Shown here one piece after another: positions 1-64,000 of a stretch of DNA of 64,000 bases. Numbering within the stretch: position 1 is the first letter of the stretch; each line of letters starts with the position of its first letter. Both the position numbers and the translations under genes were made by a program. Where the stretch lies: assembly GCA_964454265.1 (NCBI GenBank), contig CAYVXD010000002.1, forward strand, positions 888-64,887. The letters run 5' to 3'. Source of the stretch: an uncultured Candidatus Sumerlaeota bacterium. GTDB taxonomy: Bacteria; Sumerlaeota; Sumerlaeia; MWCT01; JAUWMI01. The notes below the pieces were generated by a model that ran no database searches, had not been told where the DNA came from, and saw only the letters and a program-made list of their open reading frames with translations.

Positions 1-769
1 CGACCAGACAGAGATGATGCTTGCTTGCCGTTTTGGGTGGATTGTATCGAAGGATAATGAGCCGCGGTGGGTAGACACTTCCCCGACCTACGGCAAGCAG
101 ACCTGCGTAGCCGTTTTTCTTGAGCGCTGCTTCGTCTAGAATTGTTACCGATAGGCTATTGGCACGGGCAACCTCGCGTGCAATTCTGGCAAGGCTTTCA
201 GGATAAATCACATCAGATGGCTCGTTTACAATATCGCGGCAGGCATTGATGGCTGTTGTCAGAATGTGCGCCTTCTCGAACTCCTTTTGCAATCCTGAGC
301 GATCATCAGGGCGGCAGATGATTTCGATATTGGGTGCTTTACCACGACGCTCCTGCTCGCTCTTGTATTTTGTGAATTCATACGAACCGAGCAACGCTCC
401 TTCGATTACGTATGGAGCGATTGTGCTACCGTCCTTTGTATTGAGCAAGAAGGCTGCATTGCGGAGTCCAAGATTTCGACAATGTTCGAGCGCTTTGTAT
501 GCGATGATCTTGACTTTTTCGGATAGAGGGTAATGCGAAACCAGTGTTGTGGACTGTATGTATAGATTTTGAATCTTTGCTTTTGTTGGGAAGCTATAGA
601 TGGACGCTTGTTTAATAGTTTTTTGTTTCACACCCCTGGCAAACCGCCTGACCATCTTCATGAGAGTCGGCGGCAGGCCGGTAAGGAATTGCTGTTTATC
701 ATCAAGAATACAGATGAGAAGCTGGGTGCGTATGCTTGGAATGCGCTTTGCACTGATTCGAACGTTCAT
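1..769 (-). CDS. pepA: Leucyl/cytosol aminopeptidase (peptidase M17), N-terminal ~256 aa only; the C-terminal part lies beyond the window start
   Basis: Absent from the ORF track because there is no in-window stop. Manual minus-strand translation from ATG (rev-comp of 767-769) gives MNVRISAKRIPSIRTQLLICIL...LLNTKDGSTIAPYVIEGALLGSYEFTKYKSEQ...TAINACRDIVNEPSDVIYPESLA...GLLAVGRGSVYPPRLIILRY. This matches the M17 N-terminal domain and the NEP / G-L-L-x-V-G-x-GS region of PepA-type enzymes. An alternative in-frame ATG lies at 788-790. Plus-strand ORFs 246-533, 569-793 and 600-803 are antisense artefacts. Confidence 0.7.
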   Translation of the reverse strand, partial: MNVRISAKRIPSIRTQLLICILDDKQQFLTGLPPTLMKMVRRFARGVKQKTIKQASIYSFPTKAKIQNLYIQSTTLVSHYPLSEKVKIIAYKALEHCRNLGLRNAAFLLNTKDGSTIAPYVIEGALLGSYEFTKYKSEQERRGKAPNIEIICRPDDRSGLQKEFEKAHILTTAINACRDIVNEPSDVIYPESLARIAREVARANSLSVTILDEAALKKNGYAGLLAVGRGSVYPPRLIILRYNPPKTASKHHLCLV

Positions 770-932
770 GAACGTTTCTCCCTTCGACATTGATACTATG
801 TAGGGGTTCAAAATTTTGAACACACGCAATGGAGCGCGAAAAAAATAGCCTCTGGAGGCTTCGGATCTTATCGAGAGCGCGGGACGCCCTGCTTCTTCAT
901 GCGGGACAGCGGCACAGAGGTCGAGCAGTGTA

Positions 933-2288
933 CTACCCGTCGCTATTGGATGCCTGCTTGCGCGTGGGCGGCGACTTGTCAAGACGGCGCTTTAAACGAT
1001 TCAAGCGATATTGTAAATCGTCAAGGATTGCATTGAAATTTCCAATGCGTGGTTCCCGATCCAGCAGATCATCGAGCTCGCGCTGCATTTCCAGATACTT
1101 GAGTGCCTGCAAGACGATTTCGTGTGCTCTGGTGTGGTTCCTGGCCCGGTGTTCGTAGTACTTGGCCAGCTCCACAAAAGCATTCAGATTATAAATGTGG
1201 GAACCAGAAATCTGGGCGTGCCAGAGCTCTGCAGCATCGTCCCAGCGGTTTTGCCGCTTGTAGATTTTTGCAATATGAGCGGTGATGAGATGCGAGAGAT
1301 GCTCGTCACGTACTAACAGAAGGGCGCGTTCCATGCACTCCACAGCCTGATCAATCCGGCCGTTGCGCTCAAACAGGTAGCTCAGCCCAATCAGGTCAAA
1401 AGCGTGATTGAGTTCCGGCGAGCTGGGCTTGCGATAGTAATAGGCGAGCCGGGCAAGGAGCGCTGCCAGGGAAATTACGTCCTGCGCATTATGGTCGAAC
1501 ACCGGAATGATGCGTTCGCGTCGCAGCCCGCGCACGTAGTCAAAGAACACTTGCGGAACAAGGCTTCCGTCTATGTCATGCACTCGCTCAATGCCGAGGA
1601 TGTTCTGTTCGATGCTGTCAAGCGAGCAACTCGGCAGACGCTTGCGCCACAGGCGTCTGGCAAGATGCAGCAAATCTATGTGCGGAAGCTCCCACACCGA
1701 GCGAAGGCGGTTATAAATAAACCGGGTTCGGAGTAGTGGGACGTCGAATGCCTTGCCATTGTACGTCACCAAGGCCTGAAATTCTGGCATCCGTTCGCTG
1801 AGCCGGTTCATTAATGCCAGCTCCTGATTGAAGTCTTCCATAAAATACTGCTCAACCACGAATTGCCCGGAGCGGAAGTAGCCAAGGCCGACCAGAAAGG
1901 GATACGTTCCTGTGCCACCCGCCAACCCGGTTGTTTCAACGTCAAGGAAGACTACTCGCTCAAGATCACAGCTGGCGAGTTCTGGATTACGGCCAAGGGC
2001 TGAAAGAGTTTCGGGGTCAACTGCTTCAACGTGATCTGCGACAGGGAAGACATAGCCGCGTTGCGCAGGGGCCCCTAGCAAGGGCAAAGTAAGTTGTCTT
2101 TGCACGACAACGCCGTGAGGAGTAGAAACAGGGGCAGCGTCGGGGACGAGTTTGTCAATAGGAACTGCGGCCTGGCGCGGGCGCTGCTCTTCTTGCGCAA
2201 AATAGTCACTCGCCCGGTAGAGTTTCCCACCCAGCTGCCTGATGAGCGCGTCAGCACTCCGCTTATGTGATTTATCAGGATTGTTCAT
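933..2288 (-). CDS. RNase H-like 3'-5' exonuclease-fold domain protein (YprB/DEDD-like, motif FLDVETTGL) with C-terminal TPR repeats
   Basis: 451-aa ORF. The N-terminal half carries the DEDD-exonuclease-like FLDVETTGL and YNGKAFDVPLL motifs typical of YprB-family RNase H-like proteins. The C-terminal half is helical/TPR-like (LARLAYYYRK..., AKIYKRQNRWDDAAELW...). Confidence 0.55.
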   Translation of the reverse strand: MNNPDKSHKRSADALIRQLGGKLYRASDYFAQEEQRPRQAAVPIDKLVPDAAPVSTPHGVVVQRQLTLPLLGAPAQRGYVFPVADHVEAVDPETLSALGRNPELASCDLERVVFLDVETTGLAGGTGTYPFLVGLGYFRSGQFVVEQYFMEDFNQELALMNRLSERMPEFQALVTYNGKAFDVPLLRTRFIYNRLRSVWELPHIDLLHLARRLWRKRLPSCSLDSIEQNILGIERVHDIDGSLVPQVFFDYVRGLRRERIIPVFDHNAQDVISLAALLARLAYYYRKPSSPELNHAFDLIGLSYLFERNGRIDQAVECMERALLLVRDEHLSHLITAHIAKIYKRQNRWDDAAELWHAQISGSHIYNLNAFVELAKYYEHRARNHTRAHEIVLQALKYLEMQRELDDLLDREPRIGNFNAILDDLQYRLNRLKRRLDKSPPTRKQASNSDG

Positions 2289-2725
2289 AATTTACATCAG
2301 CCACTGAGGCATAGAGGCACGGAGAAATATTTGGAAGCATCCTCAGTGGCTCCCTGTCTCCGTGGTTAAATCTAAAGAATTCATTAAGAAAGTGTGACGA
2401 ATATGTATATAAGAAGTGTGGAAAGAATAATCAAGTCAATTGTGCCAAACGTAATCGAGCTCCTAGATCACCAAGTATGGTTCTTGCTATTTTTTTTTCT
2501 GGGATAGATAGCTAGGGTTAAATCTTTGGCGTGCAGCCAGATAGGAGTGTTCTTTTTATAAAAACCCCAGTCTCATAAACGGGGCAATATTAAAATGGTA
2601 AATTAGAAATGCAAAGTGACAAAGGATGTCATTCTGAGGCGTAGCCGAAGAATCTTAAATGGCAAAATTTATTCCTGCAATAAGTGGCATGTAGCAAGTA
2701 AGCGACCGGCTTTTAATTATTACAA

Positions 2726-2761
2726 TGAAAAAATGGGATGGCTTTTTCAATTAGCCATCCC
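2726..2761 (-). terminator. Rho-independent terminator downstream of the repeat-protein gene
   Basis: Stem GGGATGGCT / AGCCATCCC (2735-2743 / 2753-2761) with a 9-nt loop, followed on the minus strand by CCCATTTTTTCATTG. It lies ~30 nt after the stop at 2789. Confidence 0.55.
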
Positions 2762-2788
2762 ATGATTTTAAAATTACGATTTAGCTGT

Positions 2789-3079
2789 TCAATAACGGTT
2801 CCAATCTTGGATAACTGATGGGGTTGCAGTAGGTGTTGGGGTTGTTGTGGGTGCAGGAGTGGGAGTAGGCGTCGGTGTCTCAGTCGGAGTTGGTGTGGGA
2901 GTTGGTGTGGGAGTAGGTGAGGTGTAGGAGATATACTCTGTCCAGACCTCATCGGTTGTGGTTACGCTGTCAGTGCTGAGTTCTGCGGGAAAGGCGCCGT
3001 AGGATTGCAGGGCGTAAAATCCGTCACCCGTTGATCCTGCGTTTAGCTCGGCACGTCTGCTGAGGTGTCTACCTGCCAC
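2789..3079 (-). CDS. Probable C-terminal continuation (beta-sandwich-like segment + Pro-Thr linker TPTPTPTPTPTETPTPTPTPAPTTTPTPTATP + short tail) of the upstream 970-aa repeat protein, in another frame; frameshift or sequencing error
   Basis: This ORF overlaps the 3' end of ORF 3043..5955 by 37 nt in a different frame. A PT-rich linker followed by a short C-terminal tail is also seen inside the neighbouring secreted protein 6529..8370. There is no independent ATG (the GTG is assigned by the ORF finder). Confidence 0.4.
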   Translation of the reverse strand: MAGRHLSRRAELNAGSTGDGFYALQSYGAFPAELSTDSVTTTDEVWTEYISYTSPTPTPTPTPTPTETPTPTPTPAPTTTPTPTATPSVIQDWNRY

Positions 3080-5955
3080 GCTAGCCAGTAGGTTCCTGCG
3101 TCAAGTGTAAGATTAGTTGGGGTGCCTGCGCTGATTGGAGCAACCACGAAGTCGTCTGTTGCGGTGTTGGCAATCTGTCCGGATTGCCAGCGGAGGGTTT
3201 TAGTGGTGGCTTCTTCGTAAAGTGCAAGGCGAAGCGTTCCGCTGGAGCTGTGGGAATATAAGTATACATTCGTCGCCAAGCCTGTCTCCGGCATAGTGAA
3301 TTTGGTGGCTTTTGCGAAGCCTTTCTGTGAAAGGCCAACGCGCACTACTCGCCCAGGTCTCGTGTAAGTGCTAAAATAGGCGTATCCTGTGAGCTGATCG
3401 ATCACCGCGCTCTCAAGATCATTCTCTCCCGAATTCAGCGTCACGGCACCCACCCGGCTCGGTGGGTTGGAACCTGAACCCAGCGCTACCTTCACCACTC
3501 GCCCGGGACTGGTAGAAGTGCCGAAATAGGCGTAGCCGGCCGAGGGATCGATCACCGCGCTCTCAAGATCATTCTCTCCCGAATTCAGCGTCACGGTACC
3601 CACCCGGCTCGGTGGATTGGAACCCGAACCCAGCTCTACCTTCACCACCCGCCCGGGACTGTTCCAAGTGCCGAAATAGGCGTATCCTGCGGATGAATCG
3701 ATCACCGCACATTGTAGAGAATTTTCTCCCGAATTCAAGGTTACTGCTCCGATGCGGGTTGGGGGGTTGGCGCCTGACCCCAGCCCTATTTTCACTACTT
3801 TCCCAGGCAAGGTATAGGTACCGAAGTAGGCATAGCCGGCAGAGGGGTCGATCACCGCGGCGCGGAGTCCATCCTCTCCTGAATTCAGGGTTACCGCTCC
3901 AACACGTGTGGGCGGGTTAGCGCCCGTGCCTAGCGCTACCTTTACCACTCGTCCGGGGCTGGTAGCCGTGCCGAAGTAGGCATAGCCTGCAGACGGATCG
4001 ATCACTGCACTCGCGAGATAGTCTTCCAATGGATTCGTTGCTACCGCTCCCACCCGGCTGAAGGTAGAAAGGTCAATCTTAACCACCTGCGGGGTTGTAC
4101 TACTGGTGCCGAAGTAGGCATAGCCCGCCGAGGAATCAATCACCGCACACCGGAGATTGTACTCTGGGAAACTCAGCGTTAATGCTGCAACGCGAGTGTT
4201 GCTTGAAAGGTCAACCTTTACTATCCACCCGCCGGGGTAGTTAGACGTGCCGAAATAGGCATATCCGGCCTGGGAATCGATTACTCCGCTCCTGAGTTCA
4301 TTCTCTCCCGCAGTGAGCATCACCCCACCCACGCGGCTCGGGGGGTTGGAGCCCGAACCCAGTGCAACCTTCACCACGAGCCCAGCGCTCGTATCTGTAC
4401 CGAAATAGACATAGCCGGACGAAGAGTCAATCACTGCGCTCACGACATGATCCTCTAACCCACTTAAAACAACATAACCCACCTCGCTAGGAGGGTTGGA
4501 ACCTGAACCAAGCGCTACCTTCATCACTTGACCCGCATCAGTGTCTGAGCCGAAATAGGCGTACCCTGCCGCCGTGTCGATTGCTGCAGACGCAAGATTA
4601 CCGACTATCAGTGTTGCTGCCCCCACGCGGGTGGGCGGGTTAGAGCCGGAACCGAGCGCCACCTTCACCACGTAGCCAGCTGCGGTATCTGTGCCGAAAT
4701 ATGCGTAACCAGCGGAAGGATCAATCACCGCGCACCGCAGTCGACCCTCTGCTGGATTCAACGACACTGCCCCGACACGGCTAGGCGGGTTAGAGCCCGA
4801 ACCGAGCGCAACCTTCACCACTTGCCCGGGGTAGCTTCGGGTTCCAAAATAGGCGTAGCCTGCGGAGGTATCGATCACCGCGCTGTATAGATACATCTCT
4901 CCAGAATTCAGTGTCACAGCCCCGACGCGGCTCGGCGGATTAGTGCCTGAGCCCAGTGCCACCTTGACCACGCGGCCAGGGTTGGTATCTGTGCCGAAGT
5001 AGGCATAACCCGCTGAGGTATCGATCGCCGCGCTCACAAGATAACTCTCCCCAGAGTTCAGTGTTAAGGCTCCGACGCGTGTGGGCGGGTTAGAGCCGGA
5101 GCCCAGTGCCACCTTGACTACTCGGCCAGGGTTGGTATCAGTGCCGAAATAGGCATAGCCCGCCGATGTGTCAATCACCGCACTCCGGAGAGCATTCTCT
5201 CCCTCATCCAGTATTAGCGATCCCACGCGGGTAAAAGTGGATAGGTTCATCTTTACCACTTTCCCTGGGCTGGTCCCAGTGCCGAAATAGGCGTAGCCTG
5301 CGGAGGTGTCGATCACCGCGCTAAGGAGATAATCATCTCCCACATTCAGCACCTCCGTGTCCAAGCGCCGAAGACCTGCATTTGGATATGCCGTGCTGCC
5401 GGGCGTATTGTTACCTGCAATCGGATCGCTGAAGCGCAGAGAGCGATCGGTGAAGACGTTGCCTGCACGGTCGGTAATCCGCACCGCAACCGTGTAGTAG
5501 CCCTCGCTGAGGCCGTGTGCGTTCCATTCCGCCTGATAGAGTCCCAGCGTTGCGTCAGTGCTCACGCCGCCCAAATTCATTGGCGCAGGCTTGAGTACAA
5601 GCGTATCTACGGGTTGCGCCTCTTCCTCGCCAGAAGCTGTGATCACCGCCTCAACGCGCTCGACACCCTCGACCCCCTTCACCACTGCCTGGATCTTTAG
5701 TTGCCCGCCGTTCTTCACCGACGGCGACGACAGGCTCGGTATCACGTGGATACGGCCATCGCCCGAACCGATTTTCTCTCCCGCCTGCACTGCAGCGGCT
5801 GGCGCAACCGCCGATTGGATAGCTGCGTTTTCATTCCCCGCAAAGCCAACTGAGCCAAAGCAAAAAAGCGGTAGCATCATAACACGTAATGCAACAACTG
5901 TGACTTTTTGCAGATAAGAAAATACTACTGCGTTGTGGGAACGTCTTTTGTCCAT
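3043..5955 (-). CDS. Secreted tandem-repeat protein, ~17 x 50-aa beta-propeller-like repeats (consensus SAVIDxSAGYAYFGTDTNPGRVVKVALGSGSNPPxRVGAxTLNSGExxLx)
   Basis: 970-aa ORF with an N-terminal hydrophobic signal-like segment (VVALRVMMLPLFCFGSVGFA). The 150-bp repeat periodicity is visible at DNA level. The C-terminal non-repeat domain ends abruptly at the frame break at ~3043-3079. Confidence 0.75.
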   Translation of the reverse strand: MDKRRSHNAVVFSYLQKVTVVALRVMMLPLFCFGSVGFAGNENAAIQSAVAPAAAVQAGEKIGSGDGRIHVIPSLSSPSVKNGGQLKIQAVVKGVEGVERVEAVITASGEEEAQPVDTLVLKPAPMNLGGVSTDATLGLYQAEWNAHGLSEGYYTVAVRITDRAGNVFTDRSLRFSDPIAGNNTPGSTAYPNAGLRRLDTEVLNVGDDYLLSAVIDTSAGYAYFGTGTSPGKVVKMNLSTFTRVGSLILDEGENALRSAVIDTSAGYAYFGTDTNPGRVVKVALGSGSNPPTRVGALTLNSGESYLVSAAIDTSAGYAYFGTDTNPGRVVKVALGSGTNPPSRVGAVTLNSGEMYLYSAVIDTSAGYAYFGTRSYPGQVVKVALGSGSNPPSRVGAVSLNPAEGRLRCAVIDPSAGYAYFGTDTAAGYVVKVALGSGSNPPTRVGAATLIVGNLASAAIDTAAGYAYFGSDTDAGQVMKVALGSGSNPPSEVGYVVLSGLEDHVVSAVIDSSSGYVYFGTDTSAGLVVKVALGSGSNPPSRVGGVMLTAGENELRSGVIDSQAGYAYFGTSNYPGGWIVKVDLSSNTRVAALTLSFPEYNLRCAVIDSSAGYAYFGTSSTTPQVVKIDLSTFSRVGAVATNPLEDYLASAVIDPSAGYAYFGTATSPGRVVKVALGTGANPPTRVGAVTLNSGEDGLRAAVIDPSAGYAYFGTYTLPGKVVKIGLGSGANPPTRIGAVTLNSGENSLQCAVIDSSAGYAYFGTWNSPGRVVKVELGSGSNPPSRVGTVTLNSGENDLESAVIDPSAGYAYFGTSTSPGRVVKVALGSGSNPPSRVGAVTLNSGENDLESAVIDQLTGYAYFSTYTRPGRVVRVGLSQKGFAKATKFTMPETGLATNVYLYSHSSSGTLRLALYEEATTKTLRWQSGQIANTATDDFVVAPISAGTPTNLTLDAGTYWLAWQVDTSADVPS
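3400..3699. repeat. Two adjacent 150-bp repeat units ~95% identical at DNA level, inside the beta-propeller repeat gene
   Basis: Units 3400-3549 and 3550-3699 share gatcaccgcgctctcaagatcattctctcccgaattcagcgtcacgg...cgcccgggactg with only ~5 substitutions in the first ~140 bp. Other units are more diverged. Confidence 0.8.
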
Positions 5956-6064
5956 CTACTCATCTCCTTGCATAATATATTTGTTTTAATGTTTTGTTTT
6001 TGCTCTTTATTTTTAAGAGATAGATTCCTATAACATACTTTGTTCAGGACAATGGGTATTACCT

Positions 6065-6300
6065 CCTGATTAGCTATGCAATTGACAATGAAGTTACTCT
6101 GGTACTTCGTGCTATTTATAGCCTTCGGTGGAAAGGCCTGCCTAACCAACAAAAAGCTAATTGTCAAGATAAACCTTTAGTCTGCTGGTCATAAATTAGG
6201 ATTGGCACTCGCGCTGGTGGGGAGAGGAATCTGTGCAAATTCTTGGTGAGAGGAAAAAGGGAAGCATTGCGTGGAAACGCGCCCATGCAGGAATTAAAGT
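6065..6300. repeat. Copy 1 of a ~240-bp conserved non-coding module (second copy at 11939-12185)
   Basis: Colinear blocks are shared with copy 2: CTGAyTAGCyATGyAAkTGACAA...GTTACTCTG...TCGTG; AAAAAGC..TTGTCAA; TAATTAkGAyTGGCAsTCGCGCyGGT; CTGTGCAAATTyTTGGTGAGAkGAAAAAGGGAA(A)GCATTrCG..GCAGGAATTAArGT. Overall identity is ~70-75% with one AT-rich indel. Confidence 0.7.
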
Positions 6301-6400
6301 AGCGTAAAGCTCAGGGTGAGGATGGAGGTGAGAGGATCTCGATTATTGCCGGGACGAGGATGAGCAAGGCTTTAGCTGCTTCGGCTGAAAATAAAAGAGC

Positions 6401-6431
6401 AGGTAAAAGATGTGGAGTTCATCTTTTACCT
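6401..6431 (-). terminator. Rho-independent terminator after secreted-protein gene 6529..8370
   Basis: 12-bp stem AGGTAAAAGATG / CATCTTTTACCT with a 7-nt loop. On the minus strand it is followed by GCTCTTTTATTTTCAG. Confidence 0.6.
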
Positions 6432-6528
6432 GACATGATCACTGTATCCAGTTTTTTCCAGCAAGGCCAAGAAGGGGTGCGCCACGGCGTACCCCTACTC
6501 AGTATTCCGCGGTTCGTTTTATTCAGGT

Positions 6529-8370
6529 CTACGGAATCGCGAGATAGTCAATCGCAACGCTGTCCATGTAGATGGTGCCGCCCTGCGCCGAGCTGAAGTC
6601 GAGCAGGTCAAGCGTCACAATGAATCCATCCTGTCCGGCCGTTGGTGAGCCAGGGAGAATTGGGGTCTCCCAGTAGACGTCGTAGTCAGTTCCACCAACT
6701 GTCGGCATTGCTCCTGGGCCAGCGCCCTGGCTGTTCAGCTCCATGGTCTGCGTCATCTGGCCGTCTTCATTCTGGATACGGAGCCTGACCTGTGGCATGG
6801 TGTTGCGTGCCACGTCACTCGCACACCTCAAGGTGTAGCTCGCACGATAGAGCTTATCCACTACATACGTAAGCTCGTTTGCCGTGCCACTGGACTGCCA
6901 CCATCCATAATTGGCATCCGCAGTGGTGCTAGCCGTGATGGAGAGCGTGCCAGTGCCTTCTCCGCCTGACGTCACCGGGCCAAATCCTACGTTGGTAACG
7001 AATCCCCAGTTGGAAAATTCGCCGCCACTGGCGTACGACTTGACCAATGTGCCAAGTGCCGGAAACGGGAACCGCTCTACAGTCACGGTATCTACATAGT
7101 GCGTTCCATACTGCGCCACGTCAAAGTCAAGCATATCAAAAGCCACACCCAGACTGCCGCTCACCACAGGCGCAAAGTAGCAGGTATATTCTTTCGTTGT
7201 TGGATCTGTGGGCAAGGAGTTGCTGTACGAGCCTGAGGCATTCACCACCTGCGTTGCTGACTCGAGTGATTGATCCTGCACCCAGCGCATACGGAACTGC
7301 GGATTCTGAGCTGCACTTGCCTGATTCGAGGAGACTTCGTACGTTGCACGGTATACGTTGTCTGCTACGTAGGCAAGTTCTGACGGCCCGGTCCATAGCC
7401 CTACGCGGTGCGTGCCATCATTTGCCGAGCTGACGCTTATCCGGCCACCACTATAGCTGGACGATGCCCCTGAGAATCCAGAACCACTCAGCGGCAGGAA
7501 TCCCCAGCCCTCCATGCTTGAATCATACGTATATTCCTTGACGAATGTAACTGGCGTTGCGGTGGGCGTCGGTGTTACGGCTGGTGTAGGAAATGCCATT
7601 GCATCGAGCTCCACCTGCCCGGGAATACTCTGCGCACTCGCGTCAAGATAGAGGCTGAACGTGCCGCCTGATGTATTGTATGCTATCAGGTCCCCATCAT
7701 CATAGAGCGTAGAATTCAACCTGGCTGCTGCATCGAAGGAGAATATCCACTCGGTATCACTCTCGCGACTGAAGGCATTGACATCTACCTGAGCTGGTAC
7801 TCCTTCAGCTGAGCCGTCAAAGTCAAGGCTGGCAGAGAACCCGCTCCCCGTGGTAAAGTGCACCATGTCCTCATCAGCTACCAGGCCTACCACGGGCAAC
7901 CGTGCATCTTCTTCAAGAGAGAATGAGAACTCGAACGGAGAGACAGCAATTACGTCTACTGCATCCAGATTCACCCTGGCTGGCAGGCCGTTGGCCGAGC
8001 CGTCCCACAGCAGGCTGATGCTCACTCCATTCCAGACCAGGAGGTCTTCATCTGCGTAAACCGTGCCGCCGATCTTTACATCTTCTGAAAGCGAGAAGAC
8101 CAGCAGGTCTTTTTCTATTAAATCCACGGCATCAATATTCACCTGTGGGGGGAGCAGGCTGGTTAAAGGCGAGCCATAGAGCGCATACGCGCCCACCCCA
8201 TCTGTATCTACCAGCTCATGGTCTGCGGGCGACAGGCTCACGTACGAGGCATCTTCATTATGCGAAAACACAAACGACGCCTCAGCAACCCCCGGCGGCC
8301 CAATACTCAGGCACACCAGCGCAGCCAGGAGCCAAAACGCTAGAACTAGCGATTGTCGATAATTTCTCAT
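6529..8370 (-). CDS. Secreted repeat protein: signal peptide, 4 x ~45-aa D/G-rich repeats, Pro-Thr linker (PTPAVTPTPTATP), then two ~150-aa beta-sandwich-like domains (GWGF... / NWGF...)
   Basis: 613-aa ORF with N-terminal MRNYRQSLVLAFWLLAALVCLSIGPPGVAEA (signal-like). Internal repeats read DLLVWNGVSISLLWDGSANGLPARVNLDAVD / DMVHFTTGSGFSASLDFDGSAEGVPAQVDVNAF, and so on. RBS GGAGA lies 8 nt upstream of the ATG at 8370. Confidence 0.75.
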   Translation of the reverse strand: MRNYRQSLVLAFWLLAALVCLSIGPPGVAEASFVFSHNEDASYVSLSPADHELVDTDGVGAYALYGSPLTSLLPPQVNIDAVDLIEKDLLVFSLSEDVKIGGTVYADEDLLVWNGVSISLLWDGSANGLPARVNLDAVDVIAVSPFEFSFSLEEDARLPVVGLVADEDMVHFTTGSGFSASLDFDGSAEGVPAQVDVNAFSRESDTEWIFSFDAAARLNSTLYDDGDLIAYNTSGGTFSLYLDASAQSIPGQVELDAMAFPTPAVTPTPTATPVTFVKEYTYDSSMEGWGFLPLSGSGFSGASSSYSGGRISVSSANDGTHRVGLWTGPSELAYVADNVYRATYEVSSNQASAAQNPQFRMRWVQDQSLESATQVVNASGSYSNSLPTDPTTKEYTCYFAPVVSGSLGVAFDMLDFDVAQYGTHYVDTVTVERFPFPALGTLVKSYASGGEFSNWGFVTNVGFGPVTSGGEGTGTLSITASTTADANYGWWQSSGTANELTYVVDKLYRASYTLRCASDVARNTMPQVRLRIQNEDGQMTQTMELNSQGAGPGAMPTVGGTDYDVYWETPILPGSPTAGQDGFIVTLDLLDFSSAQGGTIYMDSVAIDYLAIP

Positions 8371-8389
8371 AGCTTTATCTCCTTTCCAT

Positions 8390-8451
8390 CCGTTTGTCCG
8401 TTGTGTCCGTTTATCCGTTTGCCCGTTTATCCGTTTGCCCGTTTATCCGTT
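8390..8451. repeat. 8-bp-periodic array (CCGTTnnn) x 8 on the plus strand, i.e. (AACGGnnn)n on the minus strand
   Basis: CCGTT occurs at 8390, 8398, 8407, 8415, 8423, 8431, 8439 and 8447. The array lies in the 5' leader of gene 6529..8370, and its last unit overlaps the stop codon of gene 8450..8821. Confidence 0.85.
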
Positions 8452-8821
8452 ATTTGGCTTTGGTGCGGAGGTATTTAATGAAGCCTGTCAGCGTTTTTGA
8501 TACGTTCTCATATTGATCAAACACAGTCTTAAATTGCTCCGCACTGAGGTATTTCCTATCCAAAGCAACGTATAGATGGCTTTTGACCTCGGAAACCGAT
8601 GAGAGAGAATAGCCGAGAAACCTGATGAACTCCTTCCTTGAGTTCCTGTCAAACCCCTCAGCAATATTCGCCATTACCGAAACAGCAGCTCGCTGTATCT
8701 GGTCCCTGAGCCCAAAGTCTCGGGCAAAACTGCCAGTCGCTATTGTGTCATAGACCAGATTCGTCAATGCTCTTGCCTCCTGCCAGGCTCTAATGTCCTC
8801 AAACCTCTCAATCCTCGCCAT
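8450..8821 (-). CDS. Four-helix-bundle protein (23S rRNA intervening-sequence protein family / Avd-like, PF05635-type)
   Basis: 123 aa. MARIERFEDIRAWQEARALTNLVYDTI...ANIAEGFDRNSRKEFIRFLGYSLSSVSEVKSHLYVALDRKYLSAEQF matches the conserved layout of this family (W-Q-A, NIAEG, F-RFL-A-GS-E). Confidence 0.75.
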   Translation of the reverse strand: MARIERFEDIRAWQEARALTNLVYDTIATGSFARDFGLRDQIQRAAVSVMANIAEGFDRNSRKEFIRFLGYSLSSVSEVKSHLYVALDRKYLSAEQFKTVFDQYENVSKTLTGFIKYLRTKAK

Positions 8822-8833
8822 CTTCTATCCCTT

Positions 8834-8870
8834 TACGGACTAACGGACTAACTGACCAACGGTCCTACGG
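8834..8870. repeat. 8-bp-periodic array (ACGGnnnn) x 5 on the plus strand, inverted relative to array 8390-8451
   Basis: TACGG 8834, AACGG 8842, AACTG 8850, AACGG 8858 and TACGG 8866. The array sits between the stop of 8865..10430 and the start of 8450..8821. Confidence 0.8.
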
Positions 8871-10430
8871 ATGATTATTCACCGACGTGCAGCTCGTCAG
8901 GTTAAAGTTCGTGCCGTTATTGACACAGCAGTTTTCCGCGACAAGGGATTGGATAGCCTCGATCCCATCGCCTGTATTATCGGAGCACGTATTGTGGCTG
9001 ACTGTGCCGCCTTCGTTTATACGAATGCCGTTATCTCCGTTGTAAACGCAGGTATTGCCGCTGACTGTGCTGTTATCCCATGCATCGATTCCATCGTCTC
9101 CGTTGTTAGTGCAGATATTGCCGGTCACTGTGCCGTTGACACTCGAATCGATTCCATCCTCTCCGTTGTTATTGCAGATATTACCGGTGATCATACAGTC
9201 CCTGTTTGCTATGATTCCGGAACCACCATTGTTGTAACAGCGCAGGGCATCAAATTGGGATTTCTCTGCCACACCAGCGTGAATTCCGCTCCCCCGCCAG
9301 TCGCGCACGGTGCCATTGCGGATGGCAATGTTATATTGGGCACCGTTGACATAGATGCCATGGCCAGTGGTCCCTGCTGCTTTGCCAGGCCCAATTAATG
9401 CGTGACCGTTCAGGTCCAGCGTGACATTGTCGGCATCAATAGTGATGCCATTTGTGTTCTGCGTAGCCAGCGTGAGGTCGCCAGTCAGGCGATACATTCC
9501 GGGCTGGGAGATGCTGTAGGGCAGCTCGCTTATGAGAATATCCAATTGATTGTCCGCTACCGCATCCACCGGTGTCGTGTTTCCGATCAAGGTGTTCCCT
9601 GAGACGATATTGTCAGCACCGTCAAGGTCCAGCCCGCGGTCATTATCCGTACAATGATTATCGCTAATACGATTGTCAGAACCAGTAGCGAGTATGCCAG
9701 CACCATCTCCTCCACTGCCGTTCGAGTCGCAGGTATTATCCACTACCCGGCAATCACTCGACACCTGTATTCCATCGCCGGTGTTACTCTGGCAGGTATT
9801 GCCGCTGACCGTGCAGCCTTCGTATGTATGGATGCCGTCGCCTGTATTACTACTGGAGGAATTGCCGGTAACTGTGCTGCCATTCCATGCAAATATGCCG
9901 TTGCCTCCGTTTTCACGGCAGGTATTGCCGCTGGCAATGCTGCCATGGCGTACATTGATGCCGTAGTCTTCGTTAGCTCTGCAGATATTGCCGCTGACTA
10001 TGCTGCAAGCGCCTGTAATGATGCCACCGATACCGTTGTTATAACATCGCAATGCCTCAAACTGACAGTTTTCGGAGAGTATGGCATTAACCCCATTCCA
10101 CTGCCAGTCGCGCACGGTCCCATTGCGTACGGCAATGTTGTATTGAGCTCCGCTGACCACGATTCCAGTGCCATATCCCCCTGCTGCTTTACCAGGCCCG
10201 ATTATCGCATGCCCGTTCAGGTCCAGGGTGACATTGTCCGCGTCAATAGTGATGCCATGCGTATTAGTCTGGGTTGTGGATAGGTCATCAACTACAATAT
10301 ATGAACCGGAGCTGGAGATGGTGTAAGGAATCTCTGCGATGTCAATCTGCCCATCACCAGCCCAGGCAGCTGCCCCCAGCAAAAGACACAAACCAAGAAT
10401 ACAAGCCGTTGTTGTGATACGTCGTTTCAT
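8865..10430 (-). CDS. Secreted right-handed parallel beta-helix repeat protein (pectate-lyase/NosD-like fold), two tandem modules
   Basis: 521 aa with a signal peptide (MKRRITTTACILGLCLLLGAAAWA). It shows repeated G-N-x-C-x-x-N-x-x-D-G-I beta-helix rungs. The N-terminal ~85-aa module (GDGQIDIAEIPYTISSSGSYIVVDDLS...NGHAIIGPGK) recurs internally (ELPYSISQPGMYRLTGDLT...NGHALIGPGK) and at the N-terminus of 10616..11668. Confidence 0.75.
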   Translation of the reverse strand: MKRRITTTACILGLCLLLGAAAWAGDGQIDIAEIPYTISSSGSYIVVDDLSTTQTNTHGITIDADNVTLDLNGHAIIGPGKAAGGYGTGIVVSGAQYNIAVRNGTVRDWQWNGVNAILSENCQFEALRCYNNGIGGIITGACSIVSGNICRANEDYGINVRHGSIASGNTCRENGGNGIFAWNGSTVTGNSSSSNTGDGIHTYEGCTVSGNTCQSNTGDGIQVSSDCRVVDNTCDSNGSGGDGAGILATGSDNRISDNHCTDNDRGLDLDGADNIVSGNTLIGNTTPVDAVADNQLDILISELPYSISQPGMYRLTGDLTLATQNTNGITIDADNVTLDLNGHALIGPGKAAGTTGHGIYVNGAQYNIAIRNGTVRDWRGSGIHAGVAEKSQFDALRCYNNGGSGIIANRDCMITGNICNNNGEDGIDSSVNGTVTGNICTNNGDDGIDAWDNSTVSGNTCVYNGDNGIRINEGGTVSHNTCSDNTGDGIEAIQSLVAENCCVNNGTNFNLTSCTSVNNHP

Positions 10431-10560
10431 AGTGCCGTCCTCCTTCTCTTTGTCACTTTACTTTGCAGTTCTACGTTTCGCCGTCTTACGCACTGTTAAA
10501 CCAATACGAACACAAGATATTCCATACTCTCAAAATCCACCCACTCCCCTCCTTTCTCTA

Positions 10561-10616
10561 AACGGACTAACTGACCAACGGACTAACGGTCTCAACCGAC
10601 AAACCGGCCAACCAAT
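10561..10616. repeat. 8-bp-periodic array (AACGG/AACCG nnn) x 7
   Basis: AACGG 10561, AACTG 10569, AACGG 10577, AACGG 10585, AACCG 10594, AACCG 10602 and AACCA 10610. It is preceded by CCTTTCTCTAAACGG, as in the other copies, and overlaps the stop of 10616..11668. Confidence 0.8.
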
Positions 10617-11668
10617 CAGAACGAGACGTTAAGCAAGTCGCCTGCACCCACCGTATTGCCACCAACAATATCGTAGTTTATGCCGTTTCCGCTGGCGCGA
10701 TTGCTGGCAATGTAGTTGCCCGTCGCCGGGTTGCAGTCAATCCCGCGGTCATTATCATTCACCAGGTTGCGTTCAATGCAATTGTCTGAACTCGTTGTGT
10801 GGATGCCCGCTCCATCTCCTGTACTGAAGCCGTTAGAGCCGCACGCATTGTCTACAACCCGGCAATCATAAGAGACTTGTATTCCGTCCCCTGTGTTGAA
10901 GCTGCAGTTATTTCCGCTGACCATACTGCCACCGGTATTGATACCGTAGTATCCGTTGCTGCCGCAGCTATTGCCAGTAACCGTACCGCCAGCCAGTACA
11001 GAGATGCCGTGGATCGTGTTGAACTGGCAGGCATTACCAATGACCGCACATCTTTCCTCTGCTTCAATGCCGTCCGCACCGTTTGAGCGGCAGGCATTGC
11101 CGCTGATCGAACAGCCTTCCCCCGCATCGATACCGTCGTCGCCGTTGCTCATGCAGACGTTTCCGCTGATTGCACAGCCATGGGATGCATAGATGCCGTC
11201 GTACGTGTTTTCATAGCAGGTATTACCGCTGACCGTACTGCCAGGGCCTGCAATAATGCCGCGGGAACCGTTGTTATAGCAACGCAGGGCCTCAAACTGG
11301 CTGTTGTAGGCGTAATCGCCATTAACGCCCGTCTGACGCCAGTCGCGCACGGTGCCATTGCGGATGGCAATGTTATATTTGGTACCATTAACAAAGATGC
11401 CATGGCCAGTGGTGCCTTCTACTTTTCCGGGGCCAATTATCGCATGACCGTTCAGGTCCAGTGTTACATTGTCGGCGTCAATAATAATGCCATCTATGTC
11501 AGTCGCAGTTGTGGACAGGTCGTCAACTACAATATAGGAGCCGGAGCTGGATATAGCATAAGGAATCTCAGCAATGTCAATCTGTCCATCACCAGCCCAT
11601 GCCCATGCGCCCAGCAAAAGCGACAATCCAATTATGCAAGCAATTTTTGTAATACTTCGCTTCATCAT
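10616..11668 (-). CDS. Secreted right-handed parallel beta-helix repeat protein, paralogue of 8865..10430
   Basis: 350 aa. The N-terminal 85 aa are ~85% identical to the paralogue (MMKRSITKIACIIGLSLLLGAWAWAGDGQIDIAEIPYAISSSGSYIVVDDLSTT...). Beta-helix rungs follow, such as GNTCYENTYDGI, GNVCMSNGDDGI and GNACRSNGADGI. Confidence 0.75.
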   Translation of the reverse strand: MMKRSITKIACIIGLSLLLGAWAWAGDGQIDIAEIPYAISSSGSYIVVDDLSTTATDIDGIIIDADNVTLDLNGHAIIGPGKVEGTTGHGIFVNGTKYNIAIRNGTVRDWRQTGVNGDYAYNSQFEALRCYNNGSRGIIAGPGSTVSGNTCYENTYDGIYASHGCAISGNVCMSNGDDGIDAGEGCSISGNACRSNGADGIEAEERCAVIGNACQFNTIHGISVLAGGTVTGNSCGSNGYYGINTGGSMVSGNNCSFNTGDGIQVSYDCRVVDNACGSNGFSTGDGAGIHTTSSDNCIERNLVNDNDRGIDCNPATGNYIASNRASGNGINYDIVGGNTVGAGDLLNVSF

Positions 11669-11791
11669 TTGATCACTCCTTTTTTGTTAGAATAGTATGG
11701 AACGTACACTTTTGCATCTCGCATTGTTTTCGTGCCAATCCCACAAGGACTCTTCGCACTCCAACAATACACGCCTCACCACCTTTCTCTA

Positions 11792-11852
11792 AACGGACTA
11801 ACTGACCAACGGTCTAACGGACTAACCGACCAACGGACATACGAATTAACCG
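11792..11852. repeat. 8-bp-periodic array (AACGG/AACCG nnn) x 8 in the leader of 10616..11668
   Basis: AACGG 11792, AACTG 11800, AACGG 11808, AACGG 11816, AACCG 11824, AACGG 11832 and AACCG 11848. It is preceded by the same CCTTTCTCTAAACGGACTAACTGACCAACGG block as at 10546. Confidence 0.8.
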
Positions 11853-11938
11853 ACTTTACACAACGAGCTTTCCAACTTTCACCTTCTCTGGTTTGGACTA
11901 TTTAAAAATGTAAAACCGGGTAGCAAAGTGCATCATTT

Positions 11939-12185
11939 ACTGACTAGCCATGTAAGTGACAACGCGGTTACTCTGACGCATCGTGATAGTGTATAATTTT
12001 TGTATCCATTTTTTTTTAATAAAAAGCAAAATTATTGTCAAACAGAATATCTAGTTTTCTGATTTTTAATTATGACTGGCAGTCGCGCCGGTTTGCATAA
12101 GAGCCTGTGCAAATTTTTGGTGAGATGAAAAAGGGAAAGCATTACGGGCAAACTGGCTCACGCAGGAATTAAGGTGACGCGATGG
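11939..12185. repeat. Copy 2 of the ~240-bp conserved non-coding module (see 6065-6300); contains an AT-rich insertion ~12000-12060
   Basis: Aligned blocks are as listed for copy 1. TGTATAAT lies at 11990-11997 (extended -10-like). Confidence 0.7.
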
Positions 12186-12384
12186 TCAGTCCAACAACCT
12201 GGTGGCCCAGGCGGCTTCATTCCGTAGCATTCAATTGCACCCATTTTTCCTCTTTACAAACACTGGTGGTATTGGCCAGAGTATTTCGGATTTGTGCGAC
12301 GAGTGCGCCTCTGGAGTAACGGAATCAGCCTGAGGCTGATAAATTGGGTGCGAATACGCGGCGCAGGGGTGAAGGGAGTGCGTG

Positions 12385-13146
12385 ATGCGCGTAGTGTTTC
12401 TGGGCACAGGCACGTCATTCGGCGTCCCGATAATTGGATGTCGGTGTCGGGTCTGTCAGTCAGAAAATCCGAAGAATAAACGGCTTCGCGCTAGCGTTTA
12501 CTGTGTGGAAGGAGACAGCCAGGTGCTGATTGATTGTTCGACCGATTTCCGCCAGCAGGCCCTTACGCACCAGATTGATCGTCTGGACGCGGTGCTATTT
12601 ACGCATAATCACGCTGATCATATCTCGGGGATTGATGATTTGCGCATCTACAACCTGCTGCATCACCGGGCAATTGATGTTTACGGCAATGAGGACGTTA
12701 TTAACGATATAAAGCGCCGGTATGATTACTGTTTTAATCCAGTACAGATCGGTGGGGGAGTGCCACAGTTTGAATTGCATCGTGCTGATGTCCCGTTCCG
12801 TATTGGTGAGATAGCCATCACCCCGATTCCGGTGTGGCACGGGAACCTGGAGATTTTGGGATACCGCTTGAATGATTTTTGCTACATTACTGACGCGAAC
12901 AAGATACCCGAGAGTTCGCTGGCTGAGATGCGTGGGCTGAAGCTATTGGTTATTAATGCATTGCGTGAGAAGCCCTTTGCCACACATTTCTCGCTGGCCG
13001 AAGCGCTTGAAATCGCGAAGGCTTTGCAACCCCGCCAAGCATATTTCACCCATATTTCTCACCGCCTGGATCACGAAGAGATTAACCGCACATTGCCCCC
13101 AGAGTATCAGCTTGCCTATGATGGGCTGACCGTTGATCTGGACTGA
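12385..13146 (+). CDS. MBL-fold metallo-hydrolase (PhnP/YhfI-like phosphodiesterase family)
   Basis: VFLGTGTSFGVPIIGCRCRVC...HNHADHISGIDDL (HxHxDH motif). RBS GAAGGGAG lies 6 nt upstream of ATG 12385. The ORF track starts at GTG 12382. Confidence 0.8.
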   Translation: MRVVFLGTGTSFGVPIIGCRCRVCQSENPKNKRLRASVYCVEGDSQVLIDCSTDFRQQALTHQIDRLDAVLFTHNHADHISGIDDLRIYNLLHHRAIDVYGNEDVINDIKRRYDYCFNPVQIGGGVPQFELHRADVPFRIGEIAITPIPVWHGNLEILGYRLNDFCYITDANKIPESSLAEMRGLKLLVINALREKPFATHFSLAEALEIAKALQPRQAYFTHISHRLDHEEINRTLPPEYQLAYDGLTVDLD

Positions 13147-13375
13147 AGTGGCTCGACCATAATCCTGCCGACATTTTTCTCCTTGAAAGGGCAATTTAAG
13201 CATATCCAGTGATCTTTACGTCGTTCTTCCCTCAAGCACAATCGCGCTATTGGCTGCCGGGAGATACGTGTTCGAAGAAACGTAAAAAAGCTATTGACAT
13301 GGCTTACAAGTGTAGGCTACCGCTTATTTGTGTTGTTAATTGGGCGAATCTAAAGATGCCGGAGGATCAATATTC

Positions 13376-13813
13376 ATGAAGAGAAGAGCCAAAAAAGTTT
13401 CCAGTCCACCACGTCTGTCTGAAGCTGAATGGATTATTATGAAGCCGTTCTGGGAACGGGGCGCACTGGCTGCCCGAGACCTATTCGCCGCACTTCCGTC
13501 TAATAATCAATGGGCTTATAAGACGGTGAAGACAATGCTTGCCCGGCTGGTAAAAAAGGCTGCTCTCGAATACACTCAGGTGGGAAACTCTTATCTCTAC
13601 CGTGCTCGATTCGGGCAGGAGGAGATGGTGAGGGCGGCGGTTAAGAATTTTTCCCACCGCGTGTTGGATGGGGCACTCAAACCTTTTCTTGTTCACTTTT
13701 TTGACGGTAGAGAGCCCTCGGCAGAGGAAATCTCTACTCTGCGCGGCATTCTTAAACAACTTAAGGAACAGCAAGCGCATGATAATGAGAAAAATGCGAG
13801 GAACAAAAAATGA
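13376..13813 (+). CDS. BlaI/MecI/CopY-family transcriptional repressor
   Basis: MKRRAKKVSSPPRLSEAEWIIMKPFWERGALAARDLFAALP...AYKTVKTMLARLVKKAALEY is a winged-helix penicillinase-repressor layout. GGAGG lies ~10 nt upstream of ATG 13376. The stop overlaps the next gene start (ATGA), consistent with translational coupling. Confidence 0.8.
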   Translation: MKRRAKKVSSPPRLSEAEWIIMKPFWERGALAARDLFAALPSNNQWAYKTVKTMLARLVKKAALEYTQVGNSYLYRARFGQEEMVRAAVKNFSHRVLDGALKPFLVHFFDGREPSAEEISTLRGILKQLKEQQAHDNEKNARNKK

Positions 13814-16800
13814 TGAATGCAATTATCACATTCTGGGCGCAATGGATGCTCGCCACATCGTGGCAGCTAGTAGTCATGGTTATAGTGGTTGGTGCTTTAT
13901 GTTTCTTTTGGCGCAAAGCCCCGGTGCGGATGCTGCATTTGCTCTGGCTTTTGGTTTTTATCAAACTCCTTATCCCACCGCATCTGGGACATGATTATTC
14001 GCTTGCCAATCTCCTGGTGCGTTCGGAAATTTTCACATCGCAGCATTTAGCGGTCAATAGTGCGCAAGAGGAATGGCAAGTTCCTGCCGTGCATTTGTCC
14101 AGGACTGCAATCGAAGGCCCAATTGCCATCGAGGATGAGAGCGTAATAAGCGATAATGAGGTCGGTTCATCTCTTCCGTCCACATCAGTTCAAGAATTTC
14201 CTATTGTCTCTGGTATAGGGCAATTTACTTACCAGCATATTCTTTTTGTCCTTTGGCTGGTGGGCGCTGCAGGGCTTTTGCTTAGAAGTTTGATGAGTGC
14301 CGGCAGATTCCGGGGGTGGTTATCTGCTTACGGACAGCCGCCACCTTCATGGTTTAAAGAAAAACTGGCAGAATGGTCTCAGAAATTCAGGCTCAGAGAA
14401 CCCCCAGGATGCTTTATTGTTTCGGGGAGCCATTGTCCGTGCCTTTTCGGCTGGTTCAAGCCCCAATTACTCTTCCCCAAGGATTTGTTAAAGCGCTTGA
14501 CCCCGGAGCAACTGCAAATGGCTGTTTATCACGAATTAACTCATATAAAGGGGAGGGATACCATTATGAACGGGCTGCAAAGTTTACTGCAAATTGTTTA
14601 CTGGTTTCATCCGCTGGTCTGGTTGGCGGGACGCGAGGTTCGGCATTACCGGGAGATGGTGGTGGACGAGGCAGTCGTATCTGCTCATAAGAACTTACCC
14701 AAGCATACCTATGAGCAAACGATTCTTGCCCTGGCAGAGCATAGTCCGGCACGCCCGGTGCCTGCGATGGTGGGAATTCTTGAGCATCGCAGTTTTGTGT
14801 TTAGAAGGGTGATGCGACTCGTCGCCAGCTCCTCCACAAGAATTGGTTGGCGCCAGACGTTTTTAAGCTGGGTGATGTTAGCTCTCTTTACTTTCTTTTT
14901 TATTCCAATGGGGATAAGTCAGCCTCAGGTTTCCCCATCGGATACGCTAAACGTTGAGAAGAAAGCGTTTCCCGAAGTTCTGAATGAGGCGCAGAGGCTC
15001 TATATGCAGTGGACGGGGGAAAGATTTTCTGGGTATCTTGACAAAAGTGATTATGCTGACCTCTCAGACTCCACCAAAGCGGAGCTTGAGAAGGGATGGA
15101 TTAGCATTCTGGAAGGACCATGGAGCCGCAAATATTATGATACGATTAATTGTCTTGCGGCTCTAAAGAGCAAAAAAGCCGTGAAACCGCTGCTCCATAT
15201 TGCTGCCGAGCGCAGGGAAAAGGACAATCGCGATCGCTGGATGGCGGTCAGGGCACTGGGGATAATTGGTGATGAATCGGTGGTGCCGGAGCTTATTCAC
15301 CTGATTTATCATTACAATCAGAACACGCGGTTCTGGGCGCAGATTTCGCTCGCACGAATCACAGGCGTGAATTTCGGCTATGACTGGCAAAAATGGGGTG
15401 AGTGGTGGAATCAGCAAGGCAAGCAACCTCCATTCTCACCTGAAAAAATCACCTGGACTACCAAATACCCTGAATGGGCTGATTCACAGAAGCAAAAGGA
15501 AAGTGATAGAAACTTCGTTGAAAGATTCAGCGGCAGAAAGGAAGAAGAGTCGGCTACCGTTAGTCCTGCTCCAAAGCCTGAAGTGAACTACCTTGGGCAA
15601 GCCAATTTCCCCAGCGTTGTCGCCCTTGACCCGCCAAATGGCGCCACTGACGTCGACCCTGCCCGTGAGCACATTACCGTAACTTTTGACCGCCCAATGA
15701 TGAGAGGCGGATATTCATGGGTAGACAAGGGCAAACGCCCCAAATTAGAGAAAATCGAATGGATTAATGACCACCAGTGTCGCGCATGGGTGACTTTGGA
15801 GCCGGGCCGAGAATATGGCGTATGGCTGAATTTTGGTCCGAGAACGTGTAACTTTAAAAGTCGAGAGGGTGTCTCTGCCGACCGCGTTTACTGGACGTTT
15901 CGCACTAGTTCCGCACAGCAGACAAGTGAAGTGGGGACACTTCAAGCAAAGATAGACAAGGCACAATCCGGTGGTGTCGTCATCGTTTCGCCAGGCAAGC
16001 ACGAAGGCCCCCTGGAAATCACCAAGCCCCTGACGCTGCGTGGCGAGGATGCCCGCACCTGCACAATTGAACTACTCGGCAACGAACCAACCATCACTGT
16101 AAGAGGCACCAAGGACGCTGTCCTTGAGAATTTGACGGTTCGCTGGGCTCCAAAATCAACTGATGTGCGTATTGAATCGCCTGCTGCAATTTACGTGCGA
16201 GACAGCGACGTGGTGATTCGCGGTTGCCGTCTTGAGCCCCTTGAGCGGCCTAAAGACACACCTTACGGCCTAATGGCTGCAGGCAGATCCCACGTGACCT
16301 TTACCGAAGGCAGGAGCACGGGCTTTGCCTACGCCCTGATTTTCCTTGAGGGCGCCAACGGTACTGTCAGCAACTCCATTCTCACAGATGCCGGGCACAG
16401 CGTGGTCACACTTCATGCCAACTCTCGTGTTAAAATTATCGGAAATATCCTTGGCCGATGTGAGTATCATGCGGTGCGTAATACTGGTGGGACAATGGAT
16501 ATGACCAATAATCTGGTAATCGCTGACAATCGCGCTGGCGCTTATCTAGGTAATAAATCGGCTCACGGGCGTATCGCCAACAATCTGTTCTCCCAGAATC
16601 GCGGAGCAATCTGGGCTTATGCTAGTTCCGACGTTACTATTGAGAACAACGTCTTTCTTGCTGAAAATGGCCCCGGCGTAGGGTTCCACGACAGCTGTGA
16701 CTTAACCATACGGAATAATTGCTTTGTCAACAATGCACAAGGTCTGACCAGGTATTCAAAAGAAGGGCGACCACCTGGCATCGGTGCGCGCACCAATGGC

Positions 16801-17016
16801 AACCACTTCTGGAACAATAAAGAAGACTTCGTGGATTTTGAAAAAGAGACCTCTGCGCTATACGGCGATCCGAAATTCACCGACCCCAGTAATGGTGATT
16901 TCACACCGCAAAAAGACTCACCGCTTCTGGATAATACAGGGCACCCACTCGCCGGGCTCACTGACCCCGAACCTATCCGCGCTCTCTGGGCCACCTGGGC
17001 TGCGCTGAATCAATAG
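13810..17016 (+). CDS. BlaR1-like M56 peptidase-domain membrane sensor with a ~800-aa extracytoplasmic extension (HEAT-like, Ig-like and right-handed beta-helix modules)
   Basis: It has N-terminal TM helices and HELTHIKGRD (HExxH of M56/BlaR1) with WFHPLVW. HEAT-like repeats follow (AALKSKKAVKPLLHIAAERRE...RWMAVRALGIIGDESVVPELIHL). C-terminal beta-helix rungs include NNLVIADNRAGAYLGN, ANNLFSQNRGAIWA, ENNVFLAENGPGVGF and RNNCFVNNAQG. Confidence 0.75.
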   Translation: MMNAIITFWAQWMLATSWQLVVMVIVVGALCFFWRKAPVRMLHLLWLLVFIKLLIPPHLGHDYSLANLLVRSEIFTSQHLAVNSAQEEWQVPAVHLSRTAIEGPIAIEDESVISDNEVGSSLPSTSVQEFPIVSGIGQFTYQHILFVLWLVGAAGLLLRSLMSAGRFRGWLSAYGQPPPSWFKEKLAEWSQKFRLREPPGCFIVSGSHCPCLFGWFKPQLLFPKDLLKRLTPEQLQMAVYHELTHIKGRDTIMNGLQSLLQIVYWFHPLVWLAGREVRHYREMVVDEAVVSAHKNLPKHTYEQTILALAEHSPARPVPAMVGILEHRSFVFRRVMRLVASSSTRIGWRQTFLSWVMLALFTFFFIPMGISQPQVSPSDTLNVEKKAFPEVLNEAQRLYMQWTGERFSGYLDKSDYADLSDSTKAELEKGWISILEGPWSRKYYDTINCLAALKSKKAVKPLLHIAAERREKDNRDRWMAVRALGIIGDESVVPELIHLIYHYNQNTRFWAQISLARITGVNFGYDWQKWGEWWNQQGKQPPFSPEKITWTTKYPEWADSQKQKESDRNFVERFSGRKEEESATVSPAPKPEVNYLGQANFPSVVALDPPNGATDVDPAREHITVTFDRPMMRGGYSWVDKGKRPKLEKIEWINDHQCRAWVTLEPGREYGVWLNFGPRTCNFKSREGVSADRVYWTFRTSSAQQTSEVGTLQAKIDKAQSGGVVIVSPGKHEGPLEITKPLTLRGEDARTCTIELLGNEPTITVRGTKDAVLENLTVRWAPKSTDVRIESPAAIYVRDSDVVIRGCRLEPLERPKDTPYGLMAAGRSHVTFTEGRSTGFAYALIFLEGANGTVSNSILTDAGHSVVTLHANSRVKIIGNILGRCEYHAVRNTGGTMDMTNNLVIADNRAGAYLGNKSAHGRIANNLFSQNRGAIWAYASSDVTIENNVFLAENGPGVGFHDSCDLTIRNNCFVNNAQGLTRYSKEGRPPGIGARTNGNHFWNNKEDFVDFEKETSALYGDPKFTDPSNGDFTPQKDSPLLDNTGHPLAGLTDPEPIRALWATWAALNQ

Positions 17017-17061
17017 ACGGCCATAAACCCTGACTTATTTCTCTCGCTAAGGAGAGTTGAC

Positions 17062-18183
17062 ATGAATTCCTTAAGAAGGTTTCTCAAACAATTGATGATT
17101 GCTGCTATGACGGTGGCAGCTTTAATTAGCGTTGCCTCCAGTGAGGAAATAAAAGATACGGTCTGCGAGGTTCACCTGCAAGATGGAAGAATTTATCGGT
17201 CGGCAAGGCTTGACGTTCAACAAGTGGCACTCTGCACCAAATACGGAATCCTCAAAATTCCAATCGATGATCTGATAAGCATCATCCGTTCCACTTCTTC
17301 CGGTGAGGACGAGGTTGCTACTGTCAAATTCGTGGTAACAGGTGAGCTGCTCGTTGATGAGTTTTCCGGACATACTCCAGCGGAGCAATTCTGTTTTCGC
17401 AAGGGAGAAATCAGTCAAATTCTCTTTGGGTTTCCGGCAAGTGCGGCAGTAGGGCCGGAAGGGCCAAGATTTCGTATCTTATGGTTCAGGGACCGCAGGC
17501 ACCATGCAGAGTCAATTCATCGAGTGGGAGACTATGGATATTCAGCAGCTGCTCGCATCGCTGAAGAAATTGGGGCGGCAAATATTGAGGTTCAGGACAA
17601 CTATACCCTAACCAGTGAGAGGCTCTCGCAATTTGATGCCATTATTTTTATGAACGTCGAGTCTTGCGAGACGTTGAGTGAAAGCGAGCGGAAGACACTT
17701 CGCGACTTCCTTGCTGCGGGAGGATCAATCCTGGTAATAGGTCAGCAAGACCGTGGTTCACCGCTCTCGCGCGAGGCACTCTTTGCGAATTCTGTCTCCT
17801 TGCCATACGGAATCGAATTTACAAAAGGAAAAGCGAAGTCTACAAAGAAACTCGCTTCTCATCCGATTACCAGTGGGCTCAAATCTGTTCCTGGAGGGGG
17901 CAGTGTTCTCAAAGTAAGATCTCCAGCGCAAGCGCTTGCTCCCGCCGATGGAAATAACGTGGTGCTGGCTATATCACAGCACGGGAAAGGCAGGATTGTT
18001 GCGGTAAGCGACGACTCTGCCTTCGCAGACCTGTCTCTTAGCATAGAATCCCCCATTGCGGCGTTTAACGAATCTTTCTTTTTAGAAGCGCGAGAGCCCA
18101 AAGTGAAGCAGAGCCGTTTGTTCTTTAGAAACGTATTATGCTGGCTATTGCATCTAGAAGCAGAGCAACTGCAACAGGACTAG
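17062..18183 (+). CDS. Secreted protein with a ThuA/class-I-glutamine-amidotransferase-like (DUF4159-like) domain
   Basis: 373 aa with a signal peptide. The central domain (FDAIIFMNVESCETLSESERKTLRDFLAAGGSILVIGQQD...KGRIVAVSDDSAF) resembles the ThuA-like fold. The assignment is tentative. Confidence 0.4.
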   Translation: MNSLRRFLKQLMIAAMTVAALISVASSEEIKDTVCEVHLQDGRIYRSARLDVQQVALCTKYGILKIPIDDLISIIRSTSSGEDEVATVKFVVTGELLVDEFSGHTPAEQFCFRKGEISQILFGFPASAAVGPEGPRFRILWFRDRRHHAESIHRVGDYGYSAAARIAEEIGAANIEVQDNYTLTSERLSQFDAIIFMNVESCETLSESERKTLRDFLAAGGSILVIGQQDRGSPLSREALFANSVSLPYGIEFTKGKAKSTKKLASHPITSGLKSVPGGGSVLKVRSPAQALAPADGNNVVLAISQHGKGRIVAVSDDSAFADLSLSIESPIAAFNESFFLEAREPKVKQSRLFFRNVLCWLLHLEAEQLQQD

Positions 18184-18343
18184 GAGAATCTGAACATTCA
18201 AGTAAAAACCATGAAAGGGAGTGAACGAATACGAAGGGGATTTATTTCCCACATTATTTTTTATTATCCGCATCTTGCAATTGAGTTTGGCCAAACTGAA
18301 AATAAATTTTAGCCAAATCTAAACGTATGCTTTAAGTTGGTAT

Positions 18344-19303
18344 TCAGCTTTCGAACAGGGCGTCAACGTACTCCTGCGGGTCGAAGTCTCGCAGATCCTC
18401 GAGTTTTTCGCCTACGCCGATCATGACGACCGGTATTTCGAAAAGGTCGCGAATCGCCACCAGGATACCCCCTTTGGCTGTTCCATCGAGTTTCGTCATG
18501 ACAATACCGGTGACAGGAATAGCCTGGCTGAATATTTTGGTCTGGTTGATGGCGTTTTGGCCTGTTGTTGCGTCGAGGATCAGGAGCGATTCGTGCGGGG
18601 CGTCGGGAACGAGTTTTTTTATCACGCGTACCATCTTTTTTAATTCTTCCATGAGATTGATCTTCGTGTGGAGGCGGCCTGCAGTGTCAATAATGACAAC
18701 GTCAGTGGCTCTGGCTTTAGCGGAGTTCAGCGCGTCGTAGCATACCGATGCCGGATCAGCACCCATGCTTTGCTTGACGAAGTCGCTGTGAGAGCGCTCG
18801 GCCCAGATTTCGAGCTGCTCGACTGCGGCTGCGCGGAAGGTGTCACCCGCCACAAGCATAACAGATTTGCCCGCATCATAGTAGCGCTTTGCGAGCTTAC
18901 CAATTGTGGTAGTCTTGCCAACCCCATTTACCCCGACAACAAAGATGACGGAGGGTTTCGCGGTTGGCGGTGCGAGCGGACGCTCACTCTTACTGACGAT
19001 GGAGAGCAGCGCCTGTTTGAAGACCGTGATGAGCATCTGTGGGTCTTTCACGCCGCGAACTGTGGTTTCCTCGCGGATAGTACTGATGATCTTGGCTGTG
19101 GTTGACACGCCGACATCGGCCTGGATAAGAATCTCCTCGATTTCTGACAGTAGATCCTCGTCAATCTTGCCGCGAAGCGCAACCAGCGTTTTCACCCGGT
19201 CAATCACACTGTGCTTGGTTTTTGCAAGGCGCTCTTTCAGGCGTGCGAAGAGCCCCTTTTTCTCCGGCGGCTGATTTGTATTGCGTTTTGACATTTTTGG
19301 CAA
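18344..19303 (-). CDS. ftsY: Signal recognition particle receptor FtsY
   Basis: GVNGVGKTTTIGKLA (G1), DTAGR (G3) and TKLDGTAKGG (G4), plus the N-terminal acidic/helical region. Confidence 0.9.
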   Translation of the reverse strand: MPKMSKRNTNQPPEKKGLFARLKERLAKTKHSVIDRVKTLVALRGKIDEDLLSEIEEILIQADVGVSTTAKIISTIREETTVRGVKDPQMLITVFKQALLSIVSKSERPLAPPTAKPSVIFVVGVNGVGKTTTIGKLAKRYYDAGKSVMLVAGDTFRAAAVEQLEIWAERSHSDFVKQSMGADPASVCYDALNSAKARATDVVIIDTAGRLHTKINLMEELKKMVRVIKKLVPDAPHESLLILDATTGQNAINQTKIFSQAIPVTGIVMTKLDGTAKGGILVAIRDLFEIPVVMIGVGEKLEDLRDFDPQEYVDALFES

Positions 19304-19490
19304 GTGCGATTCGTGAATTTCACGGGCTAAAGGAAACAGACACGCTCTTACGCAGATTGTGGCTGATGTTCAAGCGAAAATTTACCTGTTATACCGGTTG
19401 AGACTCGACTTAGTACAGCGCAGGGGGTGCAGAGTTGCCAGAGGCTAATTCGCGACGAGGTGGCATGCGCTGCGAGAACCACAGGCCATC

Positions 19491-21212
19491 CTACTCTTTT
19501 TTGAAAATCTGAAAGGCAATATGTGTACGTGGCTTCGATGTGTACGATGGAAAGAAGACTTCATATACGGGTGTCTTGCTTTTGAGCTCTTGAGGGTATA
19601 AAACGACCAGCGAGTTGGATGAGATTTGCGGCCAAAAGCGTTCCATGTCGAGGCCAGGGGGCATGAAGACATACGGGAGTGAACGAAAGCCATCGGCTTT
19701 TACATGAGCCGGTTGTATCTTTTCGTAAAAGAGCACAAGGTACGGGGCAAAGGTGATATAGCCGGAGAGGTAAATCTGCACAGGAGGAGGGGAATGGTGC
19801 CGTGTATATTCGAGGGCCTCCTTTACTCCATACTGCCAATCTGGTGCCGAGTAGATGGGATAGAGGACAAAGAGGTTGAAGACGAACAGAAGCACCGCAA
19901 TACAGGCGACAATTACGAGACAAAGGAGGACTGTGCGCGCCACACGGTTGACATGAGGAACCGCTGGACGATTCGCCTGGTCAGGGGGACTAAGCCACTT
20001 GAGGACAGTATGAATGCCCATCGCTGTGATTAACTGGAGCATGGGAAGCGCGACGATTGAGCGCAGCGCATGAGGTACTCCCTCGTGCGTCAGGCTTGCT
20101 CCGACAGGGAACAGGAGAAACCAGCCGAGCAAGAGGAGGTCTGCCTGCGTGCGGCGCTTGGCGAGCCGAATCAGGCCAATTATCAGAAATGGCGCTTCAA
20201 AGAGGTAGAGTACGCCAAAGCTGGTAAGCAGAAGACCGACGGATTTGGGATTCAGATGAAATGGTACGCCCAGTACGTGCATGGCCGCTAAACTCTGGAC
20301 ACTGTGGCGTGTCAGCTCATCGCCTTTGAAAAACAGAAAGAGGGGTGAGTAGTGTTCGATATAATTACGGAGAAACAGGAGCAGGGTTTTATACCATGGG
20401 AGATTGAGAGTAAGAATCGAAATTCGCTCAAACCGCGAACCTCCCTGTGCACTGAGTGTGAACAGGAGGATCGGAACAGCCAGGATCAAGAACAGGCCTA
20501 GGCTGCCCAGGGCCCATGGCCGCGCCTCGCCGAGCCTTCGCCGGTATACAAGACAGAGCAGGAGCAGAAAGATCGGGATAAACAGGCGAGCCACCGCATA
20601 GGCGTAAAAGGAAATGCCAAATACTAAAGCGGCGAGTAACCAATAGCGGGGTTTCTGCTCAATGCCCTTGAGAAAACAGAGCAGGGCTATTGTGAGAAAC
20701 AGCGGCACTAGGATTCCCTGCAGGGCCCAGCGGCTGAAGAGCACGTGCCAGGGTGAAATCGCAAGGAGCAGACTGGCAATGAGAGCCAGGCGTGTGTTGT
20801 TCCAGAGCCGCTTTGCGAGGAAGAAGGTGAGGAGCACGGTCAGGATACCGGCAAGGGCAGCTGGCGCCCGGGTGGCGAATACGGTCAGGCCAAAGAGTGC
20901 CACGAAGGAGACGTCAAGATATTGGTAAATGGCGGATGTATACACGCCAAACACATTGCAAAAAAGCGGGAGAGGTTGAAAGCAGACACGCGATCCTGTG
21001 GGGAATGTTTCAAAGTAGATATAGCCGCCGGTTTTCAGGAGCGAGTAGGCAGTGTAGCCCTTTTCAGCTTCATCGCGAAAGAGAGCTGGCGGATTGGAAC
21101 CGAGGGAATAAAGACGTAGAATAGCTGCGAGCGCAATAATGAGAACAAGCAAATAAACTGGTGATCTGTGGTTCATTTCTTGCTCCAGGTGATCTTTTCC
21201 GCTTAAATGCAA
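19491..21212 (-). CDS. GT-C family membrane glycosyltransferase (ArnT/PMT-like, GT39/GT83-type)
   Basis: 573 aa with >=10 predicted TM helices. The N-terminal FRDEAEKGYTAYSLL loop is typical of ArnT/PMT-family aspartate/glutamate loops. Confidence 0.65.
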   Translation of the reverse strand: MHLSGKDHLEQEMNHRSPVYLLVLIIALAAILRLYSLGSNPPALFRDEAEKGYTAYSLLKTGGYIYFETFPTGSRVCFQPLPLFCNVFGVYTSAIYQYLDVSFVALFGLTVFATRAPAALAGILTVLLTFFLAKRLWNNTRLALIASLLLAISPWHVLFSRWALQGILVPLFLTIALLCFLKGIEQKPRYWLLAALVFGISFYAYAVARLFIPIFLLLLCLVYRRRLGEARPWALGSLGLFLILAVPILLFTLSAQGGSRFERISILTLNLPWYKTLLLFLRNYIEHYSPLFLFFKGDELTRHSVQSLAAMHVLGVPFHLNPKSVGLLLTSFGVLYLFEAPFLIIGLIRLAKRRTQADLLLLGWFLLFPVGASLTHEGVPHALRSIVALPMLQLITAMGIHTVLKWLSPPDQANRPAVPHVNRVARTVLLCLVIVACIAVLLFVFNLFVLYPIYSAPDWQYGVKEALEYTRHHSPPPVQIYLSGYITFAPYLVLFYEKIQPAHVKADGFRSLPYVFMPPGLDMERFWPQISSNSLVVLYPQELKSKTPVYEVFFPSYTSKPRTHIAFQIFKKE

Positions 21213-21371
21213 TAGATTTTTCCCTAGGGACTATTCCCTGGTAATGCACCAAGCTCTTTCAAGTATGGTTCGGGTGAACATATAATTGGAGCGTGGCACG
21301 GCCATCCTGGCCGTGAGTTATCGAATTCATTCGGCCAGCATGATGTCTCATACATACATAAGCAAACGGGG

Positions 21372-22493
21372 CTATTTTGTCAACGGGCGAAAAAGCGGGA
21401 GTGCTGGATTGCTAAACGGGCCGGACCTCAGAAACGGAAGGTCGTCTGCAATAGCGCCTGAGTACCAGATGGCGATACCCTGACATTGGTATCTGCGTGC
21501 GATGGTGATCTGGTGCACCAGAGACTCAGGTTTTACGTCGTCTGCATTAAGCCCGCAAATGATTTTTGCCTGTGGGCCCACTGCCTGCCGAATAATCTTT
21601 AAATTCGCATCCAGCTGACCGGCTTGATAGAGCATTGGAGCCGCTGCGTCAATGTGGCCGTTACGAAGCCAGCTATACCACCCCTGGCCTTTAGAATCTA
21701 TCTCTCCGGGAGGAACTACTGCGGAGGTAATCGTGATCCCGGGACGCGCGGAGCGCAGCTGTTTTGCAAGTCCGGCGATAAATCGCTCGGTCTGACGCTT
21801 TCGCCAGTAGTCCCATATTTTGCGCGCACTGGATTCCGGCGGAAAGGCTCGTAATTCAAGCCCCGTATCTTTTCGAAATTGCTCCTTGCAGTATGAGCAA
21901 AAGCAGAACTCCTCAGTAGGGTATCGAATGCGGTCGAGATTTATGCCGTCAAATGAGTTGAGCTGGATTGCTTCCAGAAAGATATTAGTCAGAAGCACGT
22001 GGGATTTGGGATTGGAAGGGCAGAGCGAATAGAAGTCCCCCCACTGGTCTCGATGAAGATATAGATCTCCTGCCTGGTTGATTGCGGTCAGTTGGGGGAA
22101 TTTGTCCAGCAGAACGCCACGGCTTGTTGTTTTTCGGGCATCAGGAGTGTGAAAGGCATAGAAGCCGTATTCCATCCACGCCTCAGCGCACATGCCCCGT
22201 TTGTGAGTCTCTCCAATCAGCCATGACAGGATATTTTTCTCCTTCATCTCCGGATATTGAGGAAGGTGCTGGCTATTGGGATAGGCAACGTATCCGCGGA
22301 AATACGTTGCCACGTAAATGGTGTTAAAGTTGGCGTCATGCAGACCGTTGAGGAGTTGAGTGAGATGGGCCTGTCCTTTGAACAGATCGGACTTATCAAC
22401 CCAGACTGCACGGGTTTCAGTGGTGGCGGTTTGCGCCACGGCAAGCAACGGAATTCCAAAGAGAATGATGAAAGCGAAAACAAGTCGTTTCAT
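21372..22493 (-). CDS. Glycoside hydrolase-like family 10 (GHL10/DUF187, YngK-like) lipoprotein/secreted protein
   Basis: MKRLVFAFIILFGIPLLAVAQ signal; TRAVWVDKS...NFNTIYVATYFRGYVAYPNS matches the GHL10 N-terminal region. The start is taken at the internal ATG (22493) rather than the ORF-track start 22556. Confidence 0.55.
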   Translation of the reverse strand: MKRLVFAFIILFGIPLLAVAQTATTETRAVWVDKSDLFKGQAHLTQLLNGLHDANFNTIYVATYFRGYVAYPNSQHLPQYPEMKEKNILSWLIGETHKRGMCAEAWMEYGFYAFHTPDARKTTSRGVLLDKFPQLTAINQAGDLYLHRDQWGDFYSLCPSNPKSHVLLTNIFLEAIQLNSFDGINLDRIRYPTEEFCFCSYCKEQFRKDTGLELRAFPPESSARKIWDYWRKRQTERFIAGLAKQLRSARPGITITSAVVPPGEIDSKGQGWYSWLRNGHIDAAAPMLYQAGQLDANLKIIRQAVGPQAKIICGLNADDVKPESLVHQITIARRYQCQGIAIWYSGAIADDLPFLRSGPFSNPALPLFRPLTK

Positions 22494-22552
22494 GGCGTTA
22501 TTGCTTTCCGTTCTGGTTGATAGTAGGGGTGTTCGGCAGAACGCCCTTACTT

Positions 22553-23446
22553 TCAATCACCTTGCATACGGTCGTTTTCTAAACAGACAGCGTAGAGTTC
22601 ACACCGCTGGCAGACGGTTGAGTTCTTCTTTGCGGGACAAAGTTTTAGAATGCCCAGGCGGCATAGAGCGAAGTCGTACTTTACCGGATCCATGGGATCG
22701 AACCGTGTCAGTGCCCGAGTGACCTCGATGGCCGTTTTCATGGTTGCGTTTGTTCGCGTAGTCAGGCCAAGTCGCCTGGAGATGCGCGAAAGATGGATGT
22801 CGAGCGGTATAATGAGGCGGTCCGGCGGAATTTCCGGCCACAGGCCCAGGTCAATGTGATCCTGTGCCCGCACCACCCAGCGCAGGAACAACAATGGCCG
22901 TTTACAGGCGCTGCCGCCTGCTGGTGAAGGGAATAAGAAGCGGACAGGGGCCCGTCTGGGAATCTCTCGCTGGTGTGGAAAGTAGGGTGAAGCGTCGAGG
23001 TGCCAAAGGTTGGCAGCAAACCGCTCAAGGCTGGGCAGAATGTTTGGCTCCTGCGGCTGATAACATGAGAGAAAGAACTGTTTGATGGAGCCTGACTGGC
23101 GGAGAACTTGATGCAGTAGAAAGATAAGGCAGGCAATATCGCGGCCAGTGTTAAAACGATGCTTGAAGCCCTCGAACAATCGGTTGTGGCGCGCCGGAGA
23201 GAAATTGTAGACAAAGTCGTAGGGATGGCCATTCATGATTCCGAGAATGTGCAGGAGACTCTTGCGAATGACCTGCACGCTCCCATATGCCAGGCATGTT
23301 GATAGAAATGCTACAATCTCCTGATCTGCTTTCGCTCTATACTGATGGGGGAATTCAAGAGGATCAGAGTAAAGATATTCCGGGCGATGGTAGTTGCGAT
23401 ACAGGCGGTCGAGGAAATTTTGTAGTGATGCGGGTGATGTGCTCAA
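22553..23446 (-). CDS. TIGR02757/DUF2400-family protein
   Basis: LYSDPLEFPHQY...DQEIVAFLSTCLAYGSVQVIRKS and a C-terminal cysteine pair (CQRCELYAVC). It overlaps waaA by 4 nt. Confidence 0.5.
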   Translation of the reverse strand: MSTSPASLQNFLDRLYRNYHRPEYLYSDPLEFPHQYRAKADQEIVAFLSTCLAYGSVQVIRKSLLHILGIMNGHPYDFVYNFSPARHNRLFEGFKHRFNTGRDIACLIFLLHQVLRQSGSIKQFFLSCYQPQEPNILPSLERFAANLWHLDASPYFPHQREIPRRAPVRFLFPSPAGGSACKRPLLFLRWVVRAQDHIDLGLWPEIPPDRLIIPLDIHLSRISRRLGLTTRTNATMKTAIEVTRALTRFDPMDPVKYDFALCRLGILKLCPAKKNSTVCQRCELYAVCLENDRMQGD

Positions 23447-24750
23447 CAGGCAGCTCCGGTCATTGTGGGTGCACGATCAAGAATATTTTTGATAATCTCA
23501 GCGCTTCGCCTGGCACTTCCTTTGTTTCGTTCAACTGCTTGCACTGCTTGCTGGCCAATCTCGTGTCGGCGGGTTTCGTTTTCCAGTAGCTCGGTGATAG
23601 TGGGAACAAGGGCGTTTGCGGTGATTTGCAGGCCTCCTCCAGTTTGGTTCATAATCTCCGTGATTTCTGGCTGATTGTGCATATGGGGGCCATAGAGGAC
23701 AGGGATGCGATGAATTGCGGCCTCTAGCAAGTTGTGTCCGCCAATGGGAACGAAGCTGCCGCCAACGATGGCCAGCGATCCAACCCCGTATACATTGGCG
23801 AGCTCGCCCATTACATCCAGCAGCAGCACGTCAGGATTTGTGGCTGCAGGTTTGCTAGCTCGCGAAACACTCAGTCCCTTTGCCGTAGCCAGGCGGTAGG
23901 CTTCATCGAAGCGCTCAGGGTGACGAGGAGCCAGAACGAGGTGGAGAGATGGAAACCGGGATTTCAGCGTGCAAAACGCACTGAGGATAAGCTCCTCCTC
24001 GCCCGGATGAGTGCTGCCAGCGACTATAATGGGATCTGTTGGTGCGATTGTCCACTGGTGCAGGATGGTCTGTCTGGCCTCGGGGCTTAAGGGAGCACCG
24101 GGCGAGTCGAATTTGCAATTTCCGGTAACGAATACTCTGTCCCGGCTGCCGCAGAGTGTTGCCATGCGTTCGGCATCCGCAGTGGTCTGCATAAGAAAGG
24201 CCTGTACACCGTCAAGCGGCCGCTTGAACAGGAATTTGAATCGCTTGTAAAGACGAAAAGACCTAGGTGAAAGCTTTCCGTTTGCCAGGAAGATTCTAAC
24301 TCCGCGGTCGCGTGCCAGCATGAGAAAGTTGGGCCAAAGCTCAGTCTCCATCATGATGAATAGGGTTGGGCGGAAGTGATCGAGAAACTTGCGTACGATC
24401 CAGGAGGCATCCAGGGGGTAGTAAGTTATCGTGTCGGCCATGGTGAGGGATTTCTGCGCCTTTTGCTGGCCTGTTTCAGTGATAGTAGATGCGATGACTC
24501 GGGCGTCCGGGAACGTGCGCTTGAGTTCGGGGATCAGCGCTGCTGCGGCCACCACTTCGCCGACCGAGACCGCGTGGACCCAAATACGCTCACCTCCATT
24601 ATAGCGTGGCGATGGCGTCAGATCAAGCTGTTTGCCAAGCATTCCCTTCAGGCTGTTTCGATATTTCTTTTTCATCATGATTTTGTATGCAACAGAAGGG
24701 AGCACAAAGGGCGAAGCCAGCAGGTAGAGGATGTTCACGAATTGGATCAT
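23443..24750 (-). CDS. waaA: 3-deoxy-D-manno-octulosonic acid (Kdo) transferase
   Basis: RIWVHAVSVGEVVAAAALIPELK...ASTITETG (WaaA/KdtA N-terminal signature), with a GT-B C-terminal half. Confidence 0.85.
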   Translation of the reverse strand: MIQFVNILYLLASPFVLPSVAYKIMMKKKYRNSLKGMLGKQLDLTPSPRYNGGERIWVHAVSVGEVVAAAALIPELKRTFPDARVIASTITETGQQKAQKSLTMADTITYYPLDASWIVRKFLDHFRPTLFIMMETELWPNFLMLARDRGVRIFLANGKLSPRSFRLYKRFKFLFKRPLDGVQAFLMQTTADAERMATLCGSRDRVFVTGNCKFDSPGAPLSPEARQTILHQWTIAPTDPIIVAGSTHPGEEELILSAFCTLKSRFPSLHLVLAPRHPERFDEAYRLATAKGLSVSRASKPAATNPDVLLLDVMGELANVYGVGSLAIVGGSFVPIGGHNLLEAAIHRIPVLYGPHMHNQPEITEIMNQTGGGLQITANALVPTITELLENETRRHEIGQQAVQAVERNKGSARRSAEIIKNILDRAPTMTGAAC

Positions 24751-24820
24751 AATCTAGTAGCACAGGCATTTCTGCCTGCCTTTTCCATTGATGGGTGTGT
24801 GACCACAGCATTCCGGCCGT

Positions 24821-25261
24821 TCAGTGCGGTATGGAGTCTTTCTGGACGAGTTTGAGCCTGCTGTTCCGGGCAACCTTATCAAGGATACCGTTAATGAAAG
24901 AGGGTGAGTCAATGTCTCCATAAATTTTGGCAATCTCAATATATTCATTAATGGTGACTTTAGGCGGAATGTCGCCAAAGTGAAGCAACTCGCTGGTGGC
25001 GAGGCGAAGGATATTCTTGTCAATTAAAGAGAGACGATCAAGGCGCCAGTTGGTGATTACCTTTTGAAGCAATAGATCAATATATGCAAGGTTGAGGAGA
25101 GTTTTTTCGAGCAGTTGAATGGTAAAGTCGCCAGGCTGGGGCTTTTTCTTCAGCTCAAGACAGGCGAAGTTCTCCAGCGTCTCCTGAAGCGAAAGGGCGG
25201 TTATGTCAATTGCGTAGAGGAGCTGAAGTCCTAATTCTCTGGCCACACGGCGTTGTCCCAT
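24821..25261 (-). CDS. nusB: Transcription antitermination factor NusB
   Basis: MGQRRVARELGLQLLYAIDI... and DRLSLIDKNILRLATSELL match the NusB fold signature. Confidence 0.85.
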   Translation of the reverse strand: MGQRRVARELGLQLLYAIDITALSLQETLENFACLELKKKPQPGDFTIQLLEKTLLNLAYIDLLLQKVITNWRLDRLSLIDKNILRLATSELLHFGDIPPKVTINEYIEIAKIYGDIDSPSFINGILDKVARNSRLKLVQKDSIPH

Positions 25262-25329
25262 TGTTACCCGACCTGGTGGAACAGTAATAGATGATCAGCG
25301 GGCTGCCGGTTTGCGGCAGCCCTGGCTTA

Positions 25330-26490
25330 TTACATTGCGTATTGGTAAAGCGTAAAGCTCATGTCCTTCTGGGCGAAATAGAGACTTAACCCATTAAAGA
25401 CTGATCGTGCGAGATCAACCTGAAACTTGCGATCCAGCAGATGCTTGACCTCGTTTTGGTTGTTAATGAAGCCACATTCAATGAGCAAAGCAGGCATGTA
25501 GTAGTTGACCAGTACGCGGAATCGTGCGCTCTTAATCCCTCGATTGTATTTGCGAAAGTAGGCAATGTCCTTCAATGCTGTGCTGACATTATTGCAGACC
25601 TCTATGCTTTTGTTTTTCTCAACTTCGAGCTTATCCTTCAACAGATTTTTAAAGAGCGTTGTGTTTTGTTTGGAGCCGTTGATGTTCAGCTGGCCCTCGT
25701 TTTCGAGTTCTTCCAGATATTTTACCGCAGCATTATCCGATCCTTTTTCGTTCCAGTAGAAGAGTTCAATTCCCTGGGCCCGTGTGGCTTCGTAGCCTCG
25801 CGTGGCATTACAGTGGATGCTGATAAAGACGTCGCCTCTATGGCGTTCTGCAAATGCGATGCGCTCCGTCAGTGTCATGTCCTTATCGCGTGTGCGCGTG
25901 AGAATGGCAGTCATGTTTGGCGACGAATCAATCACCTCTTTCAGAACCTTTGCAATCACAAGGTTCACGTCCTTTTCCCAGATATAGCGTCCGTTAACTT
26001 TCCGGCTTGAACGTGCGCCTTTGGAGTCTCCTCCATGACCGGGATCAATGATGACTACCTTTTTAGGGGTAAGCCGGGCGGATCCGTTCTGCCCGGCAAT
26101 ATCTACTGTGAGGGCCGGCGGAGTGTCTGTTGAGCGGACCACGTACTGAGCTGGAGAACACAGATAGAATATCAGGCGAACAATGTGAGACTGCGGATAG
26201 CTAACCACTCTGACGCTTTTGACCCGTGCATCGTGCAGCTCAAAGGTCTGCTCCCGGCAGTAGTTATCCATATTGAGAAGATCAATGTAGAAATACCCAC
26301 TGTCGCGCAGTGCATCTTTTATCTCGTACTGGCTGGGCTTGTTGAGGGAGATGCAAAAGCGGATGCGGTCGGGCAGGCTTTCATAGGTGATGTCATCCAG
26401 CTGGCTCCCAAGTGTTTGAGCCGTGAGGGAGAGCAAGAGAGCGGACAGGAATAGGATTCCAGATTGTCTGCGGGCTGTGGCTTTCATCAT
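25330..26490 (-). CDS. N-acetylmuramoyl-L-alanine amidase (Amidase_3, AmiC-like with N-terminal AMIN domain)
   Basis: VVIIDPGHGGDSKGA, DVFISIHCNA and LLIECGFINN are Amidase_3 catalytic motifs. A signal peptide is present. Confidence 0.85.
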   Translation of the reverse strand: MMKATARRQSGILFLSALLLSLTAQTLGSQLDDITYESLPDRIRFCISLNKPSQYEIKDALRDSGYFYIDLLNMDNYCREQTFELHDARVKSVRVVSYPQSHIVRLIFYLCSPAQYVVRSTDTPPALTVDIAGQNGSARLTPKKVVIIDPGHGGDSKGARSSRKVNGRYIWEKDVNLVIAKVLKEVIDSSPNMTAILTRTRDKDMTLTERIAFAERHRGDVFISIHCNATRGYEATRAQGIELFYWNEKGSDNAAVKYLEELENEGQLNINGSKQNTTLFKNLLKDKLEVEKNKSIEVCNNVSTALKDIAYFRKYNRGIKSARFRVLVNYYMPALLIECGFINNQNEVKHLLDRKFQVDLARSVFNGLSLYFAQKDMSFTLYQYAM

Positions 26491-26570
26491 ACGTTAGCCA
26501 GTGCTGGAACGGGGGCGTCATTTCTTACAGGATATAGAACTCGAGTGACGTGCCATTGCCCCAGTTATTG

Positions 26571-27056
26571 CTACTTTGCCTCTTTTTCCAATGTTGCCAG
26601 GTGGTCTTTAACGGCCTTAATTTCCTCGCTTTGTACAGGGTCCAATAGTTTCAAGTATTCTTCCCACAATTGACCTGCTTTTTGCTTGTTGTTAAGTCGT
26701 TCATAACAGAGTGCCAGGTTGAAAATTGCCCCGGGCATCTCGGGTTTGACCTTAAGTGCTTTTCTAAACCAGTCTTTTGCTTGCTGGTAGTCTTCTTGAG
26801 CGGCGGCTACCGTGCCAAGGTTATAGAAGTCAATTTCGTCTACCGGAACAAATCCTATCTCGTGAAGCCAGTGAATCTTATCCATTGGGTCCAGAGACTG
26901 AAACAGGGTGAATCCGTATCGTTTATAGGCTTGGTCAAGGTCACGCTTCAGTGCTGTGCGATAGCGCTGAAGTTCGAACTTGTATAAATCCTGCCTCTCA
27001 GTTGCCTGAGCATTGCGACCTGGCTTCGGCCGGTCCTTGCTGCTTGTTTTACCCAT
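26571..27056 (-). CDS. TPR-repeat protein
   Basis: 161 aa. YNLGTVAAAQEDYQQAKDWFRKALKVKPEMPGAIFNLALCYERLNNKQKA are TPR helices. Confidence 0.6.
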   Translation of the reverse strand: MGKTSSKDRPKPGRNAQATERQDLYKFELQRYRTALKRDLDQAYKRYGFTLFQSLDPMDKIHWLHEIGFVPVDEIDFYNLGTVAAAQEDYQQAKDWFRKALKVKPEMPGAIFNLALCYERLNNKQKAGQLWEEYLKLLDPVQSEEIKAVKDHLATLEKEAK

Positions 27057-27290
27057 CCAAAGTCTCCTTTATTAGTGTCTAAAAGAAATTCGAGATACTG
27101 ATACAGCGTTTCACAAAATCTGTCCATCTTTTTTTCGTAGCGGCGGGCTCCGGCTCAAGGGAAGGCGTAATTCGAAAAGAGAATCTCCGGGGCGGTGCGG
27201 CAAAAGAGTGCTAAGGCAAAGTCAACGACCGCCCGAGGGCGTCAGAAGCCCCGGGGGTGCACAAAGCAATAGTTAAGTGCAGAGTGAGCT

Positions 27291-27659
27291 TCACCCGAGA
27301 ATCTTTTTAAGAATGGCCTCAACGCGGGGTGGCTCGAATGGCTTCATTATGTAATCCACTGCTCCGGCCTCCATGGCCTGCTCGACGGAATCCGCGTGAG
27401 AGGCTGCTGAAAGCATGACAATAGGAATGTGGCTGGTGTTCTCGTCTGCTTTCAGCTGTTTGCAGACTTCAAATCCATTGATAACAGGCATCATAATGTC
27501 AAGCAAGATTAAGTCGGGCTTTTCGGCTTTTACTTTGTCCAAGGTATCAAGGCCGTCGTAGGAGGTCACTACATCATAGCCCTTTGATTCAAGATAGAGT
27601 TTGATGACGGTCTTGATATCTTCCTCGTCATCCGCAAGAAGAATCTTTTTCTTTCCCAT
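27291..27659 (-). CDS. Single-domain response regulator (CheY-like receiver)
   Basis: KKILLADDEEDIKTVIKLYLESKGYDVVTSYDGLDTLDKVKAEKPDLILLDIMMP. The start is taken at ATG 27659 with GGAG 6 nt upstream; the ORF-track start 27728 is less likely. Confidence 0.8.
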   Translation of the reverse strand: MGKKKILLADDEEDIKTVIKLYLESKGYDVVTSYDGLDTLDKVKAEKPDLILLDIMMPVINGFEVCKQLKADENTSHIPIVMLSAASHADSVEQAMEAGAVDYIMKPFEPPRVEAILKKILG

Positions 27660-27755
27660 AGCTTGACTCCTTTCGTGGCCGGATGGGCAGCTCTGGCTGT
27701 CCCATAGGCTCAGAAGATCATTGGCCACACTTGGGCCCTCTAAGATTAGTCCCTG

Positions 27756-29363
27756 TTAATCTGTCAGGGGTAGTGTAATGAGGAATTCTGTTCCTTTCTT
27801 AGACGAGTCGACGAGCTCAATGTTTCCGTTGTGCATATTGATAACGGCTTTTGCAATGTACAACCCAAGACCAGCTCCCCCCCATTGTCGGCTAATTGAG
27901 TTGTCAACCTGGTAGAACTTCTTGAAGATTTTCTCTTTATGACTCTTATCGACCCCGATGCCGGTATCTTGAACGCTAATTCTAACCTTGTTCTCGGTAA
28001 TAGAAGTTTTAACTCTAATTCGGCCTTTGGAAGGTGTGAATTTCACGGCATTGTCCAGCAGGTTGTGTATCACCTGTCCGATGCGTTTATCGTCAAGGGC
28101 CATAGGCGGGATAGAATTGGGGTGCCGCACGGCCAGGTGGATCTTCTTTTTCCGAGCGACCGCACGAAAGGGCTCAACGGCGGAATTAATCATCTCTTGA
28201 AGATCAGTGGGAACTCGTTGAATCGCGAAGGTCTGGTTTTCAATATGTGTAACGTCAAGCAGATTGTTGACGAGGGTGGTAAGACGATTTGCGTTATTGT
28301 GAATAATGTAAAGCAGCTCGCTCTGTGTGGGGGAGAGATGCAAGGGAGGGTTTTCCTTGAGGAGATGAAGCGCACCTGTGATTGGAGTCAGGGGGGTACG
28401 CAGTTCATGCGAGACCATTGACATAAAATTAGATTTCAGCTGGTCAATCTGCTTAAGCTCAGCAATCTCGCGACGCAACGAAAGATCCGTAAGAATCATC
28501 ATGGTTTCTCTCGGCTTTAGCGGTGCACTGGCGAGCGGAACTATTGTCACCCGCATAGGGGTCGATGATCCGGCGGAGCGGGTGAGAAGATCCAGTTCAA
28601 TTTCCTGGTGGCTCTTGGTCCTTAGGCTTTTAGACATCATTGAATTGAGCACAGTCGCAGTCTTTTTGTCTATGAAACTGGAGAGAGATTTTTGCTTGGC
28701 CCGGACCGGTGTGCACCCCAAGAGAGAAGCCGCCCGCTGATTGCAATGTGTAATGACATGGTCACCGTTGATTGTTATGATGCCAACGTCGAGGCTTTCT
28801 ATCATGTCGGCCAAACGCTTTTTGGCATTTTGTGAGAGGACAAACAGCCGAGTATTCTCCAGCAAGAGAGCGAGCAGACCGGCAATCGCCTGAAGCAGAT
28901 CAAGGTCGTGAGGGGTGAAGGCCTCGCGCGTGACCTTATTAGCCACATTGATGACGCCAGGCGCGTGTCCCTTGCCGTGGAGAGGGAGGAGGGGGATGCT
29001 TATAAAGGAGTGGGTAGTATAGCGTCGCGAGGGTTGCTCGGTCAGCTCCAGCAGCTCGCGACGATTCTTAACGAGAACGGCTTTTCGGCGCGACAGCACC
29101 CTGCCCGCTATTCCATGGCCTGGCCGTATCCTAATTTTGGGCCACAGCCGCCGTGGGACGCCAGCAGCTGTCTTCACCTTAAGATACCCAGTTTTTGAAT
29201 CCATAATGAGAATTGAACAGCGTTTGACGTGGAGAAGGGATTGGATTAAACGAACAGTTTGTGAAAAAATCGCGTCAAGGTTTTTGCCGCTTGAAATCAT
29301 CTCGCTGATACATGCCAGGAGACCCAGGTATTGAGAATCAGCGGATGCGCGCCTGCCGGACAT
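27756..29363 (-). CDS. Sensor histidine kinase with GAF and PAS domains
   Basis: H-box SHELRTPLTPITGAL. N, G1 and G2 boxes are present (NLLDNAVKFTPSKGRI, QDTGIGV, GGAGLGLYIAK). Confidence 0.85.
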   Translation of the reverse strand: MSGRRASADSQYLGLLACISEMISSGKNLDAIFSQTVRLIQSLLHVKRCSILIMDSKTGYLKVKTAAGVPRRLWPKIRIRPGHGIAGRVLSRRKAVLVKNRRELLELTEQPSRRYTTHSFISIPLLPLHGKGHAPGVINVANKVTREAFTPHDLDLLQAIAGLLALLLENTRLFVLSQNAKKRLADMIESLDVGIITINGDHVITHCNQRAASLLGCTPVRAKQKSLSSFIDKKTATVLNSMMSKSLRTKSHQEIELDLLTRSAGSSTPMRVTIVPLASAPLKPRETMMILTDLSLRREIAELKQIDQLKSNFMSMVSHELRTPLTPITGALHLLKENPPLHLSPTQSELLYIIHNNANRLTTLVNNLLDVTHIENQTFAIQRVPTDLQEMINSAVEPFRAVARKKKIHLAVRHPNSIPPMALDDKRIGQVIHNLLDNAVKFTPSKGRIRVKTSITENKVRISVQDTGIGVDKSHKEKIFKKFYQVDNSISRQWGGAGLGLYIAKAVINMHNGNIELVDSSKKGTEFLITLPLTD

Positions 29364-29640
29364 AAAAATATGCCTTCAGTCGTTTTTCGTTTCAATTCAG
29401 GGACAACAGTAGCAGACGGCACGGCTGTTTGCAAGCACTTTGTCTCATGGGCCATATTTTCGGATTGATGGTTCACAGGGTATGGGTATGAACCAGGTAT
29501 GGGCGCGCTAGATTGAGGAAATTCTGGTTGACGTGGCCTACAAGGAGGCGGTAGATATCTGATTGATATCTTGGCGGGTCGCTCGACGGCTCGTTTTGAG
29601 ATGAAGATTGGAAGTGCGAGTGCAAACACTATAGCTCGGG

Positions 29641-30807
29641 TTGCGGGAGTCTGTGCTTGAATGTGCTGGCTCCGATAATGATCAAGGCAGAGGTGCACGA
29701 AAAGCCGTGGCGAAGACAGAATGTTTAGAGTGTTTGCGTCGGGCGGTGGCGGACAAGGGCGGGGCAGCTGCGTGGAGCCTGTTCAAAACCAAACAGGCAA
29801 AGGTAGACTTAACAAAGGCTGATCTTTCGAATCTTGATTTGCGCACGTTCAACCTGGCACAGGTGGATCTGGCAGGGGCGAATCTCTTCAATGCGGATCT
29901 ATCAGGGACCGATCTCTCTGAGGCGTCGCTAATGTACGCGGATTTGCGGCGGGCCAATCTGGCACATGCATTTTTAACGAAGGCGAATCTGGCGGTGGCG
30001 AATCTGCAGGGTGCAAATATGGTGGATGCCAATCTGGATTTTGCCAACTTGCGATCTGCGAAATTAGATGGGGCGTATTTGATGGGGGCTACTCTTGTTA
30101 AGGCGAACCTGGAAGGCGCTAATTTACGTGGGGCAAACCTGAAGTTTTCTAATCTCACTGGCGCGACGGTGACTGGTGCAGATGTTGAGGATGCTAATCT
30201 TTGTCACATACAGCTCAGTGACGAGATGATGCGGCAGTTTCGAAATTTTGACAAAGCCCTGGTGCCACTCAAAGGCCTCATGAAAAGGCCACTTAATCAG
30301 CGCAAGCTCTTGGCCGAGGAAAACTATGATGATCTGTTCACCGATGAGGATTGTTTTAAGATCCTTGGAGTTACACGAACCGCGACAATTGAGGAAATTG
30401 ACAAGGCCTATCGGGGCAAAGCGAAGGAATATCATCCGGATCTCGTGGGTCATCTCGGAGCGAAATTGAAGGTAGTGGCAGCACGCGAGTTTGAACGGAT
30501 CCAGATGGCTTACCACACGCTCTCGCGAAGGAGGACAAAGCCAATGATGGAGCTCGAGGCAGAGAACGGCCTGGGACTTCCTGAAAAGCGTGTAAAGGAC
30601 TATGCTATTGACGATTGGCTGACTGTTATTCAAATAGCTCCGAACAATGACCGTGCGCACTATAACCTGGGGATTAAGTATTTTGAAAGTGGCCTGGTTG
30701 AAATGGCAGTTCAGGCCTATCGGAAGGCGATTGATCTCAATCCGCATAATTACCAAGCTCTCCATAACCTGAAAATTGCCCTCCTCGTACAAACCTTATC
30801 ACCATAA
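29641..30807 (+). CDS. Pentapeptide-repeat protein fused to a DnaJ (J) domain and C-terminal TPR repeats
   Basis: ~30 pentapeptide units (ADLSNLDLRTFNLAQVDLAGANLFNADLSGTDLSEASL...). The J-domain reads DCFKILGVTRTATIEEIDKAYRGKAKEYHPDL, and TPR helices lie at the C-terminus. Confidence 0.75.
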   Translation: MRESVLECAGSDNDQGRGARKAVAKTECLECLRRAVADKGGAAAWSLFKTKQAKVDLTKADLSNLDLRTFNLAQVDLAGANLFNADLSGTDLSEASLMYADLRRANLAHAFLTKANLAVANLQGANMVDANLDFANLRSAKLDGAYLMGATLVKANLEGANLRGANLKFSNLTGATVTGADVEDANLCHIQLSDEMMRQFRNFDKALVPLKGLMKRPLNQRKLLAEENYDDLFTDEDCFKILGVTRTATIEEIDKAYRGKAKEYHPDLVGHLGAKLKVVAAREFERIQMAYHTLSRRRTKPMMELEAENGLGLPEKRVKDYAIDDWLTVIQIAPNNDRAHYNLGIKYFESGLVEMAVQAYRKAIDLNPHNYQALHNLKIALLVQTLSP

Positions 30808-31071
30808 TTTAGCATTTTTGCTATGGCGCTGTCGTGGGCTTTTGATCTCTACAGTCTTCCAGCGCATGGTGAAGAACTGCTTATACCCTTTTGCGAGAGA
30901 AATGACTGAAAATCAGAGAAGAAAAAGGGCGAACATCCGCCACGGCGGATTCGCCCCTACACAGCTATCTTACACGCCATTAAGCGTATTCATGCGGTAG
31001 TGGTGAAATGGTGCATGCCGTAGGGGCAGACCCGCGTGTCTGCCCTATGGATGGGGTGAGAGCGACAGATG

Positions 31072-32286
31072 TTAGGGGCGGGACTGTGGTGGGGCTAGGA
31101 GAATCTGTTTCTTTTGCCCTTCGACAATAACGGTGACCCTTTTTCTGCCCTTGATTGCCTGGAGGAGATCATTGCGCACGGTGGCGAACACGTAGTCTTC
31201 CACAGCGGGGCGAGCATCCTCGAATGTTAAACCAGTCGCAGGCCGGGCATCAGTGAGCTTCAGGATATGATAGCCGAACTGGGATTCAACGACCTTACTT
31301 ATTTTGCCCACCTTGAGTTCAAAAATGAGGGTATCAAGTGGTTTGGGAAGCGAGTTCACGGTCGTAAACCAGCCAATATCACCACCCCTATCTCTGGAAG
31401 GCGCATCGGAAGCCTTGGCAAGAGTGGCGAAGTCTTCCCCGGCCAGGGCACGCTGGCGCAGCGCTTTGATTTCATTGTAGAGGGTGTTTTTTTTCTTTTT
31501 CGTTTCATTACCCGAGAGTGCACGGAAAATGTGGCTGACGCGAACTTGCGGTGGGTTGATGAATTTCTTTGGCAAGGCGTTGTAAATCCCGCGCAGTTTA
31601 TCTTCGGGATAGGCCTGTGCCAGACGCGTCCGGATAAGCTTTTCCCCCAGGATCGCGTCGCGCATCTCGTTAAGGAATTCCGTTTTGGTCACACCCAGGC
31701 TCTTCAGTGCCTTGTCAACGTCTACCCGCGTCCCCGACGTTGATTGCAAAGCATCTATTTTCTGCTGGAGCTCAGCCGGCGTTACGGCAAACTCCTGTGC
31801 CTCCGCCTCATCAGCGAGAAGCGCAATGTCAACCCAGTCATCCAGAACCTTTGACTGATAGAATTCCTCGAGTGCCACCAGGTTTCGTCTGGAAAGGGTC
31901 TTGGCATGCTCCTGGGTAAGCTTTGCCACCCGTCGGGTCAGTTGCTCCTTCGTTAGACTCCGATTGCCGACAGTCCATTCCTTTGCATTATATACGAGCA
32001 GGCGCGAGCGCGGTCTCTTCGGCACTGATATGGGCTGGCGGATAGTGCCTGGAGTTCCTCTTTTCTTTGTGCTGAGAATCCTTTCGTCGGCGTGCGATAG
32101 CGGCGTCGCCACCAGCAGCGCTGCGATCAGGAGACAAACAATAGCGAATATGGAGCACATGGATTGTGCTCGAGTCGTTGCGTGCTGACTGCTAATGCAG
32201 CGGTGGGCGTATCGTTGTCGAGTACGTCCCCTGACAACTACCAGATCAACTCCGCGCCGTGACATGTTTTCACGCATTAGATTCAT
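31072..32286 (-). CDS. Peptidyl-prolyl cis-trans isomerase, SurA/PrsA-like (parvulin domain)
   Basis: C-terminal parvulin signature GGDIGWFTTVNSLPKPLDTLIFELKVGKISKVVESQFGYHILKL. An N-terminal signal/TM segment is present. Confidence 0.8.
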   Translation of the reverse strand: MNLMRENMSRRGVDLVVVRGRTRQRYAHRCISSQHATTRAQSMCSIFAIVCLLIAALLVATPLSHADERILSTKKRGTPGTIRQPISVPKRPRSRLLVYNAKEWTVGNRSLTKEQLTRRVAKLTQEHAKTLSRRNLVALEEFYQSKVLDDWVDIALLADEAEAQEFAVTPAELQQKIDALQSTSGTRVDVDKALKSLGVTKTEFLNEMRDAILGEKLIRTRLAQAYPEDKLRGIYNALPKKFINPPQVRVSHIFRALSGNETKKKKNTLYNEIKALRQRALAGEDFATLAKASDAPSRDRGGDIGWFTTVNSLPKPLDTLIFELKVGKISKVVESQFGYHILKLTDARPATGLTFEDARPAVEDYVFATVRNDLLQAIKGRKRVTVIVEGQKKQILLAPPQSRP

Positions 32287-32289
32287 ATT

Positions 32290-32577
32290 TCATTCCCCCT
32301 CTGTGTTTTCCGACGCTTGCCGATCTGTTGTGAGTTGCTCCGTGAGTATTGTTGCCAGGTTACTTGAGACTTCCAGAATTCCTGAAGCAATGGTAAAGTG
32401 TTGTTCCTGCTCGTTATGTTTGACCGTGATGCAGCCCTTTTTGAGAGTTGTGATCAGGGGCGCATGGTGTGCCAGTACTCCTAGATATCCGAGCTCGCCA
32501 GGCGCAATGAGAGACGTAACTGACCCGCTGAAGACGACCCGTTCCGGGGTGATAATGCGCAACTCGAATTCCGTCAT
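32290..32577 (-). CDS. atpC: ATP synthase F1 epsilon subunit
   Basis: MTEFELRIITPERVVFSGSVTSLIAPGELGYLGVLAHHAPLITTLKKG. It is separated from atpD by a ~4.2-kb insertion. Confidence 0.85.
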   Translation of the reverse strand: MTEFELRIITPERVVFSGSVTSLIAPGELGYLGVLAHHAPLITTLKKGCITVKHNEQEQHFTIASGILEVSSNLATILTEQLTTDRQASENTEGE

Positions 32578-32657
32578 GGCAGTGTGATCCTTTATTCGCG
32601 AATTCTTATTCTGTCTTCTTCAACGATCCAGAAATCTTATACTTCATTGTAGAGGCC

Positions 32658-32891
<234 letters not shown>

Positions 32892-33073
32892 TTATCTTCC
32901 TTCCATGGTCCTGTTCGGCGTGTTTCCCTTTTGCGATTCATCGCCCACTTCACGGACATCCGACTTGGCGTCAACGCGACGGAATTGTGACAGACGGATT
33001 TCTCCTAGCGGACTCGTCTCGAGACTCTCTCGGCGGTGGGAGAAGACGCACTTGGGTCGCCCCCATCGTGAAT

Positions 33074-34144
33074 TCAGATAACATCAATAACAAGCTCTTT
33101 CGTCACGCTGATCAGCAACAGAGCGAGAGTTATGAAATAATATCCCGTGGAGCTGATTGGAACCAGGTTTAGCATTCGCCTGCCAGGTCCGCACGTTGAG
33201 GTTTGGTTCGTAAGCCGCTCATCGAGAAAAATGGCAGAGTAAATAAAGATGATGGGCAGTGACAACCAGGGAAGCTCGCAAAGGAATGCAAAACCGATTA
33301 AGAGTGGAGCCTCCGCCACAGAAAAGTCCTGTGGTTTCCGCTGATGCAGAAACAGCGATAGCCCAATGAGGGCTACACCGGGTGGTATCGCCACCCAATC
33401 GCATTCGACTTCGAAACGTATCACAAACGCTCCCAGCACAATAATCCCAGCAAGCAGTGCTCCGCGCACAGCGGCAATCGAGAGGCACGCCGGAAGAACC
33501 GACCGGTGGCATCTCAAACTCCGTCTCAATTGCCAGGCGATCCCGTTAAGTAGAACAACCCCGAAAAGAGCGTAAGAAACGGCCGGGTTTAGGTAAGAGT
33601 GCAGAATGAACCCATTGGCGCTCACGTCACGGCATAGCATGAACAACAGAGGATACGACAGAAAACGAACGGTCCGGGGAAGTTCGGTTCGGAGAATGTT
33701 GGGGTTGCGCCACGAGAATCCATCTTTTACCGGAAGTGGGGAACGGAAGGGGAAAAGCAGCGGAACTCGGTTCGCATACTCCTCATATGTTCTCCCAAAC
33801 AGACTCCTCAGCGCAGTTTCTTCGCGGCGCATAGTAGGTAGGTACACAGCACACCACCAGACCGGGAACACGATCATCAGCAGCATAGAGCCGGACATCG
33901 CAACTATTGCTAAGTCAACGAAAATATTGCCGAGGTAGAAGGGGTGACGAACAAACCGATATGGGCCAGAGGTTGTGACGTCTCTATTCTGATGCAGGCA
34001 CCCCTTCGCCCACAGGCGAAGGGTGATTCCCACAAGCAGGAGTAAGGAGCCCACAGCAATACCAAAAGGCGTTACCTGACCGGCAAGCAGGCCAAGTATT
34101 ACTAGGTAGGTGCGAAATCCACCTCGATTACATGGCAAACGCAT
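33074..34144 (-). CDS. Multi-pass membrane protein with isoprenylcysteine carboxyl methyltransferase/PEMT-like domain
   Basis: YRFVRHPFYLGNIFVDLAI (ICMT/PEMT RHPxY motif) in the N-terminal third, followed by ~6 further TM helices. Confidence 0.6.
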   Translation of the reverse strand: MRLPCNRGGFRTYLVILGLLAGQVTPFGIAVGSLLLLVGITLRLWAKGCLHQNRDVTTSGPYRFVRHPFYLGNIFVDLAIVAMSGSMLLMIVFPVWWCAVYLPTMRREETALRSLFGRTYEEYANRVPLLFPFRSPLPVKDGFSWRNPNILRTELPRTVRFLSYPLLFMLCRDVSANGFILHSYLNPAVSYALFGVVLLNGIAWQLRRSLRCHRSVLPACLSIAAVRGALLAGIIVLGAFVIRFEVECDWVAIPPGVALIGLSLFLHQRKPQDFSVAEAPLLIGFAFLCELPWLSLPIIFIYSAIFLDERLTNQTSTCGPGRRMLNLVPISSTGYYFITLALLLISVTKELVIDVI

Positions 34145-34396
34145 GGCGCAGTCTCCTCACTTGCTTCTCCCGCCGAACTATGGTTTATATGCTTTTCGTA
34201 TAAGAACCTTTATGCAGCCAATGAGCGCTATAATACGATTGTCCTTCTCCGCCCATAAGTGATGTGATTGCAATGAAGTAGTGGCGACTTTCCATCCTTC
34301 TTGGGCGCTTATATGGTTTCCGTATAGCATCCATTTAGGCGTTCCTCTTTTTCATTTGGAACTCAATAATCAAGCTTGCCTTCAAACTCTTTTCTC

Positions 34397-34834
34397 TTAT
34401 TTGCCTTTCTTCCTGGTCTTTGCCTTTCTCAGGTATTTCAAATCAGCTTTATCCTGTTCCCTATTTGCTTTTTCCTTGTTCCTGATAAGATCATCGAGCG
34501 AAATATATGATACATTGGCTTCTCCGTATTTACCAGTTGTTCTTTTTGACCAGGCATCTTCAAAACTGCCGATGCCAGAAATACTACTCATTAAATCAAT
34601 CCGAACTGGCGCAACTCCCAGCTGCACGGTGAGGTCGGGATTATATAAGTCAGCGATAGTTAATCCGAGGTCGTATCCACGAAAGAATGCTCGGATGGCC
34701 TTCAGTATCCTGAGCGCAGATTCTGCTGTGGCTTCATGAAGGATATGGATGTTTTTCGTTGCCCTCGGTCTTGCATAGAAAGCGACAGCATGAGCTCCGA
34801 CAATCAAGAACTTAACGCCATTTGCGTTTAACAA
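34397..34834 (-). CDS. Hypothetical protein, possibly a degenerate minimal nucleotidyltransferase-fold toxin-antitoxin component
   Basis: 145 aa. VKFLIVGAHAVAFYARPRATKNIHIL resembles the G-S/H...D-x-D core of minimal nucleotidyltransferases with the acidic residues replaced. It overlaps the upstream small ORF by 23 nt. Confidence 0.35.
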   Translation of the reverse strand: MLNANGVKFLIVGAHAVAFYARPRATKNIHILHEATAESALRILKAIRAFFRGYDLGLTIADLYNPDLTVQLGVAPVRIDLMSSISGIGSFEDAWSKRTTGKYGEANVSYISLDDLIRNKEKANREQDKADLKYLRKAKTRKKGK

Positions 34835-35069
34835 TTCGAAAAACTCTTCGTAGTCTTGGTGTGCTATTCGCCCCCCTTGTCTTTAGACATCCTAATAAAC
34901 ATGAATCCACAGAGTTAACTCGGTCTTCTGGAGAAAGGCCCTCAAGCCAGAAACGAAAATCTTCTTCTTCGGCCTCGGCCTTAGGCACAACCCTCGCCTT
35001 CCACTTTTTCCCATGTTTGTCTATGCTACTTCCACGTTCCATCATAAGTAGACCCCTTAAGAGCACCAC
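34812..35069 (-). CDS. Small hypothetical protein, putative partner of 34397..34834
   Basis: 85 aa (likely start at internal MERGSS). Its FRFWLEGLSPEDRVNSV C-terminus resembles small antitoxin-like proteins. Confidence 0.3.
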   Translation of the reverse strand: MVLLRGLLMMERGSSIDKHGKKWKARVVPKAEAEEEDFRFWLEGLSPEDRVNSVDSCLLGCLKTRGANSTPRLRRVFRIVKRKWR

Positions 35070-35739
35070 AAGTTCTAACCGAATTCCTGATGCTAGTTAC
35101 AAAGATAAATATCAGAGTACATATTATTGAATCACCCAACGTCAAGGTTGAGCGGTTTTATCCGCCCCAACCGTTTGTTGAGTATTTTTCCTCTGCAATT
35201 CAATCTTCCACCATTTCGTAGTATTGTAAAGCAATCCTTCCTTTTCTCGGGAGGGTGCAAGATGCAAGCCGACACACAATACAAACAACAAAAATGATAT
35301 TATTACGCCAATAAAGCAAATAGACCTTCTTCTTCGTATCGCACCTACAACGGTTATGATCGGAGCAACGATGAGTAATATCCACGCGATTATCTAGCCC
35401 GTTCTAGTGAAATAGGTTAATGTCATTAATTGACCAGCAAGAACTGCGCATATAATAAAGATTATCGAAGTCGTTATCATTATGGAATTCTTGGTCTTCA
35501 TTTTCGCTACTCAACTATTGTTTATATAGATCCGTATAAGAACCCAAATCATGCAAATCTATCAGTATAACACTCCTGTTAATCTCCTTTCTTTTCTTTT
35601 CAACGTTCCGTGCTCACTCGTGTCTTGTAGCTGGTGATTTTATATGGGTCCGGATAATACCCGATTGCAATTCACAAGAGATGTAAGGTGTCCGCTGGGC
35701 TACGAACGCCTCGGGTAATGATGTCCGTTGGATTTATTG

Positions 35740-36078
35740 TTAGCTGCCTAGTATATCTTCAACCTCATTTCGAAGAGTTGGCATACTATCCTTTATGGCA
35801 GACCAGACCGTTGCATCGTCAATGATGTCATAACCATGGACAAGGACGTTGCGAAAACCGATAATCTTCTGATGACCGGTAATTTTGTCTATTATTTCTG
35901 GGTGCTCTCTTTTTAATCTTCTCAACGCCTCGCCAATCACAAGGAATTTGCGCTCTACAGCGGCCTTCACCATGGAATTGTCAGAATATTCTTCAAAACC
36001 CATGTCATGAGTGAATTCTTTGATTTCATCGCACGCCTGTTTAATATCGAAGAGGTAAGCTTTGGGCTCATGATCCAT
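35740..36078 (-). CDS. hepT: HepT-like HEPN (DUF86) RNase toxin
   Basis: GFRNVLVHGYDIIDDATVW is the Rx4HxY HEPN motif. It overlaps the mntA-like gene by 11 nt. Confidence 0.8.
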   Translation of the reverse strand: MDHEPKAYLFDIKQACDEIKEFTHDMGFEEYSDNSMVKAAVERKFLVIGEALRRLKREHPEIIDKITGHQKIIGFRNVLVHGYDIIDDATVWSAIKDSMPTLRNEVEDILGS

Positions 36079-36367
36079 ATATTCGCACCTTGTCTCGATG
36101 TAAGCTTCTTTTAACGTAAGGATTTTTCACTGCGCTTTCCTGAATGACATCAACTTGCCTTCCTAAATGCTGCTCCAGTCGCATTTTCAGTTCAAAGTAG
36201 CGGTCGAAGAGCCTGTCGAAACCAACAAACTCTACGAGGACATCAATATCGCTTCTTTCATGTTGGAAATCATGTCTTGATGCTGAGCCAACGAGATCGA
36301 GGCGCTTCACCCGAAGATCCCTGCAAATTTTTTCGATGACCTGTTTGTGATCTTCTATTTTAAACAT
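36068..36367 (-). CDS. mntA: MntA-like minimal nucleotidyltransferase antitoxin
   Basis: LDLVGSASRHDFQHERSDIDVLVEF (GSxxRG ... DxD). Confidence 0.8.
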   Translation of the reverse strand: MFKIEDHKQVIEKICRDLRVKRLDLVGSASRHDFQHERSDIDVLVEFVGFDRLFDRYFELKMRLEQHLGRQVDVIQESAVKNPYVKRSLHRDKVRIYGS

Positions 36368-36809
36368 CTTCTCTTGCTCTTCCTTCTACACCTAACTATT
36401 GATTATATGGTTTCCGTATAGGAACCTTTGTATGTTTTTCTGTCGGTATAATACTCCTTGACTCAGCAAAATGTAAAACTAAATCTGTCTTTTATCGAAG
36501 CTTCCTTTGCGGTGCGATGCACGAAGCGAGCTATTCCAATTTTCTGATGCCCCTTTCCCCGCCTGATAATCCCAACAGACTTAGAGCCTATCCCAAAAAT
36601 TCTGTCTTCCACAATGTCATTCTGAGAATCTCGCCGTCTTGAGATGCTTCACTCCGTTCAGCATGACAATTTTGGGATAGCCTCTTAGACCTGCTATTTG
36701 ACCCAGCTAGTCTGCGCCAGTATCGAAAATAGGGTACAGTCCACGCGCTCGTTCCTCGCTTGGGACAGTCCCCAATTTTTATCTCCCTCATTTCAAATAT
36801 GCCGAAGCA

Positions 36810-38288
<1,479 letters not shown>

Positions 38289-39170
38289 TTAGTGTTTCAT
38301 TAGTGCCTCGGTCCCGTGAATGATGTCGAGCAGTTCCTTCGTGATCGATGCCTGACGCGCCTTGTTGAGCTTTAGCGTCAGCGTATCCACCAGATCCTCG
38401 CAGTTTTTCGTAGCATTGTTCATGGCTATCATCCGCGCACTATGCTCGGCGGTTAGACTTTCCGCAAGGGCGATTGTCACACGTGCCTTCACGTATTGCG
38501 GCACGAGCTGTTCGACTACGCGATCCATCGTTGGCTCGACGATGTAATCAATTTCGGCCCTATCGGAGTGCCCGGATTCGGGCAACCCGGCAGCTGATTC
38601 AATGGGGAGAAGCTGCTCCACTATGGGCTTACCTGTTAAGCGTGTCACAAAGGTTGTATAGAGTAAGTAAACAGCATCAGCCGCTCCGCTGACAAATTGT
38701 GTAAGCAAGAATTGGGCGATAGGTGTGGCCTGGCCAAGATCAAGTCGTTGGCTGAGATCCGTCCATTGCCTGATAATAGTCTGCTCATGTCGGGAAAAGT
38801 AGCGAGCCCCCTTCTTGCCAATACAGACCATAGCCGTGCTTGCTGCCGTAAGTTCTTCGAGAAATGCATTTGCCCGAGTAATGATTGTGCTGTTAAAAGC
38901 ACCACATAATCCGCGGTCGCCGGTAATGACGAGGAGAATGACACGCCGTGCCTCCCGCGGAGCAAAAAATACATAATTCTGCATCTGGGGCGCAGCGGTC
39001 AGCCGGACAAGAAGATCCTGGAAGTGCTTGGCGTAAGGGCGCGCAGCGAACAAAATAGCCTCGATGCGTCTGAGCTTTGATGCGGAGATCATGCCCATTG
39101 CACGTGTCATTTGCTTTGTATTCTGCACCGAGCGAATTCGACGTCGTAGCTGTCTGAATGATTCTGGCAT
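38289..39170 (-). CDS. atpG: ATP synthase F1 gamma subunit
   Basis: 293 aa. MPESFRQLRRRIRSVQNTKQMTRAMGMISASKLRR is the gamma N-terminal signature. Confidence 0.9.
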   Translation of the reverse strand: MPESFRQLRRRIRSVQNTKQMTRAMGMISASKLRRIEAILFAARPYAKHFQDLLVRLTAAPQMQNYVFFAPREARRVILLVITGDRGLCGAFNSTIITRANAFLEELTAASTAMVCIGKKGARYFSRHEQTIIRQWTDLSQRLDLGQATPIAQFLLTQFVSGAADAVYLLYTTFVTRLTGKPIVEQLLPIESAAGLPESGHSDRAEIDYIVEPTMDRVVEQLVPQYVKARVTIALAESLTAEHSARMIAMNNATKNCEDLVDTLTLKLNKARQASITKELLDIIHGTEALMKH

Positions 39171-39228
39171 TGTTTAAGGCACCTAACAGAAAGAGATGCC
39201 AAGCCGCACCGAGAATTAAATTCGGTTT

Positions 39229-39255
39229 GTAGGGGCGGGGTCACCCCGCCCCTAC
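39229..39255. repeat. Perfect 12-bp-stem palindrome GTAGGGGCGGGG-TCA-CCCCGCCCCTAC overlapping the atpA stop codon
   Basis: The loop TCA is the rev-comp of the atpA TGA stop. The same 12-mer starts a second hairpin at 44746. Confidence 0.8.
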
Positions 39256-40800
39256 AGCTTCTTTCCCCGACTCCCTGGATTGCTCCTTCTGGTGTCCTGT
39301 AAACTGGCTCTTAAACTCCTTTATGGCCTTGATCATTTTCTCCTGTAACTTGTCGGACAACTCTTTGGCTGTATCAATTTCGTGAGCGATATCGGGATAA
39401 TGCTTTTCGTGATATGCTTTAAATTCGCGCTCAAAGCGCAGTACGTCCACAACCGGCAGATCGTCGAGAAACCCCTGCGTCGCCACGAAAATAATAATTA
39501 CTTGGTCGGACAACAGCATAGGGGTATATTGCTCCTGTTTCAATATCTCCACCAGTCGCTCTCCGCGAGTGAGCTGATCGCGGGTAGCTTTGTCCAGATC
39601 AGAGCCAAACTGTGCAAACGCTGCGAGCTCACGGTATTGCGCAAGGTCAAGCCTGAGCTTTCCTCCAACGTGTTTCATCGCTTTGGTCTGTGCATGTCCA
39701 CCCACGCGCGAGACCGAAATGCCCACATTAATCGCCGGCCGCACACCGGCATAGAAAAGATCCGGCTCCAGGTAGATCTGGCCGTCTGTGATCGAGATCA
39801 CGTTGGTCGGTATGTATGATGAGATGTCGCCTGCCTGGGTTTCGATAATAGGGATTGCAGTGAGGGAACCGCCTTTGAGATCGTCACGCAGCTTGGCTGC
39901 CCGCTCGAGAAGCCGACTGTGGAGGTAGAACACGTCGCCGGGATATGCTTCGCGCCCCGGCGGACGACGCAGAAGCAAGGAGAGCTGGCGATAGGCGGCC
40001 GCATGCTTGGAGAGATCGTCGTAGATAACCAGCGCGTGTTTACCATTGTACAGATATTCTTCGCCCATGGCACACCCTGCGTAGGGCGCAATATAAAGCA
40101 GAGAGGCTGGTTCATCAGCGGTAGCAGCGACAACGGTAGTATGGTCCATCGCGCCATGCTTTTTAAGTATGTCTACCACCTCTGCGACGCTGGAGGCTTT
40201 TTGTCCGATAGCGACATAGATGCAATGGACATCTGTGTTTCTCTGATTTATAATCGTATCTACTACAATAGCCCCCTTACCTGTCTGGCGGTCGCCGATG
40301 ATGAGTTCGCGCTGCCCGCGGCCAATAGGGATCATCGAATCAATTGCCTTGAGGCCAGTCATCAGAGGTTCCTTCACGGGTTGGCGTGATACCACGTTTG
40401 GCGCCTTGAACTCGATAGGGCGAAATTTCTCTGTAGCGATTGGCCCTTTTCCATCAATTGGCTGACCCAGGGAATTCACCACACGGCCAAGCAGCGCATC
40501 ACCCACGGGAACCGAAGAAATTCGGCCTGTCCGCTTGACAATATCGCCTTCTTTAATACCAGTATCAGAGCCGAATAGAGCTGCACCGACGCTGGTCTCG
40601 TCGAGGTTCAAAACAACGCCCATAATGCCACCGGGGAACTCCAGAAGCTCCCCGGCCATTGCTTTCTGAAGGCCGTAGATCGTGGCGATTGAGTCGCCGA
40701 TCTTGAGGATTGTGCCAATATCTTCAATCTCAAGGGTGCTCTGATACTTTTCCAGCTCTTGCTCCAGGATTCTGGTTATCTCTTCAGGTCGCAGTGCCAT
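39241..40800 (-). CDS. atpA: ATP synthase F1 alpha subunit
   Basis: [18 protein letters not shown] Walker A. 519 aa. Confidence 0.95.
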
Positions 40801-40867
40801 AGAACATGCCTCGTTTGTTCTGCTTCAGCCCGTTCCATTTCCTGCAGGAATGAAACGGCGCATTTCT

Positions 40868-41431
40868 TTACTCTTCAAACAGCGAGACCTCCTGCAGTCT
40901 CGTCTTCAGTCTCTTCAGCTCTTCCTGCACGCTCGCGTCAACCACCTCGTCCTGATGCTGGAAGATGATTCCACCGAGAATCTGCGGTTCTACACGGTAG
41001 CTCAGGCGTAGCGGGATGCCGGTAAATTTCTCAAGAGCTTTGTGGAGGGGTGGCTTCTGGTCTTCCGCAAGTGTGATGGCTGTGATTACAATACCCGAAT
41101 AGATGCCCTTATGTTCTTGAAGGAGTTTGTGATACTCAAGCAGGACGGGTTCGACATAAGCGACACGTCCTCTTGCCGTCAGGAGCAGGAGCAGATTAAA
41201 GATAGGTTGGGCGTAGGCGTCACGAAAAAGTTTTGCCAGGACGGCCTGCTTGTCGGACAATGCGATTGTTGGGGCTTCAAGGAAAAAGCGCAGTCGGGCA
41301 TTCTGTTGATACAGCTGAGCAAGTTCCTGAGCCTGGCGGGCAATAGACTCGATGGCCTGCTGCTTAAGCGCCACGTTAAAGAGCGCGTGCGCATAGGCTT
41401 GTGTAACGCTACGGTCAATTTCTTCCGGCAT
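40868..41431 (-). CDS. atpH: ATP synthase F1 delta subunit (OSCP)
   Basis: 187 aa, AYAHALFNVA N-terminal helix. Position in the operon supports the call. Confidence 0.85.
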   Translation of the reverse strand: MPEEIDRSVTQAYAHALFNVALKQQAIESIARQAQELAQLYQQNARLRFFLEAPTIALSDKQAVLAKLFRDAYAQPIFNLLLLLTARGRVAYVEPVLLEYHKLLQEHKGIYSGIVITAITLAEDQKPPLHKALEKFTGIPLRLSYRVEPQILGGIIFQHQDEVVDASVQEELKRLKTRLQEVSLFEE

Positions 41432-41952
41432 CAGTTTTTCTCTATGGTATCAATGAATGATGATATAAGCTGGCGATGTTTTGCCTCGTCCAGGCGCTCT
41501 TTAATAATCTTCTCCGTGGCCAGCAAAGTCATTTTGATAATGTCTTGTTTCAGCTGCAGCCGGGCTTTGGCGACTTCCAGCTCGATATTCTGTTGCGCCT
41601 TGTCGGTAATCTGGCGAGCATCCTGGCGCGCCTTATCTGCGATTTGCTGCGCCATGCGGCGACCGTCTGCAATGGCGTCCTGGATGATACGGCGCGCTTC
41701 GACATCAATGTTTTTTAGCTTTTCGTTGTAGTCGTGGTCTAGTTCAATAAATTTTTCTTCCAGCGCTTTGATGCGGTCGAACTCTGAGGAAATTTTCTCC
41801 TTGCGCTCATCAAGCAGTTGGAGCAAGCGACCCCAGGCAAACTTTTTCAGAACCCAGACAAATACCAGGAAGGCAATTATCTGCGTCACAATCTCAGCAA
41901 TGGCTTCATGGACCTTGGGGTCGCTCAAGGTTGTAAGCAGCGATTGCAGCAC
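41431..41952 (-). CDS. atpF: ATP synthase F0 subunit b
   Basis: Single N-terminal TM followed by a long charged coiled coil. Operon position supports the call. Confidence 0.85.
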   Translation of the reverse strand: MLQSLLTTLSDPKVHEAIAEIVTQIIAFLVFVWVLKKFAWGRLLQLLDERKEKISSEFDRIKALEEKFIELDHDYNEKLKNIDVEARRIIQDAIADGRRMAQQIADKARQDARQITDKAQQNIELEVAKARLQLKQDIIKMTLLATEKIIKERLDEAKHRQLISSFIDTIEKN

Positions 41953-42047
41953 TCGTCACTCCTTTACGTAAGATAGGCGTAAGAGGCGCGCGCCAGCCTT
42001 GGTAGAACCCACGGATGGCACGTGCTATTGGTCCCTCAGAAGCTGCG

Positions 42048-42272
42048 TCAGCGCGCCAGGAAGATGGAAATCAGGGCGTAAATCGTGATTGCCTCAATGA
42101 ATGCGCAGCCAATGATCATGGAGGTCTGAATTTTACCTGCGGCCTCCGGCTGCCGGCCAATTGCCTCCATAGCAGAACTCACTGCGCGGCCCAGGCCGAA
42201 TGCTGATCCGAGCGCAGCAATTCCCAATCCGATTGGATACGCAAGCGACAGCGCAACATGTGGATCCATCAA
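42048..42272 (-). CDS. atpE: ATP synthase F0 subunit c
   Basis: 74-aa two-helix hairpin, GRQPEAAGKIQT loop and ion-binding Glu in AFIEAITIYALI. Confidence 0.9.
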   Translation of the reverse strand: MMDPHVALSLAYPIGLGIAALGSAFGLGRAVSSAMEAIGRQPEAAGKIQTSMIIGCAFIEAITIYALISIFLAR

Positions 42273-42331
42273 ACGTCTCCTCTCTTAAAGTCTAGAATAA
42301 TCACATCCACGTCTTGTCCCGTCTTGCCTGC

Positions 42332-43243
42332 TCAGGGCTGTTCCTCGTGCGGTAAGACCAGGAGTATATAGATCGTTGACAGAATCGCAAAAACCGCTGC
42401 CTGAACCGTTCCTAAAATGACCGCCAGGAAGAACGGAATAAGCTGAATGGGAAACCCGATTGGAATAGCCTCGAATCCTGTAAGTCCGAACAGTGCAATC
42501 CCGAAGACAACAAACGCGCCAATCAGTATATCTTCGCCCAAGACATTGCCAAAGAGACGCAATGAAAGGGAAACGGGCTTTGCCAGCTCCTGAACAATGT
42601 GCATGGGGAACATCAGCGGCACCATGCACCAGGCGATCACGTCACGCGGCTCGCCTGCCAGGTGGTCGAGGTAGCCCAGCACACCCCGCTTCGTGATGGC
42701 GACATACTGCACGTAAAGGAAGGTACAGAGCGCGAGCGCAATGGTTGTGCGATACGATGATGTAGGCGCCTTCATGAACGGAACAATGCCGCACAGGTTA
42801 TTAATCAGAATAAAAAAGAAGAGTGAACCAATGTAGGGAAGAAACCTACGTCCATTTTCCTTGCCCAGGATACCGCAGAGAAAATCGTGGAATTTCTCGA
42901 CCAGGAGTTCCAGAAAGTTCTGGAAGCGAGATGGTATCATGAGCCGGCGGCGTGTTCCGCGAATCACGATTACGCTAATGAGCACGACGATGAGCCAGGA
43001 GAAGACGGGATTTTCCCAGTGATGAAGGAATTTCACCACCGGCGTATCTTTTAGTGGACTTCGCGCAAGCACGGTGATGAAATTTGCGACTTCCGGTGGA
43101 CCTGTCTCCTCGGCTTCGGAGTGTGCCGTCGCTTCCGCATGTTCCGTTGTGACGGACACCTCAGCCTCCTGGTGCAAAGGAGAAAGTTGCTCTGTATTCC
43201 CTGTACCTGACAGTTGAAGCTGGTCTGAGTTAGAATCTGGCAT
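42332..43243 (-). CDS. atpB: ATP synthase F0 subunit a
   Basis: Conserved Arg in LSLRLFGNVLGEDILIG. 303 aa, multi-TM. Confidence 0.9.
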   Translation of the reverse strand: MPDSNSDQLQLSGTGNTEQLSPLHQEAEVSVTTEHAEATAHSEAEETGPPEVANFITVLARSPLKDTPVVKFLHHWENPVFSWLIVVLISVIVIRGTRRRLMIPSRFQNFLELLVEKFHDFLCGILGKENGRRFLPYIGSLFFFILINNLCGIVPFMKAPTSSYRTTIALALCTFLYVQYVAITKRGVLGYLDHLAGEPRDVIAWCMVPLMFPMHIVQELAKPVSLSLRLFGNVLGEDILIGAFVVFGIALFGLTGFEAIPIGFPIQLIPFFLAVILGTVQAAVFAILSTIYILLVLPHEEQP

Positions 43244-43245
43244 GA

Positions 43246-43650
43246 TTACTTAGAATCAGGACTCGTTCTGGTGCTCTGATTTTGTTGTGCCTGACTTGCC
43301 TCAATATACATTTTGCCGGCGGCCTTCAATATAAGAACGATAAATATCGTATTGAAACCGAACAGAAAGCCGGTTGTAGAAAATCCGCCGTTGCGGAAGA
43401 AGAGAAATGCAATAAAATAGAGCAGCGGGAATTTCACCACCGCCCAAATCAGGCTCCTGATCTTATTTCTCTCTGCAAACATTGCAACCACTAATTTTTC
43501 GATGAGCCAGAAATTTACAATGCTCAAACACGAGGTCACAGCATACTGCACTGCCCAGAGCATGCTGACGTAAACTGCGCCGTACAATCCTATGATGGCG
43601 GTTAGTATTAACGCAGTTATGCGCGTTCGTTTGAGAAATTCGCGTTTCAT
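43246..43650 (-). CDS. atpI: ATP synthase protein I-like small membrane protein
   Basis: 134 aa with 4 TM helices, immediately upstream of atpB. Confidence 0.6.
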   Translation of the reverse strand: MKREFLKRTRITALILTAIIGLYGAVYVSMLWAVQYAVTSCLSIVNFWLIEKLVVAMFAERNKIRSLIWAVVKFPLLYFIAFLFFRNGGFSTTGFLFGFNTIFIVLILKAAGKMYIEASQAQQNQSTRTSPDSK

Positions 43651-43662
43651 GCTAAGAATCGC

Positions 43663-43899
43663 CTATTTGTCCGCTGAGGATTTTTTGATTAATGTATACG
43701 TTTGATGCACGCCGGCAAACAAGCCCAAAAAGAGCATGATAAACTGGAACCAGGGGCTGGTGTGCAAGAGATCATCAATCAGGCGGCCAAGCACGTATCC
43801 GATTAGCGGGGACGCTAGCATAATCATGGGAATCATTGCCAGCGTGCCGATCTGACGAATCTGGCGATAGCGCTCCCGCCGATCGTCTTCCTGGGTCAT
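43663..43899 (-). CDS. AtpZ/AtpI-family small membrane protein (ATPase_gene1-like)
   Basis: 78 aa with two TM helices and an N-terminal R-rich segment. It is the first gene of the atp operon. Confidence 0.6.
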   Translation of the reverse strand: MTQEDDRRERYRQIRQIGTLAMIPMIMLASPLIGYVLGRLIDDLLHTSPWFQFIMLFLGLFAGVHQTYTLIKKSSADK

Positions 43900-44337
43900 T
43901 TCGTGCGCCTTTCAATGCCATGCCACTGGAATGCTCACCCGACGATGAAGCTGTCTTACAACACTTCGTTATAGGACTTCGTAAGAACCCGGGTTTTTGA
44001 AACGATTGCCGGCTCGATTCTGTCCCGGCCCGGCATTCGATCGACACATTCAGGTGGGAATTTTGCGCTCATTCTTCCCACAAAACGAAGCGAATCCTAT
44101 ATACCAGAATGCGGGCGCTTATCAATGAAAAAAATGCGAGGGTTTTCTTATGTCTCCCAATGTCTACAATTTGAAACATCCTGCGAAACACCATGGCATT
44201 GCGATGATTTCCTGTTTGTGCGAAAGGCGTGGAATTTTCTTAGCAAAGATTGTGAGGCAGGAAGATATAAGCCGTTAGTGGATGTAATGGCAATTGAAGG
44301 GGTGAAATCTGCCCTAACGGGACAGGCAGGGAAGTGA

Positions 44338-44595
44338 TCATGCCTCCTGGGTGAGCGATGCATTCTTTTTGATCTTCTCTTCGCCTTTTACGTAAATTGC
44401 CATATCATAGAGTTCAGTATATCCGCAGAGGGTACAGGTGACAAAAAAGTACTTGCCGGTATTTGAAAAGAGTTTTGGGAAGCTAGGGGTAGGGAGCGCG
44501 ACTTTCTGGATAACGCCAGCCTTGCCCCGGCATTTCTGGCATTGGTATGTCTCGAGAATCCGTTCTTCAAAACCCATTGTCCTTCTCCTTACCAA
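44338..44595 (-). CDS. Zinc-ribbon protein (two CxxC pairs)
   Basis: YQCQKCRGKAG...FVTCTLCGYTELYD. Confidence 0.5.
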   Translation of the reverse strand: MVRRRTMGFEERILETYQCQKCRGKAGVIQKVALPTPSFPKLFSNTGKYFFVTCTLCGYTELYDMAIYVKGEEKIKKNASLTQEA

Positions 44596-44745
44596 ATCAA
44601 AAACAGTATTAATCTATATGCTGAGTTGGCATCATTTGCAAGTATTTTTACGGAGAGATGGCAAAGAGGTCCCCTTCATCCGTCAACCTTCGGTTCAGAT
44701 TAGAGGATGACGTTCGTTTAAAGGGATATATCCAGTCCGGCAATT

Positions 44746-44799
44746 GTAGGGGCGGGGTTTCCCCGCCCAGGGCGACCCACCGCGGCGGGTCGCCCCTAC
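44746..44799. repeat. GC-rich nested double hairpin starting with GTAGGGGCGGGG, downstream of gene 44917..46005
   Basis: GTAGGGGCGGGG ttt CCCCGCCC ag GGCGACCC accgcggc GGGTCGCC CCTAC. It may act as a terminator or belong to a REP-like element family. Confidence 0.7.
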
Positions 44800-44916
44800 G
44801 TCTCACCATCGATTCGTTTTTATACACCCTATTTATCCGAACAACCCAGAACCAATCAATGTCTTTATTTTAATTTAGCAGCTTTTTCAGAGGTTGACAG
44901 ATCAGGGCAAAGAGGC

Positions 44917-46005
44917 TCAATCTCTTCGTGCGGCGCTATATAGCCAGTAGAGCACGGCAATAGCAACACTTGCGCCTGTTCCATAGAAGAACTGAGGGTC
45001 GAGTTTGGTGGCGAGAACAGTGAACAGCACTGCCAGGATCGCCATTACCACTGACAGCACAACGGCCTTATCGTACTTGCCGACCGGCGCCTGTCCCTTT
45101 TCCACTTCGCCAGAATGGCCGTTCACTAACATCTGGTAGCGGTTATCTTTATAGTGGTAGGAGATGAACCAGAGTGGAACGTAGATGAGCTGGGTATCTT
45201 TAATGTAGGTTGTGGTATCAACATCGGTGGCTCTCGCGAATTTTCGTAGGGCCAGGCGACGTTGGTATTCGATGATCTGGTTGCGGGTGTGAGTTTCTGC
45301 GTTTTCGCGAATAATCTGGCCGTTAAGGATTGGAAGCGATTTAGCCAGCTCGAGGCTAAAGGGCTGGCTGCCTTTGCGGAAGTCGGTCTGGGTGCTGGTT
45401 TGCTCGCCCAGGCCGAAGTTCAGGACAAATCCACCCCAGTCGGCCTCAACGGATTGGCTGCCTGGGTTTAATGCTTCCAGGCCAAAGTAACGTTCCGGAT
45501 CCTGGCGTGCATAAATAGCCCAGTTGAGCGTTTGGGTGAATTCGCCAATCACAGGTGCATCGTATGTATCCATTCGACGCGACCGGCCAGAACCGACCCA
45601 GCGCACTTGCTTGTTCAAGCCGGCCCAAAAGGTTCGCGCCTCAATAGTAGTTACCCAGAAGGGGAGGAAGAAACCTTCGGTGGTATCAAAGACGGCTTGC
45701 TCATCAAGGTCAGCCGCCTTGAGGAACCCTTTGCTCATCCATTCTTGGCAGATTTGCTGGATTTGCGCTTTTGTATACCTATTCGGAATTATTCTGTGGT
45801 TTTCGACCTTCACAATTCGGTTGAAGCCAGTAAGCATATTGGTGGTTCCGCAGTAGGAGCAGGAAATGAGATATTCTCCCTCCACGTACTTGATGGGTGC
45901 GCCGCAGCTCGTGCATTTGAGTGTCCTGGTGACTTCAGGAGTCTCGGCTTTTGCTGGAATGTTTTCTGACATTAGCGGTATTCCTCCCACGCAGCCTGCC
46001 GGCAC
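44917..46005 (-). CDS. Hypothetical protein with N-terminal double zinc-ribbon (CTSCGAP...CSYCG) and C-terminal TM helices
   Basis: 362-aa ORF. Cys pairs at the N-terminus and two hydrophobic helices at the C-terminus (AVVLSVVMAILAVLFTVLA / GASVAIAVLYWLY). Confidence 0.55.
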   Translation of the reverse strand: MPAGCVGGIPLMSENIPAKAETPEVTRTLKCTSCGAPIKYVEGEYLISCSYCGTTNMLTGFNRIVKVENHRIIPNRYTKAQIQQICQEWMSKGFLKAADLDEQAVFDTTEGFFLPFWVTTIEARTFWAGLNKQVRWVGSGRSRRMDTYDAPVIGEFTQTLNWAIYARQDPERYFGLEALNPGSQSVEADWGGFVLNFGLGEQTSTQTDFRKGSQPFSLELAKSLPILNGQIIRENAETHTRNQIIEYQRRLALRKFARATDVDTTTYIKDTQLIYVPLWFISYHYKDNRYQMLVNGHSGEVEKGQAPVGKYDKAVVLSVVMAILAVLFTVLATKLDPQFFYGTGASVAIAVLYWLYSAARRD

Positions 46006-46468
46006 GGAACTATACGTTTACCACAAGTTGAAATGTTAGCAAGCCAAAGACTCAACGCAAGGGAAAAGTTGCAGACGCACATTGAAAGAATTGTTGTAAC
46101 CATAGCTGACTAAGAGCCCGCTATTGCTCTGTTGAAAACCTTAGACCATACAAAAGAGGATATTGAAAATGATGGGTTCGCCACCTTGACGTAGCACGGG
46201 CGTCTCGCCCGTGTGGATTGACAACTATGGCACAAAGATCATCCGCCTAGGCGGATGCCACGTTATCAGAGCCACATTGACACTCCAAGTAGAATGGCGG
46301 TTCGATTTATTTCTGGCAGGATGTAAGGCTTTTCAACAGAGCATGCGTCTGTAAAAAAAGGATTGATTTTACGGATGCACAATGACATAAAATTATAACG
46401 TAATGCTGTCGCGGAAGGGCCTGATTCGTCTCAGCCTTTTCCATCCTTCCCTTGAGTTGACCAGTTGT

Positions 46469-46545
46469 CGGGGCGTAGCGCAGTTGGCTAGCGCGCAGCG
46501 TTCGGGACGCTGAGGTCGGGGGTTCAAGTCCCCCCGCCCCGACCA
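46469..46545 (+). tRNA. tRNA-Pro (anticodon CGG)
   Basis: 77-nt cloverleaf: acceptor CGGGGCG/CGCCCCG, U8-A9, D-stem GCGC/GCGC, anticodon stem CAGCG/CGCTG with loop TTCGGGA, T-arm GGGGG-TTCAAGT-CCCCC, discriminator A and encoded CCA. Plus-strand ORFs 46307..46552 and 46393..46671 overlapping it are spurious. Confidence 0.9.
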
Positions 46546-46868
46546 GATGCAACTTTGCGAATTTATGGGGTAATATGGCAGAAGATATTTATAAATGCTT
46601 GTGAGAAAGCAAAAATACAAAAAACAGTAACAGTCCATGCCCTCAGGCATAGTTTTGCAACCCACCTTCACGCCGGAGGCGCATTTTCAACTTGAGTGCG
46701 GAACTGACCTGAGGTACATTCAAGAGATTTCAGGGCATAAAAGTTGAAAATGCGCCTCCGGCGTGCAGTAAGACTACCGAAATCTATACGCAAGTGAGCA
46801 CTAAAGATATTGGAAGAATCAAAAGTCCACTGGATAGTCTGAATATAATCAAGGGGCGTAATAAGTGA
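46546..46868 (+). pseudogene. Truncated, frame-disrupted tyrosine recombinase/integrase remnant (C-terminal catalytic region only)
   Basis: Three frames together read ...IWQKIFINACEKAKIQKTVTVHALRHSFATHLHAGG / TDLRYIQEISGHKS / KTTEIYTQVSTKDIGRIKSPLDSL. This is the box II region of Xer/integron-type integrases (HxLRHxxAT...LGH...TTxIYTHV). The N-terminal ~3/4 of the gene is absent and the remnant starts 1 nt after the tRNA. Confidence 0.75.
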
Positions 46869-46916
46869 CAAAATTTGTCAATGCGAAGGGGACCTCTGGT
46901 TCAGCCAGAGGGAGGT

Positions 46917-46992
46917 ATATCCGAACATAGTTCGTCTATACCTCCAACTTAGGCGGATATCCGAACTCGGTTCGCATGTGAACGAGTTAGAT
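46917..46992 (+). promoter_or_regulatory. Two palindromic direct repeats ATATCCGAAC-nnn-GTTCG followed by core GTTAGAT, upstream of the ATPase gene (operator-like / attI-like)
   Basis: ATATCCGAACATAGTTCG 46917-46934 and ATATCCGAACTCGGTTCG 46957-46974; GTTAGAT 46986-46992 fits GTTRRRY and is the exact reverse complement of the ATCTAAC that opens both downstream attC-like elements. A 7-bp hairpin CCTCTGG/CCAGAGG lies at 46893-46911. Confidence 0.5.
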
Positions 46993-47106
46993 GCAATTGG
47001 ACAGGAAATAACACTGAAAAGGAAAATGCTGCGTGATGAGGAAAAACACAAAATTGGTAACAAGGTGTGGGAGAGTGTATCAAAAAGATGAACTTTCAAG
47101 GGGGAT

Positions 47107-48408
47107 GTGATGAGAGAAGGCATTGTTGATAGGGTAAAGAGAGAAAGAGAAACCTATTTCAAGGACAGATTTGGGTTAAAATCAAATCCCTTTATATTAT
47201 CTCCTTACGGTGATATCAAGAGACTTGCAAGAGTATTTGTGGATAGAAAAGAAGAAATTGAAAGGGCAGTTGTTACATGTTTAGAAGAGCCTCGGAATAT
47301 CCTTGTCTATGGCATGTTTGGAATTGGAAAATCTGCTTTCATTCTCAAATTACTTTATGAATTTGCTAAGGCAACATATATTCGTTCCCTCACATCGTAT
47401 GGCTATATAGGAGAGGCTACTCCTAAAGGCTTTGTTGCCCAAGCATTGTTGGGTTTGGCTACTTCTCTGACTGGAAATGGAAAAGCAGAGCAATACAAAA
47501 AGACGCTACTGGGTACCAGTAGAGTTAAAGAAATAGAAAAAGAAATAAGCGGAGAGATCGAAGGTGGAGTATTAGTGATGAAGGGGAAAGGTGGTGGAAA
47601 ACTTGCATTTACATCTGCAGAAATAATAGAGACAAATCTAGACCAGTTAAAACTACAAGCCATGTTTAAAGAACTCGTAAAAATATCAAAGCACAAAGCT
47701 GACCGGATAATAATTGCGATTGATGAAATGGATAAGCGAAGCGCTGCGAAAGTCCAGGAAATTATTGCGGAATGTAGAGGTTTACTGCACGAGTCCGTTT
47801 CGTTTATACTAACTACCTCCTTAAGAGCCATGATCTACAGAGCAGATGAACTTGGCAAGAAATTAGATGATATTTATTCCACTTTTTATGGTGCATTTGA
47901 TGAGAAAATCGAAATAAAGCCCTTCTCTTTAGCTGACTTATCTACATTTGAAGAATTGGTTGAGAAATCTTTAGGATCAGTAAGAATTTCCGGATTCGAA
48001 AAGGGAATAGTTCCATTCACTAACGACGGAATTGAATTCATAGCTAAACGGAGCCACGGAGTTCCCCGAGTGTTCAACCGAATATGTAGAGATGTACTTG
48101 ATACTGCTTGGCGTTTAAAGCTTGAACAGATCAATTCGGCGGCTGTTAAGTATTGCTTCAGGGTAAAAGGGAAAGAAATTTTAGAAAGTTTACCTAGAAA
48201 ACAACGAAAACTTATCGATTTAATAAATGAGCGAGGGGGAACACTAGAAAGAGTAGATGATAAGCTTGTTACAAAATATAAAGCAAAAAATAAACAGGCA
48301 GTTTACAGGCAACTTGGTTTTTTGGTACAGAACGATAAGATAATAAAAATAGAAACAGAAGAAGGCACAAATTATGAAGTGATACCCGAAATCAAGGAAG
48401 TAACATAG
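47107..48408 (+). CDS. Orc1/Cdc6-like AAA+ ATPase with C-terminal winged-helix domain
   Basis: N-terminal NPF...FVDRKEEIERAVVTCLEEPRNILVYGMFGIGKSAFI (Walker A), IIIAIDEMD (Walker B), ILTTS (sensor 1) and GVPRVFNRICRD (Arg-finger/sensor-2 region). The C-terminal RKQRKLIDLINERGGTLERVDDKLV...YRQLGFLVQNDKI is wHTH-like. The gene is AT-rich relative to its surroundings. Confidence 0.7.
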   Translation: MMREGIVDRVKRERETYFKDRFGLKSNPFILSPYGDIKRLARVFVDRKEEIERAVVTCLEEPRNILVYGMFGIGKSAFILKLLYEFAKATYIRSLTSYGYIGEATPKGFVAQALLGLATSLTGNGKAEQYKKTLLGTSRVKEIEKEISGEIEGGVLVMKGKGGGKLAFTSAEIIETNLDQLKLQAMFKELVKISKHKADRIIIAIDEMDKRSAAKVQEIIAECRGLLHESVSFILTTSLRAMIYRADELGKKLDDIYSTFYGAFDEKIEIKPFSLADLSTFEELVEKSLGSVRISGFEKGIVPFTNDGIEFIAKRSHGVPRVFNRICRDVLDTAWRLKLEQINSAAVKYCFRVKGKEILESLPRKQRKLIDLINERGGTLERVDDKLVTKYKAKNKQAVYRQLGFLVQNDKIIKIETEEGTNYEVIPEIKEVT

Positions 48409-48486
48409 AGGGGGGGAGTGTATCATAAATAGAGATAGGCAAAAAGCAAGCAGCAAAAATTTTGCAAGATTTGGACGACCAACTGC

Positions 48487-48560
48487 ATCTAACACGGGCT
48501 TTGCGGCTTACTGCATTCTCTCAAATGCTTCGCACTTCGTAAAGCCCAAGAACGTTATAT
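48487..48560 (+). repeat. attC-like imperfect-palindrome element 1 (74 bp) following the ATPase gene
   Basis: ATCTAAC(a)cgGGCTTTGCGG...CAAATGCTTCGCACTTCG...TAAAGCCC aagaac GTTATAT. The outer sites fit RYYYAAC / GTTRRRY-like, and the inner stem is GGGCTTTGCG / CGTAAAGCCC. Confidence 0.5.
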
Positions 48561-48576
48561 GAAATTGCTATGATAC

Positions 48577-49533
48577 ATGGGGGAAATTATGTTAGCTTTG
48601 TTTCTTGGAGCCGGCTTTTCTAAGTGGGCTGCAAATTTACCGGTGGCCAGTCAGTTCTTTGATTTTAACGTTGAACCTTCGGGGCCACGTGAGCTTAAAA
48701 AATTGGAGATTGTAAGGTCGTTAAAACATAATTGGGACAAATCACACCCGTATGGGCTTAGCGAACAATTCATTGTAGATGCATTGAAATTTGAGGAGAA
48801 AAAGAAAGAGGCGGTTCTTTGGTATATTGTTCGTAGGCTTTCGGAACCATTTATTTGGAAAGAATATCATGCACAGAAATGGCGCAGACATGTTTTGATG
48901 ATTGATGAAAATCGCAAATACGATAGACCAGGAGTCATTCAAGCACAAAAGTTTCTTAAGAAATATTCGACCCCATCTTTAGCTGGTATCATAACCACGA
49001 ATTATGATATCCTTGTTGAATATGCGCTTGGGACAAAGGGATTCAACTACGGTATCCCTAATCAAGCGCTTACAGGTCGAGGGCCGTATCCCGTTTCTCA
49101 GTGGAAAAATCCCGTTATACTAAAAGGCAATATCCCGATAGCGAAAATTCATGGTAGTATTTCATGGGATGAACATAATCAATATACAGATGGGAGGCAT
49201 GGTTTGACAGGTCATGCTTTGATTGTGGCACCAACGCCCGAGAAAGAATCATCAGAATCTTTGAGATTTGTTTGGAACTTGGCTAAAGAAATTCTCAGAA
49301 AAGCCACACGAATCATTGTTTTTGGGTTTGCATTTAACCCTTACGACACTTCCGTTCTGAATTTTCTAAAATCTGAAGGTAAGAACTTGGAGTCTGTTCT
49401 CTTGGTGAATATAGGATCCAACACTGAGGCGGCACGTATTCTGTGGCCACGCGCTAAAATTGTATCGACAATGCCGCCACCAGATGGGAATAAAGAGATG
49501 CAAAATTGGCAGAAGAAATGGCTAGGAATATGA
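48577..49533 (+). CDS. SIR2-like (SIR2_2 family) protein, putative NAD+-consuming effector
   Basis: LALFLGAGFSKWAANLP (GAGxS), IITTNYDILVEYAL (TTNYD with catalytic Asn) and IAKIHGSISWD (catalytic His). The gene starts 17 nt after element 1 and is AT-rich. Confidence 0.65.
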   Translation: MGEIMLALFLGAGFSKWAANLPVASQFFDFNVEPSGPRELKKLEIVRSLKHNWDKSHPYGLSEQFIVDALKFEEKKKEAVLWYIVRRLSEPFIWKEYHAQKWRRHVLMIDENRKYDRPGVIQAQKFLKKYSTPSLAGIITTNYDILVEYALGTKGFNYGIPNQALTGRGPYPVSQWKNPVILKGNIPIAKIHGSISWDEHNQYTDGRHGLTGHALIVAPTPEKESSESLRFVWNLAKEILRKATRIIVFGFAFNPYDTSVLNFLKSEGKNLESVLLVNIGSNTEAARILWPRAKIVSTMPPPDGNKEMQNWQKKWLGI

Positions 49534-49543
49534 GCCCAATTTC

Positions 49544-49619
49544 ATCTAACAGCATGTTTACGGTTCGCTACGCTCACCCAAATGCTTTCGGCACTTCGCA
49601 AACACGCAGGACGTTAACC
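49544..49619 (+). repeat. attC-like element 2 (76 bp) following the SIR2-like gene
   Basis: ATCTAAC agcatGTTTACGG...CCAAATGCTTTCGGCACTTCG CAAAC acgcaggac GTTAACC. It is colinear with element 1, shows compensatory changes in the inner stem (GTTTACG/CGCAAAC versus GGCTTTGCG/CGTAAAGCC) and keeps the loop block CAAATGCTTyCGsCACTTCG. Confidence 0.5.
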
Positions 49620-49819
49620 AAATTTGATATTGCCATTTTATGGGTTCGCAAAGCGTTTTAAGTGCGAGCATTTCCTGCCTTAAAATCCAGTAGCCGGGTA
49701 TGCCTTCCTGGTTTCATTAAGGGCCTTCTGCACCTGTTAATTGTGTTGAATTGCTGCGCCTATAATGACTATGGCTTGAAAGGTGATCCTTCCCCTTCAC
49801 TTTGTTCAGGGTCAGGATG

Positions 49820-49847
49820 AGGGGTCGGGGGTAGAACTCCCCGACCC
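49820..49847 (+). terminator. GC-rich hairpin GGGGTCGGGG-gtagaact-CCCCGACCCC (terminator-like; alternatively a degenerate tRNA 3'-end repeat marking the islet boundary)
   Basis: 10-bp perfect stem followed by TCAATTATTTG. It loosely resembles the tRNA T-arm/acceptor segment TCGGGGGTTCAAGTCCCCCCGCCCCGACCA. Confidence 0.4.
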
Positions 49848-50067
49848 CTCAATTATTTGCGTCAAGTGGCCAGTTAATCATTTGACATTTTCATATAGAT
49901 TGCCATGATGGTTGCGATTATCTGAATTGTTTACGATTCACGTTTTTGCAATAGAGCATTGGAAATCCCTCAAGCCAATCGCGTAAAGCCGCTTTTTCAG
50001 CGTGCGTTTATTAGATCGAGCAGGGATAGCCATAGGCTGAGAGTATCCTTGGTTTTAATGTGAATCC

Positions 50068-52083
50068 ATGGAAGAAAATGATCAGATAATTGCCCTGCAT
50101 GAGGCACGGGAAGGCACGGTTCCGGTATTACCTATTGCGCTTGGCTTTGCGCTTTCTGTAGTTTTGCTGCTCAACATCTACCTCAGTTCGCCCGATTCTG
50201 CCGCATACTACAGTGTGCCGCGTTCAATTCTAATTGATCACGATCTGGATTTTCAAAATGAGTATTTGTACTTCGAATTTCAACCCAATATGTTTTACCT
50301 CACAGGGCATCAACGCCTTTCGAATGATTGGCCGATTGGCGCAGGGCTGCTCTGGTTGCCTTTCTTTATACTCGCCCATCTTCTTGCGTTAGCCCTTTAC
50401 CTGCCCGGCATGCTCCCGAATGGTTATAGCACGGTTTACCAGCTGGTCGTGTCGCTGGGGATTGTGATATATGGATTATGCGGCCTTGTGCTGAGTTTCC
50501 GATTTGCACGCAGGTACGTTTCGGATCGCTCTGCATTATTCGCTGTAGGATTGGTAGTGTTTGGCTCGCCGCTGGGATTCTACCTTTACTATTACGACTT
50601 TATGTCACATGTGGTCTCGTTTTTTGCCATTTCGCTTTTTCTTTATCTCTGGGTGAGCACGTATCGCACGCGAACACTCCGGCAGTGGGGCACCCTCGGT
50701 CTGGTAGCGGGTTTGATGACGATGGTGCGGCCTCAGAACGTCTGTTTTCTTGTAGTCATTGTAGTCGAATATGTGATGGTGCTGCGCCGTGAGCTCCTGA
50801 GCAACAGCGCGGCGTTGAAGCACTACATAAAGGGGATCATGCTGCTGATTCTGGGCCTGGTAGTCGGTTTTCTGCCCCAGATGCTTTTCTGGCTTACCGT
50901 CTATGGGAGTCCAATTGCGTTTCCCAAGATGGAGGAAATGCACTGGTTCAGGCCCCGGGTGTGGGCCATGCTCTTTTCGCAATATCACGGACTGTTGGCG
51001 TGGTCACCAATCCTGATGCTAGTCTTGCCAGGACTGTATTTTATTTACAAGATGGAGAAGCCGGTTGGGGTGGCGCTCAGTCTCGCGCTGGTGATTCAGA
51101 TGTACCTGAACAGCGCGAATGAGGTCTGGTGGGCAGGGGGATCGTTTAGCAACCGGCGATTTGCTGACTATGCGTTTATTTTTGTTCCTGCGATTGCCCT
51201 TATGGTGCACAGAAGGCGAGGCCCGCTGCTGCCAATATTGTGCGTGGTTCTTGCCGCTTGGAACTGGCTCTTAGTAATTGCTGAGCGTGCTGGCGTGCTG
51301 ACATTGGATCATTTTGTTCCCTGGACAGGTGAATTCTGGCGCTCGCTGGTAGGATTGGCTATAGATCCGTTGCGCAGCTTTGGCGCAATGATCGGCAACT
51401 TCGGAGACGTCGCGATTCTCAGTCGCGTGCTTATTGGCATTGTTTTTGGAGCAGTAGTGTTCCTGGTCATTTATTTCTTTCAGAGACAAAAAAGGCACAA
51501 TCAATTGGCGAACATCGGCTCTGGATGTCTGATGGCCTATACCGTGCTTTTGGGCCTGAGCTTCATTGTTCTCATCCCCAATACCAGACCGATTGAGGCC
51601 GAGACCTTTTCCTATCAACTCTCTCGGACAAACCGCGTCCTGTGGAACAACTACTACGAGTACGGCTACTACTTGCTCATGAAACGCAAATACGACGAGT
51701 CAATCAGGGCATATGAAAAGGCTGTGACCTTGTGGCCGGAGCGTCCCTATGCCTACCGGTATCTTGGCACAAACTACTACCTGCTGGGACAGTATCGTCT
51801 GGCAGCTCAATATTGCCGTGAGGCGCTTGCTATTGACCCGGAATACCAGTCAGCAGCCCAATATTTGGCCGCGTGTTACAGGGCCATTCTAGCAGAAGAG
51901 CCGCAGAACCTGGCGCTGATGCTGGGGCTCGCGCGACTCTACAAACAGCTAGGCAACCTTGAACGATCAGAGATGCTATATCAGGAAGTATTAAGGCAGA
52001 ACCCGAACAATGCGACAGCACAGGAAGGAATTGCTGCAATCCGTACAAAGAAGAAAATCAGGCAATTCCCAGTCCAACCGTAG
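50068..52083 (+). CDS. GT-C family membrane glycosyltransferase (PMT/ArnT-like, GT39-type) with C-terminal TPR repeats
   Basis: 671 aa. The N-terminal 480 aa are polytopic membrane with an early conserved DxD-like loop (SSPDSAAYYSVPRSILIDHDLDF). The C-terminus has TPR helices (YEKAVTLWPERPYAYRYLGTNYYLLGQYRLAAQYCREALAIDPE...). Confidence 0.65.
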   Translation: MEENDQIIALHEAREGTVPVLPIALGFALSVVLLLNIYLSSPDSAAYYSVPRSILIDHDLDFQNEYLYFEFQPNMFYLTGHQRLSNDWPIGAGLLWLPFFILAHLLALALYLPGMLPNGYSTVYQLVVSLGIVIYGLCGLVLSFRFARRYVSDRSALFAVGLVVFGSPLGFYLYYYDFMSHVVSFFAISLFLYLWVSTYRTRTLRQWGTLGLVAGLMTMVRPQNVCFLVVIVVEYVMVLRRELLSNSAALKHYIKGIMLLILGLVVGFLPQMLFWLTVYGSPIAFPKMEEMHWFRPRVWAMLFSQYHGLLAWSPILMLVLPGLYFIYKMEKPVGVALSLALVIQMYLNSANEVWWAGGSFSNRRFADYAFIFVPAIALMVHRRRGPLLPILCVVLAAWNWLLVIAERAGVLTLDHFVPWTGEFWRSLVGLAIDPLRSFGAMIGNFGDVAILSRVLIGIVFGAVVFLVIYFFQRQKRHNQLANIGSGCLMAYTVLLGLSFIVLIPNTRPIEAETFSYQLSRTNRVLWNNYYEYGYYLLMKRKYDESIRAYEKAVTLWPERPYAYRYLGTNYYLLGQYRLAAQYCREALAIDPEYQSAAQYLAACYRAILAEEPQNLALMLGLARLYKQLGNLERSEMLYQEVLRQNPNNATAQEGIAAIRTKKKIRQFPVQP

Positions 52084-52465
52084 ATGCTCCAAGTTCAATA
52101 GAGGAAACAGGAGGGCGATTTACGTCTGGTTCTGTGCGACGCGATTGGAACCTTTGAAACTGTGTTGTGCTTCGAGCAGGCGAGCAGAATCATCTATTCG
52201 TATGCCAGATGTAAGTGTTTTGGGCATAACTTTAGCATGGTGGGTGCGTCCAAGTACTAACGAATTTTCTTGCAAGGCGTACGTGCAACACTGTAATGGT
52301 GCATCTGGCAATGCTGATTGTGTTCAATGTTCACGCAATCATTACGATTATCGAAAATGATGTACGCGGATGATGCATCCTTAATTGTACGGGCAGGTTT
52401 GAAACCTGCCCTTACGATCTTCTCGTTGTTGCGATAGAACGAAAATTTCGTAAGGAGGACACATA

Positions 52466-54961
52466 ATGAGGCGTTACAACGTAAACAACATGAGGTTGCG
52501 AGTCTTTTGTTGCGGAGTGTTATTGTCCATCGTTCTTGTATTCCTGGCTTGTTCTCATCTTTCAGTCCAGAGGAGCCGGCAAGATTCTCAGGCACGGTTT
52601 TTGCCGGGACGACTTGGCACGAATGAGGTGCTTTTGCCGAACCAATGGCGGTTGACACCGGCGGGTCGTCAGCTACCCCTTGGTGATCTTCCGCTCAATA
52701 TGTCCCTGAGTCCTGATGGGCGCTACCTGGCGGTAAATAATAACGGCTGGGGCGATCATCAGGTGATCATTGTTGACTCTCAGAAAGGAACGGTTCGGTC
52801 GCAGGTGACGATTCCCAAGTCGTGGTATGGCCTGACGTTTAGCCCGGACGGCAAATTTCTCTACGTGACCGGCGCTGCAGACAATCTTATTTATCGCTTT
52901 ACCTTTGATGAGGGTTTTCTTTCAGGCGAGCGAACAATTCCGGTTGGCGAGCCGAAACAGGCGATTTTCCCCAGCGGCATAGCGACGAATCGTACGGGCA
53001 CGAAGCTGTACGTTGCCAACAATCTGGGCCATAGCATGTCGGTGGTAGATCTGGAGCACGAACGGCTGGAGGCTACGATTCCTCTCGGGCCCGAAACGTA
53101 TCCCTACACGTGTTTGGTATCGCCCGATGATAAACGCATTTACGTAAGTTTGTGGGGTGCTGAAGCCGTGGTAGTGGTTGACGCGGCGGAACTTCGGGTG
53201 GACAGTATCATCAAGACAGATTCTCATCCGAACGACATGGTGCTGAATGAAGCGGGGACGCGGCTATACGTCGCCAACGCTAATATTAATACCGTATCGG
53301 TGATTGACACGCAACGGCTCAAGCGCATTGAGACAATCACGACAAGTCTTTATCCAGATGCACCGGAAGGGAGTACTCCGAATGGCGTGGCACTGAGCTC
53401 TGACGGTACAATGCTCTTCGTGGCGAATGCAGACAATAATGATGTGGCAGTAGTGGCAGTTTCCGACACCGGACCAAGCGAGGTGCGCGGCTTCATTCCA
53501 GTGGGCTGGTATCCAACAGCGGTCGAGGTTACCAAGGATGGAGCACGGCTGTTCGTGGCGAATGGCAAGGGCACAACGTCGTTTGCAAATCCACAAGGCC
53601 CCTCGCCATTTCTGCCGTCACGCAAAGAGACGCAGTATATTGGCAGGTTGCTCAAGGGATCGTTGTCAATCATTGATATGCCTGACGCATCGCAGCTGGC
53701 TCAATTCACAGCGCAGGTCTACGCGAACTGTCCGTATAAAAAGGGGAGTGTAGTGACGGCAAAACCTGAAGGACCAAATCCCATTCCGCATAGTGTTGGC
53801 GAACCTTCGCCAATAAAATACGTCGTCTACATTATTAAAGAGAATCGCACGTATGACCAGGTGTTTGGTGACATGCCGGAAGGTAATGGAGATCCCAATC
53901 TGTGCCTTTTTCCAGAGTGGAACACGCCGAATCATCATGCCCTGGCGCGCGAGTTCATCTTGTTTGACAATCTTTATGTTGATGCGGAGGTAAGCGCAGA
54001 CGGGCACAACTGGTCAACAGCAGCGTATGCGCCTGATTACATAGAGAAAATCTGGCCGCAGACCTATTCCGGGCGTGGCCGGACGTATGACTTTGAAGGC
54101 CACAAGAAGATTGCGCAGCCGGATGCAGGCTACATCTGGGATCTGTGTCAAAAAGCCTGGGTGACGTATCGCAGCTATGGAGAGTTCATCGAGAATGGCG
54201 CAACGCCGCAGGATCCGGGCCGGGCGCGAGTGGCTGCACTTGAAGGACACTTTGATCCTTTCTTCCGCAGCTATGATCTTCGCTATAAAGACGTAGATCG
54301 TGCAGAACAATTCCTGCGCGAGCTTCGCCAGTTTGAGGCCCAGGGCACCTTGCCGCAATTTATTATCATACGGCTTCCCAATGACCACACCGCTGGCACG
54401 CGACCAGGACGTCCGACACCGCGGGCCATGGTGGCGGACAATGACCTCGCTCTAGGGTTGGTCGTCGAGAAGCTGAGTCAAAGCCCCTTCTGGAAGGAGA
54501 TGGCCATCTTTGTGATTGAGGATGATGCGCAGAATGGATGTGACCACGTTGATGCGCATCGTTCTGTTGCGCTGGTGATTAGCCCATATGCAAAGCGCGG
54601 ATACGTGGACAGCACGTTTTACAGTACGACGAGCATGCTTCGCACCATGGAACTTATTCTTGGTTTGCCACCTCTGAGTCAGTACGACGCAGCCGCCACA
54701 CCGATGTATAACGTCTTTACCATGACACTAGATTACAGGCCGTACAGGCACCGGCCGGTCAGCGCCGTGGATCTTGATGCGACAAACCTGAAAACGGCGT
54801 GGGGTGCGAAAGAGTCAATGGAAATGAACCTCGACACAGAAGATTCGGCCAATGACATTGCCTTTAATGAGATTATATGGAAGGCAATTAAGGGAGCGAA
54901 CTCAGAGATGCCGCCGCCGGTTCGGTCGGCGTTTGTGAGTATTGCAGGAGCTATGCCGTAG
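52466..54961 (+). CDS. Lipoprotein: YncE/YVTN-type beta-propeller fused to a phosphoesterase-family (PLC/AcpA-like) domain
   Basis: Lipobox LVFLAC. YVTN-like blades (LYVANNLGHSMSVVDL, IYVSLWGAEAVVVVD, LYVANANINTVSVID, LFVANADNNDVAVVAV). The C-terminal YVVYIIKENRTYDQVFGD...DGHNWSTAAY...FVIEDDAQNGCDHVDAHRS matches the phosphoesterase family (PF04185-type). Confidence 0.7.
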   Translation: MRRYNVNNMRLRVFCCGVLLSIVLVFLACSHLSVQRSRQDSQARFLPGRLGTNEVLLPNQWRLTPAGRQLPLGDLPLNMSLSPDGRYLAVNNNGWGDHQVIIVDSQKGTVRSQVTIPKSWYGLTFSPDGKFLYVTGAADNLIYRFTFDEGFLSGERTIPVGEPKQAIFPSGIATNRTGTKLYVANNLGHSMSVVDLEHERLEATIPLGPETYPYTCLVSPDDKRIYVSLWGAEAVVVVDAAELRVDSIIKTDSHPNDMVLNEAGTRLYVANANINTVSVIDTQRLKRIETITTSLYPDAPEGSTPNGVALSSDGTMLFVANADNNDVAVVAVSDTGPSEVRGFIPVGWYPTAVEVTKDGARLFVANGKGTTSFANPQGPSPFLPSRKETQYIGRLLKGSLSIIDMPDASQLAQFTAQVYANCPYKKGSVVTAKPEGPNPIPHSVGEPSPIKYVVYIIKENRTYDQVFGDMPEGNGDPNLCLFPEWNTPNHHALAREFILFDNLYVDAEVSADGHNWSTAAYAPDYIEKIWPQTYSGRGRTYDFEGHKKIAQPDAGYIWDLCQKAWVTYRSYGEFIENGATPQDPGRARVAALEGHFDPFFRSYDLRYKDVDRAEQFLRELRQFEAQGTLPQFIIIRLPNDHTAGTRPGRPTPRAMVADNDLALGLVVEKLSQSPFWKEMAIFVIEDDAQNGCDHVDAHRSVALVISPYAKRGYVDSTFYSTTSMLRTMELILGLPPLSQYDAAATPMYNVFTMTLDYRPYRHRPVSAVDLDATNLKTAWGAKESMEMNLDTEDSANDIAFNEIIWKAIKGANSEMPPPVRSAFVSIAGAMP

Positions 54962-55296
54962 CAGAAAGATAGCTAAGTCGCGATAGAGGGCCCTTTAATA
55001 ATTAACGCAGACGAAGCATTAAAAAACACCGTCCTCGTCTTTCCTGAACCCAGGCTTTTTCGTCCTGTTTAGCACACCAAGCAGTCATGCTGCGTACTAT
55101 TTTTTACGCTTATGACGAGTGCGCTTGCGCTGCTTTTTAATTTTGTGCTTGCGAATTTTCTTTCGTCGTTTCTTAACAACACTGCCCATAGAAATTTCTA
55201 TCCTTTGCTTTGCTAGCTGTATCTAGAGAAGAAAGATCATGCACACCTTTTCAGCTTGTCTTGTCAAGCAAAATTGCCGGCGGAGTTCTATTCAAC

Positions 55297-56292
55297 CTAG
55301 GATTTCTGCAATTTACGCAGTGCATCCAGGGTAGCTTGCGTGATTTTCCGCACCAGGTCATCGTGTGCCAGCGGTGTAGCGGCTTTTACGATGCCACAGC
55401 CGTTGCAAATCGGACACAGCGCGTTCTGCTTAGCACAAACGTTTGCGCTCATAAAGATTTCCATTTGCTCTTCCACGACACGAGTCACCGCATCTTTCGC
55501 TTCGCTCAGCAGCCCGGGAAAATCCACACATTGGAGACCCTTGTCCAGCCGTTGTCTTACTGCCTCACAAGCCGCAACGACCATGCCGGTGTAGAAATTG
55601 ATCTTTGCCACCCCAAGGCTAATGGCTTTTCGGAAATCTTCAATTGATAGCCCAGTGCCGCCATGCAAAACCAGTGGCATCTTGAGCGTCCTGTTGAGCT
55701 TGTCGAGTCGTTCGAAGTCGAGCTGTGGCTTTCCCTGGTAGAGCCCATGTGCGGTGCCTACAGCCACGGCGAGGGCATCAACGCCTGTGCGCCGGACAAA
55801 TTCCTCAGCTTCATTGACTTTGGTAAAAAGCTCTTCGCTCACCTGTTTGCTGGCTGACGCTTGCGCCTCTGCTCCGCCGATATGTCCCAGCTCGGCCTCG
55901 ACCGTTACGCCTACGGCGTGGCACATTTTCACGACATCGCTTGTTGTGGCGAGGTTCTGCTCAAATGGGAGGCGCGAGCCGTCAAACATAATAGAAGTAA
56001 AGCCAGCACGCAATGCGCGCATGATGGCCTCAAAGCTTTCGCCATGGTCGAGATGTAACACTACGGGAACACTGGCGCGGTGGGCCACGTACTTGATGGC
56101 GGGCGTGATGTTTTCCAGCGTAACGTACTTGAAATGAACTTCAGCAATGCTGAGGATAACAGGGGAGCGTTTGCGTTCAGCCGCTTCGATAATCGCCTCG
56201 AGAAACTCCATGTTGATCACATTAAAGGAGCCGACAGCGTATTTCTGTCGGTATGCGTCATTAAGGACATCCTTGAAATTGACGAGCGGCAT
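55297..56292 (-). CDS. fba: Class II fructose-bisphosphate aldolase (FbaA/tagatose-bisphosphate aldolase family) with ~45-aa Cys-containing C-terminal tail
   Basis: KYAVGSFNVINMEFLEAIIEAAE, VPVVLHLDHG, GFTSIMFDGS and LVLHGGTG are class II aldolase motifs. The tail reads CAKQNALCPICNGCG. Confidence 0.85.
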   Translation of the reverse strand: MPLVNFKDVLNDAYRQKYAVGSFNVINMEFLEAIIEAAERKRSPVILSIAEVHFKYVTLENITPAIKYVAHRASVPVVLHLDHGESFEAIMRALRAGFTSIMFDGSRLPFEQNLATTSDVVKMCHAVGVTVEAELGHIGGAEAQASASKQVSEELFTKVNEAEEFVRRTGVDALAVAVGTAHGLYQGKPQLDFERLDKLNRTLKMPLVLHGGTGLSIEDFRKAISLGVAKINFYTGMVVAACEAVRQRLDKGLQCVDFPGLLSEAKDAVTRVVEEQMEIFMSANVCAKQNALCPICNGCGIVKAATPLAHDDLVRKITQATLDALRKLQKS

Positions 56293-56362
56293 AGGATCAT
56301 TCCTGCTGTGCGCAATAAGTGTCTGGAGGTCTAACGATTCACAGCCAGCGCATGCCGTGGAC

Positions 56363-57811
56363 TTATACGGTCATATCCTGGACGTGGATGCCGGCGGCCT
56401 GACAGGCGTAGGTAATTTCCTGGACGCAATGGCCCAGCGTAGCGACGTAGTGGTTGCCTGCAGCCTGCTTGATGAAGCGATGGGCGTCAGTCTTAAGGTG
56501 AATAGCCACGTGCGGCCAGGTCTTACCCCACACGATGTTCTTCTTCATAGGCTGGCTGAACGCCATGGCGCGGCCGCTGGCCAGCTGCATGACGTAGCGA
56601 CCATCAATACGAGCCAACCGGCCGATGGTCATATCGCCTGCTTTTCCGTCATATCCGATGGCACCGCCAGAGGCGCCCTGGCACTGTGGTGCGATCACCA
56701 CTTTCGAGAGAGCGGTTTTCGGGTCCAGGGAATTCGCCGCATAGAATACTGACGATGCGCCACAGTTTGATAGTGTGATATATTCGTTTGACACGAACTT
56801 CAAGTCGCCAAAGAGGGGAGGGATCTCGGGCTGAATCTGATGAAAGAGCACTGCAGTCAGTAGTCCTTTGATATCGCCCTCGCAGACGGTGGGGATAATG
56901 GGTTGCAGCCCGCTTGCATCGCTGGCAAAAGGAAGAAACGCGGGAAGCGTGCATGCTGTGACGCCGTACTCCACTGAAAATTCCGGTTGGCATTTGACCG
57001 ATACGCCAAGAATTTTCAGGTCGCGCAGCTCATTTAGGCGATCGCGCGCCGCCAGATAAAGGGCCAGCTGCTTCTCAAGCACCGAAGCCGTTAGCATCTT
57101 GTGATCGAACTGTATGACGACCCCCTGTGCCTCGAGCCAGGTGCGGAGCCTGGCGATCCGCTTGGGGTTAGATTGCAGAATTTCTTCGGCACGCTTGATA
57201 ATGATGTATTGGCCTTCCGTCAGAATGTCGTTAACCAGGAAGGACTTCAGATTGGGGATGTCGTCTTGCAGATGCTCCATGCCGAGGCAGTAGCTGCCGC
57301 CCCACAGGAGGATGCTGCCCTGTCGCATGCGCTGAAAGGCCGTAGCACCGCGAAGCCAGCGCAAGAGTTCACCGGTCTCGTCCATGAAGCGCTGATGCGT
57401 TCTCACGTGGTGGGTTGCCGCGTGTTCCCACAGCGAAGCACCTGCAGCTGTGATGCCAACCGAGCCGGCCCATGCTGCATCCTGACTGGTGTAGAGAGCA
57501 AGTGGACGGTTGAGTTCGCGGGCAAGCCAGATCACCAGCTGCGGTTCGGTCCAGTGCCAAATGCAAACAATCAAGGCTTCGACCTCATTAGTGACCAGCG
57601 TTTTCAGACACTCTTTATTCTCCGCATCTGTGGCGATGCCAAAAACATGCTTCCGTCCTTCGCGCATCTGGGGCAAAGGGTCAACAACCTCAATGTGGTG
57701 TGCCCGCAAGAACTCGCAGAGCTGATAATGGGACTTCTCGATGTACTGTTCTCGTTCGCGGGCGAACGCGGTTTTGCGGGGATCAGTATACGAAACGATT
57801 CCAACCCGCAT
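56363..57811 (-). CDS. L-fucose/L-arabinose isomerase-family protein
   Basis: 482 aa. The N-terminal MRVGIVSYTDPR...EALIVCIWHWTEP Rossmann-like swivel domain and overall length match the FucI/AraA-like family (COG2407-type). Confidence 0.5.
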   Translation of the reverse strand: MRVGIVSYTDPRKTAFAREREQYIEKSHYQLCEFLRAHHIEVVDPLPQMREGRKHVFGIATDAENKECLKTLVTNEVEALIVCIWHWTEPQLVIWLARELNRPLALYTSQDAAWAGSVGITAAGASLWEHAATHHVRTHQRFMDETGELLRWLRGATAFQRMRQGSILLWGGSYCLGMEHLQDDIPNLKSFLVNDILTEGQYIIIKRAEEILQSNPKRIARLRTWLEAQGVVIQFDHKMLTASVLEKQLALYLAARDRLNELRDLKILGVSVKCQPEFSVEYGVTACTLPAFLPFASDASGLQPIIPTVCEGDIKGLLTAVLFHQIQPEIPPLFGDLKFVSNEYITLSNCGASSVFYAANSLDPKTALSKVVIAPQCQGASGGAIGYDGKAGDMTIGRLARIDGRYVMQLASGRAMAFSQPMKKNIVWGKTWPHVAIHLKTDAHRFIKQAAGNHYVATLGHCVQEITYACQAAGIHVQDMTV

Positions 57812-58072
57812 GAAGCGACATCCTTTCGATACAAAGTCTGGACGAAAATCTTAGACGGAACAAGCCAAACGTATCCTTAACAGACAGGAAAACAGCAGTC
57901 AAATGAATTATAAGACAGGTATGAATACATGTATATTTTGCTCTTGCAACTAATCTCTATTATTCCAAGAAGTTTTGCTTGCTCAGCGCTATATGAACCA
58001 TGCCGTACTATATGGGTGCCACTTAGCAGTCTTAGAAAATCCGCACGCGTGTGTGAGGGTATAGATCTCCAT

Positions 58073-59437
58073 TTACAGGATGAACTTTGCAACCGCTTCA
58101 ATGTGATAGGTATGCGGGAACATATCAATCGGCTGAACTGTGTCAATGCGGTAACCGGCATTTGTAATCGCGATGAGGTCGCGGGCCAACGTAGTCGGGT
58201 TACAGGAAACATAGACGAGAACGGGTGCTTTCAATTCGAGGAGATGTCTCAAGGTTTTCTTGTCCATGCCGCTGCGTGGTGGATCGACAATGATGCGCGT
58301 GATACTATCGGCAATGGAAGAGAGAGCCGTTGGTAGCACCTTGCGCACCTCGCCTGTTATAAATGTGCAATTTGTCAAATTGTTAAGGGCGGCATTTCGC
58401 CGAGCATCCCAGATAGCTTCAACTTCGAGCTCAATGCCAATAACGGTCTTAACAGAGTCACTGCAGAAGAGGCCAATGGGGCCGATACCGCAGTATGCAT
58501 CCAGCAGCACGTCTTTCTTGCTCAAGTCGGCCATTTGCTTGACGACAGTATAGAGTTGCTGGGCAGCCAAAGTATTGGTTTGAAAGAAGGAGGAGGGGGA
58601 GATGAGGAAGCGCAGTGAGTCTAGATGCTCTTCAATCTGGCTGTCGCCATCCTGATAGGCGATGCGATCTAACCGGGCCACATCCGCCACGCCAGAGTGA
58701 ATTCCCCAGATCAGACCGGTTATGTTTGGCATCTGCTCACGTAAAGCTGCAGCGAGGGGCTCAATGGCCAACGTATCAGCAGCCGTGGTAAGCAGCGTAA
58801 TTATAATGTTGCCCGTTTGTTTTCCTTCACGCACAATCAGGTGGCGAAGCAATCCCTCGTGGGTTTGGGGATCATAGCTCGTGAGTTGTTGGCGGTTTAC
58901 CTCGTCGCGCAGAATCTGCAGAATAGTGTTGAAAATTTTTGGGTGGATGAAGCATTTCTTGATGTCAATAATGTCGAGATAGCTTCCTTCCTTGTGAAAA
59001 CCGAGGGTCACCTGTCCCGTGCTGCTGGTGCCGAATGTAAAGTCCATTTTGTTGCGGTAATGCCAGATTTCAGGAGAGGGGATGATGGGTCGAATCACCA
59101 GGTCTTTTTGCGCGCCCATGTGCTCCAGCGTAGTCTTGAGAATCTGTTCTTTGAATACCAGCTGGTGTTTATAGGGGATATTCTGCCAGGTGCAGCCCCC
59201 ACATTTGCCAAAATGCGGACAGGGTGGGGTGAGACGAAGCGGGGAGGGCGTCTGAATATCAACGAGTTCGGCACTGGCGTGGTTTGATTTTCGTTTGATT
59301 ATGCGAGCCCGGATAACGTCGCCCGGAACAGTGCCCGGCACGAAAATCACGAATCCGTTTACCTTACCAATTCCGCGACCGCCGTACGCCAGGTCTTTGA
59401 TCGTTATTGTGACAATATCATTTTGAGCGACATCCAT
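58073..59437 (-). CDS. rlmD: 23S rRNA (uracil-C5)-methyltransferase RlmD/RumA (TRAM + [4Fe-4S] + SAM-MTase)
   Basis: TRAM N-terminus (DIVTITIKDLAYGGRGIGKVNGFVIFVPGTVPGDVI), Cys cluster CPHFGKCGGCTWQ, MTase motifs LLDAYCGIGPIG and VIVDPPRSG, and catalytic C in VYVSCNP. Confidence 0.85.
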   Translation of the reverse strand: MDVAQNDIVTITIKDLAYGGRGIGKVNGFVIFVPGTVPGDVIRARIIKRKSNHASAELVDIQTPSPLRLTPPCPHFGKCGGCTWQNIPYKHQLVFKEQILKTTLEHMGAQKDLVIRPIIPSPEIWHYRNKMDFTFGTSSTGQVTLGFHKEGSYLDIIDIKKCFIHPKIFNTILQILRDEVNRQQLTSYDPQTHEGLLRHLIVREGKQTGNIIITLLTTAADTLAIEPLAAALREQMPNITGLIWGIHSGVADVARLDRIAYQDGDSQIEEHLDSLRFLISPSSFFQTNTLAAQQLYTVVKQMADLSKKDVLLDAYCGIGPIGLFCSDSVKTVIGIELEVEAIWDARRNAALNNLTNCTFITGEVRKVLPTALSSIADSITRIIVDPPRSGMDKKTLRHLLELKAPVLVYVSCNPTTLARDLIAITNAGYRIDTVQPIDMFPHTYHIEAVAKFIL

Positions 59438-59460
59438 CGCCTGGGTTTCTCTGAACGAAG

Positions 59461-59874
59461 TCAGTTTTGCATGCCTTTGCAGTAGTGAAAAAAATCTCTA
59501 GGTCGCCAATGCTGGGGGAAGTCACGGCACTGTGCAGGCTTTACCGGATGGATCTTGCAAAGATTGTTTTCGAGAAACACGCACTCACGTGTCTCCGTGT
59601 CGAGCAGCCAGTGTTCGTTGTCCTCCGCACCGACGTCCGTCTGCCCATCAGGACAAAAGGTGTACTGATTGTAAAACGAGGCCACTTTGATATTCAGAAA
59701 CCGTGCAATGCGCTCTGCCTCGTCGGGCGTAATCCTGACGTATCCATTGCCTCGGCAGCAATTGCCGCATCGCTTGCATTCAAACTGGGTGACCTCTGTA
59801 CGATCGCCATGCACAGGTGAATCTTCGTGAGTTGTGCCGGCTTCCTGGTTTTGTGGCGAGTTGTTATGCATCAT
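59461..59874 (-). CDS. YkgJ-family cysteine-cluster protein (UPF0153)
   Basis: CKRCGNCCRG ... C-x-DG ... CVFLENNLCKIHPVKPAQCRDFP matches the CxxCxxCC zinc/iron-chelating domain. Confidence 0.7.
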   Translation of the reverse strand: MMHNNSPQNQEAGTTHEDSPVHGDRTEVTQFECKRCGNCCRGNGYVRITPDEAERIARFLNIKVASFYNQYTFCPDGQTDVGAEDNEHWLLDTETRECVFLENNLCKIHPVKPAQCRDFPQHWRPRDFFHYCKGMQN

Positions 59875-59919
59875 GCGCTCTGCCAGATCATTTGTGGGGG
59901 ACGAAGATTTAAGCCCCTC

Positions 59920-62172
59920 TTATTTATACAGCGGCAGATCCTCCTCCTTGTATTCGATCTTTTGCAGGGTCGGATAGGCCACAATGCCTGCTTCCCCGAT
60001 TGACCCCGTGACTTCCAGGGGAAATCGTGGGCGTTTAGACCGGGTTTGGATTTCCAGCTGGATGCGTTGTTGATAGTTTAGTTCAGCGATCTGGCTCGAG
60101 AGAATGCGTCTGGCCTCCGCATCAATTTCTAATGTGTGTGGATGGGAATCGCCGTGTACGAAATAGTGCGCTTGATTGTTTGAAAAAATCGTAACGCCCT
60201 CTTCCGTCATTTCGCTGTTACGACGGTCGCCATCGAACAATTCTTGCTGGAGCCAAAGACCTTTATGATTCCATAGAACTGGCGTTGCTTGAAGAACTGT
60301 TTTGGGAATTGTCTGTTCAATAATAGGTGTTCTTTCGATTGCTGCAAGTTCTTTTTTGACTTTCTTCCGTAGTTTTGAGTCCGGATAAAGAGTCAGAATT
60401 TCTCTGAGAATGCTCACGCGGGGCTCAGGGGATGGAACTCGGTGGGCAAGCGTGTAGAGATGGCGGGCGCACGTGTTCTCCACACGTGCGATGCATTGTG
60501 TAGTCAGCTGGTCAGCCAGCGCGTAGTAGTGCAAAGCCTCTTCGCCACGCGCGTCATTTTTGTAATAGCGGGCGACCTTGGCTGACAGGCGCTTCGCTTG
60601 TAGGCTTGCGGGGTATTTGTTGATATAGAAAATCGCCCTGTCAATAATGCTTTCTTTTGACACGGGATTTGCCAGCGCGGTCTTTAGTGCACGCATAGGA
60701 ATGTCCGTGATACAGATGATCCCCAGGTGCTGTGCGAATTTGTTCTGCTGAGGCATTGTTTCTGATGCCGCCATGTATAGACGTGATTCATTGGTGTGCA
60801 CACCCAGGAGAAGATACGTGGCCAGGCGATGATGGTAGCGAGCATTCTCGCGGTCGTATGCCGCCAGCGGATTTATAAAAGGGCTTTGAGCCACCTGTTC
60901 TGCATGTTGTGCCATATTCGTTTGAGGATACTGTTTGGCTAGGAGGCGCATGCGGTCTGTGAGTTGTTGTGGATTCGCGGGATCGGCTGTGAATAAGTCA
61001 TGAGCGTATGCGGCTTCGTCGGCAAACTTGCTCGTCGGTACGTACTGAGTAAGGGTTAGTGCGATGCGAGTAATGTCTGCCTGGTCATTGCGCCCCAGAG
61101 CATAAAGTAGGCGACGATAGAGGGTTTCCTCGTCGCTTGCGTCTTGGAACAGTTCGCCGTCGAGAACCGTGACCGTATCAATCTGGCGGCGTCGGGTGCG
61201 CGAAATATCACGCAGGATATTTAATCTTTGCTTCTCAAATTTTCTGGCCTTTGGGAAGAGATGACACGCTTGCTGAATATAGAAGAGTGAATCGTCGAGA
61301 CGGCCAGCAGCACGGAGGCGCTTACTCTGTGCTGCGGCCAGGATCGCCTGCTGTGTGCGGCGCTTCTTTTCCAATCGCTCAATATGTCGCGTTAGGATTT
61401 CGACTCTTGGATCTTCGGGGTGTTTTTTCAGATAGGTGTTGGCTAGAACAAGGATTTTTCGTTCGCGTGGTGTAATTTTGGAAAACCTTTGGTAGAGGAA
61501 AGGCAGATCAAGCGCAAACCGAAACAACGGCTGTAGTCGGGCCGAGATCAGCTGGGAGGTTGATTTAGACAGCCGGTTGAACAAACTGGCAACATGGTTG
61601 TAGTAAAGCTCCCACCTGAGTCGAGAGGCACGGTTGAGTTCATCGCTTTGAGCATGTGTTAAAATTCCAGGCTTGAGCAAGGCATCCGGGTGCTCCTTCA
61701 AGATTCGTCTGGCCAGCTCAAGGCGAGAAATACGATCAGGCGTACATGCGGCTTGCAGCGCCAGGATATTGTCGTGCAGCTGGTAAGGCAAGGCCACACG
61801 GCCTGGCTCAGGCCGCTCGAGGGTTTTCGCCTCTTTATACAGTCGGTCCAGGAGCAAAACATCGCCGGTAAAACTGGCTATAGCGCTGGAACGGACAATC
61901 TGGTATGCTGTGTTGGACGTACAATTACCATTGCTGCAAAATTCCTGAGCGAAGCACGCGCAGCACAGCGCCGAGCATACGGCCGCAATAAATACTGGCA
62001 CAGTAAGCCCAGAGCTACGAGAAGCAAAATGGGAGTGATGGACAACCAGGCACTGCTTGGGCATTGAGTAAGGTACGCTATCCGTATTAAGAGTTTGAAG
62101 ATGAATTGCTGCAACTAAAATGCAGACAAGGACCCTGATCATTTTCTCAATGGCACTTTTGTCCGTGTGCAA
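59920..62172 (-). CDS. Large hypothetical helical-repeat protein (750 aa) with N-terminal signal/TM segment
   Basis: Long ORF with consistent codon usage. The N-terminus MIRVLVCILVAAIHL is hydrophobic and the protein is predicted largely alpha-helical (TPR/HEAT-like), with no recognisable catalytic motif. Confidence 0.5.
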   Translation of the reverse strand: MHTDKSAIEKMIRVLVCILVAAIHLQTLNTDSVPYSMPKQCLVVHHSHFASRSSGLTVPVFIAAVCSALCCACFAQEFCSNGNCTSNTAYQIVRSSAIASFTGDVLLLDRLYKEAKTLERPEPGRVALPYQLHDNILALQAACTPDRISRLELARRILKEHPDALLKPGILTHAQSDELNRASRLRWELYYNHVASLFNRLSKSTSQLISARLQPLFRFALDLPFLYQRFSKITPRERKILVLANTYLKKHPEDPRVEILTRHIERLEKKRRTQQAILAAAQSKRLRAAGRLDDSLFYIQQACHLFPKARKFEKQRLNILRDISRTRRRQIDTVTVLDGELFQDASDEETLYRRLLYALGRNDQADITRIALTLTQYVPTSKFADEAAYAHDLFTADPANPQQLTDRMRLLAKQYPQTNMAQHAEQVAQSPFINPLAAYDRENARYHHRLATYLLLGVHTNESRLYMAASETMPQQNKFAQHLGIICITDIPMRALKTALANPVSKESIIDRAIFYINKYPASLQAKRLSAKVARYYKNDARGEEALHYYALADQLTTQCIARVENTCARHLYTLAHRVPSPEPRVSILREILTLYPDSKLRKKVKKELAAIERTPIIEQTIPKTVLQATPVLWNHKGLWLQQELFDGDRRNSEMTEEGVTIFSNNQAHYFVHGDSHPHTLEIDAEARRILSSQIAELNYQQRIQLEIQTRSKRPRFPLEVTGSIGEAGIVAYPTLQKIEYKEEDLPLYK

Positions 62173-62273
62173 TCAGGATCGTCAAGCATATACCACGCAT
62201 CAGCTAACCCATTCCTGAGTGCCACAATGGTTGGCGCCCACGAAGGGATGAAATCAGCAGCTTGCTTGCCAGG

Positions 62274-63941
62274 CTATAGTAGCGAATAAGGCACAGCCTG
62301 TCTCCAGGCCTCCTCGTTCACGATGAAGTCGCGCTTGAAATAGAGAATGTAGCCGTCAATGTAGTTCCGCTCATCCCATATCCATTGAGCACCTGTGCCG
62401 GTCCATTCGAGCACGTTCATCTGGTATGAATATACCACATGATCGTAGTGTGTTCCATACTCGGTCACGGGACGCCACGAGGTGATGTCGTCAGTATGTA
62501 GCTCCCAGTCCTCGATTTGCGCGTCTGTGACCAGCCAGTCATTGTCAGTGATAGTTGATGAATCGAGCATGAGAACTTCTGCAATCACGCCGCCGAACAG
62601 AATAATATTACGGCACCGGATCGCCAGGGTGTGCCGACCAGGTTTAAGGGTGACCCTGAAGCGCTTGCATCCCTCGAACAATGTGCCGGAGCCAATTGGC
62701 TCGCCGTCAAGGTAAGCATTGTAGATGTCATCGCCGTTGATGAGAACCAGAGCGTTCTTCGTGCTTTCAAAGAGGTAGAGCATATCCTGAGCAACCCGGC
62801 GACGGTATCTACTATCCGAGTGATCGGCAATCTCTTGAAGTAGAGATTTAGCTTTGTCGGTCTGGCCGAGTTTTAACGCGAGTCGTGCTAGGAGAAACTT
62901 GATCACCTCAGAGCGCACAGGGGCTGTGTCGTGGCGGAGGCGTTGTTCGCAGATCTCTGCGGCTTGAGCCGTGTGGCCTTCGCGCTCGAGTTCGTATGTC
63001 TGGCGCAAGGTTGCCACATGATCCATAGTATCCACCATGCGGGCGGTCATCCGGCCACGTGCTGGTCCCAGGTAGCCGAATGAATCGCCTGGCTCAGTTT
63101 GATACCAGTAGGCGACGCTCGAATAGTCATCCGAGCGGCTGTTGGCGTGGCCGTGTTCGATAGTAACCTGAATGCTGCGCTTGAATGCAATAGGATCATC
63201 GAGGTGAAAACGGTAGACGCAGCTCTGGCCGCCTTTGACGTAGGCTTCATAATGTGGCACGCCATACAAGGGGGTCATGTAGGTATGGAGACCCCAGGCG
63301 TTGTTAAAATAATCTTCCGTACCGGTGCCATGAAGTGTGGGCGTTATGGCGCCATCAATAAAGATCATGTCATCGCCTTCGCCCCACCAGCCGACAGCAC
63401 GGCTATGGACGCCGAGGGTGCATCCGATATAATACCCCGTTCCGCAGACGTCGAGGATAGTGTAATTCCCTTGGCCGCGAATGTTTGGCTCCTGATTGAC
63501 AATATGATCAGCCTGAGCGCGCTGAGCGAGGTCCAAATCCAGGTCAATCCAGCCATCGGTAGGGAATTGCTGGTGATATTTTGCATGAAAGTAAAGGCCA
63601 GGAAATGCCCGGCGGCTGGTCTTGCGATAATCAATGTGATAGTATACGGTCACTGGTTGGAAGCCCTCGTTACGCAATTCCACAAGCGCCGAGCGCTTGA
63701 AGGGCATTATGAGATAGCAATTCTTGGCTGCGCCGCTATTGGTGACGACAATCGGGCGCGACTCCGCGTCCAGGTTCAATCCATGGGCGCTAAGGAAGAA
63801 ATCGCCAACAGGGGCTTCCACAGCAGGCAGAGAGGCGCCATCCCAAAAGATGCGCAGCACCACCAGCCGCGAGGCATATTCCTCGCCTGCGTATGTGAGC
63901 CAGAGATGGGTTATTTCGCCAGGTCCGCTAAGGCGCGTCAA
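62274..63941 (-). CDS. DUF2961 / glycoside hydrolase family 172-like protein with C-terminal extra domain
   Basis: WGEGDDMIFIDGAITPTLHGTGTEDYFNNAWG is the DUF2961 (GH172) signature. The true start may lie upstream, as the ORF begins 59 nt from the window end. Confidence 0.7.
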   Translation of the reverse strand: MTRLSGPGEITHLWLTYAGEEYASRLVVLRIFWDGASLPAVEAPVGDFFLSAHGLNLDAESRPIVVTNSGAAKNCYLIMPFKRSALVELRNEGFQPVTVYYHIDYRKTSRRAFPGLYFHAKYHQQFPTDGWIDLDLDLAQRAQADHIVNQEPNIRGQGNYTILDVCGTGYYIGCTLGVHSRAVGWWGEGDDMIFIDGAITPTLHGTGTEDYFNNAWGLHTYMTPLYGVPHYEAYVKGGQSCVYRFHLDDPIAFKRSIQVTIEHGHANSRSDDYSSVAYWYQTEPGDSFGYLGPARGRMTARMVDTMDHVATLRQTYELEREGHTAQAAEICEQRLRHDTAPVRSEVIKFLLARLALKLGQTDKAKSLLQEIADHSDSRYRRRVAQDMLYLFESTKNALVLINGDDIYNAYLDGEPIGSGTLFEGCKRFRVTLKPGRHTLAIRCRNIILFGGVIAEVLMLDSSTITDNDWLVTDAQIEDWELHTDDITSWRPVTEYGTHYDHVVYSYQMNVLEWTGTGAQWIWDERNYIDGYILYFKRDFIVNEEAWRQAVPYSLL

Positions 63942-64000
63942 GGTACTGGTTTGCCCGGGGGCAATCTGTATGCAATCAATGTTCTTCCCTGTTTGATCCC

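Follow-up and report, generated by a model that had tools for sequence, protein, structure and literature searches.

The window, a 64-kb stretch of DNA from a Sumerlaeota (BRC1) bacterium, contains two collinear, non-coding copies of a module of about 265 bp. As described earlier, both lie upstream of minus-strand secreted-protein genes: copy 1 precedes a 970-aa gene with Ig-like repeats (3043-5955), and copy 2 a 350-aa beta-helix gene (10616-11668). Their best boundaries are:

6048-6310, minus strand: module copy 1, 5' of the 970-aa gene; hybrid
11922-12186, minus strand: module copy 2, 5' of the 350-aa beta-helix gene, with the MBL gene running divergently; hybrid

The duplication is confirmed by BLASTN, in which the copy-1 intergenic region matched the window within 11940-12175 over 158 nt at 74.1% (E 2.5e-22) and over a second block of 49 nt at 75.5% (E 7e-4), as well as by a profile HMM search of the window with the module, which found two places only (E 1e-89 and 9e-82), the next match having an E value of 0.5. 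The offset between the copies is constant at 5874 nt, and the exact shared blocks listed in the preliminary description (CTGTGCAAATT, TTGGTGAGA, GAAAAAGGGAA, GCAGGAATTAA and GTTACTCTG) were all recovered, at offsets of 5874-5875 nt. The identity of about 70-75% given there stands for the alignable blocks (74-75%) but not for the copies overall (67-68%), nor for a global comparison of the span first described (67%). As for the AT-rich indel reported between the copies, the lone indel is in fact of 1 nt, at GGGAA(A)GC, and is accompanied by an unrelated stretch of equal length, about 45 nt (6105-6150 in copy 1, 11979-12024 in copy 2).

Conservation extends beyond the window genome, since the module is present at three loci of other Sumerlaeota (L016, L017 and L024), which brings the comparison to five sequences (three or four genomes), with L024 and L016 originating from the same metagenome. 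These relatives carry it as two separate diverged paralogues, types D and R. The type D site (L016, L017) lies between a 2480-aa giant gene and a beta-helix operon, in the order giant gene, hairpins, module, beta-helix genes, 613/616-aa gene. The type R site, or 'empty site' (L024), is flanked by MBL-blaI-blaR1 genes on one side and the 970-aa gene orthologue on the other, the order being BlaR1-like, BlaI-like, MBL, a single module, a 604-aa orthologue whose N-terminus is 73% identical to that of the 970-aa protein, and an RNase_H_2 gene; the L024 backbone and the window share 89.5-91.4% identity.

Using the 75 positions that distinguish R from D as informative sites, both copies were found to be hybrids: copy 1 has 13 D against 2 R sites, then 36 R against 12 D (Fisher p = 3e-5), and copy 2 has 9 R against 2 D, then 53 D against 5 R (Fisher p = 1.7e-6). 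In both, the type switches within alignment columns 340-377, a conserved core of about 35 nt:

6233-6310, minus strand: D-type right part of copy 1, matching L016/L017
6048-6229, minus strand: R-type left part of copy 1, matching L024
6229-6265, no strand assigned: exchange zone of copy 1, inside the core of highest conservation (gene strand …TTCCTCTCACCAAGAATTTGCACAG…)
~12132-12186, minus strand: R-type right part of copy 2, matching L024
11922-12107, minus strand: D-type left part of copy 2, matching L016/L017
12104-12140, no strand assigned: exchange zone of copy 2, in alignment columns identical to those of copy 1

On the flanks, copy 1 agrees with L024 at 40 of the 45 positions leading to the ATG, and copy 2 matches L024 on its MBL side. 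The DNA in between comprises:

6233-12116, minus strand: insert of about 5.9 kb when compared with L024
6400-6432, minus strand: intrinsic terminator of the 613-aa gene, 13-bp stem, T-run on the minus strand only
6311-6385, minus strand: giant-gene relic, non-coding, last ~25 codons (…AEAAKALLILVPAIIEILSPPSSP*), after the 613-aa gene terminator

Along the gene strand, the insert begins with the D-type left part of the module, the 350-aa and 521-aa beta-helix genes and a 23S-rRNA-IVP gene, followed by the 613-aa gene, its terminator, the giant-gene relic and the D-type right part of the module; its cargo consists of fast-evolving surface proteins. The translation of 6311-6385 (…LLILVPAIIEILSPPSSP) matches the C-terminus of the giant gene (…ASLILDRAIIETLSPPGLP), with 61% identity over 23 aa in tblastn (E 0.001). 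The terminator is conserved 3' of the 613/616-aa genes in L017 and L016. This hairpin had been called bidirectional and taken as the end of a copy-1 transcript (6401-6431), but a T-run follows it on the minus strand only and it terminates only the minus-strand 613-aa gene.

The reciprocal hybrids, the switch core that they share and the giant-gene relic indicate that copies 1 and 2 are the reciprocal hybrid joints of the insertion of a 5.9-kb secreted-protein (beta-helix) operon by homologous recombination. Sequence comparison shows that, in the window genome, a D-type unit made of module, operon and 3' stub of the giant gene recombined with an R-type module. The exchange took place in the ~35-nt core, whether by two crossovers or by a single reciprocal one involving a circular intermediate. 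It added 5874 nt, and the direct repeats that now bound the insert are the resulting reciprocal hybrids: copy 2 combines R-right with D-left, copy 1 D-right with R-left. As in a Campbell-type insertion, the segment lies between two direct repeats, each a reciprocal hybrid of recipient and donor with the same exchange point; here, however, the partners are paralogous intergenic regions of about 65% identity rather than identical sequences or att sites, mobile-element genes are absent, and the donor junction joins the 613-aa terminator to a 25-codon gene stub at ~6380. A recent segmental duplication of promoter DNA, initially envisaged as the scenario that would count against a functional RNA or leader, comes near the truth, except that reciprocal recombination of old paralogues, and not a recent local event, is involved. 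Like REP/BIME and MITE families, the module is non-coding, intergenic and multi-copy, but it is found only twice in 64 kb and once per related locus, carries neither terminal inverted repeats nor target-site duplications, measures 265 bp and keeps a fixed orientation relative to genes. REP-like GTAGGGG…CCCCTAC hairpins occur elsewhere in the window genome, separately from the module.

Orthologous modules are about 88-96% identical and the neighbouring backbone about 90%, i.e. no lower, so that only the R-D comparison bears on constraint. Between R and D, identity is 33-60% in the spacers and 80-93% in the islands (TTAATTCCTGC; TTCATCTCACCAA-AATTTGCA; GCGCGA-TGCCA-TCCTAATT; TTGACAAT; GAGTAA…GTTGTCA), with 1-2 nt of indels in total across 260 nt and a fixed island spacing, which makes a regulatory role plausible; the islands could, however, partly derive from repeated gene conversion instead of selection, recombination between R and D being directly documented here. 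In all five sequences, and in both paralogues, the module keeps the same orientation, 90-260 nt 5' of a secreted-protein gene, whereas the context downstream on the plus strand varies (MBL at the R locus, a convergent gene at the D loci). The conserved orientation, the islands at fixed spacing and the TTGACAAT octamer, invariant in 5/5 sequences, point to a putative promoter and regulatory region common to R and D, which may act in cis on the minus-strand secreted-protein genes. The module is thus probably an upstream control region of about 265 bp, known from a single Sumerlaeota lineage, whose old R and D paralogues were joined as hybrids when the D unit recombined into R. A candidate promoter can be proposed in each copy:

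6139-6167, minus strand: putative gene-strand promoter, copy 1, TTGACA-N17-TAGGCA
12013-12041, minus strand: putative gene-strand promoter, copy 2, TTGACA-N17-TAAAAA

The pattern TTGACA-N17-TAnnnA has three occurrences in the window where 0.41 would be expected, two of the three being in the module copies; both candidates fail a generic sigma-70 scan for want of the final T in the -10. The module promoter would consist of the invariant TTGACAAT -35 box, N17 and TAnnnA, Blocks B and C would serve upstream as protein-binding DNA (about 170 bp), and the leader would begin with Block A (~90 nt). Paralogous promoter/5'-region duplications resemble this arrangement in the conserved upstream region of fixed orientation before different secreted-protein genes, the islands at fixed spacing and the conserved -35 box. 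The differences are that only two module paralogues are known and that the most conserved block, Block C, lies far upstream of the putative promoter (100-180 bp). The Block C helix, being G-U tolerant on the plus strand only, suits a plus-strand RNA about as well.

Such an RNA, either a small RNA or, at the R locus, a long MBL-blaI-blaR1 leader, is possible although unlikely. It would start about 7 nt past TATAAT/TATACT and include the hairpin of Block C, the best-conserved part:

11968-11997, plus strand: candidate promoter, TTACTC-N18-TATAAT, with the element noticed in the preliminary description
6238-6295, plus strand: candidate Block C hairpin, copy 1; counterpart in copy 2 at 12112-12170

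The TATAAT-like element is present in copy 2 (TGTATAAT, 11990-11997), but its copy-1 counterpart (TGCTATTTA/TATAGC, 6110-6122) is weak: its hexamer reads TATAGC and lies 1 nt out of register (6117-6122). At the aligned position L016/L017 have TATAAT and L024 has TATACT, which gives a -10 box of TATAAT in three copies and TATACT in one, 18 nt past an invariant TTACTC; nevertheless, the -35 box is poor and a consensus promoter scan did not pick up TTACTC-N18-TATAAT. The Block C hairpin combines an 11-bp basal helix (AAUUCUUGGUG / CAU-GCAGGAAUU) with a 5-bp GCGYG-NAAA-CRCGC apical stem. The RNAalifold consensus favours the plus strand (-40.0 vs -21.9 kcal/mol), 95% of the cells of the 16-pair hairpin pair, two pairs change on both sides, L016 shows a double change from G-C to A-U, and each of the three one-sided changes leaves a G-U or G-C pair if read on the plus strand but A-C on the minus strand. 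However, two of the five apical pairs are broken in copy 2, the covariation check on the module alignment was not significant (for Block C, 32-42 of 500 shuffles score equally well), and the folding energies of whole modules and Block C showed no gain in stability over shuffled sequences on either strand (z values of -0.63 to +1.07). No module copy matched Rfam, and no conserved ORF was found in the module sequences. Besides, although a GC-rich hairpin follows Block C at D-type loci, no plus-strand hairpin with a U-tract follows any copy, all T-runs being on the minus strand, and the RNA would enter the convergent gene at these loci. The copy-2 TATAAT belongs to the D-derived half, which in un-rearranged genomes faces the 3' end of the convergent 2480-aa gene and not the MBL gene. 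It owes its place 5' of MBL in the window to the recombination, which does not support the suggestion that copy 2 may form the MBL 5' UTR. From the initial view of a small RNA or cis-regulatory leader rather than neutral spacer, the regulatory role is kept as plausible, while the RNA part is not supported by the Rfam, folding, covariation and terminator results.

It seems quite improbable that the module lacks a function of its own and reflects old segmental-duplication homology kept alike in patches by gene conversion. R-D recombination demonstrably happens, orthologue identity equals background identity, and similarity to L017 is about equal for the giant-gene relic (79.6% over 54 nt) and the module (80.5% over 149 nt). 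Against this, R-D length and spacing are kept despite complete turnover of the spacer sequence, islands of 8-13 nt are invariant in 5/5 sequences, and R and D alike keep a fixed orientation to the secreted-protein gene downstream; L024 and L016, although from one metagenome, differ within islands, which excludes recent homogenisation there.

A dedicated attachment-like site that moves surface-protein operons by exchange in its conserved core appears very unlikely. The inserted operon, with its fast-evolving surface-protein cargo, is flanked by two hybrid copies in the manner of attL/attR, and both switches fall in one ~35-nt core, the most conserved stretch of the module. Homologous recombination too would nonetheless place the crossover in the longest identical stretch, and R and D, unlike attP/attB, are homologous over ~260 nt across both sides of the exchange, so that ordinary homologous recombination can account for the event. 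Neither the insert nor the DNA next to it encodes an integrase, invertase or transposase, and only one insertion of this type is seen.

Finally, bla/mec operators are sited in a divergent intergenic region (PMC1935004), and the R-type module, in the window and L024, likewise occupies one beside MBL, Penicillinase_R (repressor) and M56-peptidase (BlaR1-like sensor) genes, the sensor carrying a beta-helix domain as in the secreted proteins; a role as operator of this adjacent repressor-protease system is nevertheless hardly credible and largely refuted by the TACANNTGTA motif test, as the canonical palindrome is missing from 5/5 module copies, the sole perfect site in the 64 kb lies apart, at 13305-13314, directly 5' of the repressor gene (and is kept in L024), the only site with one mismatch close to copy 2 (11903-11912) is outside the module and not conserved in L017, an MBL-fold gene separates module and repressor gene, and neither blaI nor blaR1 occurs close to the D-type loci.

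Taken together, the two copies are most likely duplicated regulatory DNA and not a new RNA gene, and the two secreted-protein transcription units would be placed under one shared control.

A collinear alignment of ~265 nt links the intergenic regions 5956-6528 and 11669-12381. BLASTN splits it into a 158-nt segment with 74.1% identity (E 2.5e-22) and a 49-nt segment with 75.5%, and the global identity between the two copies is 67-68%. Exact blocks of 9-11 nt (CTGTGCAAATT, GAAAAAGGGAA, GCAGGAATTAA, TTGGTGAGA, GTTACTCTG) are common to both copies at a constant offset of 5874-5875 nt, and a profile HMM built from the module matches only copies 1 and 2 in the 64-kb window, with best boundaries at 6048-6310 and 11922-12186, respectively. 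The preliminary description of two collinear non-coding copies is thereby borne out, and so is their position upstream of minus-strand genes, the one downstream of copy 2 heading a four-gene operon (350 aa, 521 aa, the 23S-rRNA-IVP gene, and 613 aa). Two details had to be corrected. The copies were said to differ by one AT-rich indel; they actually differ by a single 1-nt indel and by a ~45-nt stretch of equal length and unrelated sequence (6105-6150 versus 11979-12024). Besides, the hairpin near 6401-6431, presented as bidirectional, is the terminator of the 613-aa gene, since its T-run is found on the minus strand only. The features concerned are the following:

3043-5955, minus strand: gene of a 970-aa Ig-like repeat protein, downstream of copy 1
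6311-6385: relic of the 3' end of a giant gene, adjoining copy 1 and translating to …AEAAKALLILVPAIIEILSPPSSP (stop)
6400-6432: terminator hairpin of the 613-aa gene, its T-run confined to the minus strand
10616-11668, minus strand: gene of a 350-aa beta-helix protein, downstream of copy 2

An exact 21-mer scan of the GTDB species representatives returned, among the matches listed, one Candidatus Sumerlaeota MAG (JAUWMI010000014.1). JGI metagenome contigs were scanned for exact 20-mers, and the 13 matches listed were all chance matches of 20-22 nt; an exact-match scan of viral contigs gave 0 matches to the module. Further loci were found via homologues of the neighbouring proteins and then their contigs, so that three more module sequences were recovered from relatives: L017, which belongs to the MAG matched in the 21-mer scan, and L016 and L024, both from JGI metagenome 3300028837 but on different contigs. 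The module HMM was also run on the beta-helix operons of seven further loci from more distant relatives (L015, L018-L023) and gave no module copy in any of them.

These sequences fall into two diverged paralogues. In type D (L016 and L017), a 2480-aa giant gene, partial in L016, is followed by GC-rich hairpins, the module, octamer repeats, a 294-aa beta-helix gene, more beta-helix genes, and a 613/616-aa gene. In type R (L024), the genes for a BlaR1-like M56 peptidase, Penicillinase_R, and MBL all point away from a single module; its opposite side is occupied by the gene of a 604-aa protein and by an RNase_H_2 gene. The 604-aa protein and the window's 970-aa protein are orthologues, with 73% identity over their first 130 residues; matches in the orthologue search were dominated by 50-aa repeats, and the true orthologue (P0167) emerged only after re-ranking on the N-terminal 130 aa. 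Given this orthology and a backbone identity of 89.5-91.4% on both sides, L024 therefore represents the window locus without the beta-helix operon. The 970-aa gene itself carries ~13 tandem 150-nt (50-aa) repeats at 3340-5363, and since its orthologue in L024 counts only 604 aa, repeat number varies among close relatives.

For a mosaic test, the five module sequences were aligned on the gene strand (minus), leaving 75 sites at which R differs from both D sequences. Copy 2 resembles L024 on its MBL side and L016/L017 past the core; copy 1 resembles L016/L017 on the side of the giant-gene relic and L024 past the core, this R-type match extending to the ATG of the 970-aa gene, with 40/45 positions in the proximal flank. 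The informative sites run as 13 D to 2 R and then 36 R to 12 D in copy 1 (Fisher p = 3e-5), and as 9 R to 2 D and then 53 D to 5 R in copy 2 (Fisher p = 1.7e-6). Both switches lie inside alignment columns 340-377, corresponding to 6229-6265 in copy 1 and 12104-12140 in copy 2, and some sites of this zone are identical in both copies, which fits the expectation from heteroduplex repair. The relic beside copy 1, which in translation corresponds to the C-terminal end of the giant protein (…ASLILDRAIIETLSPPGLP, stop), sits after the terminator without any upstream reading frame, the terminator of the 613-aa gene abutting this stub at ~6380.

The hallmarks of insertion joints formed by homologous recombination are thus present: L024 provides the single-copy empty site, L016/L017 the donor type, and the two window copies combine donor and recipient versions in reciprocal fashion, with a common switch zone. 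In the simplest history, a D-type unit made of module, operon, and giant-gene stub recombined with an R-type module, thereby inserting 5874 nt and leaving two hybrid modules as direct repeats, either by a single crossover via a circular intermediate or by two crossovers within the same core. On the basis of these sequence comparisons, the duplication is explained by recombination-mediated insertion of an operon, an ordinary mechanism that requires no new class of element. The proposal of a small RNA or cis-regulatory leader rather than neutral spacer stands in part: the module is conserved beyond this genome, but its duplication is explained by this insertion.

Other mobile or recombining elements fit less well. 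A site-specific att site, an integron attC, or an invertible promoter would call for a recombinase, and Pfam scans of all the neighbouring ORFs detected none; the homology runs over ~260 nt across the exchange point, not over a short att-like core with unrelated arms, and no flanking inverted repeats common to both copies speak for an invertible promoter or a MITE. As for a dispersed REP/MITE repeat, which would be present many times per genome and have a palindromic unit or inverted repeats at its ends, no further copies turned up in the 64-kb window and ~135 kb of related loci, where only the window pair and syntenic copies were seen.

Concerning its function, the module is favoured to be a cis-acting promoter or regulatory region for the downstream genes, because of the negative coding, Rfam, folding, and terminator tests described below, its fixed orientation, its invariant islands, and a TTGACA-N17-TAnnnA pattern. 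In both paralogues, it is identically oriented ahead of a secreted-protein gene, whereas the downstream context on the plus strand differs. Between R and D, the islands are invariant while the spacers have turned over in sequence, not in length. On the gene strand, one island is a perfect TTGACAAT with TAnnnA 17 nt further on, a pattern seen 3 times in the window versus 0.41 expected. This candidate promoter has an invariant perfect TTGACA, but its TAnnnA is devoid of the final T of a -10 box; a sigma-70 promoter is defined by TTGACA and TATAAT 16-18 nt apart and a mapped transcription start. A generic sigma-70 scan reported nothing within the modules. Blocks B and C of the module would serve as upstream protein-binding DNA and Block A would form part of the leader, while gene conversion between R and D could add to the islands. 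Taken together, the module is real, lineage-restricted, and probably regulatory.

The main alternative is an RNA read from the plus strand. In its favour, the RNAalifold consensus is more stable on the plus than on the minus strand (-40.0 versus -21.9 kcal/mol), and Block C, the most conserved part, lying far upstream of the candidate promoter, can form a plus-strand hairpin of 16 pairs (an 11-bp helix and a 5-bp GCGYG-NAAA-CRCGC stem) in which one-sided changes are tolerated on that strand only. A covariation check of the kind suggested beforehand gave a divided answer: 95% of the cells are paired and two-sided changes occur at 2 pairs, L016 showing one G-C to A-U double change, but 42/500 shuffles equal the hairpin in pairs and 32/500 in score, which is not significant with only five related sequences. 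Rfam, run on the whole window at gathering thresholds, found a tRNA alone and no family for the module, and its E-value searches with both copies and the L017 and L024 modules gave only chance-level matches (E at least 0.39) that differ between copies. Folding against shuffled sequence revealed no extra stability on either strand, for the whole module (z = +1.07, -0.10, -0.63, +0.63) or for Block C in four copies (z from -0.41 to +1.04). No plus-strand terminator, that is a hairpin then a T-run, was found after any module copy, and of the promoter elements on the plus strand, TATAAT/TATACT resembles a -10 box while the -35 box is weak. It is rather improbable that the module acts as a lineage-specific plus-strand RNA, whose 58-nt Block C hairpin would act on both secreted-protein units, or as a docking sequence whose core repeatedly swaps surface-protein operons between Sumerlaeota loci; Block C has a small, though non-zero, chance of harbouring such an RNA or a recombination hotspot.

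The plus-strand -10-like element reported for both copies is real in copy 2, where TATAAT (11992-11997) is conserved in the D-type copies; its R-type counterpart reads TATACT in L024 and TATAGC in copy 1. In the un-rearranged genomes, TATAAT is directed towards the giant gene's 3' end, and its location upstream of MBL in the window is, judging from this arrangement, a consequence of the recombination. In view of the R-type counterparts, a putative plus-strand promoter may therefore serve MBL in the R locus.

BlaI/MecI operators are imperfect dyads of 24-30 bp with a central TACANNTGTA, and the R-type module occupies the position of the bla/mec operator (PMC1935004). Nevertheless, no perfect TACANNTGTA dyad occurs in any of the module copies, and the reading of the module as such an operator was rejected on this test. 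In the 64 kb, the sole perfect site (13305-13314) immediately precedes the Penicillinase_R gene (13340-13813), and L024 has retained it at 8517-8526. This TACAAGTGTA, within the palindrome GCTTACAAGTGTAGGC (13299-13314) and overlapping a TTGACA box, is by its sequence a perfect BlaI/MecI-type operator. The neighbouring BlaR1-like M56 peptidase (13810-17016) carries HEAT repeats and a beta-helix/NosD domain as fusions; its sensor domain is similar to the adjoining secreted beta-helix proteins, and the arrangement is conserved in L024 (4509-8018).

A sigma-54 promoter (TGGCAC-N5-TTGC) at GATTGGCACTCGCGCTGG was discarded, the -12 GC being missing and the GG being lost in L017. Finally, a small protein gene is excluded from the reading frames, which differ between copies: in the block with the highest conservation, 1-nt indels (GGGAA(A)GC; AAAA-GGG in L016) put the copies out of frame, the ORF that opens at the GTG/ATG codon of Block C differs in end frame and length in each copy, and copy 2 has a frameshift and a stop in the 52-aa ORF called in L024.

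Several features of the surroundings deserve mention. Tandem arrays of the 8-nt units GTTAGTCC / GTTGGTCA (gene strand) fill every spacer of the beta-helix operons in the window and L017, are absent from a more distant operon (L020), and flank the 23S-rRNA-IVP gene (8450-8821) as two arrays of opposite orientation. These arrays, and the loci concerned by the C-terminal homology described below, are located as follows:

8389-8451, 8835-8862, 10561-10613, and 11792-11854 of the window: 8-nt arrays
9840-9874, 10891-10970, and 12664-12712 of L017: 8-nt arrays
6532-7413 of the window: C-terminal homology, in the 613-aa gene
2001-9443 of L017: C-terminal homology
11862-13697 of L015: C-terminal homology

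The 613-aa and 2480-aa proteins share homology at their C-termini, over the last ~300 aa of the former (28% identity, E 2e-16), and the last 59 aa of a 611-aa protein in L015 are nearly identical to the end of the giant protein from the same MAG, which suggests that a C-terminal domain has been exchanged. GC-rich, REP-like hairpins (GTAGGGG…CCCCTAC) follow genes at 6473-6498 and 39229-39255 of the window, 9469-9498 of L017, and 2552-2581 of L016; they stand between the giant gene and the module in L016/L017 and are missing at the equivalent point of copy 1. In addition, the MBL upstream region contains an 11-nt inverted repeat, GCACCCATTTT / AAATTGGGTGC, with arms 93 nt apart (12237-12247 and 12341-12351), which may be a leader structure. 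Within Block C, the purine-rich AGATGAAAAAGGGAAAGC (12123-12140) shows 78% complementarity to the pyrimidine-rich GCTTTCCAACTTTCACCT just past the left end of copy 2 (11867-11884), the latter being specific to type D and also found in L016 and L017.

A conspicuous non-coding duplication can accordingly be accounted for without a new RNA class, and a conserved, duplicated intergenic block with -10-like boxes does not by itself indicate a small RNA. The ~265-bp module defined here is a candidate regulatory one, its invariant islands being candidate transcription-factor sites or RNA. For the Sumerlaeota, an uncultivated phylum, a surface-protein operon moved by recombination between two diverged copies of an upstream control region represents a concrete case of genome rearrangement and of possible promoter-region swapping.

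Follow-up and report, generated by a model that had tools for sequence, protein, structure and literature searches.

A probable decayed integron-type cassette locus beside a Xer-like recombinase remnant in an uncultured Candidatus Sumerlaeota bacterium

Results

Organisation of the locus

The locus is located on the forward strand of the window, i.e. the whole 64-kb stretch of DNA that was analysed. It is preceded by a tRNA-Pro(CGG) gene (46469..46545, +), identified by ARAGORN and by the Rfam tRNA model with 66.7 bits. The tRNA is the only hit of the Rfam search of the window, and Rfam contains no attC family. Directly 3' of the tRNA gene starts an island of foreign composition, with a GC content of 0.40 compared with 0.50 in the flanks. 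The same tRNA gene is found upstream and in the same orientation in two related loci, L101 and L080.

The first feature of the island is the remnant of a tyrosine recombinase gene (46579..46868, +, stop codon at 46866-46868), recovered by six-frame translation and tblastn in three frame pieces. These map to residues 288-321, 318-338 and 336-362 of the 373-aa integrase of L101, i.e. the remnant represents the C-terminal ~80 codons, and the tblastn match is 78% identical. The frame is broken because of two insertions of about 22 nt, each of them one arm of a perfect 23-nt inverted repeat (46669-46691 and 46743-46765, unstranded; two matches against zero expected); the arm occurs nowhere else in the window. 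The recombinase remnant is non-functional, and no intact recombinase or other recombinase homologue was found besides it in the 64-kb window.

The remnant is followed by an attI-type insertion site (46911..46992, +), formed by a palindrome (46911-46945), a second repeat (46956-46980) and the core GTTAGAT (46986-46992). The first-pass annotation of this DNA, made from the sequence alone, had noticed this core next to two ATATCCGAAC-n3-GTTCG repeats, and both repeats are indeed found upstream of it, at 46917-46934 and 46957-46974.

Two putative cassettes come next. Cassette 1 (46987..48554, +) consists of ORF1 and the element E1. ORF1 (ATG 47110-48408, +) encodes a 432-aa P-loop KAP/STAND-like NTPase with matches to the Pfam families KAP_NTPase and AAA_16. 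Cassette 2 (48555..49613, +) consists of ORF2 (48589-49533, +), encoding a 314-aa SIR2-like protein (Pfam SIR2_2, PADLOC SIR2), and the element E2. The spacing between crossover point and start codon is looser than the 17-25 nt originally proposed. The ATG of ORF1 at 47110 starts 124 nt after GTTAGAT, while the database start of ORF2, ATG 48589 after GGGGG, is 35 nt past the G of the E1 R' box; for a second ATG in the same frame, at 48577, this distance is 23 nt. A promoter scan showed no enrichment. A T-arm-like hairpin is located at 49818-49851.

Two colinear elements

E1 (48487-48560, +), identified by the covariance models R2 and R1 and by its fold, consists of an R'' box ATCTAAC (48487-48493), an inner stem (48495-48505 / 48538-48548), a 5-nt spacer (48549-48553) and an R' box GTTATAT (48554-48560). 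E2 (49544-49619, +), identified by R2 and box complementarity, has the same layout, with R'' ATCTAAC at 49544-49550, the stem at 49552-49562 / 49597-49607, the spacer at 49608-49612 and R' GTTAACC at 49613-49619. The starts of the two elements are 1057 nt apart. They had been described as colinear, and an alignment including the flanks agrees, with a mean column identity of 80% over 114 columns. Both begin with ATCTAAC, for which the proposed fit to RYYYAAC holds. The reported 3' ends are also present, but GTTATAT and GTTAACC fit GTTRRRY only partially; the consensus R' of the family is GTTAGGC, and its core boxes are GCCTAAC/GTTAGGC. Both elements contain the internal block that had been pointed out, but not with identical length. 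The block of E1 is CAAATGCTTC--GCACTTCG, with 2 nt deleted relative to E2, and because of this deletion the 20-mer given earlier matches E2 alone. In the window, the complementarity of the boxes extends to about 15 nt (CCAAyTkCATCTAAC / GTTAkATGmAATTG).

The model R2 represents 125 metagenomic copies, the window being left out. It scores E1 with 90.0 bits (E 4e-24) and E2 with 71.7 bits (E 1.5e-18), and the score of R1 on E1 is 91.6 bits. E1 and E2 are the sole matches of R2 in the 64-kb window, with no other at E<=10, and R1 run with filters off on 40-56 kb of the window found no site beyond these two. That the elements are more than chance similarities is thus borne out, as a model independent of the window scores both and nothing else in 64 kb. 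On Vibrio, class 1 and class 2 arrays neither R1 nor R2 detects the canonical attCs. A genome pattern scan with CAAATGCTTN{1,3}GCACTTCG returned mostly chance singletons from all phyla; about 14 of the 119 loci are true relatives, which were recovered with blastn.

Structure and site geometry

The inner stems of E1 and E2 are 11 bp each, and as stated in the first-pass annotation they differ by compensatory changes, three pairs being altered on both sides with pairing kept. Selection on structure, which had been suggested from these two copies, is seen in both helices across 115 distinct copies. In the covariation analysis 81% of the cells are paired and double changes occur at 17 of 20 pairs; none of 500 shuffles attains the observed values, and slid controls reach 27-41% paired. 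The R helix is paired in 74-78% of the cases and covaries, as does the stem helix. The sites of the family have a paired R box and an 11-bp stem.

The geometry is not the canonical one. The spacers are asymmetric: in 103-106 of the 115 sites the R'' side has a spacer of 1 nt and the R' side one of 5 nt. The 11-bp stem is regular. It has none of the extrahelical bases on the R''-L'' arm that are typical of attC and for which a check had been proposed. In contrast, the aadA1, aacA4, dfrA14 and VCR sites show 5/5-6 nt spacers and 1-2 extra L'' bases; these canonical attCs were read by eye, as arm-complementarity scoring detected one site only. The loop motifs are conserved across the family, and the loop (CCCAAATGCTTCGCACTT) is unusually conserved for the variable region of an attC. 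Stem wobbles number 45 for the top strand and 65 for the bottom strand, so neither strand is clearly favoured. In single-sequence folds the bottom strand folds slightly better than the top strand in both elements; the E1 bottom-strand fold departs from shuffled sequence (z = -2.4), and for E2 the folds do not outdo those of shuffles.

Box complementarity and cassette boundaries

The start of cassette 1, GTTAGATGCAATTGG, is complementary to the flank of the E1 5' box at 14 of 15 positions. For the 5' box of E2, 13 of 15 positions are complementary to the E1 3' box and 9 of 15 to its own 3' box. The same pattern is found in the related arrays, where R'' matches the R' of the preceding element at a mean of 10.5 of 15 positions and its own R' at 8.0 of 15. 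Among 24 adjacent pairs, R'' fits the preceding R' better in 19 cases and its own in three, with two ties. This complementarity to the preceding R' is visible in the Vibrio superintegron as well; a 5' box that matches the 3' box of the element before it is the classic mark of a cassette.

The first-pass annotation had proposed to check whether further copies of the element always follow ORFs. They form same-strand arrays behind ORFs of the same orientation: a co-oriented ORF of at least 100 aa ends just upstream in 59 of 74 cases, and one in the opposite orientation in 13 of 74. The cargo of the related arrays includes MazF, PIN, GNAT, ThsB-TIR, HEPN and restriction-modification genes.

Comparison of related loci locates the boundaries of the units. 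The natural difference between L242 and L244 is one 574-bp ORF-plus-site unit, present in one locus and absent from the other; it is flanked by GTT and has entered the repeat-bearing site just past the recombinase gene at its GTT. The SIR2 cassette recurs in other arrays with other neighbours at 79-83% nucleotide identity. Its homology with L253 and L254 (83%) runs from window position 48554, the G of the E1 GTT, to inside E2; it follows an attI-type site in L253 and a different attC in L247-L249, so that it is seen in three contexts with boundaries at GTT. A contig with the cassette at 83% nucleotide identity belongs to a MAG labelled, as deposited, Methanophagales. The ORF1 cassette is found in L255 with 91% nucleotide identity and a different gene downstream. 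The comparison shows cassettes to be discrete units, each starting with the TT of one GTT core and stopping with the G of the following one, and places their insertion at the G|TT of the site that follows the recombinase gene. The earlier proposal that a defence pair had been delivered as two cassettes was right about the two cassettes but not about the delivered pair, as each is found elsewhere with other neighbours. At the level of sequence comparison this settles the status of the ATPase and SIR2 genes as separately acquired mobile cassettes, neither an operon nor a co-delivered defence pair.

The insertion site and the linked recombinase family

A site with two repeats and a GTTRRRY core is located right after the recombinase stop codon, of a gene or of a remnant, in L101, L183, L185, L209, L218 and L240, and also in L242/L244, L245, L257 and L259. 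The recombinase homologues are upstream and on the same strand in L101, L183, L185, L209, L240, L242-L244, L245, L257 and L259. The resemblance to attI that had been suggested for the repeats gains from this recurrence of one architecture after a homologous recombinase gene or remnant in about ten loci, and from the natural insertion of the 574-bp cassette exactly at the GTT of such a site.

The recombinase remnant had been assigned to the integron/Xer type. An IntI/Xer-like tyrosine recombinase it is, but the IntI-specific domain is absent in its relatives. The ~42 IntI-specific residues of Vibrio IntIA, IntI1 and IntI2 are missing from the full-length relatives in the alignment, also when compared with 2a3v. 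This comparison covered L101, P0040, P0051 (of locus L240, from the cultured Thermodesulforhabdus norvegica), P0099, P0037 and L183; the window remnant (residues ~288-362) is outside the extra-domain region, and for it the absence follows from relatives that are 52-78% identical. TIGR02249 matches the relatives in two stretches with 218-242 bits, below its cutoff of 265. The best NCBIfam model above cutoff is NF040815 (recomb_XerA_Arch), with 239-263 bits and a cutoff of 220. The relatives are collinear with the XerA structure 5hxy and carry a ~70-aa N-terminal extension. The family is large, with more than 7800 relatives at E<1e-40. No IntI was seen across about 135 element-bearing contigs. 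From linkage only, we infer that the XerA-like recombinase family is the cognate enzyme of these sites.

Discussion

A gene-capture locus of integron type

The box signature, the covariation and the shared cassettes support the identification of E1 and E2 as attC-type cassette recombination sites. The region 46546-49619 is very probably a small decayed integron-type gene-capture locus. The order in the window is tRNA-Pro, recombinase remnant, attI-like site, cassette 1 with the P-loop ATPase and cassette 2 with the SIR2 gene. On this reading the two cassettes are promoter-less and were acquired independently, and each ends in its own imperfect-palindrome site. In a circular cassette, the site would fold as a single-stranded hairpin with a paired R box, the 11-bp stem and a branched loop, and by analogy with integrons the recombinase would exchange this folded site with the double-stranded insertion site. 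Judging from linkage, the enzyme reading the asymmetric 1-nt/5-nt-spacer sites would be the co-oriented XerA-like one that lacks the IntI extra domain.

A CALIN is a cluster of attC sites without an integron integrase (the IntegronFinder definition, PMC4889954). If the sites are attC, the CALIN-like architecture noticed initially agrees with two sites within 4 kb and a dead recombinase remnant only; the array is CALIN-like because no intact recombinase is present in the window. The suggestion that truncation of the integrase has fixed the array is valid in cis. However, a trans-acting enzyme elsewhere in the genome may move the cassettes; with the enzyme of the window destroyed, any movement would depend on such a further copy.

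Alternative explanations

The elements could be thought of as REP-like palindromes, transcription terminators or RNA stability elements rather than recombination sites, since they are imperfect palindromes directly past stop codons and their loop is better conserved than expected of an attC. This is hardly credible and already contradicted. The 64 kb contain no more than two copies, neither element contains a T-run or was called by the terminator scan, a cis-acting hairpin would not need to pair its box with that of the previous element, and the insertion polymorphism and the shared cassettes are bounded at GTT. Dif-like or pdif modules were rejected because E1 and E2 are folded palindromes of ~75 nt and not 28-bp 11-6-11 sites, and IS or MITE ends because dispersed copies are absent.

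Another reading takes the locus as a tRNA-targeting genomic island, in which E2 and the tRNA flank would be the attR and attL of a phage-type integrase. The position at the tRNA 3' end with an integrase remnant alongside, the drop of GC inside the island and a weak direct repeat (46542-46569 versus 49617-49644, 20/28 matching) are in line with it, and at the distal side this repeat and the T-arm-like hairpin at 49818-49851 are all that was seen of a repeated tRNA 3' part; however, many chance pairs listed together with this repeat are at least as good, most related arrays are away from tRNAs, and E1, the arrays and the cassette-level polymorphism would be left unexplained. As an account of the sites it is very improbable, but it may describe the arrival of the whole platform.

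The most serious competitor is an ordinary integron CALIN whose cassettes are moved by a canonical IntI elsewhere, the Xer-like gene being a bystander or having another role, e.g. integration of islands at tRNA genes; three loci adjoin a tRNA-Pro(CGG) and two a tRNA-Ser(GGA). CALINs are common (PMC4889954), the core sites are the canonical GCCTAAC/GTTAGGC, and diverse archaeal attCs are recombined by IntI1 (PMC9668308). Still, we consider it unlikely. In about ten loci of different lineages the Xer-like gene or its remnant has the insertion site physically joined to its 3' end, and a cassette insertion was found exactly at such a site. In addition, the element-bearing contigs, about 135, showed no IntI, the sites lack the extrahelical bases bound by the IntI extra domain, and R1 and R2 yield nothing in the Vibrio, class 1 or class 2 arrays.

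Relation to known systems and significance

The locus shares with chromosomal integrons and CALINs the arrays of ORFs that have one orientation, mostly lack promoters and each precede an imperfect RYYYAAC...GTTRRRY palindrome, the G|TT crossover, an R'' that can pair with the R' remainder with which its cassette starts, a dedicated insertion site beside the recombinase gene, and a cargo rich in toxin-antitoxin, GNAT and defence genes. It differs in the linked recombinase, which lacks the ~42-aa IntI-specific domain and has the ~70-aa N-terminal extension; in the spacers, 1/5 nt here and 5/5-6 nt with extrahelical L'' bases in the canonical sites; and in its conserved loop motifs, the family models missing the Vibrio and class 1/2 attCs. 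Because of the absent IntI domain and the non-canonical site geometry, we call the locus integron-like rather than a demonstrated integron sensu stricto. The enzymes of the Treponema-type 'reverse' integrons (PMC3607928) are recognised IntIs, whereas here TIGR02249 stays below its cutoff.

Archaeal integrons (Ghaly et al. 2022, PMC9668308) are attC arrays of uncultivated archaea, mostly CALINs, with an attI reported directly downstream of intI and reported cross-domain sharing of cassettes. The arrays, the site just past the recombinase gene and the cross-domain sharing are alike here. Only six archaeal IntIs were found, all defined by the IntI-specific domain (PMC9668308), whereas the present family lacks this domain and has its more than 7800 relatives. 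As cited in PMC9668308, Messier & Roy (2001) regarded the domain as necessary for attC recombination. With the XerA and XerC/D resolvases the family shares the NF040815 match above cutoff and the collinearity with 5hxy, but it is not found in a dif context, carries the N-terminal extension and has a repeat-bearing insertion site and then variable cassette arrays downstream. SIR2-, TIR-, HEPN- and restriction-modification-type genes are also single cassettes in the defence-cassette integrons (bioRxiv 10.1101/2024.07.02.601686), which are IntI-type sedentary integrons of Vibrio and relatives.

The arrays described here may even belong to a second kind of integron, widespread among the bacteria and archaea of anoxic sediments, in which a XerA-like recombinase devoid of the I2/extra domain of IntI would capture cassettes through attC-like hairpins of different geometry, at an insertion site fused to the 3' end of its own gene, although on balance we lean slightly against this wider claim. 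If it is true, many 'CALINs' of uncultivated lineages would be complete systems missed by current tools, and the family would represent a surviving relative of the transition from Xer to IntI. Our literature searches linking attC or cassettes to XerA-like enzymes found none, which is not proof of absence.

In both the detection and the theory of integrons, the IntI-specific domain is taken as what enables a tyrosine recombinase to act on a folded attC. The cassette arrays described here show all the hallmarks of integron behaviour, and their consistent neighbour is a large family of Xer-like enzymes that lack this domain. Should the link be functional, it would account for some of the surplus of attC clusters without integrase among uncultivated bacteria and archaea and offer an experimental handle on the evolution of hairpin recombination from Xer. 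It would also widen the known routes of gene sharing between domains, given the SIR2 cassette in the Methanophagales-labelled contig.

Organisation of the locus

The layout of the locus was obtained by reading positions 46000-50400 of the window, and every feature listed here lies on the + strand. A tRNA-Pro(CGG) gene (46469-46545) is followed by the disrupted C-terminal part of a tyrosine recombinase (46579-46868), which reads ...VHALRHSFATHL / LECGTDLRYIQEISGHKS / SKTTEIYTQVSTKDIGRIKSPLDSL and is spread over three frames, and by a repeat-rich spacer with GTTAGAT (46986-46992) as its 3' end. Next come ORF1, a P-loop KAP/AAA_16-type NTPase (ATG 47110-48408), the element E1 (48487-48560), ORF2, which matches SIR2_2 and the PADLOC SIR2 models (48589-49533), and the element E2 (49544-49619). 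About 200 nt past E2 there is a terminator-like hairpin, and then housekeeping-looking genes. The G+C content is 40% in the segment 46546-49619 versus 50% on either side.

The 124-nt leader of the first cassette, from the GTT core to ORF1, contains a 21-codon ORF (MLRDEEKHKIGNKVWESVSKR, 47027-47092) and is 91% conserved in the comparison contig L255. A direct repeat (20/28 positions) is shared by the 3' end of the tRNA (46542-46569) and the sequence right behind the GTTA of E2 (49617-49644), and a 14-bp terminator-like hairpin at 49818-49851 resembles the T-arm of tRNA-Pro (85% to 46514-46533). The repeat and the hairpin may be scars of the island junctions, or chance.

E1 and E2 belong to a structured family

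The first-pass annotation described E1 and E2 as colinear, and the alignment bears this out. Both carry the proposed end boxes, ATCTAAC ... GTTATAT in E1 and ATCTAAC ... GTTAACC in E2, and the compensatory changes claimed for the inner stem are found, with three stem pairs altered on both sides and pairing kept. The 20-nt block said to be shared is exact in E2 only, the E1 copy having a 2-nt deletion within it. In both elements the outer box is paired, reaching about 15 nt, and the interior consists of one unpaired base, an 11-bp stem and a loop of 32-34 nt; five unpaired bases precede the GTT on the 3' side. Single-sequence folding, a weakly informative method, gave z = -2.4 for the bottom strand of E1 and nothing better than shuffles for E2.

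Scanning a genome collection with the loop motif returned mostly chance matches. Full-length relatives (85-88% identity across 57-80 nt) were found by blastn in MAGs or genomes labelled Desulfosporosinus, Atribacterota, Neomarinimicrobiota, WOR-3, Stahlbacteria, Bipolaricaulota, Thermotogae, Chloroflexota and Peptococcaceae, and in two archaeal MAGs. A stricter motif gave at least 120 contigs in the metagenome collection, and in the 100 of these searched with R1, a covariance model of the family, there are 125 copies, many in same-strand arrays. Both helices covary among the 115 distinct copies: 81% of cells are paired vs 27-41% with the partners slid, double changes occur at 17 of 20 pairs, and none of 500 shuffles reached the observed values.

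A second model, R2, trained on these metagenomic copies only, scores 90.0 bits for E1 and 71.7 bits for E2, with no other match in the whole 64-kb window at E<=10. R1 with filters off likewise found no further element in the window at 40-56 kb. From the R2 scores, the covariation and the lack of other matches in the window, we conclude that the element is real and structured, and is not a dispersed repeat here.

The elements are cassette recombination sites

Four independent lines of evidence agree that the E1/E2-type elements are cassette recombination sites. Of 74 elements, 59 lie just behind the end of a co-oriented ORF of at least 100 codons, compared with 13 for the mirror-image arrangement, and the arrays carry typical cassette genes (MazF, PIN, GNAT, ThsB-TIR, HEPN/NTP-transferase, restriction-modification). 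The 5' box and flank are more complementary to the 3' box and flank of the preceding element (mean 10.5/15) than to their own (8.0/15); the preceding element wins in 19 cases vs 3, and 2 are tied. Within the window, E2 scores 13 with the preceding element vs 9 with itself, and the GTTAGAT site scores 14/15 with E1. The same chaining of boxes between successive sites is seen in the Vibrio superintegron.

The SIR2 cassette is found elsewhere at 79-83% nucleotide identity. In L253 and L254, labelled Methanophagales, the homology starts exactly at the G of the E1 GTT (48554), and the cassette lies directly 3' of a repeat+GTTAGAT site (83% identity between window 48554-49605 and L253 147-1204 or L254). 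If the binning is right, this cassette is possibly shared across domains, between the bacterial window and a Methanophagales-labelled MAG. In L247-L249 the element ahead of it is a different one, and these otherwise identical contigs vary in the upstream cassette. The ORF1 cassette occurs in L255 at 91% identity, with its own element kept and a different gene downstream. Thus ORF1 and ORF2 each form an independent cassette and are no obligate pair, against the proposal of a delivered defence pair.

A natural presence/absence of a cassette separates L242 and L244, contigs from separate samples within a single JGI series. The recombinase P0040 and its flanks are the same in both, and the difference is one 574-bp unit (L242 8116-8689, L244 ~4745), inserted behind the identical P0040 gene and formed by a 145-codon ORF and an element with the same architecture. 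The junctions read ...ATATAACTTG/TT... and ...GAACG/TTATGATAGG, with GTT at both. A third contig, L243, differs further downstream too, by extra genes that include a DDE transposase.

Recombinase and insertion site

The remnant in the window shares 78% identity with the C-terminus of the full-length 373-aa recombinase of L101, which likewise lies between tRNA-Pro(CGG) and an element. The loci L183, L185, L209, L218, L240, L242-L244, L245, L257 and L259 have a homologue or C-terminal remnant on the same strand as the elements and upstream of them. Just past the recombinase stop codon, all these loci have two TATAnCGAA...TTCGnATAT-type palindromes or repeats followed by GTTRRRY, and window 46911-46992 is one of these sites. 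The shared architecture confirms the earlier guess that the repeats are attI-like, and the L242/L244 insertion shows that cassettes enter at this attI-type site.

The family comprises more than 7800 proteins (E<1e-40) of ~345 aa with domains PF13495 and PF00589. Five members are above the cutoff of the NCBIfam model NF040815 (recomb_XerA_Arch; product name 'site-specific tyrosine recombinase/integron integrase'), and the same five are below that of TIGR02249 (integron integrase), matching in two separate stretches. We compared six members with the VchIntIA structure (2a3v) and aligned them with Vibrio IntIA, IntI1 and IntI2. The IntI-specific region of ~42 residues between KGxKDR and HxLRHS is absent in all six, and they bear a conserved ~70-aa N-terminal extension that the IntIs lack. 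No IntI-like protein was found on ~135 element-bearing contigs. The consistent linkage at about ten loci, together with the one natural insertion, points to the Xer-like family as the putative recombinase of these arrays.

Inside the window remnant, a perfect 23-nt inverted repeat (CACGCCGGAGGCGCATTTTCAAC) is present at 46669-46691 and 46743-46765, unique in the window (2 matches vs 0 expected). The homologous remnant of L218 lacks this repeat. Each arm is a ~22-nt insertion in the reading frame, and the codons between the two are exactly LECGTDLRYIQEISGHKS. In L209, elements (8127-8233, 9381-9490 and 10550-10624, - strand) also precede the recombinase gene, and in L218 one (1852-1942) lies ~10 nt upstream of the remnant; the recombinase gene may itself lie inside an array.

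Arrays often start just 3' of a same-orientation tRNA gene. This is tRNA-Pro(CGG) at three loci (window 46469-46545, L101 2211-2284, L080 3743-3818), of both bacterial and archaeal types, so the tRNAs are host genes. At two loci it is tRNA-Ser(GGA) (L184 1031-1116, L151 3369-3457), with a single GAGTTCGTATATACCG repeat and GTTAGNN 15-30 nt past the tRNA, without a recombinase. This suggests that tRNA genes are the target of the whole platform, or that the platform exploits their transcription.

Relation to known integrons

The recombinase and the cassettes are co-directional at E1/E2-type loci, as in Treponema integrons (PMC3607928). Most archaeal integrons are CALINs; attI is reported 'immediately downstream of intI', and only six IntIs were found, every one defined by the extra domain (PMC9668308). 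In complete genomes, the authors of IntegronFinder counted only 50 non-IntI recombinases close to attC sites, the association not being systematic (PMC4889954). Our full-text literature searches returned no paper tying attC cassettes to XerA-like enzymes.

In canonical attCs, read from one Vibrio superintegron and class 1 arrays, the spacers measure 5 and 5-6 nt and L'' carries one or two extra bases, whereas the family has 1-nt and 5-nt spacers in 103-106 of 115 sites and a regular 11-bp stem. On the coding strand the family spacer is rich in A, and in the loop the conserved motifs CCCAAAT ... ACTT surround small variable hairpins. Neither R1 nor R2 detected the canonical Vibrio or class 1 sites. 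In the VchIntIA-VCR structure of MacDonald et al. 2006, the protein segment missing here reportedly includes residues holding the extrahelical bases. The absent IntI segment and the absent extrahelical bases are mutually consistent, and we infer that they are linked.

The element pattern is real, and the first-pass interpretation is supported, including its CALIN-like reading: a two-cassette array with an attI-type site and a recombinase gene that has been destroyed. We regard the locus as integron-like in mechanism and not as a member of the integrons, since two of their defining features, the IntI domain and the site geometry with extrahelical bases, are missing. It departs from textbook integrons in the Xer-like recombinase family linked to it and in its variant site geometry.

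The variable loop of the clinical class 1 dfrA14 and dfrA5 attC (L262 800-975, L263 6100-6310) contains CTTCGTTCGCTTCGC, which resembles the family loop CACTTCGTTCGCC...CTTCGCAC. This likeness may be a coincidence or may reflect a common origin of cassette sites.
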